Assembly: GCF_037042905.1 (NCBI RefSeq)
Contig: NC_087245.1
Location: 8,186,001 to 8,246,000 of the forward strand
Direction of reading: 5' to 3'
Length of the DNA: 60,000 nt
From: Lytechinus pictus
Lineage: Eukaryota
Below, in pieces: positions 1 through 60,000 of the stretch (its first letter is position 1; the number at the start of each line of letters is the position of its first letter). The translations under genes and the position numbers were made by a program. The notes below the pieces were generated by a model. That model searched no databases and was not told the origin of the DNA. It saw only the letters and a program-made list of their open reading frames with translations.

Positions 1-1339
1 ATGGACCCAGTAGGTAAATAGCCTGTAGGCTGCGTATCTGTAGGAACTGGAAAAAAGGGGAAGAAAATCATTACTGACATTGATAATGAATTTTAACATC
101 ACATAACGCAAATGTTAGAAAACACGGTATTGACTTTGCAGTTGTGGGTAGATTACCGTAATCCTCCTAATTATTACATGCATCAATAGCAAGGTAGTAT
201 TAATTTCTGATGACATATTACATGTACATGTCCCCGGGGGGGGGGGGGGGGTAGGGCCACTTCCATTGACGAGTGGATACCATGCGGGGCCTTGGGTATT
301 TCCATTAAAATGTCTGAAAATGCACCCCTTGCACCTGTTGGAAACAAAACGATACTCTTTCCAGTCTTGGCAAGTTCCCTGAATTGACCCCCTTAACAAG
401 TACAGCAATATTTCTATTGTTATTTCACGGCTGTCGGCCTTCGGTTTTACCTTCTCCAACATCATTGGGCTTAATACAGCCCCAACTCTCACATCTCGCT
501 CAAATCGTATTCTAAACACATACTGTAGTGTTGACTCTCGGTGCAAAAGTACATGATTACATCCTTACATTATTTTTACTAAAAAACTAAGTCTTAAGTT
601 TTTACACCCTTCCAAATTTGACCCTAACACGAAGCTTTTATAGCAAAAAATAGATACCCTTTTTATAATTTTATGTTTTCGACACCCTTACCAAGCTACG
701 TACATAACGTGCCCTATCTTGAAAAAGACTTCCTTTTCACATATTTTTGGGGTCGTATCTACTAATCAATGTAGGCCTACATGTAACAAGTGCCCCCCCC
801 CCCCCCTCGGGTTACATGTATAAAAAATTTTTTTTTTAATGGGTGGGTTCACGTCTGAATGTGTCCCACGTCTTGGCTAGTAGAACATGTATTTTATTGG
901 AAAGTGGCAAGGTCGCAAAGTCAAAGATATTGTCATTTCATTTCACTTACATGTTATCAAGCACTTCAGGCAAGTTCCTTCGATGCCCTCTTGAATCAAG
1001 TCTGGCGACAAGGGCTGTCCGCAAAACCACCCTCTCCATGCATACTTTCTGAAAGTCCTCGTGTCTCACAATGCAAGTTATCCTTGCATCTAGAAACCGA
1101 TCACAGTTGTCCACTTCATGGCAACAGCGACACTGAATCACTGACGGCATGGGCACACAGCTCCCACACTCACACCAGTCGTTGTTGCCCATTCTATTCG
1201 GAGCTGGTACGGGGTCAGGTCCGGGTGGCGGCTGCACCGGTGGAGCAGCTGCTGCGGCGGCCGCTCGGGCTCGTCGACGAACCATCAGTTCTTCCTCGGT
1301 GTACTTTGGCTGGAAATCGTAGCCACGAGGCCCTTCCAT
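1..1339 (-). CDS. Stand-alone P2X7 cytoplasmic-ballast / Nanor / KolX-like Cys-rich protein, complement(join(<1..46,951..1339)), 3' end outside window
   Basis: ATG at 1339 gives MEGPRGYDFQPKYTEEE...RMGNNDWCECGSCVPMPSVIQCRCCHE...CIVRHEDFQKVCMERVVL...LDN. A GTAAGT donor at 950 and a ttttttccAG acceptor at 47-48 continue in frame as (I)SYRYAAYRLFTYWVH, the typical motif order of this domain family. Confidence 0.88.
233..811. mobile_element. Non-autonomous TIR element (CCCGGG-polyG...CACT ends) inside the intron of the KolX-like gene
   Basis: Left end CCCG(G)nTAGGGCCACTT; right end AAGTG(C)nTCGGG. No clear TSD. Confidence 0.6.
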
Positions 1340-2039
1340 GAGCTTCAATTTCAAGATCACGAAATTAAAACAAGAGTCGAAAACCCGCGATGACGAAAGA
1401 TTTACTCGTAAATGATCAAATAAGTAAATATTTTTTAAAAAAATGAAAGTTCCGAGTGCAATCGAGTACGGTATAGCGTTGAAGACTACGAGCGACAAAG
1501 TGATAAAGCCGTTTCGCGTTTTTCTGAGTGGCCAATCTGAGAATAATCATTCTTATTTTTTTGTTTTTTCATTTTTCTCTTTGATATTGTATTAAAAAAA
1601 ATTTAAAAAATATTAAATGTGTTTAATAAATATTTAAATGCACCTGGCAATTTTTTTTTTTTTTTTGGACAAAAAATACATGTATCAATCATCATGATGG
1701 TGTTCATTTATTGTCCAATGAGAAGACGTCTTTACGTAGTCCGGGCCATACGTCACGAATATCGCTGAGAAGTCAAACAATGGCGGCTTCCATGGGTGAG
1801 AAAAATTGATTCAATTAAATGCAATTTTCTCTGCAATTTGGAATCGGGGAGACATGAACGACATGTCATTAGAAAGGTCAAAGATAGGCCTTTCTTATGA
1901 CGTCGTTTTTTCCCTGCCCTGGATTCCCCTTTAAGTAATTGCATACCTTGGGCCGGAGTTATTGAAAAAAATCCTCTGGATGATTGAGAAATCTGTCATC
2001 TAAGACATTTTCACCTGACCTGACGGTTTTTCTTGCAAG

Positions 2040-2292
2040 TTGCCATCTTGAATGACGTCATTATCGTTATTAACTTAATGTCTCGAATCGATATATCGCG
2101 ATTATAACTAGAACTAGTACTAGTATAACTAGTATCGTTTATCTTCGGTTTCGTTCGCATATGGAGCAGATCGTATAATATCGAAAGCAATATCGATATC
2201 ACATTCGTGATTGTTGACGTTCGTTTGTAAATATTTTATAGTTTGGCTGCCATTTTGACCATTTTTATCGTGTTCAACCCAATTAAACATCG
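2040..2292 (+). promoter_or_regulatory. Probable ZNF706 promoter and non-coding first exon
   Basis: CpG-richer patch with TATCGATA (DRE-like) at 2191-2198, YY1-like GCCATCTT (~2042) and GCCATTTT (~2249), and a donor CG|GTAAAG at 2292/2293. The ZNF706 ATG exon starts at an acceptor, so an upstream exon is required. Confidence 0.5.
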
Positions 2293-3613
2293 GTAAAGTA
2301 TATTTTTCATGCCTTTTTCATCTATATCGTTTAAAGTATTTAAACATTAAAATATAAAGTTTTAAAAGTTTGTTGTTTATACATCCTTAGATTGTAAATT
2401 CGATGTGTAAAATTACATCAAACTTTGGACTGTGAATTGACAAAAGGGAGGGAATGAGAACACATGCGAGCCCACACGTACACCCTACCGTCGGTAAATG
2501 GGGATTACAGTAAAATGTCAGAAATTGTTGAATAAATCCCCAGAAACGACGGTTATTCCTGTCTAGCTAAGTAGGCGTTGTACAATACGGTATGATGCAC
2601 TCACACGTATGTTGCGAGGTTAGTATAGTGAGTGATTGTATTACCGCACGCATCATATTCATACGCATCAGAAAATAAATTCATACGCTCAAAATTTTGC
2701 AACATCCTTCCAAAGAGAACTTGAATAGAAATTGATGAAAAATGGTCAAAAACACAAAATGGCAGGATGGTTGCAGTGAACAAGTGGTTATATCATAACC
2801 TTGTTCATTGAATGAGTGACCTCGGCCTGCATGGCCTGGAAAGTGGCTTCGCATGTTTCTTCCACGGAAATAAAAGGAAGGTCGTTGTTGGCACTAATAC
2901 AGTTCACAACCTTAATTCAGCTTGTCAGTATTTTTTAAATTAGATTCTTGATTCATTGTATGCACAATTCCAATGATTGTTTGATAAAATAGAGACCAAA
3001 TGCAATAACTTAAAAAAAAAACTTTTTTATTATTTTTGCTGACGATAATACTTTTTGGAAAATATTCAAAGCGATGACAAATTAAACAAAAAATATAGAA
3101 AATTCTACGTACCTTGCACGAAGCCCCGCAAGTGCTACCGTTTGTTTGTCAATTAACGTTCCACCAAAGTCTTTACAGTAAAAAGATTGGACACTTTGCC
3201 GACTTCGCGTAACGCTTTGCATGGATTTACATGTAAGATAGTTTTTGTGTCTAGTCTTTCCCTTGTAGTGTCTTTGATATGAAGATAAATCGCGCGCCCT
3301 CTTTCGCTCATTAGACAAAAAATTTGAGAACTCGCAAGGTTGCGCCGTATTTTGTCAACGAGAAGAAAAATCAATGCTTAAATGACGCTATTTGAGGGAT
3401 ATTCATCATATTAGGAGGAATTGACTTTGCATCGTTTGGTAAGTTTCGTAGGAGGACTTCATTCTGTAAATCCTCTTATTAAATTTGCGGGAAATGTTTA
3501 GTATTGTTGAATGCGCCGTGCCTTCAATTTTCCTGTACACGGCGGCAGAGATGCACCCATGGGTGGGTATGATGTAGTCTTGAGGACTCCATCCATGATG
3601 ATGTCTTTTTTCA

Positions 3614-4214
3614 AGGTCAAGTCCACCTCAGAAAAAAAGTTGTTTTGAATCAACAGAGAAAAATCAGACAAGCATAATGCTGAAAATTTCATCAAAATCG
3701 GATGTAAAATAAGAAAGTTATGACATTTTGAAATTTTGCTTACCATATTTTTCACAAAATAGTTATATGCACAATTTAGTCACATGCATATGAGAGAATC
3801 AATGATGTCCCTCACTCACTATTTCTTTTGTTCTTTATTGTTTGAATTATACAATATTTCAATTTTTACAGATTTGACAATAAGGACCAACTTGACTAAA
3901 CCATATAATGTTAAGCAATGGTAACTCCATGTTTAGTGAGAAATAAAACTTTGTTTCACAGGATAATGAGGAGAAAATTTGAATATTTCATATTTCAAAT
4001 AATGAAATACAAAAGAAAAAGTGAGTGATATCATCAGTTCCCTCATTTGCATCCCGACCAGGATGTGCATATAACTATTATGTGAAATTAAACGACTCTT
4101 TAAAATGTCATAACTTTCTTATTTTACATCCGATTTTGATGAAATTTTCAGTGTTATGTTCGTTGGATTTTTCTCTTTATTCAAATCAACTTTTTGTTGG
4201 GGTGGACTTGTCCT
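3614..4214. mobile_element. Kolobok-like MITE with long (~120 bp) imperfect TIRs
   Basis: AGGTCAAGTCCACC...GGTGGACTTGTCCT. Subterminal TGAAAATTTCATCAAAATCGGATGTAAAATAAGAAAGTTATGACATTTT is mirrored at both ends. Flanks TTCA/TTGA are degenerate TTAA. Confidence 0.85.
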
Positions 4215-5436
4215 TTGAATACTTTGACATATACTTCTTCATCATTGGTAGACAGCTGGCAGCCGTCTGTTTCGAGGACTTTTTAAACTTTTTTTTTTCT
4301 TCTAAATTTCTCCTCGTACACAGATGGCTCGCTATCGTGCAGCCACCATTAGGGGATTAACAATGCAAAATCCCCCTGACAGGGCTTATCGATTTTTGTC
4401 TTTATTTCATAAAAATATATAAAAAGAACTGTACCAAAAGAAAGATTATTATTCCGTTTTGGCCAGAAATGCACCAAAACGGGGAAAAATAAACTTATAA
4501 GGGGGGAAAAATAAACTTAAAAGGGGGGAAAAACAGTGACTTACTTCGGCTGTCGCGCAACTTCACTCCCCTGTTTTATCCCGTTATATTATATAACCTC
4601 ATTCGTAGGATGAGTGTTTTATCCGAACTTAATACATAAACATATGGCCATTGAGTCCCCTGTACAGATCGCGCTAGAACTTCGGTCTCTGTATTTGGTG
4701 AGTGAAGCCAACGGAGTTCAGCGGAACAACCAACATAACAGAGACCAAAGCTTTTGGTCTACATCATTGGAGTCTTGAACTGCCCTTCATATATGTATAA
4801 GAGACACATGTATGTAAACAAAGATGGATTTCCCTAGGAAATCCATCTTTTAATATAAAAATCACATAAATTGTAATTTTATTAATCTCTACAGTCTACA
4901 CCTTCCTACGCCTAATGCGCCGTAAGAAAGTTATAAAAAAAAAGTCAATTAAAATGTTTAAAAATGAAGGTTTCTTACCAGACCGATGTCGTGTAGATCT
5001 AACTTATGTAGATCCCTCGATCCAAATGTACACAACGCAAATACAATAGGGTCGACCCTTGAACCGCTTATGTATGACATACATGCGGTTAGCGATGCCG
5101 TTTTGAAGAACAATTTATAGATAAAAATTATTATTTCACAAATTCTAAAATTTATTAATTATTATCGTAGGTGGTTTTCTACGCTCGTTATGCAACTCCT
5201 GGGGAAAAATGAGATTGATCGGTTGAGTCATGCATGAGTAAATAAAGATTGAATTAAAAATGACAATTTTTGAAAGTCACAAGAGTCGTTATTCAGATTG
5301 TGCAAATACAAAGTTGGGCAAAAGTTGTTTTTAGGTGAATTTTATGGTGTTAATGCTGTTTTACTATCCATTATTTAGCCACCCCACACACAATTTTGAT
5401 ATCGTATGTTTATGGTTAAGTGAGCACAATGTATTG

Positions 5437-5583
5437 CAGGGGCCGCGGAAGCGGGGGGGGGGGTTTACCCCCTCCACTTTTGTTCCAAAAGCATGTACAA
5501 AAATGTATAAATGACCATACGATTGTGATTTTTTGCATGGTCAGCCCCCCCCCCCCACTTTGAAAACTGTTCCGCAGCCCCTG
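5437..5583. mobile_element. Short MITE, CAGGGG ends, 5-bp TSD TATTG
   Basis: CAGGGGCCGCGGAA...TTCCGCAGCCCCTG, with TATTG at 5432-5436 and 5584-5588. Confidence 0.8.
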
Positions 5584-6163
5584 TATTGTGACGTATCATC
5601 ATAGGGGTTTATGGTAGTATCCTCTAAAACTTGTTAGATCATGTAAAAACTTGAAAATGTTGGTGACTCCCCCGATTATAGGCCCCTCCCCCATTTTAAA
5701 ATTCTGGAACCACCACTGATTTGTCCATAAATTAAACTGATCCTGAGAAATTGTTAGGAAAAGAATACATTTATGTAGTATAAAGAGTTTTCGAATGTGC
5801 TCGCTCAACCATGAAAATGTTAAAAGTTCGGAGAGTGTGTGGTGATAGAAATGATGGATGATAAACACAACAGCAATTAAAGTCACATTTGAAACCGAAT
5901 TTGCCCCCAATACTCACTTTAATACCCTTTAAAATGAGTCTGTGACATTGAAAATACCCCTTTTCCCACTTTGATGCATGCTCACTCATCCATGAATAAA
6001 CAATTCGATTTCATTTTTGCACAGAATTCTGCCTATAGGTTGATAAACATTACTGCCAAATGACATTGCCAAAGACAGCCTTGAAAAAAGTTCCACCATA
6101 TTGAATAAGGGGTTACTTATTCTTAAACATATGCACCCATAATGTACACAATGTCTATGAGAG

Positions 6164-8734
6164 GGGCAAGTCCAAGAATTCGCGCGCGTTACGTATGGGA
6201 CATTTCAGAGGCTTTAATGACCTGAAAAATAGTGTTAGATGACTCTGATTAGATTGAATACCCTCATGATGGTAGACATCTAGGAGAAGAATAATCATGC
6301 AAAAAATTGTGACATATGACCTTGACCTTTTAGAGAGAAAAGATGTGCTGTTACGTATGGGACGCAGAAAAAAGACAACTTTTATAACATTTTTTCGAGT
6401 TGAGAATTCTCTGAAAGTATTTCATTTGACAACTTGTAACTTAGTGTGATAGAAGTCATAATACTCTAGTATATCTACGGCAAGTTTCATGTCATAAGCA
6501 AAAACCCTCTAATTACAGACTCTAATTAAACAAATTAATGACATGTTACGTATGGGACAGTTACGTATGGGACATTTTGTCCCCATAGAAAACGTACACA
6601 ATTTTCCCCATAATTCAAAAAATTGAAATGATTTAAAATATGGAAATAACTTAAGAGTTTCTGTCTTTTAAAATGTTCTATTGAGACATATTTGATATGA
6701 CTGAAAAGGAAATTAGCCATTTCAATTTTTTTTCTTGTTTTTCATGGTTTCATGAATTTCTTATGTATTTCTATTGTTTTTTTTTTTTTTCATATTTTTC
6801 CATTTTCACAATTTGTTTGCTTCAATTGTTTTCATTAATCAGTATTCATAACAAATCAGTCTTTAAAAACTAAACAAAAGGTAAATAATCACTTTTTAGA
6901 GCACTCTGAAATTTGTTTTCTCCATTCACTTTGTACACAAATCTCCCCATTGACATCGTGTGTAAATGTCCCATACGTAACATGTTGTCCCATACGTAAC
7001 AATTTTTTAATTAACTTTTAATTAAAAAGTAAACTCTAATTTTTGAAACTTTTTGAGGTATAACATTTTCATACTGTATAAATTAGAACTTCCCAGAGAT
7101 GCAGCAATACAAGTATTGTATTATGAGAAATAACTTAAAAAAACGTCCTCAAAATGTTACGTATGTGACATTCCATCCTTGGACAAGACCTAATTTGCAT
7201 AATTAATTAGATGACACCACTTTTTTCCCCCAAAAGTATTAAGATGTTAGGGGGTCCATGTCCCACCTATGACTAAATCTTTGTTTTGTTTTTATTTTCT
7301 ATGAGTTTTTATAATTGTCCCATACGTAACACCCGTTTTACCAATTATGCAAATTAGCATAAATATGCATACCGTAAGTAACGGTGTATTAACCGCACCC
7401 GTGTATTAACCGCACCCCCCATTTTCGGATGAAAAAAAAAAAAAAAATCATCCAAAAAAAAAGTCATCAAACTGACTTTCTATCTCTAATATGCGTATTT
7501 AAGAAAGAGTCAAGAACCAAAAATGTAAAAAAAAAAAAAATCAAAGTATTACTGGTAAAAAAAATGATGGGAAATCAGCGCTTCGTCACTTATCTGCAAA
7601 TTGCCGACATTATTGGCCTACTACACACTCACCTCACACACACATATGGTACCGGTGTTCATTGCAAGTACCGATACCAGCATCAACATGGGGGCTCACC
7701 CATTCGAGAAGATCGTTCATACCATATTTCCTGCATCACAGCCCCACTTTTGCTTTCAGAATTCTGTCTAGCATTCAATGTCTTGACATGAATTTCAGAC
7801 ACGGGAATATGGGAAGGTTCAAGATACGAGAAATTTGCGATTTTGTTCAGGTGTTTTTCTTGTCTGCTTTGAACCACTACCGGTAGTTCTCAGTACGTGT
7901 GTGGCGGTATCTTACAGACAGCAAATAGGAAAAAAATGCTAGTACCGGTATACCGTATTTTCAATGGGAGCTCTGGGCGGGAATAGTCGGAAGGAATGAA
8001 GACGGGGATTGAAGATTGATTTTAAGTTGATGGATGATAGAGCAATGAAGGAAAGGCAAATGAAAGAAACTTTCTTATGTTTACCTCCCTCCTCATGGCA
8101 CAAAATTGTCAAATAATACCAATAATTTGTCAAACATTATAACAGCCACGGAAAGGTAAAGTGCCAGCTTACGTTGACGTTGCGATAAGCATTACATATA
8201 TGCGTGTCTTATTTGTCTAGCCGCACCGCGCTGTTGGGTCGATTGTCAATCGGCGTCTGAACTTTGTCGCGTTGACTAATAAATGACAACAAAGACAAAG
8301 TCACACCATTCAAAATGTCAGTTTCATGAAGGTAGGTGCGTTTGTTACCGTAATCTAACTTTGAGGGACATTTACGGTAGATACCGGTAGTCATAGTTGC
8401 TTTTCTTTTAAACCCGCGGCTCATGCCCCTCTAAACGGCATTGGCCCAAGCGGCTACGCTCGGCCACCCGGCGCAAGTTGTAAACTAGTAGTGGTATCGG
8501 GCCGAGATTGGCTTGGCTCAGACCTGTCACCGTGTATAAACCGCACCCCCGACTTTTGATTCTGTCCCGCCGAGAAAAAGGTGCGGTTAATACACCGTTA
8601 CTTACGGTATTATCAAATTTTCGTTAATGAAATTTTAAAATTCAACATTTGGGCTTTCTTACCCCACCAAAGATAACTTCTTAAATTAAAGATGAACTTT
8701 TGCCTTCTAGGGTGACCTTTTCTTGGACTTGCCC
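6164..8734. mobile_element. Non-autonomous Sola2-like DNA transposon (GGG termini, 4-bp TSD AGAG)
   Basis: Perfect 15-bp TIR GGGCAAGTCCAAGAA/TTCTTGGACTTGCCC. AGAG at 6160-6163 and 8735-8738. About 8 internal copies of GTTACGTATGGGAC in both orientations. Confidence 0.8.
7372..8607. mobile_element. Non-autonomous Tc1/mariner (pogo/Tigger-like) element nested in the Sola2-like element
   Basis: Perfect 28-bp TIR CCGTAAGTAACGGTGTATTAACCGCACC, TA TSD on both sides, and extra subterminal GTGTAT(T/A)AACCGCACCCCC copies at ~7401 and ~8532. Confidence 0.9.
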
Positions 8735-8784
8735 AGAGAGGAAGTCAAAATGTGAAATGAGGGTTTGTTTCATGGACGGTTATT

Positions 8785-8924
8785 GTCTCGCCTGCATAGC
8801 AGAGCGAGACTTTAGGCGCCGCTTTGGCGGCGGCGTCAACATCAAATCTTAACCTAAGGTTAAGTTTTTGAAATGACATCATAACTTAGAAAGTATATGG
8901 ACCTAGTTCATGAAATTTGGACAT
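8785..8924 (+). mobile_element. 5' fragment of Helentron/HINE-like repeat family
   Basis: Same 5' end (GTCTCGCCTGCATAGCAGAGCGAGAC...GGCGGCGGCGTCAACAT) as the copies at 10049 and 55292. Confidence 0.7.
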
Positions 8925-9806
8925 CGTGCGTATAAAAGTTGTTCGTAACTTTACGAACAGCTTTATGAAACACCCCCCCGGACTAAGATGCTTTACTGAC
9001 CGAGCCAACTTCACTCAAATTTAACCATAAAAAGAAAAGAAAAGCAAGATAAGAAGTTGTCAAAAACAGCCTGCAATCTGCATCATGGAGAAAAAATCTA
9101 TTTGAATTATGTTCTATTATCTAAAAATAAGGTTAGCTATGCTAAAAATATAGGGCATGGCTCAGCTCACAGAAAAAGAAGAAACCAGCCCCTCTTTTGT
9201 TCTTTCTTTTTTAAAAACAAAATAGAACAATTTCTGCACTCAAATTGATCCATCTCTGATATTGAGGAGTTTGTGTCATACAGCTTTTTCTTTCATATCT
9301 TTCAAGCATCAGTTACCGTACATAGAACATGTTGAAAGTTTTAATATTTTCTAATCAGAATCTTTCGGTCATTGCTTTTATCGATTATCCTTCCCCTACT
9401 AAACATTGGATAAACAAGTTTCTGATATTTGACATTGAAAGTGAGGTTGACAAAGAATATTACTGTAACTATAAGAGTGTAATAATATTGAAGGCCTTGA
9501 ATTTCAGTATTTTTATGGCAAAAACTTACCCATAGCCTATGATACATTTCTTTTTTTTTTTCATTACTTGTGAGAACAATTTATTTTAAAAGAAGGTTAC
9601 TTCGAGTATCCAAGGCCAATGGGAGGGGCATTGAAGCCATTCATTGGGGTGACCAAGGAAATGGCTTTGGATGGCATTGGAATGATTGGATTATTTAAGC
9701 CCCGTGATATATGCTGACCAAACGTTTTTTTAATTAACATTTATTGATTATGGTTTATTTGTTTTTAATTTATCTTTTTCTTTATTTATCTGGCCTTCTT
9801 GTAGCC

Positions 9807-11685
9807 ATGGCACGTGGACAACAAAAGATTCAATCTCAGCAGAAAAGAGCGAAGGAGATAGAGAAGAAAAAGAAAGCTGCTACTGGAATGACCTCTAAAG
9901 CAGCTGGAATGAAGGCCCTCACATTTAAGTGCGCAGTTTGCATGGTTAGTATACAAAGGCACGTTAAACAAATCCATAGAGAGGGAATGGGGTAAGCTTT
10001 ATGTTGCAAGTCCTCAAGCCACTCCCCACCTTTTTTTTTACCATTTTTGTCTCGCCTGCATAGCAGAGCAAGACTAGTGTATAGGCGCCGCTTTTCCGAC
10101 GGCGGCAGCGGCGTCAACATTGATATCTTTACCAAATGTTAAAGTTTTTTAAATGACATAACTTAAAAAGTGTATGGACCTAATTCATGAAACCTGGATA
10201 TAAGGGTAATCAAGTATTACTGAACATCCTGCCTGAGTTTCAGGTCACAGGACCAAGGTCAAAGGTCATTTAGGGTCAATGAACTTAGACCAGGAACATG
10301 TTGGAGGAATCAATATGGAAATCTTAACCTAAGGTTAAGTTTTTGAAATGTCGTCATAACTTAGAAAGTATATGGACCTAGCTCATGAAACTTGGACATA
10401 AGATTAATTAAGTATCTCTAAACATCCTGCCTGAGTTTCAGGTCACAGGTCAAAGGTCATTTAGGGTCAATGAACTTTATAGACCATGTTGGAGGAATCA
10501 ATATGGAAATCTTAACCTAAGGTTAAGTTTTTGAAATGTCATCATAACTTAGAAAGTATATGGACCTAGCTCATGAGACTTGGACATAAGATTAATTAAG
10601 TATCTCTGAACATCCTGTGCGGGTTTCAGGTCACATACAACAAAGGCCAATGGTCATTTAAGGTCAATGAATTTTGCCGAGTTGGGGGTAATTGTCTAAT
10701 TGCCATCATTACTTTGAAAGTTTATAGATGTAGTTAATGAAATGTGGACATAGGGTAATCAAGTATCACTGCTCATCTTGCACAAGTCCTAGGTCACTTG
10801 ATCAAGGTCAAATGTCATTTAGGGTCAATGAACTTAGTATTGTTATGAATGGTGTTTTTTTTTTTTTGAATAATTCTATAGTCATTTTCAAAGTAAGCAC
10901 TGGTGCTGTATTGAATCGCGTAATGCAGGCAAGACTGCCAGAGGCGATCCACTTGTTTTAATATTGATTTGCCAATGACCAAATCATACACTGACATGGG
11001 TAACGGTTCATTCATGTACATACTTATGTGTTCATAAACTACAGAACCTATGCCACCCAGTGTCACCTACAACAGGGCTCTCACTTGTGCAGATTACACC
11101 ACCGTTATTTATTCTAAAGAAATAGCCAGACTGTTTCTTGGTACCAAATCCAATGTCTAAAATAACATAATCATTCTTTTGTTTTCTGAAAGAAATAAGG
11201 AAACCCGACTACAATAAGACAATTGATGCAATGGTTACAAGATTTACTGTGGGCTGATTTATGTTACATTCTAGACAATCTAGAGACCTTATTTTTGCTG
11301 TCTTGACTCAAGAAGTCATGATGATCACCAAAATCATTTGCTCAAAAGTTCTTCCACATTGTAAATTTTATGGTGAAAAGACATCCTGCAAGAATTGCTC
11401 CAGGCTTCTTTTTTGTCATTTTCATGATTTATTTTTCACTCTACAGTACTGTTATTTGTCAAATTATTCTTTGTTGTAAACCTACATAGTATGGACATAA
11501 TAGTTGTTGTTGGTGGTTATTTCCATTCATCATTCTTAGTAATGTTATTTTTACTATTGTTTTTTCTGTGTCTCATAATTTGATGTCTTCTACAGACCCA
11601 GATGCCTGATCCTAAGACTTACAAACAACATTTTGAGAATAAGCACCCAAAGGCTCCACTTCCAGCTGAACTCAAAGAAGCATAG
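9807..11685 (+). CDS. ZNF706: Zinc finger protein 706 (4F5/SERF-like N-terminus + C2H2), join(9807..9944,11596..11685), 75 aa
   Basis: MARGQQKIQSQQKRAKEIEKKKK...ALTFKCAVCM|TQMPDPKTYKQHFENKHPKAPLPAELKEA*. Phase-0 intron with GTTAGT donor and tctacAG acceptor. Confidence 0.96.
10049..10957 (+). mobile_element. Helentron/HINE-like non-autonomous element with internal tandem repeats
   Basis: Inserted in a T-run. 5' subterminal IR GTCTCGCCTGCAT and 3' ATGCAGGCAAGAC followed by a short GC palindrome and CACTTGTT. About 4 internal units of ~160-190 bp (GGACCTAGCTCATGAAACTTGG...GGTCAAAGGTCATTTAGGGTCAATGAACT). Confidence 0.8.
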
Positions 11686-13239
11686 GAAACCAATCTTTCC
11701 TCACCTAAGGTGAGTTTGGTCATTATAAATATAATATATTTCCTGAGAGCCAATTTATATACTTTTTCAGAATTACTTAACATTGATGCAAACATTTAAC
11801 TTGTAAGAGTACCCAAAGTTCCATTTGCAGCAGATAGGGGATCAGTTAAATAGTTCACATACATGTAAACATAATTATGATGGCAGGATAGTTCATCTGG
11901 ATTTCTATGTTTGAAATACTTATAGCAGATTATTTTTAAAAAATTGTGAGGTTATGCTCTTGATTTGTAGCATTTCAGCTCTGGAACCAGAATTTCTTTG
12001 TATTAAGCATTAGGTGTATAAAGTGACATCTAAGTTGTGGAAAAAAATATCATTGAGTTTTCAAATTCCTTCTTGATATTCAGAATACATTGAAAAACTC
12101 ACCACAAAGACTGATCTTCATGTTTCCTCATATTTTTTTTTTTTTGTGAAACTGCATGATGATATAGCCAAGTTATTATCATTTTGGCCATTTCATTAAG
12201 TCACAGCAAACACCACAATTGCGAAAGTCCGTATTTAGCTTTGGTAATTCCCCCAATGCATCTATCACTATTCCAAATCATTACTAGATCATAATTATGA
12301 ACGCGCTTATGATGTGAAGGATACATGTAAAATGAAAGTTTTACAGGATAAATTTTGGAAGTCGTACATGAAAATTTATTTTGATTGAATGCCCTGTTCA
12401 AAAGAAAATACGTACAATATACCTACCTGATTTTTTTTTCTTGTTTCTTTTCAACCCCATTTCAAAGATAACAATCTCGACTTTAAAAAACATGTTGACA
12501 GCATATCTTTAATTGTAAAACAAAAACTAGGAACTATTCGCCACTGTAAACAGTATTTTGATAAAGCACAATTGAATAAGCTGTATTGGGCTTTTGTAAT
12601 GCCCCATACAGGGTTGGCGCGTTTTAAACGGTGTGTTTTAAAACATGTTTTAAAACGCGTTTTAAAACACCCGTTTTTTTTACAAAAAAAACGTGTTTTA
12701 AAACACCTCATAGACTCGTGTGTTATAAATATGCAGGGATGTGATTTTACATGAATTTATTTTTTATACTTTTATTTCTTAATTAGTTTATTATTTTCTT
12801 CTAACTAAATCTCTTTCTCAACACCACTCTTTTTCTCCTCTCTCTTTCCCCCCTTATTCTCCCTTTCTCCATTGCTTTGTCATGTTCCTTTCCTCCTGTT
12901 CAATTGTGCACATCAATCCATATTTAAGAATATTCTCATTTTAACAAACATCTGAGTGTTGTGCTCACTTTTAGACAGGGAAAGAAACACTATTTAAAAT
13001 GAGCTCAAATATGTAATAGTAGTACTTGAATGAAATGGAAGTGTTGCACAAACATAATAATATTTTGCAAATAGACTGTACATGTATATCTGACATTGTA
13101 ACCTTGAGGTACACACGAAATTAGGTGAAACTTTGCGCTTCGTAAAGATGAAGAAAAGTAATTTAATTCAGTATAAGATAATCAGCTAGCAAACCTTTTT
13201 TTCCTCCCTGAACATGTGTGGAACTACCATTGTTTTAAC

Positions 13240-13518
13240 ATTTTTTGGTTCAGTCAAGTTGGTCATTATTATCAAATCTGTAAAAATTGAAATATTGTAT
13301 TGTTCAAACAATTAAAAAAAAATAGTGAGGGGCATTATCAACTCTCTCATTTGCACATCACTGAGTTGTAATAAATGTTTTGTGAAAAATAAGCGAAATT
13401 TTAAAATGTTATAACTTTCTTATTTTACATCCGATTTTGATGTAATTTTCAGCATTATGCTTGTTTGAATTTTTTCTACTGATTCAAATCAAACATTTTT
13501 CTGGGGTGGACTTGACCT
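13240..13518. mobile_element. Half copy of the Kolobok-like MITE family seen at 3614-4214
   Basis: Ends GGGGTGGACTTGACCT|TTAA with the same subterminal block ATAACTTTCTTATTTTACATCCGATTTTGATG. Left boundary approximate. Confidence 0.75.
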
Positions 13519-14019
13519 TTAACCCTCCTAACACTCCCAGGGGACCGTAATGGCCCCCTTAAAAATTTCTATGATAAATCCATAAGCACAACAGGGCCAC
13601 GCCATATTGTTCAAGACTATTTTTTGGATACATGCATGGATATGTGGTTATGATATTACCATGGAGCTATCAACACATTAATAGCTCAATGATATTACAA
13701 GTGCATGACAGACCAGAATTGCTCAATATCGTGATTTCATGTATAAAGCCAATGCTAATTTTTCGCCAACATTTTTATCTGTATCAATATTTGTACTTTT
13801 TGTTAATGATTGGAAAATTATTGCCAATAATTTCCATTAAAAAACTGATAAAAAAAACACAAAAGTAACCACAAAACTGTAGATAAGAAATATGTAAAAA
13901 AAAACAGTTAAAACAAACATTAAAAAAACAATTTGATCAGAATTCCTCAATTAAAGAAATAAGCAGTTCAAGGGCCTAATATTTATAGATTTAAACCCAA
14001 TTTTGTATTTCATGCACTT

Positions 14020-14250
14020 ATGGGTACCCGGTAGAATGTAAAAGTCATTGTAGCTTGTCCAGTACTGTGTGCGCCTCACTGGCGACTGACTTGAATACTA
14101 CCCAGGGAGTGGAGGATGTGCATACATTGTGTGCGGGAATGACTGATTGAATCCGATGATTGTGGTAATAATAAATCTTTAAAGCGCTTAGACATGTTGT
14201 TCCAATGTATTAAGCGCGATATAAAAGCGGACTTTTATCATTATTATTAC
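14020..14250 (+). mobile_element. 3' part of a SINE with an L2-type tail
   Basis: ATGGGTACC...CCCAGGGAGTGGAG...TAAAGCGCTTAGA...TAAGCGCGATATAAA...(TTA)n tail. Confidence 0.6.
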
Positions 14251-15608
14251 TTAAAATTTGTATAATTGATTCAAATGAAATAAAGCATATTGAGTAAATG
14301 AAATTAAGCATTGAAAGCCTATAGTCTATAGATTATGTCATTTTCTTACATTGTGCAAATTCTTCTCACCCCCTAGATTGACAAGACTAAAAAAACCCTG
14401 AGACTTCATCATATGTATGAGGAATAAACTTATGAAATGTCAACTTACTTTTTCGGCATTCAATTTCCTTGATTTTGTTATTTGGGGGAAAATATGAACT
14501 TTTCTGTTGGAAATTCAGTAAAAAAAATTGTAGTCATCTCTTACTAATACTTTAAAAATGTATTTAAAACATCAAGAACTTAAATCATACTGTATTAAAT
14601 GTACAATTTAATTGATTTACAGAAAATTACATCGTTCGTTGGGAAAAAAACGTTTTAAAACGATTTAAAACGTTTTAAAACAATAAAAAGCGTTTTATTT
14701 GTTTTTTTTAATAAAAAACGTTTTTTATTACAACCCTGCCCCCATATAATGTATTGCTGTACCGTCTGGACGGAAAGATCTGAAATTAATCACAGTAAGT
14801 TAGAGAGATTACATAAGAGGGCAGCATACATGGTATCTAACTTCTCTTGGGAAACTCCATCTGAACAAATTTTCAAAATATTATCCTGGCCCAAAATACC
14901 CAATGTCTTTTTTAGAGCATCTCGCTTAATGGTTCATAAATGTTTACACGAAGCTGCTCCCCAGGTGCTTTGTGATAAGTTTATTTATATAGAGAAAATA
15001 TCCTCGCGAACAACTAGAAGCACAAATAAGATGATAATCAGGGTGCCATATGCTCGTACAACCTTTTATCAGAAATCATTTTTTGTCACAGGCCCATTAC
15101 ATTGGAAGAAACTACCCGAACACCTCCGATTCATAGAAAACATTAAACAGTTCAAACGGGAAATGGCTAAATGTGAAAAAACCTTTAATATGTAATAGGG
15201 ACTAATGGTGGAATCTATTTTATTCTTTCTCCTCATTTTGTACATATTTTATCTCTTTTCATGTGTATATAATGTTTTCGTTTAGTTTTAGGTAACATCT
15301 GTACAGTATCATATTTTATTTGTTCTGTTATTTTCCATAGTTAATTATGCTTATTTCATTTCATTTTTTTTTTCAATATTAGTATTTATGCTCTATTCTT
15401 TGTTTATATTTGAATACGTTACCATGTTTTATATTTGTGTTTGTTCACGAAGGGCCTCAACGAAAACCAGCTTGTTGCTGATTGAGCTACCCTTCTTTTA
15501 AACATTTGAAATAAATAAATAAATAAATAAATAAAAAAGCATGGAATGGGCTGAAAATTCATTATCTTTGTCTGTACCTTTATAGGCCTATCTTAACTTC
15601 TTTTCCAG

Positions 15609-16270
15609 ATCCCTGTCAGACAGTATCTTTCACAATTGACATAAGTGATGACTAGAGCTAAATTTCAACTTTAAGTAGTTAATAATTTCATAGTACAAAA
15701 TTTAGTACAAAACGCTAACGGGAGGCTTAGAACCATACATATAGAACTCAATCAATTTGCTGTACGATACTTAATTTCCTTAGCAGCTTTAGCAATTTCA
15801 ATCTCCTTTTGTTTGACAGGAAGTTACTAATTTGTGTACTGGGTATAGATAAAGATCACTTCCTGTTTATTGATTCATATTCTTATTTCTATTTACAATT
15901 TCATTTGATCATTCACCCACAAAAAACAATTGTGCATTACATGATCACAGGAAAAATATATTATTAGCAGGTTTATTTCATTTGATATGATTGGCAATTT
16001 GTGAAGTCCAGTGAATGGAATGGTTTAAAGATGGAATTTCATTCCACTTTAATCATAGGACTATGGAAATTGAAATACATGTATATACATGTATGTGCAT
16101 TGTCCATCTTTTTAATCAACATTTGTGTGCATGTATACATGTGATATAATTCATGTTTCTTTAAAAAATAGTTCTAGATCAATTTAATTTTCTGCTCACT
16201 TATCATAAATTGTAATATCAGAAAGATTTGTCTTTGTGAAACACATTTAAGTGTAATATATAAATAAATA
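15609..16270 (+). other. ZNF706: Probable non-coding terminal (3' UTR) exon of ZNF706; true end uncertain
   Basis: Donor AAG|GTGAGT at 11709/11710 after the stop, and a strong acceptor cttcttttccAG at 15607-15608. AATAAA near 16263, with further AATAAA near 19224 and 20775. Confidence 0.5.
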
Positions 16271-17203
16271 TAAATTTATTTAATCAATGGATCTCTTCAA
16301 CACTTTGCAGTAATTTTGTATGTAGTGCCTAATGTTCAATCATAGAATTTTGTTTGAAATTGTGATAAAATTCTTTCCAAAAATTTCACCCCCCCCCCTC
16401 CTTTCCAGGAAATGAACTGATCTACACAGCAGATGGAATCTCGGATTCTGTGATTATTTGATGCATGCTAACATTGTAGAAGAAAAAGAAGATGTGCTCT
16501 TCTGTGACACTAGAAAGTGACAAATACAGAGGAGTGAGAGGGAGAGAGAATTGGAGAGAGGGTACCAGAATTATGCCTGATTGAAAAGGAGCCTTTTATT
16601 CTTCAAGCCATGTTCGCTTACAGGAAGATTAGGGGAAAACAGAGGAGAGAGAGGTTATGAGACAATGCGCTTCCAGGTTTATAACCCCACATGGAGATAA
16701 ATACATGGGACCAACCTTTGTACATAGACCAGGAATTGGACTTCAATGTCAAGACTGCAAGAGTGCTTTGCCGATATACAACCAGGGCAGAAATTAATGA
16801 AATTGGTAATTTACGCAATTATACTACAAAATTCCTTTTGTCGAAGTATTACAGCAGTAATCTCAGGAAATTTTTATCTTAGAGCATTTCATATTGCAAA
16901 AGTTATACATGGGACTCCTTGTTTCATGTGGATCCAGAATCATTCAGCACTTATCACAGATGGACTTTTTCAAATACCGAGGCTAAACCATACTTTTGTA
17001 ACACAAATCATTTGTAAAAAAATTGAAGCACTTAAAATCACAAAGGAGTTTCTATTGACTATTTCACAAATCCATGTATGTGCACACATACAAGACTAAA
17101 TCAGGTCCCTTTAATTCTGTCTGTAAACATTTAAACTGGTACATAGAAAAATCTTACCATGTTGTATATGTTTTAATGTCTGTTTTTACATAATTTCAGC
17201 TAG

Positions 17204-17546
17204 TAATACCCCTTTCCCATCAAGATCAAGAGTTTGGCCAGTCAAAACATCAGTTTGGCCTGCAAAAATCTTTGCTAAAATATTCATGATGCTTGTAAGT
17301 CTTTCACACTACAAAGGTTTGGGTCAGCCAAAAGCATCTAATCAAAAGCATCTAGTCAGGTTAAAAGACCTTTTGCATCCATGCATACAAAAATGCACAT
17401 GTGATTTTACATTGCTCTGGCCAAAACCATCTGTACCCTATAATTGGACTGGCCATGGCCAATACTGACACATTGCTTAAGCGTCAAAATGTGTTCACAA
17501 TGAGGTTTTGCCAGCCAAAAGGATCTTGATGAGGAATAGGTTATTA
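17204..17546. mobile_element. Degenerate MITE (Harbinger-like)
   Basis: Imperfect TIR TAATACCCCTTTCCCATCAAGATC / GATCTTGATGAGGAATAGGTTATTA. Confidence 0.55.
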
Positions 17547-18827
17547 GAGGTGGTAAGGACCCAGGCATTATCCACATTATTATTCCAACTCACTTGGGAT
17601 TAAAAAAACAAATGGTAATATACATTATATTTTAGTTAACCCTAACCACCCTTTTTGCTGTTCATTGTATCCATAGGCGGATCCAGAAAGGGGTCCAAAG
17701 CAGTTGCGACCCTGCGTATTGGCGGCGCAAAAAAAAGAGGGAAAGCGAAAAAAAGAATTGAGAAGGAAGGAGGAGAAGAAGAAATGGAGGACATGAGAAA
17801 GAAAAAAAAAAGAAGACAAAAGGAGAAAGTAAAGTAAGGAAAAGCAGAGGGAAAACTTCTAAAAGAAAAATAATTTTGAGAAATTCAGCTCGCGCTTCAT
17901 AATCATATTGCCTGTTTAAAGAGATGAGGATAAAATTATGCTTGAAATTTCCCGTTTTCAACTCAATGTACAAAACATATTTCAGGTAGTGTTTCATGCT
18001 TAATTTATTTTGTGGAGTGAGATATGCATTGTGTCATGACAAAAGTTAAAATATCAGGACAGCTAATTAAAAATTTCAGATCGTGCTTGATGCTTGCATT
18101 ATTTATTCTGGCGTAATGTGAATTTCTGACTACCCCCCTCCCCCTGGGAAAAATTGCCTTCACCTCTATGAGCAGCCGATCAGGGGAGAAGTGTAGATGA
18201 ACACCCCCCCCCCCCCCAACAATGAACAATGCTGGAAGACCTGAATCCTTCCTTGGTATCTGAGTTAGGTATTAACCTTATAAGGTAGCTGAAGAATAGA
18301 TCAGAAAATCATATGACAATCATTGCCTAATGGTGATTATGATATAATTCTGTGCAGCCCTATACCCAAGTGCCAAGTAGTTTAAGAATTGCTATGAGGT
18401 TATGTTTTTCTCTTCGTATGTAAATGTAAATTGAGAGACTACAATGTGTTCAAAGTAAAGCTGGATATATATGCATTTTGCTGTATCATTGAAATCAAGC
18501 CAAAGGGGCAAATATTTCTGGAAGTCTTGTTAACTGAAATTTGAATTATTTTGTTGCTTTGTTAGGGTGATGAGCAATTTTTTTCTTTTCCAACTACCTG
18601 TACTAACAGATTCATGTATTTTCACATTTGAATTTTCATGTTCCTGACTAAATTGCAAGAATTTGTGCTTTAATCTCTTCTGTGGTTGGTTTGTAATATG
18701 TACCAGCTATTGTGTTTCAATTTCCACAAAACGGTTTCTACCGTTTCTCAATGTTAACTGTATACATTGTAAACTGTAGGTTACTGTATTTCCATTTCTC
18801 ATGAAGTAATGAGTACTTTTAGAATGT

Positions 18828-19198
18828 AGTTATTATATTATATTGGATGGCTCAGAATGGAATACCAGAAATATTCCAAGAGTTCGGGAAAATATTCCAC
18901 GAATTGCAGATGAGTGGGATATTGGCCCTAACGAGTGGAATATGTCTGGTATTTCATGAAATAAAGCCATCCAATATAATTATTATCATCTATCCCACCC
19001 CCCCCCCAAAAAAAAGAGGGAGCACGCATGTTGAATATGCTCTCATATATCAATAGCAAATTTTGTACAGGAGCCTATGGGATATTCATCGGATTTCGGT
19101 CCTTTTTAGGGATACGCTCTGATACTGCACGGGCAATTGATTCAGACCAAAATACGTGTTTTTAATGCATGGTTAGAACACTCTATAAAGATAATAAT
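18828..19198. mobile_element. Repeat with a long subterminal hairpin (possibly Crypton-like non-autonomous element)
   Basis: TTATATTGGATGGCT (18838-18852) is inverted at 18965-18979, with inner arms AATACCAGAAATATTCCA / TGGAATATGTCTGGTATT. Confidence 0.45.
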
Positions 19199-21784
19199 TT
19201 CTAACCTTCTGTTCATATTGTACAATAAAAAAAAAAAAAATACATACTTATATTCTATCCATGCTTTCAGGTTTATGCAATCATACTGCACCTGGTAAGT
19301 GACAAGAAGTCAATGAATATGGCATTTCTTTTGTTTTTCTCTAGCTTTTTAATCTTTTGCTTAACATTTCCTTATACAGATCATATACATTGTATTCCTA
19401 ATGTAGTTTACAAAATTTTATCTTATTTCATCTTGTGCAATTTGAATCAATTATACTTGCATTTACGTGAATGACATGTATGTAATTTCAACAAATTACA
19501 TTTTGTGAGTTTGAGGGACGTAGTCAACCCATTTGCTCAAAATATTTATTTTGGCAAATCACATGTAATTCAATTGTATTTTCTATTCACAAGATCATGA
19601 AAGAATTTCATTTTATTTTTCATTTCAATGATTGATCAAATGGATTTGATGAGTATGATTTAAATCATATTCAATCATTACTTGGTTGACATTACCTTTC
19701 ATCAGCTGTTCCCTGTTTCAAGTACATCATCACAGATTTAAACATGGCAAATGTATATATTGGACTAAGGAAAAATTGAACAGCAGTTAAACCTCAAAAT
19801 GTTCATTCTAGCCCTTAATTGTAAGTTGAAAAAGAACGATAATGGATTTTCAGTACAAAGTGTTGTATAGATGAACAGAAATATGTGAACTGACTCCCAT
19901 TCAGAGCTGCGTCTTTTCCCACAGGAATTCCACAAGTGTCTTCTCCTAAAGTTACCTTATAACACTGTCGTAAATTTATTTACCGGTACTGTTTTTGTTG
20001 TATAATTCAAAACCTTTCAAACTTTTTGCAAGAAAAATAGAGAAATTTGGGATACTTTCTCATTTCAATTCTGAAGTAGTTCCAATAGATTCTGATAGAA
20101 CTGTATGTAAACATAGCTTTGCTCCTCACCATGGTGTAAACCAGTTCAGTTCCACATTTTACTCTTATTCATTTGTTTGTCACTTTATATGGTCCAAATT
20201 ACAATCGTCATTTCTTGTAATTCATGTTTTTAAAAATTGAAATGTAAGTAGCCTTATTTATACAACTTCTTACCCTGCTTTGATGGAAAAAAAACAAGTG
20301 ACAATGTGATATTTTTTTTCAATCACAAGTGAAAGTGCCCTCACTTCCGCAAAGATCAGTGGATCAGTATTACAATACATCCTTATTCCTAGCATGAATG
20401 TTTTGCATACTGTATATATCAAGGAAGAGAGCAACAAATTCACATGTTAAAACATATTTCAATGATATCATATGTCACTGTCACTTGAATCCTTATGTCA
20501 AAGTAAGGTAGTAAAAGTTGTAAAAAAAGGGGGGGGGGTATCCGGCAAAATGTATTTGTCACTGGCGTAAATCCTTGCGTCACACCTGTTGTTCAGGGGG
20601 GATGATCTATTGTTCCATCCCCCCCCCCCCCCGAAGAATAGGTGTGACTCACGGATTTACGCCAGTGGTATTTGTAATCATTCATGCATTTTGTTTTTAT
20701 TGTTTTCAAAATTGTGAATGGCTTTCCATGAAAGACTTGTTGTTCAGAAAGTTTTGAGTTTATTGTTCATGTGGAATAAAGGATGTACATTTTGACTTAT
20801 GAAAAATACACATTGTATGACAACTGACAAGAATTACAAGCAACTTTGGCCTGCCATCTTTTTGTTGTTGATGTATGACTCTGGATAGTAGGATGAGCTA
20901 TGCTATCTATCTGACTTATTCATTCATTTTTTATATTTAGCCTTCATTCAGATCCAATTCTACCCATGCTCTCCTTTTCTTTCTCTCTCTTTCTCCAATT
21001 GCCCCCCTCTAACCCTCCATCTGCCCCCCTCCCTCTCACCCCCCTTCTTCTCCCCCCCCCCCCTTCTTCTCCCCCTTTCTTTCCTGCAGTTGGATGTTAT
21101 TTGGTCACTCACCAAATATTGTTTGCGACCAATGGGCACCAACACAAAAAGGGCCCTTAATGGCATATGACACAAACTAAAATTGGTACCTTATATTTAT
21201 CATAAACATACCCAAAATGGTGTTAATGCAGTAATCACACAGGTCAAGAATATTTAGTGGCATAAAAACCCTAGTTAATGAAGACAGAATTTGTAAGTTA
21301 GACCCTGGATGTCATAAATGGCACTTAATTGAAGCATCCCCATTTTAAAAGAGGAAATTTGACCCTGTTTATGTGTTTCTTTCTTCTCTTTTTTTTTGTT
21401 TGGGGGTGTTTGGAAATGCATTCGTAGCACAATGTGTAGTAGTATGTGCCCTTCTGATTTTGTGTGTTCTGTTGATTTGATTGATAAAGAAATTGATTGT
21501 GGAGTTATTGTCTGATTGGAATGGTCTGATTTGTTATTAAAAAAAATGTTATCCAATGTGAATTGTGTGTGGTTGTTAATATGTGTGCCAGGGCTACCCC
21601 ATGTTTTTGTTCCATAAGGGGGGGGGGACAAGATGACCCATCTTTTTCTCAGTTGAAGTACAGCGTAACAGAAAATTAAATACCAATACCTTTTTTTATG
21701 ATATTCTTTCTTCTCTCTTTGTATTCCTCTCTGTTTTTTTTTTTCAATTCCTCTTTTTTCACTACTTGTAAAACCATAGTAGTA

Positions 21785-22607
21785 AGGGGTGGTATTCTGA
21801 GATCCATTTTATCTCAGATAAAATAAAATATTTTATCTCCGTTAAAATCAGTGAGATAAAATACCCTTAAAATCTCTCCGAATTGGTATTCTGAGAACAA
21901 TTTTATCTTCATTTTATCTCTGTAAGACACACCTATTTTTCAATCAATATCCAATCAGAAACGCGCTTTTATAGCTCTCTCATATCACTCAACCAATGGA
22001 AATCCATTCCGCTAGGAGGTGTGGCGAAGGAGTGAGATTGCGTCAATTTATTGACTTCAATACGCTTGCGCGTCTTTACAGAGATTTCTTTTTTTTAAAC
22101 AAAAATGGCAATAATCTCATCTTTTTTTCGAAGTCTATATCGCATCTATTAAAGCATCATTTCAAAGACGATATTAGTCAAGAAAAGTCTTATGAAATGA
22201 TTCCTGATTGTACAGGAATAACTTTATGGTGTTGTTCTCAATGAATATATCATTTTTCTTAATTTTCATGCCAACATTTGGAGTTAATTCACCTAGAAAT
22301 ATTGACGAAATCAACGTCGCGGAGATAAAATAGCACCTACCCTCTTTTAAGTTTATTTTATTTTTTCTTCAAAGTAACTTGGGCGCAAGCACATCATCCG
22401 CGTTGCAATGGCCAGATACGCAATGGGTATGTCTACGCAGCCACTGCTCTTTTGCATATCATCATAGATACGCAAGATAAAATTTATACGCAAGATAAAA
22501 TTTTAAATTTTATCTGAGAGATAAAATGTCATCTCAGAATACCAATTTCATTTTAAGAGATAAAATAAAATATTTTAAAGATAAAATGACCTCAGAATGC
22601 CGCCCCT
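21785..22607. mobile_element. Non-autonomous TIR element (Harbinger-like) with TTTTATCT/AGATAAAA subterminal arrays
   Basis: AGGGGTGGTATTCTGAG.../...CTCAGAATGCCGCCCCT, with many AGATAAAA motifs near both ends. Confidence 0.75.
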
Positions 22608-24299
22608 GGTCTGTTAGCGAAATTATGTGGACACGATGGACAAAAGCATGATTTTTTCTCCAGACCTTTGTTTATGTATAAGAAGTAAAAATGGGGTATG
22701 CTCCAAAAAATCTGGCTGCAGGAACAGTGAAAAAATGGGTGAAAATGTCAGAATTTATGAGTTTAGATTGGTCTGATATATAGACTAGCGCTAGTGCAAA
22801 ACTCAATAGCAGTGCATTATTTTGCATAGGTTTAGTTCTTGAATTCAGACCCCTTTTGAACAGATTTTCTGTTTGTCCTCGCATCTCAATGCACCAAATA
22901 TCTGAATGCAGATGCTAAACAAGCCGAAGGGTGGCGGTGGAGGGGGTTGAATGTTGGTGTGTATGTATATATTTTGGTCTTGGGGGTAAAGATGTGCAAT
23001 ACACATTTTTTGCATGTGTTGGAAATTGCGTTGCCATGGTAACAGTGTATTATGGCCCAAAATTAGGTAAAAATATTGCAGTTAGAACTTCTTCCTCTGT
23101 TTTCAGAAAGACTTTACAAATTGCTCATGTTAAAATTGTTCTTTGGAATGGGGTAGAGAGGAGATAGAACTTTGTGAACTTTACTGAAGAGAACTAGAGT
23201 GGTACCTTCAAGAAGGTATTTAGAAAAAGGCACAGAGTAAGGTAAGGTATCTAATAGTGCTCAACTAAGGAGGGAGGGGGGGGGGTGGCTGTGTGCTCCA
23301 ATCTTAGTCTAGCCCCCCCCCCCCTCTTTATAAGCCATGTCATCTATAAAATTATCTTTCTTTCTTTCTCTCCCTCTCTCTCTTTCTCTCTCTCTTTCTA
23401 TCTATTTATGTATCTCTTCCTTCTTACATCTGATAGGCAATAGCCCTAGGAAGATTTTGATATACTAGTAATAGGTCAAATGCAAATGTACTAAAGTAAT
23501 ATGTTCTCATTCTTTTATTGTTTCCTCATTCAATCTTATGTATATCTGGTAATTATATAATTGGGGCAGTTCTGGTATCCTGATATCTACACAAAATTTA
23601 CATACACCTTTATATTACAAGGTGAACAGGGGCCTTTATATATTGTCATTGCATTCACTGTTGGGCTATATGCAGGTAGGATATGTAGACATCCATATAG
23701 TGAATATAACATATATGAGTAACACATTAAAATGGGTCATTGCATAGAAAATAGGCATTTTCAATGCATTTCTTTGTGCTAGCGTGAGTGTACAGATATA
23801 AAAGAATAGCAAAGTAGCTATTTAAAAAAATAAAATTCATAGGTCATATAATAAAGGTGCCATGAGCCTAATTACATTAGGAGGGCTAAAGATATTCGTT
23901 CGACCCAACCCATTCGAATTTTTTCAATTTAATATTGCTGATTGACAAAAGTGTATGAATATGATTCAAAATCTAACACTGTTTCTAGAAATGGTAACTA
24001 CTGAGCTTCCTTTGCCCAAATTGGGAAGATATATCAATGATTTGGAATTATTTTTGACTGGCGGAAGAATTGGGGCTATTTTACTGTTTCAGTTGATGAA
24101 TTTGATCCCATCATATAGTTATCTTCATAAATGGCGATTTATTTTTAAAATGAGCTGGCTACGATACCCTTCTCTGGTCAGATATGGAATGTCAGATATA
24201 TATCCTATCCAAAGGTAGTAAACATTCGACCCTCTAATTTCACATTTATTTTTTATGAATTTTTCTGAAGTGCCATTTTAACACACAAGTCTATGGGGA

Positions 24300-24460
24300 A
24301 TGTTTTACGCGCGTGACACCGTAAGATCGTATCTCTGTGAATGCCAACTACTATAGCGCCATCTTACAATGATATCTAGCCAGCTAACTTTGCACGGTGC
24401 ATGGATCCAGTGAAGGCCCACCGTATTTTTTTTTAGTTTACATTTGCACATCTCGAAATC
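24300..24460 (+). promoter_or_regulatory. SNRNP40 promoter / 5' UTR region
   Basis: CpG-richer patch (ACGCGCGTG) with YY1-like CGCCATCTT at 24357-24365, about 100 bp before the ATG. Confidence 0.45.
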
Positions 24461-27400
24461 ATGCCGGTGATGGACCACAAACGGAAAGCAGAGGAAGGTG
24501 CTTTAGTTGCAGTTAAAAGATCGAAGCATCATGAACTTGTGGCTGCAAGCAATCAACAAAATGCTCTCATGCAAGCGGTAAGAATTAACTTTACTCTTTA
24601 GTAAGCAAGAATAGACTACTCGACATTCTCACAATGACTATCATACGACTGTATTCCCAGTTATGCGATTTAGCTTCCGTGCCATGCGAACATTACAATC
24701 ACGAAATCGTGATAGACTTCAGAGAAGAGGCGGTTTATACTAATTGCACGCACCGTTAACAGGGATGGCTTCCTATGTGGTAGACTCTGAAATGACTGGA
24801 GAGAAGAGTTTCTGAATGTTTGTCTATGCCCAGCTTTTAGCTTTTTTTGGTGACTTGAATACAAATAATGCTCCCTTAATTTGACATACGTGTGCAAAGA
24901 ATCAACAGATGACGGTAAATTCATGAAATTCCTTGGCGCTAATGCAGTTTGAACTAGGCCTAGTTATGTGACAAAAAATAATAAAAAAATTATCTGATAG
25001 TGATATCAATAAATTTGGTGTCATTTGAAAACTCTTAAAAGGCCTTTCAAATGATACCAAGAACTCTAATTTTCATCAAGGAATTATAAAGTTATTTCAG
25101 TTTAAGTTGCGCATATTCATCTAAATGTGTGGCCGATGTCTTATTCTTAATGTAAAGTCAATGTAATACATAACCGATTTTTGTGACCTTTTGAACCCAA
25201 GTCTTCAACAGGCTCTAACTTCTTTGTTTTGGGGCCCTTTGGAGTAATTTTGGTATGAATGGAAAGGTGAAAGAACGCTCAATTGATGTGTAATCATGTC
25301 ACTTTGTAATTTTTTTCTTAATATGTGTACAATAATTTCTTCTAATTAATTCAAATTAATTATTCCAATTATGCATTGTTTTTGCCAAATGATGGTGATC
25401 ATGATAGATAATTTATGAAATTTAGTTGGCATCGAAACAGCATCATGTGGGAGATAATTTTCGGCAAGACTTCCCTAAAATTAAACAAAAAATATGGAGA
25501 AGGTTTGTCAAGAATTAAATATACTCACTTGTGTTAAAATGTATTTTATTGAAATATTTATACTTCTTGATTTGTAGGTTTTTTATGAAGATTGTGGTAA
25601 ATAAAGTTTCAATTTCAATCTAACATATATCTAAGAGATTTAGGAAGGAAAAGTTGGATACATACCTGATACCAAAATGTGGCTTTATTCCGTCAAAATC
25701 TCGAGTGTGTGTAATTCCCAATGTCATCGGTTTATTTAGTCAGAAAAATAAATACCCAATACTCTTGGAGAGTAGACTAGTCGTAATATCGGTTGATAAC
25801 CGACACACGATAACCGTTATGAAACCCATGGCTTTCAACAATTCCTGGTACATGTAGCTCAGTGAGTAAGGCGACAGACTGGAGATGCTTCGTTCTGCAG
25901 CGAGAGGTTCGAATCCAAGTTCCAAGCTAAAGTAAGAAGAAAAAAAGAAGATAAAGAGAATGAAAGAAGGGGGTTTTGGAGAAGTATTTTTTTTAATTAG
26001 TGGAGGGGACATAAAGAAATCTTTCCTAATTTTCTTAATGAAATTGTTTAAAGTATAGTTTTTGTAATTTCTAATGTATTTCTTTGTTTTTCAGGTATAA
26101 ATTACAAGCCTTTTTTCAACTTCAGTATTGTATACATATATGTATGGGGTCTTTTTTGACATGAAAATTATCATTTTGTATTTTGTATGGTTTAAAAATA
26201 ATGTACAAGTGTGCTATTTTCTAATGTATTTGATTGTTTCACCAATTCCTTCTCTTATGTATTTTATAGTTTCAACAATTTGTTATACATGTAGGCCTAT
26301 AATAGCTTTTGATTTTAGAGACCCTGGGCATTTGATTACAATTTAATTAAGCTTTGATATATTTTATCAGTTTTCAATGCATTTCTTAGATTTGTATACA
26401 TATTATGAAGGCCCTGTTTGAGCTCCCTTTTTTTTAAAAAGAAAAATGAATAAATTCAGATTCTAAAGTGAAATCACTGCATATAAATGTAGACATACTT
26501 CCATACTATTATGAAACAAAACAACAAAATTAGCAAGATTTTGTGGAAAAGAACTTCACAATCCAAACTTACCAATCTCTCCATTGATAAACTTGAAAGG
26601 CACCAAATTATTGGTTGAAGACAAAAGAAAAGGAAACGAGTGGTCTATATCTTTAAAAAAAAAACCTGAAAAAAAAACAGATATCAAAGCTCTAAACAAC
26701 AACAAAAACAGACATCAAAGCTCCAAACAACACTAAAAACAAGAGAAACAAAAGTGACACAAAAACTTGTACAAATCCCATCCCCATTTTCCAGTTAGAG
26801 ACACAACCCCCCCACCTGCAACCCTCATGCAAAAAAAGGAAAATTTAAAAAATAGGGGGGAAAAAAGATTGATAAAAAATACAGGACTAGACCCATGTGG
26901 AAATGAACAATTATTTCCTCTGAGTTTTCATGTATTTCCTTACAATCTTGAGTGAAAAAATCAAACAACATAATTTTTGCATTTTAATTTAAAAGTCAAC
27001 ATTCATGATAGGCCTATTCCCCTTTCAAAAGCAAATCCAGTCTCCAAATAATGAAACATGATTTAAAAGTTTCCATATATATTTTTTCTACAAAAGAAAA
27101 AAAATAAACACCATAGATTTTGCATTTTAATTTAAAAAAGTCAACATCAATGTTTCACTTTCAAAAGCAAATCCAGTTTCCAAATGATGAAACGTGATTG
27201 AACAATCAACCACCTTGAGTCACATTGGGAGGAAAATGTATTTTTGCGACAAAATGTATGTATTAAAATCAATATCAGAATAATAAATCTATGGTATAAT
27301 GACAGAAATTTTCAGAAAAAAGCACAATATTATCAAGTAACAAACAATTCAAGATCCAATTCAATCCAGCATGAACAACTCACTATCCACCGCTCCCGTC

Positions 27401-30400
27401 ACCCAGCCCACGGCATCGGGCAGCTTGACTGCCGAGAGACTGCCGAGAGACTCTTATATCTGGCCTGCGTGTTGATAGAATCAGCTCAAATTTTGATATT
27501 TTGCAGATCAATACTAACAGAAAGAGTTGGCGTCCTTGTTTGGAAACATATTTTACTTACCATTACAAATTTCGGTCATTTACGCATCCAAAAATTTGAT
27601 GAACTTTCAAGCGGCGATAAAGCCGCGATATCCATATTGAAACTTACATGTACAGAAAGTGCACATCATCGACTGTCTAAAAAAAGGCATAAAATCGCAG
27701 GCCACAAGTTGCGCATGCACAGTAAACTCCATTTTCGAGGAGAGAGCCAGGACAGAAGCGATGCCACTTGCAGTGAAACTGTGCACGGCCTGTGCAGCCA
27801 AAACCAGCGCTCGCGATGCGGCGGCATTCGCACATACCTGCTGTTTCTCAAGTTTTGCTCCGGCCAACTTCGAGCAAACTTCCCCACCAGAAATCATGAC
27901 ACGTCATGGCAAGTATGTCAGTCATATTTCAAGGTCAATATGCCCACTGCTTTTTGAAATATTTGATCGGGAACAGCTGGCTGCAGTGTATTTCAGCGTC
28001 GATTTCGACGTGACATTGTTCGTGATGAGCACTTCACACATATTGATTTGGCTCACAAAAATATTTTTGCTGCTCTGAAGCCATTTGCCACTGGTATACA
28101 TGAATTCAAGGAAATAAGTGCAGTGAAAAGAGATAATGATGTAAAAGAGTTAAGAGATTTTCCTTTTATATGGGGAAAGAAAATAACTATCCATTAAACA
28201 AATTGTGCATGTATATAAAATGATATGTAATTTGAGGGGAAGGTTGATTTTAAAACAATACATGTATGGCTAAATCTAGAAGTTCCCAAATCGTTTGTTT
28301 TTATACAGGGGCCACCTCGCCTATCTAGCATGACTGCAGCTATCATGCTATTGACTGGTCATGAGGGGGAGATCTTCAGTGCTAGATTCCATCCTAATGG
28401 ACAGACATTGGCATCAGGTTCATTTGACAGGTCTATCTGTGAGTATCTAGGTCTATAATACTAGGGCCGCCGGCCGCATGTTCTGTTGGACTTTCAAAAG
28501 GCAATATTTAGTTCACAATATGCATGTATCATCTCAATGTCATCATTATTATTTTAGATGGGGTAGCAATAAGAAATACGAGAAAGGTTCTAAAAGAACT
28601 TACCCCATGACACTTATCCAACTCACTGGGATCTGAGGGAAAGGGACAGTATAAATCCAAACCAACATTTGTTTTCCTATCTATTACACCTCTATGATAG
28701 CCTGGCTAAGCTGAATGAAAAAAATGTTATGTGAACTTTGTTTGACAATTATTATTGGGTGACAATGTATTGATATGACATTACACATGGTGAGGATCAA
28801 ATACCCTTCTATGCAATAGTGTGCGACAGCCCGAAACAGTTCTTAAACTTGAAATGATCAAAATGTTAATTTTTACAGGCTTATGGTGAAATATGAATCA
28901 TTGTGACTATTCAATGTACTAAACATTTTGTAATTTGTAATAACTATTCTTTACAGAAAATGATCACAATTATGACTTATTTGTTCAAAATTTTATTTAA
29001 AGTTTATTCAATTTCTTAGAAATGTAATTTTGCTTTCCATGCTTTAATGATGCCCTAAATACCCTATGGAAAAAGCTCTTTCAAATAGCCCTAGAAAATC
29101 TTTCTTGTCTTGTTGCTGCCTCTTTTCATTTTGAGGTTTCTCTTTCTTGCATTATTTCTTAAACAGGTGAAGTAAAAATGTTTGGTGACTAAATGTTTTT
29201 AAATTCACTTTGAATTTTGTGTCATACTTTCACTGACTGTTCATATCAAAGCAGTAAGAAGTGTACATCGATACTATATATAAACACCGTTCAGTCTATC
29301 TGCAAGCCCCTGTCTTAATTAGCAAATGAGCAAGATTTATCCAAGTCCTCTTGTGGCTGAATTCATGTCCCTGCAAAATCTCGTGAATTGTGAGACTTTG
29401 TTTCTCAAAGAATTTAACCACTTTTTCCTTGAGTAAAATTGATTATTTTTATACCATATGAAAGAGTAAACATTACTCTTTTATACTGATTATTTCTTTT
29501 GAATAAAATATTTTGATAAATAAGTGAATTTTAGGCATGAAAAGATGCCTCAAACAGAATTTTCTTCCTCTTTTTTCTCTTGCAAATTGTGCAAAATTTT
29601 GTGTTTTAGGCACAAACATTATTTATATCATCAGAAAGCTCAAACTCTACACTTTCTTACTATGTCACTTTTGATATGTGGCACCTTTTAGATGGGTCAG
29701 CAGCCAGCTTTTTCCAACAAAATGCAAGACAAGATTTCTGACATTTCTGAGACGCATAAAATCTAGAGTTCTGATTGGTTGATTAGTGTTTCAAAACATC
29801 AGGCGCGGGTAATTTGATGAGATTACCACTTTGTGAGTGTGACCTTGCAGAGGCCCAGTGTGGGAACATTGGAATTTGCGTGGGTGTGTGGTCTCTATGA
29901 CCAATCAGAGCGCAGTATTCTTGTTTTTAAACTGCTAAATGTACTTGTCCTATGAAAAGCTGGCTGCTGACCCATCTAAGACACCTCTTCTTATAAAAAT
30001 TATATCACATTAAAGCTTAGATCTTCAGCTTTATCATAATCTAAAAATTATTAGGGCCCAACCAGAAATTAAGTGTAAAAACAACAAGTTTTGTTGCATG
30101 AAAATAATTATTTTGTTTCATGTTTAAGATCAAAAGTTTCACCTATGTTACAAAATTGTTTTAAAAATCCAGACACATGACCTGAAATAATTATATTTAT
30201 TCTTTTTAATGATACCAACAACATGAAATTTGGTCAATATTAAGAGCAGCAATGGCCAAATAAAAAGAGGTGTTTTCATCCGCACCAAGCTCATTAACGA
30301 TGCAAAAACCCTCTAGTCATGAATATCACTTGGATAAAAGAAGCTACTTTTTGAGGGCTTGCCGACTGACTGCCATTCTTTCATTTTACTTTCCTAGTTT

Positions 30401-33400
30401 TATGGAATGTGTATGGAGAGTGTGAGAACTATGGAGTATTGAAGGGCCACCAAGGTGCAATCATGGAGCTCCACTATAACACTGATGGCAGGTAAGTCTA
30501 AGTTAACCACTGCTGTAGGATTGGTCAAAGGTCGATCAGATGATAGAGTGTAGTTTTCCCATCAATCATCACTTGCAGACTTGCAGTGATGGAATTTTTT
30601 TGGCTTGTTGATCACATCAGATATATTATGAATCATTATGAGTTTGTCTATTAAAAAATTTGTTGTGAAGATAAAATTCCTTTACAAGTAAGGTCATAAT
30701 TACCTTGCTCAAGCAATATCTATGCGTTTGCAGGCAGTTTACATACATGCGCTATTAGTAAATCTAGCGTTGACAGAATTTTGTATAATAGGAAGCCTTG
30801 ATTTTTAAATACAAATTCTTACTTTGTAGAAGAATATACATATTGGTTTATTTTTTTTAAATGGTTCCAGATGTGAACTACAATGATCTCCTTGATTTCA
30901 GGTGACGAGGCAAACTATAACTTCCTCGGCAAGCTGGATGTACTCGCTATCTCTCATCAGCTTTGCTTCAGAAAAATAGCTACATCCAACTTGGCTTGAA
31001 GATGATAGTTTGCCCATCACCTTCACTAACAAAGGTTATTTGCTACTATCTATCATTCCATCTATCATTTTTCATTCTTAATTTTCTTTTTTATCACTTT
31101 CCCATATGCAACTGTCCTCTCGTAATTTGATTTTTGGTATATAGAGATAAAATATGGTGTATCAGCTTGCAGTGTTGACATCTGGCAAAACAAAAGATCT
31201 TTAACAGCTGGTTGTGATCTGGCAAAACAACATTAGCATACATAGCCAAAATTTGGAAATTGAAAATCCTACTCTGATCGCGCGATTCCCAAACTTTCCG
31301 GGATGGTCAACACCGTGCCAAAAAAGGACAAACATTTCTAAACAGCAGCGAGCTTGCAAAAATTTTGTCCTTAACAAGATATTAGATTTAGACATCATAA
31401 AACAAAATCTTATTTACCCTTTTACTTTCATTTTCTACTAGTTATCACTAGAAAGCAGAATAAAAGCACAGTTTTGTGCAATTATAATTTTTCATTTTCA
31501 CAATTATCCAATGATAATGTAAAAATAATTTAGAAAATTTAAATAAATGAATATGACAAAAATAATCACAATGAAACAAAAACATTGAAAAATATATTAT
31601 ATAGACCGAAATAAAGCGTTTGTCAATGACTGCTGCGTGATGATGAAGCTACAATTCAGCCTGACTGAAACATGGCGTGGGCCTACCGCCGCTACGCCGC
31701 GCCGGTACCATATGCCAATGCAATACAGTCATACTATAATAGTCACTCAAATAAAACCATGGAAAGATGATTAAAAATCCAACTAGATTAAGAGTCCATA
31801 GCCACAGGTGCAGAATCAAACACTAAGAAAAACTGTAGAGGTGAAAATAATCATGGACTTCGCTAAGATAAGTCGAAACCTCACCGCTGAAAGCTTACGA
31901 TCCCCCAGACATAACACCGCATTCCTAACCAACGGCCAGCCAGGCCCAGCGGCCCAGTGCTTCAGCGAGAGGCCCACCTCATGGAACAAGCAACCTCATG
32001 CCATCGCACACTCATGAGATCTCAATGGAAACATGTGAGATGTGTAAAATACGATTTTCATGCTGAATGCACGTATGTGCGCACTCAAAAGTGTCTTTAA
32101 AGCATTGCAGTGCGTCAGAAATACATAAGGCAACGCTAAAAGCGTTTGAGTGCTAAAATATGTAAATTTATTCCCCTCCAATGTTAAAAATCATATTGCT
32201 ACGATTTTCCCTCTTTTTAATCTAAAAAATCGTAACAAATGCTCCAAAATACGATTTAATCATATTGGTTGGCAGGTATGCGTTAGTTGATCTACATTCT
32301 TCTACCAGATTATTTGAATGAAAAATGTGAAAATTACTGAATTTCTTACAATTGATTTGAAAACTTGAATTTTTCCTGAGGAAATATTTTTTTTACATCC
32401 AAAATCTAAAAACCTTTAAAAAAATGTTAAAGGAAAAAGAATGAAAGAAAGGAACACGGGTTTTCCAGATCATAGTTGCATGGCAAATCTCACTTAATCG
32501 ACAAGATTATTAAACATCTTGAATGTAAGGATTATATTCCAGACTATTATATGAAAGAAAAAAAACATCTGAAGGAAAGAATACTGTACTCAAAACATCC
32601 TAGGTATATTATCTTTTCCCTACATGTATATATTTCAAAAGTGACTCATCGTTTAGGGAAACATAAAAATATTCAAAAGAAATTAGTCATTATAATGGTA
32701 TATGTATTAATATGTGCAGGTCCAAGAGTCCCAATTTTATGTATTTTTGTACTTGATTGTCTTTCCAGTCAGATTGTGTCCTGTGCGACGGATAAGATGG
32801 TATGTCTATGGGATACAGAGACAGGAGCTAGGGTGAAGAGAATGAGAGGACATACATCATTTGTCAATTCATGTTACTATGCTAGGAGAGGTCCTTCATT
32901 AGTCACCAGTGGTAGTGATGATGGCACCATCAAAGTAAGTCTAGGACCCTGTTTAACAAGGAGTTGCTAATGATTGGAATCAAACTCAAATTGTAATTTG
33001 ATGTTAATTTTCTAATCTCTAATTTGAGATCAACATCTGTTGAGCTTAATTAAAATCTTGTGAAAGTATATTGTCAGTGAAAAATTATTTTAAAAACTGT
33101 TGTATTTGCATTATGATAACATTAAATCTGTTGTATTTTCACACTGTTGTATGGGCATCATGGTCCGAAATTGAGTTTCTAATAACTTGATTACTCTATG
33201 AATTCTTCACTGACAAAATACAAACTTTAAGCCCTGATGAAGTGCATGTAGTTATGAGTGGTTACCAACAAACCAAATTACATGAGTCTTGATCTAACCA
33301 TTGAAATCATGATAAATAATGACTGACTATAAAGCAGTTATTGGATAACATCCATTTTTATTTTGACTACTTTGGTTGTATAGATTTGGGATACAAGAAA

Positions 33401-36400
33401 ACGAGGCTGTGCCCAGACGTTCCAAAGTACTTACCAGGTCTTAGCTGTTTCCTTCAATGATACCAGCGACCAGATTATATCCGGTGGTATTGACAATGAT
33501 ATCAAGGTAAGTCAGTTTAGGGCATTTTCTATTATCTAGTGAATACCAAGGGAATAATTTTTCTTTGTTGATAAAGAAATCAAGTTGGGTATTTGTGATC
33601 TAATCACTTTACAAGTCCTGAGGTGTCAGTTTTCTTTTTGCCCTTATTTTCCACACTCTAATATTATGTTGACTCAGGAGGTGGTAAAATAAGAGGAGGA
33701 AATTAGTAACATTTGATGCAAAATAACATCTCTGTTGTGGAGATCACAATGTGCTCAAGAATAGATGGTCAGAAGTTTCCTATTATATTTAATAGAAAAT
33801 CTTTTGTGAGTGCATCTATTAGCAAACCTGGCTGTTGTTACATGGTTGATAAATGATTTGTATTGTGTTTCTCTTCATACAGGTGTGGGATCTGAGAAAG
33901 AATGGACTACTCTACAAGATGTCTGGTCATAGTGACTCTGTGACTGGGTTAGAACTAAGTCCAGATGGGTCCTATATTGTTTCAAACTCCATGGATAATA
34001 CGTGTAAGTATTATGTGAAAACATGTTATTGATTTCTCATACATGTATTTTAAAATCATTTACACATTTTTGCATGGACGTTAGCATAGGTAACAAGAAA
34101 CGTGACAATAGTACACTATTACAGTGCAGGGTTGAACTTCATTCTGATGATGCTTCATCTTTACATGAAAGTCTGTTGAATGATCAAATCTCAATATTCT
34201 ATTTGCCCTTTCCTTGGATGTATATATATTTTTTTCATTTCAAAAGTTGGTAGGTATGATTATAAAGCTTGTTTTTTCAACTCCTCTCAAAATCACTACC
34301 AGTACTTTTTCTTACTAGTATGAAATCATATTGTATAATCCTGATTTTATATCTTAATGTGTAAAGTCATTTATGAATTTCTTTTCTTTTCCTGACTGTT
34401 CTCAAGTACGAATTTGGGATGTACGACCGTTTGCTTCACCAGAAAGATGTGTGAAGATATTCCAGGGACACCAACACAACTTTGAAAAGGTGAGTGATGT
34501 TACTAAATACATGTGCGGACGATTGCCAAGATCAGAAGCTGGGAGGGGGTGCATGATACCTCCAAAATAGCTGAGTCTTTTAATAGGGTCCTGCCAATAC
34601 CATTGTGTTGTGCAACCTCATTGAACATGTCAACAGCACATGTCACTTGATCATGATCTGACTATTGTGGTAAGTATGACTAAGAGTCGTACGTAAATGC
34701 CTATTTGCATGTGGTATAAAAGGAATGGCCGCATTAGTCAGATCATGCCAAAAGGACGTGCACTACTGTGTATTGATCAATAAGATTGCACGTTTCATAT
34801 TGTTTATGTGTTGCAATTTAAGTGCGACTCTAAGTCATACTTAAATCTTTGTGAAACACCCCCAGGGCTCCAAAAGTGACTATTAACTCCTTTTGAAATA
34901 GCCCAGAGTTTCTGAGTTTCCCCATGGTCAGTTCTTGCAGCTAAAAAATCATTAACAGATAAATGTACAAATGAACTTGCTATTGTTGCTAAATGTCATA
35001 AGTGTCTAGAAAGGGATTTAATGGTAAAAGACAGTAGTTGCAGCAAACAATTATTTCATGAGAAAGTCTTCAAAATCAAGGTTAATAGTCAAAATATTAT
35101 TATTATCATACATCTAGATCTGGTACATTAATGTAAAGTGATCTTTGTAAAATCATGAAATCTTAGCTCAAAATCGATAATTATCATGATCACTTAAACA
35201 GAAAAGCATATGTGGGACAGTGTATTAATTATGCTTAAAAAAATACAGGAGATTTGATGGAATTCCGTGCTTATTTTACTCAATTCTCCGCAATTACGCG
35301 TTTTCTTCCAGAGTCATTTGTCACATATTTTTATTTATACATACAAACACTTCGGTGGCAATTTCTTTGGATTCTGTTCAAACTCATTTTGAGATCGTTA
35401 CCACAACTGGTATTTATCTTTAGCCTATGTACTATAAATTGAAAATTATCCACTTGACTATGCCTTTTCAAATCTCTTATTCTATTGATGTAGAATTTAT
35501 TACGATGTTCATGGTCTCCTGATGGTAGTAAGGTTGCAGCTGGATCAGCTGATCGTCATGTCTATGTATGGGATACCACATCAAGGAGAATCCTTTACAA
35601 GCTACCTGGCCATGTTGGCTCTGTCAATCAGATTGACTTCCATCCTCATGAACCTATCAGTAAGTTACAAAAACTGGACTTAAAGGGAAAGTTAACCTGA
35701 CGAAAAGTTTGTAGTAAAAATACCAGAAAAAAATAAAACAAAATGCTGGTGAAGGTTTGGGAAAAATCTATCAAAGATCAAAAAAGTTATTAGAATTTTA
35801 AGTTTTTGATTTGTGATATCATAAATGAGCAGGTGCCCCATATCTTACGTTGTATAAAATGCATGAATATCAATTTTTAATGGTTCAAAATGACTAAAAT
35901 ATTTTTCCTTTAAGGAGAGGGTGTGAAATGATTTATCTGTTGATATACTGAAGGTACACTAAAAACGACATTTCATTGACTTTTTTCATTTTTAATTCAC
36001 GATGCATAAAAAGCTGCTCGCATAAGACGTCACAAATGAAAAATTACACTTCTAATAACTTTTTAAATCTTTGATGGATTTTCCTCAAACCCTTCACTAA
36101 TATGTTTCTATTATTTTTCTGCTAATTTTACATTAAATTTTTTGTCAGGGTGAACTTCCCCTTTTAATATGTTGATGAATTTATTTTTGGAGAAAGGAAG
36201 AAAAATGTCCACTTAAATCAAACAGGTGACAAGCAACAAGCAAGTGCACAAATCGATCCAAGGCTCTCCAAGGCCATATTTTGATGGGCTTAAATGCCCC
36301 TCTCAGCCTCAGAGATTTCTGTGTTCTTTTTAAATTTTCCCCATCTGTGCTGTAAAAGATGTTACCTATAGAAAATGGTCAGGCCCTAAATGGAATATAA

Positions 36401-36951
36401 ATTCAAGTCCTGCAAGCTGCAATCTCTTTGTTTTATATATTTCAACCAGGGCAGTGTAGAATGTACAAACAGCCTCAACTTGTCACTAAATTTCATATCC
36501 CTGGAAGATATTTATATTTGAAGAATTATTTGTAAATCTGCTCCACATCTTTTTCTGCCTAACATCTAAATCATGTAGAATAATGATATGACAGTTCGAC
36601 AGACGTATATTCTTTTCTCACATTGCTTAAAATCCAATGAAATTTTGTGTCTCGTGATATGGCTGAGGCCTGTGAATTACCAATTTGTTATTTCTGTGTA
36701 TGTGTGGTCGTGATTATGTTAGTGACTAGTTTTGTATTACCCAACAAGCACAAGCATATTAAGAAGATCTGGGTGTTAATTTTGCCTTACAAAAATTAAA
36801 TGCAGCAGTGTGTAGTATTTTGTCGACTTGTGATACACATATTCTCTAGTTTTCTTTTTAGAAGTACTAATTTAAAATTATTGTGTGTGTCCATTTCCCA
36901 GTCCTCTCCTGTTCCAGTGATAAGCAGATCTACCTGGGGGAAATCTTGTGA
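24461..36951 (+). CDS. SNRNP40: U5 snRNP 40 kDa WD40 protein, join(24461..24577,28309..28438,30398..30491,32769..32934,33384..33506,33883..34003,34407..34489,35494..35659,36902..36951), 349 aa
   Basis: MPVMDHKRKAEEGALVAVKRSK...|GPPRLSSMTAAIMLLTGHEGEIF...|LWNVYGECENY...|...GHTSFVNSC...GSDDGTIK|IWDTRKR...|VWDLRK...|RIWDVRPFASPERCVKIFQGHQHNFEK|NLLRCSWSPDG...RRILYKLPGH...|LSCSSDKQIYLGEIL*. All introns are GT-AG, phases are consistent, and the CDS totals 1050 nt. Confidence 0.97.
25848..25928 (+). pseudogene. Degenerate tRNA-like sequence (long variable arm, Ser/Leu type) or tRNA-derived SINE head
   Basis: A-box TAGCTCAGTGAGTAAGGCG, B-box GGTTCGAATCC and variable-arm hairpin TCGTT-ctgc-AGCGA. Acceptor and T stems do not pair. 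Confidence 0.5.
29292..30372. mobile_element. Non-autonomous TIR element in SNRNP40 intron 2
   Basis: Imperfect TIR CAGTCTATCTGCAAGCCC / GGGCTTGCCGACTGACTG, flanks CCGTT/CCATT, and an internal perfect 25-bp inverted repeat at 29688-29712 / 29955-29979. Confidence 0.65.
34671..34864. mobile_element. MITE fragment (Harbinger-like GAAACACCCC end)
   Basis: Imperfect IR TAAGTATGACTAAGAGTCGTACGTAAAT / ATTTAAGTGCGACTCTAAGTCATACTTA. The end CTTTGTGAAACACCCCC resembles the sequence near 8965-8978. Confidence 0.5.
35021..35419. mobile_element. Degenerate Kolobok-like non-autonomous element
   Basis: TTAA|TGGTAAAAGACAGTAGTTG at the left; CAACTGGTATTTATCT|TTAG at the right. Confidence 0.45.
35684..36163. 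mobile_element. Kolobok-like MITE
   Basis: TTAA|AGGGAAAGTTAACCTGAC...GTCAGGGTGAACTTCCCCTT|TTAA with long mirrored subtermini (GTGAAGGTTTG...TCAAAGAT / ATCTTTGA...CAAACCCTTCAC). Confidence 0.8.
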
Positions 36952-37264
36952 GGATATGAACCAAACAGAACTCTTGATATGGGAACTACTATAGTAGTGG
37001 AGGCATGACATCATTAAAGAAGAGCATTAAACTGGGTCAGATTGTGCTTCACATTGCTGCCTATATTTCAAGCTCAGTGTACTTCACAAGATAAATCATC
37101 CTGCTTCTGTATGATGAGGGAAAATGTCATGTTTCTTGTGAAAGATGGTGGATTGATTTTATTGTTTGACCATCTTGTGCAGAATCTGCTCCTTCAGTGT
37201 TACATATATGCCAAATGCATTTTGAGAGTTTGTAATTTAAAATGGAGCTTATATAAATTGTTTG

Positions 37265-37270
37265 AATAAA
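37265..37270 (+). terminator. Candidate SNRNP40 polyadenylation signal
   Basis: First AATAAA seen, about 315 nt after the stop, followed by GT-rich sequence. Confidence 0.5.
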
Positions 37271-37332
37271 GCTTGTTTTAGAGTGCATAACGAATCATGC
37301 ATCCCTTTCAGACTGCCTTGAAGGTGTTTCAT

Positions 37333-37647
37333 GGGCTCGTATCTTGAAGTCGGGCTTAATTTAAACTCTGGCTTAAAGTTGTAGATTAACTATGGATAGC
37401 CAATTGTGACATAAATATCTAACAATAAAGGTTCAATGTATCGGCTCATTTGACTCTCAAATCATTCTTAACTGTCAGGGAAGGATAAATAAGACAATTG
37501 TCTTCACCATTAAAGAATTAAGAAAGAGCACAATGAGCATAAGAAACACACCATATGAAAAAATTTTGACATGTTTGGCTTCCCATAATTTTAGCACAGA
37601 GTTAGACTATGGTCTATTAAGTTAAACCCGAGTTCCGAATACGGGCC
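37333..37647. mobile_element. MITE (Harbinger-like)
   Basis: Imperfect TIR GGGCTCGTATCTTGAAGTCGGGCTTAATTTAA / TTAAGTTAAACCCGAGTTCCGAATACGGGCC. Confidence 0.6.
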
Positions 37648-39489
37648 ATAGATTTTGAAAAGTCATTTATGGCTTTATGAATGACTTGGATGTGGTAAGG
37701 TAATAAGGTATTGGCCATGAATGTAGAAATTGAAAGCAGCCAGTATTGTCTAAATTTCTTGCTAGAGCTTAGTAAAAAAACATTGAAGAAATTGATTAAA
37801 TTATTTGAAATATGAGTCATCATATGCTCTTAAAATTACTTTTATATTCATTGTTAATACAGTTGTATACAAAATTTCAAAGATTTCAGAATAAAACATT
37901 TTGGAAAGCTTAGTTCTATAGAATACAAATAACCATAAAGTTAATTCATTAAAACTTATCTTCTTTTTTTGGGGGGACACATCAAATTCCAGACCCTTCA
38001 GCCCATAGTGAAATTATTGGTGTAAAATTAAGATGCTTCCTATAGATTCTATTGTGCATAAGGATCTGTGTGTCATGATATGCAGATGAATTACCTTTCC
38101 CATCGGTTTGTGCAAACTTTTGAACCAAAAGACTGCCCCAGTTGGAAATTAGTTATTTGAGTTTTCTTTGCTCTTCTTTTAAAACCCTATCCACAATCAT
38201 GTACTGGGTGCATTGTCATGGGAACATTTCTGCACTTCCCTCTTGAGGAACAATGTCATCAGGCTTTGTCATATAAGTTCAAAAATTTGGAAAGAAAAAA
38301 GTTGAACACAGTGTCCCCCCAAAAAAAAATCCAAAACAATCAAACTTTTGTATTTACATAGAGTAGACTGCATAAGTTAACATAAGTAGTCAAATAATTG
38401 CTTAACTAGAATAATTTATTTCAGACCAGACTTTGTAAAATATGTTTTAGTAATGTCTTTCAAGTCATATATCACCCACATTGAAAAGATTTCACTGCTT
38501 CCCAAACAATTTGACTTTGGAAGAGTCACCTTTTTTTAGTATTAATAGAAGTTCAATTTGTCAAGTCATGGCAGATTCAGCTTATACTGTACTTGATAAA
38601 TTGTAATTGTGCTCTGAAATCATGACTAGTATAAACAAGTATAATATTTTTTAGATTTGTTGGCAGGGGGTTATACTCTTTATTAGGAAATACATGTACA
38701 TGTGTTTCACAGTATCCTTGTTCAGATGTAAATATTGTGAATATTTCTTGAAAATTTGTAATAAAACCAGTTTAAAAAAAACAACAACTATGTATGCGTG
38801 TTTGGAATGTTGTAATTGTGAGAAGTGGCTTAAGGCCAGGGACAATATATATAAAATCCTGCCTAATTGGCCACTAAAATGTCAAATTTAGAATTTTGCT
38901 TCCCTTGCTTACTAATTTCTTAGTGAGAGTTATAGATGATGATGAGCAACTACATAACTTACCAGGGTGTGACAATTTTTTTTTATCTTTTCACCAAATA
39001 ATGTACCATGATATTGATGGAACATTTGTGTTTATGATTATAGTAGGCCTACTAGTAACTAGTTAAGAAGATGAAAAAAATGTTAAAGAAATTTTCCCAC
39101 ACCTAAAACTTTTCTGTGAAAATTAGATTTATTCCACTGAGATGTGCATATAGTGAGCAAACACAAAAAGAATGTCACTTTTAAGACTTGTAAAGATTGG
39201 TTATGCAGTGTTGACAGCACGTTAAAGCATTTCTTGCACCATTTTCATAGTGCGGTCATCCAATTTTGACACAATGTTTAAATGCATCATATATTAGGCA
39301 TTTATTTTTTTCCCAGAAGATGAATAATGGATTTCATGACACCCAATTCAGGACATGATAATCAGAAGTGTCTGATATAAAGGTAGAATAGGGTTAACCA
39401 TAATAGCTAGACAAAATGTTGGGTAATTCAAGTACCGCATGTACTTGAGGGTCGCAATTTTTTCCTCAAAACTTTGCGCGAGACTTGAA

Positions 39490-39887
39490 CAGACCTGCCA
39501 ACCAGTACGTTTTTGGCGTATTTAGTATGTTTTTGCAACCAAATTACGGCAGTACGTTTTTTTTTTTTTTACAAAATCGTAATTTATTGAGAAAAATCAT
39601 CTCTATATGTCTATTTCATGAACCTTACACAAATATGGTTATTCGATCAATGTAATTTCAGGTAACTTGTTTTTTTTTTCAATCATTTTGTTAAAACCAG
39701 GGTGAGATATACACATGTTTAATTTTTTTTTTCATTTGCAAGAGCAGAGCGCATTTTAGCTTGCATGCAGCTTGAGTGCCGCGATGAGCAAGTGCGGCGC
39801 GCATTTTATTATGAAATACACTTATTTTGGGAAAAATACACTTTTATCACAGAACACACTTTTTCATTCCCAGGGTTGGCAGGTCTG
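39490..39887. mobile_element. MITE with CAG ends and 6-bp TSD CTTGAA
   Basis: Perfect 14-bp TIR CAGACCTGCCAACC/GGTTGGCAGGTCTG, with CTTGAA at 39484-39489 and 39888-39893. Confidence 0.85.
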
Positions 39888-42800
39888 CTTGAAAGAAAAA
39901 AGTAATGGAACAAGGCAGCACCATCTTTTTATATTACAGATATATCACTAAAAACGTGGGCGGAGGGATAAAAGATGATTAAGAGCAACAATAGAAGTAA
40001 GTGCTAAAAATGACTTGCTATATTGATTTGTAATACATCATTCCAAACATGATGCTTAGGAGTTATGACTATCGAAAAGTGTCAATTTTGCCCGAATTCA
40101 TGCTCACTTATGCACAGCTTGATTTTATTGATCTTGTTTTCACAGAAAAAAAAAGTGTAGGGACTCTCGTCAAGTTACATTGCTCAAAACCTTTTCATTA
40201 AAGCCCATCTTAAATTTTGGTGAATTAATTGATTATGTTCAAAGTTTGATTAAGGTACAATCTAAAATATGATATACATGGGTAACAATTTTAAAGTCTC
40301 ATGGATTTTAAACTGTTGGTCTCAAATTATTTGCTCACTAGTTTTTGGATATATCACCATTTCACGGATGAAAATTTCAGGATGTAATATTTGTATGCCT
40401 TTTGGCATCTAGTAGCTAAATCTATTAGATAAGTGTTCAAAGGGCCTTTATATATTTACCAAAAGAGGGAACTGAAGCCTTACCATCTAATTCAAATTTG
40501 TACAAAGAATTATTCACTAATAGTGATTATAAAAAGTGACTAGACTTCTTGAAAGATTCTAATGTAAGGACAGTTATCCACTATTATTCTCATTATTTAA
40601 TCTGTTTTAATATACAAGTTTTTTTAATCTATTTCCACAAGTAAAGAAAGGGGCATTAAATGTAAACAGAAAAGGGGAGTTTGGTTATTCAAAATTCAAG
40701 AATAGAACAGATAGGGCACATTCTTTATTTTTCATTTTATCATCAAAACAGGCAAAAATGAATAAAAATAACAGATGGGAGTGGGAAAAGGAACATGATT
40801 ATTGTTTTCTAGATTTTGTTTTGTTTGTTCCATATTGCCTTCTGTTTATTCTTGTACAATACTCCAAAGAATGCTTGTAGATACATGGACTATCAAATAG
40901 ACATGAGGGTAAAGGGTTGCACAAATGACTAGATACTTTATTGAAAGTCTTTATGCAGTGAGCTATTATTATATCATTTTTATTATATTCATATTACATA
41001 CATGTATTTATACAATAATTTGAAGACTAGATTTACAAAAGACATCAGAATTGACCTTTGTACCTCTCATGATTGTATCTATAATGACCATAAGTCACAT
41101 ACCTTTACACATTTGAACATATATGTACTTTGAACATTTCTTCAGGCAAATTCAAATGCTACATACCTTCAAAAAACATCTACTTTGAGCTGACATAGAG
41201 TTTCAAAAATCCAAAGATACATCAGTAGAATCATCCATATAAAGCCAACTGATCATGAAACATCACTTTTTTAGAATTCATTTCTTATTTTTAAATGTGT
41301 TTACCAGCAAATCATCAGGGATGTGACCCATTTAATGTGGCATTTATATCCACATCAACATAACAAGGTTGAGACTAAACTAAAGTATGATTAATAATGA
41401 GATCTCTAATGACTTAGTCAATGATGTAATCCAAAATATTTTCTTGTGCTATTTCTCATAAAAATAACACCCATTCTTGGGAATTTTAATGTTATGGAAT
41501 GTATGATGGATAGGGGAGGATCAGTATTTGACAACAACCTTCTTTTCATTTGCAATAGGATTATTATAGAGTTCATTGCATAACATAAAAGTGCTATCAA
41601 AAATTAGTCTGCTAACACAGACTCAAATATTAAACTATAACAAATAATGTCTGGGGAGGAGACGAGACTCCAAACAAAATGTGTTGAAGCAACGACAGTA
41701 CAATCTAGTCTCACTACTTCAGACTTGGCATTATACACAATGCAAAAACCAAGGTCTGTGCATGCAGACTAACCAAATCCAAAAAACAGTAACAGGCTCT
41801 GTAATCACAACATCTCCTGAATGAACACAAAACTTCAATGATAAATCAAATTTGTAGTTGCATGCATAGTGCTCAGCTACTACCAATTATCAACCAATCA
41901 AAATTAAGGATTCGAACTCTGCTACTAATTACAAATGTTTGTGTTCACTTTGAAACTTGATGTACTTTGTGTTCTGTTCATTCCAAGGCTGTAAATTCAT
42001 AGAAGCATTGCAAATAATTTAATTACATGTACACTTAACACAGGAATGATAAGCCCATTAATCAGGTTGTATTAATTTACACTATGTCTTACAGGATTAA
42101 CTTCAAGTCTAAGAAAAAAGTTCCTGAATGATCGCTAGTAGGGTCACAGGTAGTGAGAGCAAAATGCAAAGGTGATTTTGGTCATTCAAGAAAACTTATA
42201 AAGAGGTTATTACATATCACTTGTGACACACCACCTGTTTGAGGGCTATATTTCCACTTAATATTAGGCAAATTATTCTAACTTTAATCAATACTGGATA
42301 ATCTGCATCATCTTCTACTTAAACTATTGCATAGATAACACAATTACAAAGCAGATATAATCTAGTTGTTTGTGCTATGTTTTGATAAATGAGCTACATG
42401 TAACACTAAACACATGCAGCCAAGAATGGAAACATACTTAAATACACAAACAAATTACAAGTACTCATCACATTAAACAATAAGTGTTGACCTCTCTGTC
42501 TTTGATCTACTTTTGAGGATATTGTTCTTATTTCAAAAGAAACCGTTCCATGAACAACAGACTAGTAAATATAGGTCTCGTTGTTTATTATAACTTGTTT
42601 TCTTTTTCCTCAAAATGTAGAATAGAAGACAATATATAGTGACATGTTTGAAGAGGCGTGTGATCGATTGTATTGGATCTTATTAAAATGATGTGCTGAT
42701 AATTAGGTGAAATGATGAATGATACCAGTGTAAATAATTATGCATTGATATATAAGTAGGCCAGTACCAGTGACATGGCAGTCTGAGATATGATGATTTT

Positions 42801-45390
42801 AGAGGTGTAAGAAAAAAGAATCCTCACAAGTTCATTTTGCATGATAAAAAGATTGTTTTACACTGGACTTGGGCAAATGAAAATAATTACAATATTTCAG
42901 TACAGTTGTGTGTTCTCACACCTCACATAATTATGGCTGATGAATAACAGTCAAATTAAACCGATAAAGTTGGTGCAAATTAATCTGAATCCACTATAAG
43001 CACACCATCTTTGTTACAAACTTAAATAATTAAATAGCTGACAAATACAGAAATAGCCTACTAAAACTATCCTTGGCAAAGTTAGTAAGGTACATGTTCA
43101 TTACAAATTGATATAATAGTGATACTACTATAAAGAATATGGGCTCTGCAATAATTATAATTACAAAAATAGAGGCTTTGGCAAGACGATTCTTTTAATC
43201 ACGAATTCAAACAAGAAAATTAAATACAATCCACACATAAGCTACAGACATACTATAAGTTGTAATTCAGATAAATAGTCCTGTATTGTCACTTTTTGTT
43301 AAACTAAAATTCCATACAATATATTGGTATATACTGCTCTGCTCTGTATGACAACACATTATTTTACATTCATCTGATGTCGTGAAAGAGATAGTGAAGG
43401 TGTGTTAGAGACAGAAGGAGAAAGAGGGAATGCAAGAAGGGAAAGAGGGATATAGAAAGGGGTATGCCATCATGTATAATTTATACCCTGTGAAACACAT
43501 GGAGAAAAACAATGAAGGCTTATTCCGAATGCCAGTTATACACACGTTCATAAACTCTTTCAAATCAAAGATATTTCAAAGCACTTATGAGAGAACAGAA
43601 ACATAAGTAACATACATACGACTTCATCATGTGCCTAGTAACACATAATACACAAAGAAATGCAATGCCTTGTCATCACATTTGTCTACAAAATAGAAAT
43701 GTATCTGTTTGATTTGGAACAATTATTATTACCACCTTTTTGTAATGTTGATTTCAATATATTTTCCTTTAGGACCAATACAGATCATTCCTAAAACCAC
43801 AATGTACTCAGAAAAGTGGTTATGAAATTTTTGTTTTGAGTTATCCTTTTCCTTACAAAAACACAGTAAGTATTTAAAATTAAATGTGGTAAGGTGGTAG
43901 AAAAATTTGCTAACAAGGCAGCCTTACATGTATTTTTCAAAAATAAAACACAATTTTCCAGTTGCCATAAAGCAAACCTTGTTAGGATGGAGTGCTTCCC
44001 TCCCATTCTTTTCTAGCCCTAAAAGAGGGCACTATATTCCACCATGAATACAGAACATCTATAAAAAAATCAAAACATTTATTTTTTTAATAATCATTTT
44101 GTTCATTTTAGGGCTGTAAACTAACAACACATAAATAGCAGACATAGATTTTAGCTTCATGCGGCCTATTTAAACCACTGTAGTTTGGCCCTGTCGTTTT
44201 CCTCATGAAATACCAGAATTATTAATTAATAAACAATGATCTTAAACAACATGAAAAGCTGAACTGTTCCACCCATTTTAATGAGAGTACAAGAGAAAAT
44301 AAGCTTGCAAAGGATGATTCAATTTCATCAACATCAAATTGGTCCGTTTCCAAAGCTCATTTGAAAGTTGAAACAACAACAGCTGCTCTAACTTCATCAA
44401 GCCAATCAAACACAATCACAGTACAAGCACATGAATCATTGACTTATCAGTTTACAAGCTTACCTTTCAAATTCATTCTTTGTCATTGATCCACATTTGA
44501 ACTTTAATTCTTTCAAATCACTCTAAACTACAAACCACTCATTAATGACTTGGGTCATTTACATTACAAATTCATTCCTCTTCATCAATTTGAAATCCAT
44601 ACAAAAAAGGTTCCTCTGAATAACTTACAAATGCCTCAGTAATATTTCTTCTTAAGCTGATATTTCATCTGATAAGCATTACATGAGGAAAGAAATTATT
44701 GACTTTAACAACCTGAGATTCTAACCAGAATTCTAAAATCATCAAAGAATTGTACACACTAAAATTGCCAGATGCCTCGAGGGCCTTCAATAGCAAACTG
44801 AGATTCTAACTTTGAAGGAGGAAATTTATACCCCTACTCACAACCAACTATTCACATCTTGGACTTTTTCTTCTTTTGGACCCCACAAAGGTGATCAATT
44901 CTGATGCTAATGGTAAAGAAGAAATCTTTCCCTAGATGATGATTGGGTCCCAGGGAGCATGTCATGAAAAAATAGTCATTTTCACGTGTTATTATAATCC
45001 TTGAATCTGAATGGCTCAGAGCAAGTTTGTCAGTGAAAATTACTGATAAGATACTTCATGAAACACTTTTGGGGAAGTCTTTTATTGTCTATCAGAATCA
45101 TTTCCAGATGTCAACACTCACAGTCCCTTTCTATCAATTAACAATGATAATGATGGTGTCTCATATAACCATGTTACTTCATTCACACAGATCACAGCTG
45201 GCAGCATTCTAGAAAATCTGGTGGTCCTTTCCAACTCACCTGGGTGAACGTAGCTCACACACACAATGAAGGACCGTCAAATGATTTTGGGGCAAAACAT
45301 TTTAAACACTTGGTAAAAACCCAGCGATTTAACCACTGCACCAGGACAGATCTTGTCAGCTGGAAGTCCTCTTGGCTATTCCACTGATGT

Positions 45391-53944
<8,554 letters not shown>

Positions 53945-54123
53945 CTGAAATGACAGAAATAAAAATCAATGATGGTTTTATCAACATACATGTACATGTA
54001 TAACTGTGTGTAATGAATTTTCTTCAGCGACTCAAGGTTTATCTTTAAAAGCAGGGGATGAGGTAGGAGGCAAAAAATCTCTCATCACATCTAATTTTCA
54101 AGACAAATCCAGAATATATATCT

Positions 54124-55292
54124 AACAAGTGGAACGCCTCTGGCAGTCTCGGCTGCATTACGCGATTTAATATAGCAGCAGTGCTAACTTTCAAAACTAC
54201 TATAAAATAATCATTCACAAAAACACCATTCATATAATGACATAATACCACGTTCATTGACCATAAATGACATTTGAACGGTGACTTGAGACTTGTCAAC
54301 TACACCCATGTCCACATTTCATTCACTCTATCTATAAACTTTCAAAGTTATGATGGCAATTCAACAATTACCCCAACATGGCCTAAGTTTATTGACCTTA
54401 ACTGACCTTTGACCTTGGTTTTGTGACCTGAAACTCACAGGGGATGTTCAGTGATACTTGATTACTCTTATATCCCAAGTTATATGAACTAGATCCATTA
54501 ACTTTCAGAGTTAGGATGGTAATTCAACAAATACCCCCAACACAGCCAAGGTTCATTGACCTTTAATGACCTTTGACCATGGTCAGGTGACCTGAAACTC
54601 GTACAGGATGTTCAGGATACTTGATTACTCTTATGTCCAAGTTTTATGAACTAGATCTGTAAACTTTCAGAGTTAGGATGGTAATTTAACAAATACCCCC
54701 AACACGGCCAAAGTTCATTGACCTTAAATGACCATTGACCATGGTCATGTGACCTGAAACTCGCACATGATGTTTGCTAATACTTGATTAACCTTATGTC
54801 CAAGTTTCATGAACTAGATCCATAAATTTTCAAAGTTATGATAGTAATTCAACAAATACCCCCAACTTGACCAAAGTTCATTGACCCTAAATGACCTTTG
54901 ACCTTGGTCACGTGACCTGAAACTCAAGCAGGATGTTCACTAATACTTGATTAACCTTATGCCCAAGTTTCATGAACTAGGTCCATATACTTTCTAAGTT
55001 ATGATGTCATTTCAAAATCTTAACCGAAGGTTAAGTTTTTGAAAATAATTCTCCCAACATGGTCAAAGTTTATTGACCCTAAATGACCTTTGACCTTGTT
55101 CGTGTGACCTGAAACTGAGGCAGAATGTTCAGTAATACTTGATTAACCTTATGTCCAAGTTTCATGAACCAGGTCCATATAATAAGTTATGATGTCATTT
55201 CAAAAACTTAACCTTAGGTTAAGATTTGATGTTGACGCCGCCGCCGTCAGAAAAGCAGCGCCTATAGTCTCACTCTGCTATGCAGGCGAGAC
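54124..55292 (-). mobile_element. Helentron/HINE-like non-autonomous element with ~6-7 internal tandem units
   Basis: Reverse-complement copy of the 10049-10957 family, with both ends intact and ~160-bp units GTTCATTGACC...TGACCTTTGACC...GTGACCTGAAACTC. Confidence 0.82.
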
Positions 55293-55471
55293 AAAAATCA
55301 ACCTTATTGGAATAATACTTTTGAAAATTACAACCGGGGAAGTGTTGGTGAAAACAGCCATGTACAATGTCATCATACATGTACTATAAATGTTCTGATG
55401 AAACAGCAAACAAGGGAATTTTCACAAATTATGCATAAAAAAAACAAAATTTCCATGACAATATTAATCAA

Positions 55472-56022
55472 AGGGTACTCCAGGCTGAAAATAATATGAT
55501 TTGAACAAATAAAGAAAAATCACACAAACAAATACCGGTATGTACTGAAAATTTGATCAAAATCGGAAGAGAAATAAAGCTATGGCATTTGAAAGAGATG
55601 CATTATTGTCTTCATGAATATTGAATGAGCAAACTGATGTCATATCCCCACTTGTCCTTTTGTATTAAAATCATGAAATTAGGTTTGTTCAAGTTTTTTC
55701 TTCCAATAAGACAACTGAAAGTGCATTAGACATCCATTGCTGCAACTAATTTCATAAACGAAACATATCATTCACACATGTATGAAAAAATGAAACAATT
55801 ATGATTCCATGTAATAACACAAGAAAAAGAAAGTGGGGATGTCACATCATCAGCCCATCTACATACTATGTAGTGAATATTCATGACGACATGCTGTTTT
55901 AACTAAATATTGCTATTGCTAACTAAAATTCAATAACTTCATTGTTTGCCATCAGATTTTGATGAAATTTTCAGCATTTTGCTCTGTGAATTTTACTTTA
56001 TATTTCCATCTCAGAGTACCTC
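55472..56022. mobile_element. Kolobok-like MITE (degenerate)
   Basis: TCAA|AGGGTACTC...GAGTACCTC|TTAA, sharing the subterminal CTGAAAATTT(G/C)ATCAAAATC motif with 3614-4214. Confidence 0.7.
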
Positions 56023-59000
56023 TTAAAAAAAAGGTACTTTAATAGCAAGGATTACAACCCCTAGAAACATGAGAGAAGAAGAAGACTGAGCTGAATGATT
56101 TACAATTCAATGAAAATAACTAATGACTGATAAGGAGGAAGTTCAAGAAACTTTTGGCAATCTGCATATTTGTGTGAGCCTACATACAAGTTCCCGTATA
56201 ACCATAGTTTCATATAATACACACAGGAAGGATGTTTGATCCGAAACAACACCTCATGTCAATCTAGTGAGCTCTATACATGTATACAATTCATCACATG
56301 ACTATCATTCTGTATGTTCAGCCCCCCCCCCCCCCACAAAAAAAAATGAGTTGACAGTCAACTGGACAATCGGACAAATTTTGAATTGGAATCAGATTTT
56401 ACGCAAATCCTGTACATGTACAGTAATACAGCCATTATGAGATCTATGAGACTCCCATAGGCTGACAAATGAAAAACATAAGACCAATTACCAGTTGGGT
56501 GCTGGTTTTTATCAAGTTAATTCTGATTGGGGGCTTTCACTTTTAATGGGAAGTTCATTTCCCTCAAAAAAAAAAAAATAATAATCTAAGAGAAATAAGA
56601 GAAGAGATATACACGTATTTGAATACTTGATATGACATTGTCTCACAAGTCCTGACCTGTGCAGTGAACAATAAATCCATTAACATAAAAATACATGTAA
56701 TTGTAATGCATAAATCCCATCCCATATTTGTGATCCCTTTCAGACGAAATTGTGAGTGTTTTGCCCATTTAAGGTCTTTAAAATTGTTTATTTTAGGTTG
56801 GATACGCTTTCAGTGAAAAGGTAAAACATATTGTATGTGCAGGCATTAAACACATGCACTTGTAACATAGATAGAACAATTAATGTGAGATCCCACATTT
56901 ACATGTACTCTAATCAATTCCCCTTTGAATTGCATTGGTAAAGTGCATACGTTATATTGACCCAGCTGATTTGAAAAGCAAATATTACAATTGCCACGCA
57001 GACAATACCACAATACAATAACAGTATGAATGAGTTATCTCCATAGTCTACGGTAGCCAAAGTAATTTCTAGTTAGGCCTACATGTAGTTAGGCCTAACG
57101 ACATGTACATGTACATTGTACATGCATGGAGCAATGGTACAATGTACATGTAGGCCTAAACGGGGAATTTCATGAGATTATTTGTACAGTAGGCCTACAG
57201 ACTCTCAACCCTCTCTGAACTATTTTGCATTAAGTCTACATGCCTCACAGTTCACTCACAAGTAGGCTTAATTATTTTATTTCAAAAGAATATAAATTTA
57301 TGTAGAATTACCAGGTCCATAAGGGAAGGAACAGTACATCATACTGTAAAACTAAACATGTACAGTATGATAAAATGTATTGCATGCAACTAACACCCAC
57401 ACATTTATACCAAACTTTTGATTGAATTCTACGCCAGTGAGTCATAATGAGCTTTGGAGCTTGCTATATTGTGAATTACCAATTGTAATTTGTCACAATG
57501 CCTTGATCAGAACTTCTGCTAGCTTGTCTACAGGTACAAGCATTTTTCACCTAGACCAACTGATCCACATGCAAAGCTGCATGTACAATACTATGCATGT
57601 ACCCTGACTGTACTATGTGCAGACAATAAATTTTAATTTACACATTTGTATGTAAATATGTGCACCTTTGGTTATTTCTGTAATATTTATCGTTTGAAAT
57701 ACATTTTCAATTTTCAATATTTCTGTATATTGGCAACATGTATTTCATGTTTAATTGATGTTTTTTAATGTTGAAAATCACTAGTCCTTGCTGAGCTTTT
57801 ACTTGATTTCTAAAGGCCCTATACATGTAGTATACTTTTGTACATGTACATGTATCATATTATTATTTTCGGGGGGGGGGGGGTAATGGGGTATTTTTTT
57901 CTCAGATTTTTCATCAATAAAATCATTTATTTCTTTATATTTTTTTGGTTTATTTATCTATTCATTTATTTTTGTTTGTTTATTAATTCCATCTATTATT
58001 TATTTACTTCATTTTTTTTTTTTTTGGGGGGGGGGGGCAATTTGAAAATATGAAGGGGGCATCATACAGACACATGTATAGTGTATAGACCTATGCATGC
58101 CCTACAAATCATTGTGAAAAATCTAATTCATCTTCATACCAATTTGGATTAAGACAATTCAAGTGGATATAAAATGAGCTTGACCTATACCACAAGACCA
58201 TGGATTCAAGAAGCGAATGAGTGACCTTGAACACTGTTGCCTTTGGACTTGTACTTGTGCAATGTTTGGGATTGTTTTTTCCTTACTTATGCTAAAACAG
58301 TTAAAGGGTTCAGTCCCATTTGTATCCATGGATGTATCAGTAGGCCTGCACATAATTCTCATACACCAATTCATGACTTGAATCTTGATATATATGCACT
58401 GCATTCAGTGCATTGGACAAATAAATGCAATCTTGAGGGAGAAAATTAATCAAACCCTCATGTACATGTATACATGTGTACGTATGCATTACAATCTACA
58501 TTAAAGGTTATTGATGCAGATTCGTCCTGACATTGACCCATCCATGCTCTCTCTCTCTCTCTCTCTCTCTCTGGAAATGGTCTCCATTCATAGACTACAT
58601 GTACAGTACATTGTATTAGAATGGGTAGGGGGTGGATCAACAGGAAGCTTTCTCATCGACTGTGGTTTAAACCAGGTGATAAATTCCTTGCTCTATCTGG
58701 CATTAAAGGGTTCGGTCAAGCAAGGTCAAAATTATAGAGTAGGCTACAAAATTAAAAATGGTCAACAACCTACAAATAAATTGCTGACTTCTGGAATACC
58801 ACATCAATAGCAAAACAGACCTGTGATGTGTGAGGCACATGTAACCCTCTAGCAAATCATCATTTTGTTAGCAAGGCCAAGTAAAAAAGGAAAGTATTTG
58901 ATCGTCTGGGGTTTTTGAGAGCAGTGATAAGGGAGGTCCTTACTATTAGCTATTTTACTATTTTTTAAAAAACAAGGAGACATTTTCTCGGCCCGTTTTT

Positions 59001-59803
59001 TGACATCAGTGATGAGGGAGGTTCTTACTATTTACTAGTTTTTTTGCTATTTTTTAATCAAATGATTGTCAGGCCATGTCAGGCTCGATTTATGTCATTG
59101 ATACATGCTCAATAAATAATAAGCGAGTAGAAACATATATATGCATATATATAAATAAATATATATTAAATATTCAATTAATTGGAAATCTATAGAAAAT
59201 GTATTATGTTATAAAAATTTATTGATGTATTTATACTGGTACTGTATTATTGTATAACAAATAAAAGTGAATGAAGATACTGCATGTACATGTAAATAAT
59301 ACAATATCAGTGTCTTTCTGCTAAATTATAACATACAATGTGCATGTACATTTCTTTTCGAGTGCTTTGGACTTTAAAGGGTCAATAATATGAATTACAT
59401 GTGAACTCATTTAAATCTAACAAAAGTGCAGTGGCCACCTTGCCACTACTGCACAATAAAAAAAAATGTAAAATATGAATTGTGAGTTAATTGGGATCAG
59501 TGGTCCGCTCTCAGTAGATTTCATTAATTACTTTTTTTCTTACTCACAGGACCATATGAACACTTATAAATTTATATCTTAAAACTGATTAGTGACTAGA
59601 TATCATTCTGTAATTTTTAAGAAGCACAAAAATTTTGATTTTTTTTTTTTTTTTACTTTCATCAGGCTCCCAATCAAAATAGAACTTTCCTATAAACTTC
59701 CTGAAAAGTTATATCCACTAAAACATGTTTTTATTTCATATCATCCACACTCCAACAGCGCCACCTATATAATTCATATGATTTGAAACAGTGACATGTA
59801 ATA

Positions 59804-60000
59804 CTGTAGAAGCTGTTATTTTCGCGTACAGAATTTTTCGCGAATCGCGGGGGTCCCGACATTTTCGCGGGTTGTTAAATTCGCGATCGGAAGATGTAGA
59901 AAACATTTCCACAGCATTTAAAAGAAGTAAAACTAGTGCAAATCACGTGCAAAACTCTACTCCTTAAAATATCCATGCTGATGTGTCTTTTGTACATAAA
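59804..60000. mobile_element. Start of a TA-flanked CTGTA-ended (Tc1/mariner-like) MITE
   Basis: TA|CTGTAGAAGC followed by repeated TTTTCGCG motifs. The other end is not seen. Confidence 0.5.

Follow-up and report, generated by a model that had tools for sequence, protein, structure and literature searches.

What kind of gene occupies the left edge of this window (the whole 60,000-nt stretch of Lytechinus pictus DNA that was analysed): a relative of the P2X7 receptor kept by the host, or an accessory gene that travels with a transposon? On the minus strand, a frame with its ATG at 1339 stays free of stops over 145 codons (389 + 46 = 435 nt) and then runs off the left window edge. It is made up as follows:

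951..1339, minus strand: KolX exon 1, with the ATG at 1339; 389 nt, that is, 129 codons plus 2 nt, holding six of the seven zinc cysteines
47..950, minus strand: KolX intron, 904 nt, GT-AG, phase 2, with the GT donor at 950 and the AG acceptor at 48-47
225..820, no strand assigned: non-coding element nested in the KolX intron, a high-depth repeat with ~28-bp terminal inverted repeats (225-251 and 793-820, 89%)
1..46, minus strand: start of KolX exon 2, which runs off the window; the 195-aa protein P0001 implies 153 nt more

The acceptor is preceded by a polypyrimidine tract, and the spliced translation is identical to residues 1 to 145 of P0001 (XP_063951158.1; 195 aa, RefSeq, L. pictus), whose remaining 50 residues and stop make up the 153 nt beyond the window; P0001 may represent either the window locus or another identical copy. 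A first-pass annotation, made from the letters of this DNA, had described an uninterrupted spliced frame of just this length, and all of the motifs that it quoted are present. It had also foreseen that an automated pipeline would name the gene after P2X7, as RefSeq indeed does ('P2X purinoceptor 7-like [Lytechinus pictus]').

Canonical signals, homology and the RefSeq model speak for the splicing. None of the read joints listed (15 of 74) spans the intron; in the two runs that were only guessed to be RNA, the listed matches likewise include no splice joint, and one contig reads through the donor. Four relatives, two from metagenomes (P0006 and P0017) and two Lytechinus models (P0157 and P0159), end at the exon junction, which fits a conserved intron. 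The inverted-repeat element inside the intron measures ~590 bp and has G-run ends; in organism A, represented by read contigs, a joint from 150 to 420 removes 151-419 while the rest of the element is partly kept, and the insertion therefore predates the split between the window and organism A. The antisense open reading frames at 118-564 and 859-1338 had no Pfam match, tblastn with the fetched relatives revealed no second KolX in the window, and positions 1-6000 gave no Rfam match.

As to the product, full-length P0001 matched Pfam P2RX7_C alone (E 1.2e-17), and the frame upstream of the ATG is open for only 70 codons, in keeping with the earlier remark that no channel domain precedes the gene. 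The AlphaFold2 model obtained with 97 relatives (mean pLDDT, 91.5, compared with 40.5 for a model from 5 sequences) consists of helix and loop, with no beta strands. The likeness to the P2X7 ballast, which had been proposed as something to check by structure comparison, proved strong: the first 14 Foldseek rows were all P2X7 structures, and among 48,161 chains VIA-align gave 6U9V (P2X7) a Z score of 11.9 (rmsd 3.2, 129 residues aligned), against 2.7 for the next match. C56, C58, C61, C72, C73, C89 and C159 align with P2X7 ballast cysteines between 477 and 572 (7 of 7 kept), and these zinc ligands are 98-99% conserved in the 97 relatives. P2X7 R546 and R578 have their counterparts in the arginines R133 (99% conserved) and R165 (94%), whereas the other three listed GDP contacts, H547, R574 and K583, are not kept and align with Y134, V161 and E170; Rump et al. 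report the same pattern for invertebrates in the part of their text that was available (PMC7016195). Conservation of R138, G149 and R153 lies at 80-93%, and P2X7 lacks the G149/R153 motif (93% conserved among the 97 relatives). As modeled, then, the product is a free-standing ballast-fold protein without a channel.

That fold also bears on another claim of the first-pass annotation, namely, that KolX is a relative of the His-Me finger nucleases. A Cys/His-rich, transposon-borne protein would suit such a nuclease, and KolobokP elements that carry one exist in L. pictus according to a supplement table of PMC9587614. However, the confident model contains no beta hairpin and hence no beta-beta-alpha metal core, it matches the P2X7 ballast instead, and no I-PpoI-like or other His-Me nuclease appeared among the Foldseek and VIA-align matches listed. 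In the available text of Kojima and Bao (2022; PMC9587614), the nuclease belongs to KolobokP and is treated as an accessory separate from KolX, which means that the earlier statement merged two lineages. We consider a nuclease ancestry largely refuted and exceedingly improbable.

The KolX family is evidently large, since phmmer with the protein returned 2,692 cluster representatives at E ≤ 0.001. No longer fused forms were seen among 8000 candidates, a weak negative given that phmmer lists longer relatives, and Pfam detected no DDE fusion in 26 of these longer relatives. Among 195 candidate metagenomic stretches, one carried a related locus, on a 1.5-kb contig (34% identity) too short to show an element, and among 138 viral candidate contigs there was none.

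If the gene belongs to a transposon, an end of that transposon should be recognizable upstream of the ATG. The region in question contains the following features:

1340..1930, minus strand: non-coding end of the element, which likely holds the promoter and the 5' UTR; its AGGGG terminus lies at 1930
1865..1901, no strand assigned: subterminal palindrome with 13-bp arms (1 mismatch) and an 11-bp spacer; candidate protein-binding site
1931..1934, no strand assigned: TTAA, likely one copy of a target-site duplication; contigs stop at 1934 (inside) and 1931 (outside)
1935..3500, no strand assigned: flank of high-depth repeat DNA outside the element, which appears to be inserted into it

A TTAA-bounded end 590 bp upstream of the ATG had been noted before; the AGGGG that starts at 1930 and abuts TTAA lies at 591 bp, and both the contig breaks and the palindrome back it. 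The combination of TTAA and AGGRR corresponds to the T2-MITE/Kolobok end described in PMC6004289 (available text). We rejected TTAAAGG as stand-alone evidence of a transposon end, as it occurs in the window at chance level (16 seen versus about 13 expected); the end at 1930 therefore needs other evidence. The terminal 10-mer given by the first-pass annotation occurs once in the window.

Such evidence came from reads of four runs, compared as contigs at an 80% cut-off, with figures taken from 32 of about 16,570 pieces and thus valid among the matches listed. In X1 and X6 (two of the four runs, from two studies), a contig covers 1679-1934 at 98% (5 differences) and begins exactly at 1934. The X13 contig matches 1931-2076 (12 differences and 2 gaps; ~90% alike) and continues with 179 other letters to the left of TTAA, as would be seen at an empty site in a different copy of the repeat that forms the flank; X2 had no row at the TTAA boundary among the matches listed. 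A contig break at TTAA is what would be expected if several flanks follow it, and a variant right after TTAA could be an alternative cause of the break at 1934. In X1, the summed depth rises from 21-70 over 820-1872 to more than 1,000 from 1873 on, a qualitative contrast rather than a measure of copy number, which marks the flank as repeat DNA.

When the terminal 101 nt were shuffled 500 times with dinucleotides preserved, a palindrome as good as that at 1865-1901 arose just twice (2 of 500). Compared with the rest of the window, the terminal 85 nt score highest (36) against a repeat end near 29,690, where the alignment is in register relative to the terminus of that repeat; the lead over a match near 25,100 (35) is narrow. 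No second copy of the AGGGG end lies within the window, and the element would continue off the left edge. Likewise, the 60-kb window contains no transposase, second end or second TTAA; these would lie to its left, and full-length Kolobok copies in Xenopus measure 6.8-13.9 kb (PMC6004289, available text).

Has the gene moved recently? A second RefSeq protein, P0004 (XP_063966941.1), encoded on another chromosome-scale sequence (29.4 Mb), is identical to P0001, encoded on a 44.3-Mb sequence of L. pictus, at 194 of 195 residues in a protein-level comparison; the single substitution, F96L, falls at a position that is 93% conserved. Alternatively, segmental duplication or an assembly artefact could account for the pair. 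The 11 Lytechinus relatives gathered fall into at least five families with cores about 50-62% identical, and within-family pairs reach 98-99% (P0007/P0157, on 66.4- and 96.7-Mb sequences, and P0158/P0159), giving two families with near-identical dispersed or repeated copies. Judged from sequence, this divergence pattern is that of transposon families. Compared with organism A, 7 of 12 exon 1 differences among those listed are synonymous, where 23% would be expected (p about 0.01-0.06); such an excess would indicate selection but not its beneficiary, and an active element lineage would explain it just as well as a host-kept gene.

Taken together, the open frame, the seven zinc-ligand cysteines, the ballast fold, the TTAA-bounded end and the near-identical dispersed copy support the identification of the frame as the intact, intron-split KolX gene of a young, recently transposed Kolobok transposon of the Kol0 type, with its end at 1930, a reading to which we assign a probability of roughly 0.8. 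Transcription very probably runs inward from a promoter within the 591-bp end region, and a transposase gene as well as the matching end would lie to the left of the window. The first-pass annotation had called it a Kolobok accessory gene, "still mobile or domesticated"; the accessory gene stands, with its ballast-fold protein and Kolobok-type end, and between the two fates the evidence favours recent mobility.

The alternative fate would be domestication: a Nanor-like host gene that descends from KolX, with the nearby Kolobok end as a fossil of its origin. Such a gene would account for the open frame and for the synonymous excess among the 12 exon 1 differences listed; a ~95%-identical copy in organism A keeps pieces of the same intron insertion, and Nanor provides a published precedent (PMC9587614, available text). 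Nevertheless, a host gene would hardly explain why conservation of the non-coding end (98% over 1679-1934 in organism A) matches that of the exon, why contigs break exactly at TTAA or why the gene adjoins high-depth repeat DNA. It is not a single-copy gene either, in view of the 99.5%-identical second copy elsewhere, whose F96L change is as expected of a drifting copy, and a word-limited search (4 matches among 270 candidates) provided no closer orthologue from another urchin genus. Domestication is accordingly an improbable account of this locus. A different possibility is that the element is a non-autonomous or internally deleted Kolobok derivative, which would carry KolX without a working transposase and be moved in trans. 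That no transposase is visible within the window and that the intron already bears a nested insertion both speak for it; this reading overlaps with that of a recently transposed Kol0-type element, in that the identity is the same and the autonomy differs, and we hold a loss of autonomy to be possible but not probable.

What a young Kol0-type element would gain from KolX is a separate matter, as the open-licence literature searched yielded no description of KolX function. A two-copy structure prediction scored 0.81, versus 0.01 for the best of three controls, a score that may reflect structures already known to the predictor, since the P2X7 ballast trimerises (the soluble ballast is a trimer in the available text of PMC9574498). 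The runs agree in 100% of contacts, partner pLDDT is at least 69, and the interface comprises residues 95-123 and 138-149. In calibration, the score mark was passed by 21 of 30 solved microbial pairs and by none of 23 single chains; for eukaryotes, the figures were 17 of 29 pairs (7 of 16 in animals) and none of 30 single chains, with only one in seven passing among eukaryotic pairs that lack an older solved relative. KolX is therefore predicted to self-associate, in a model that covers two copies, which suggests a role at the transposon ends or as a cofactor of the transposase.

We speculate that two zinc ions staple the KolX fold, that the protein pairs through helices 95-118 and 138-149, and that the conserved arginines R133, R138, R153 and R165 might bind a phosphate-bearing partner, most likely the DNA of the element end (the palindrome at 1865-1901) or a nucleotide. 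As a non-catalytic cofactor, KolX might then help to load or regulate the element's own transposase, as the Myb-like second protein of Harbinger does; that protein attaches to the ends and recruits the transposase (PMC9392472, available text). Self-pairing, conserved arginines and an adjoining palindromic subterminal site together suggest a comparable role. By this analogy, a cofactor function is plausible, if a little short of an even chance, while direct binding of KolX to the palindrome is the more doubtful part. The complete proposal, in which a self-pairing zinc protein grips the palindrome inside the Kolobok end by way of its conserved arginines and is required for transposition, is equally tentative; if true, the guanine-nucleotide pocket of the P2X7 ballast would be a re-used grip on DNA phosphates, and this young, intact urchin element would serve as a test system for the role of the ballast before its capture by a channel.

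Conversely, KolX might act as a GDP/GTP-binding regulator that makes no contact with DNA, an ancestral role that P2X7 would have kept. The two arginines shared with P2X7 (R133 and R165) agree with this, and Rump et al. suggest that such domains may bind GDP (PMC7016195, available text). On the other hand, the remaining three listed GDP contacts are replaced, and the conserved G149/R153 motif missing from P2X7 points to a function lost in the receptor; we regard a nucleotide-dependent regulator as unlikely, though no more so than binding to the palindrome.

The closest known counterpart is the KolX of Kol0 (Kolobok0) elements of the Kolobok-1_XT type (PMC9587614), which likewise combines a free-standing ballast fold and seven cysteines with a TTAA + RR end, and from which we found no difference of kind. 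According to the available text of Kojima and Bao (2022; PMC9587614), KolX, which has the ballast fold, is encoded by Kol0 elements alongside a transposase; P2X7 arose by fusion of a P2X4-like gene with KolX, and Nanor is likely a domesticated KolX, the link between KolX, ballast and Nanor being a stated conclusion. The connection to P2X7, in print since 2022, and the element class are thus already published. The text-searchable supplements of that paper gave no match to the terminal 10-mer, and their Lytechinus entries are KolobokP; the sea-urchin family may already be listed, e.g., in Figure S6 or in Repbase.

With the P2X7 ballast (PDB 6U9V; Pfam PF20478), the sea-urchin protein shares the fold, the seven zinc cysteines and the equivalents of R546 and R578, and self-association is predicted for it. 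P2X7 has a channel and membrane part, whereas the 195-aa KolX lacks the ectodomain and the two transmembrane helices, differs at three of the five listed GDP contacts and has the extra G149/R153 motif; moreover, its intron lies inside the domain, while the P2X7 ballast is encoded by one exon (PMC7016195, available text). Nanor and the invertebrate ZCD proteins (PANTHER PTHR36981) are likewise small proteins in which the zinc-cysteine domain stands alone; Rump et al. (2020; PMC7016195, available text) report them from the sea urchin S. purpuratus as well. Nanor is likely domesticated, whereas the sea-urchin KolX keeps a transposon end and a near-identical dispersed twin. The Myb-like protein of Harbinger resembles KolX as the small, non-catalytic second gene product of a two-gene cut-and-paste transposon, a functional analogy only: its fold is unrelated, and end binding and transposase import are proven there, whereas the role of KolX is a proposal. 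Annotation of the sea-urchin KolX is ordinary by itself, and its value is practical: the P2X7 ballast and Nanor are both proposed to descend from KolX, and an intact young copy in a laboratory sea urchin makes the function of KolX testable. Many invertebrate annotations as 'P2X purinoceptor 7-like' likely represent transposon genes.

Several further ballast-domain relatives and window features came to light. In the frogs Pelobates, Leptobrachium and Spea, a KRAB box is fused to the ballast/KolX domain (P0097, P0119 and P0140, within a clade of 8 frog proteins), possibly as a domesticated KRAB-KolX repressor; no report of this fusion was found by title or abstract start in the literature searched. 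The L. pictus gene model P0057 (XP_063959511.1) contains Ig domains and what looks by eye like a transmembrane stretch, and its C-terminus carries a ballast domain; either a membrane protein has captured KolX, much as in P2X7, or the fusion is a product of the gene model. In P0107, from a pipefish, a THAP domain is fused to the ballast domain, and a comparable Ixodes case is mentioned by Rump et al. (PMC7016195, available text). The same paper links 'two markers' to ballast genes across animals and reads them as ancient synteny; we suspect that these markers may be parts of the Kolobok transposase gene.

Elsewhere in the window, a worn repeat end at ~29,400-29,690 (minus strand), likely a Kolobok-type MITE, shares the subterminal palindrome pattern and its spacing with the end of the KolX element. 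A repeat that ends in AAGG/AGGG and has inverted ends is present at 3610-4220, 13,235-13,522 and 35,680-36,170; some of these copies adjoin TTAA, and they are likely T2-type Kolobok MITEs. Host exons were recognized at 32,476-32,967 (plus strand), with a WD40 repeat, and at 53,671-54,081 (minus strand), where the similarity to the PI4KB accessory domain is weak and does not reach the Pfam cut-off. Finally, two clusters of a 162-198-bp tandem unit repeat, at 8,780-10,960 and 54,120-55,300, lie in inverted orientation to each other.
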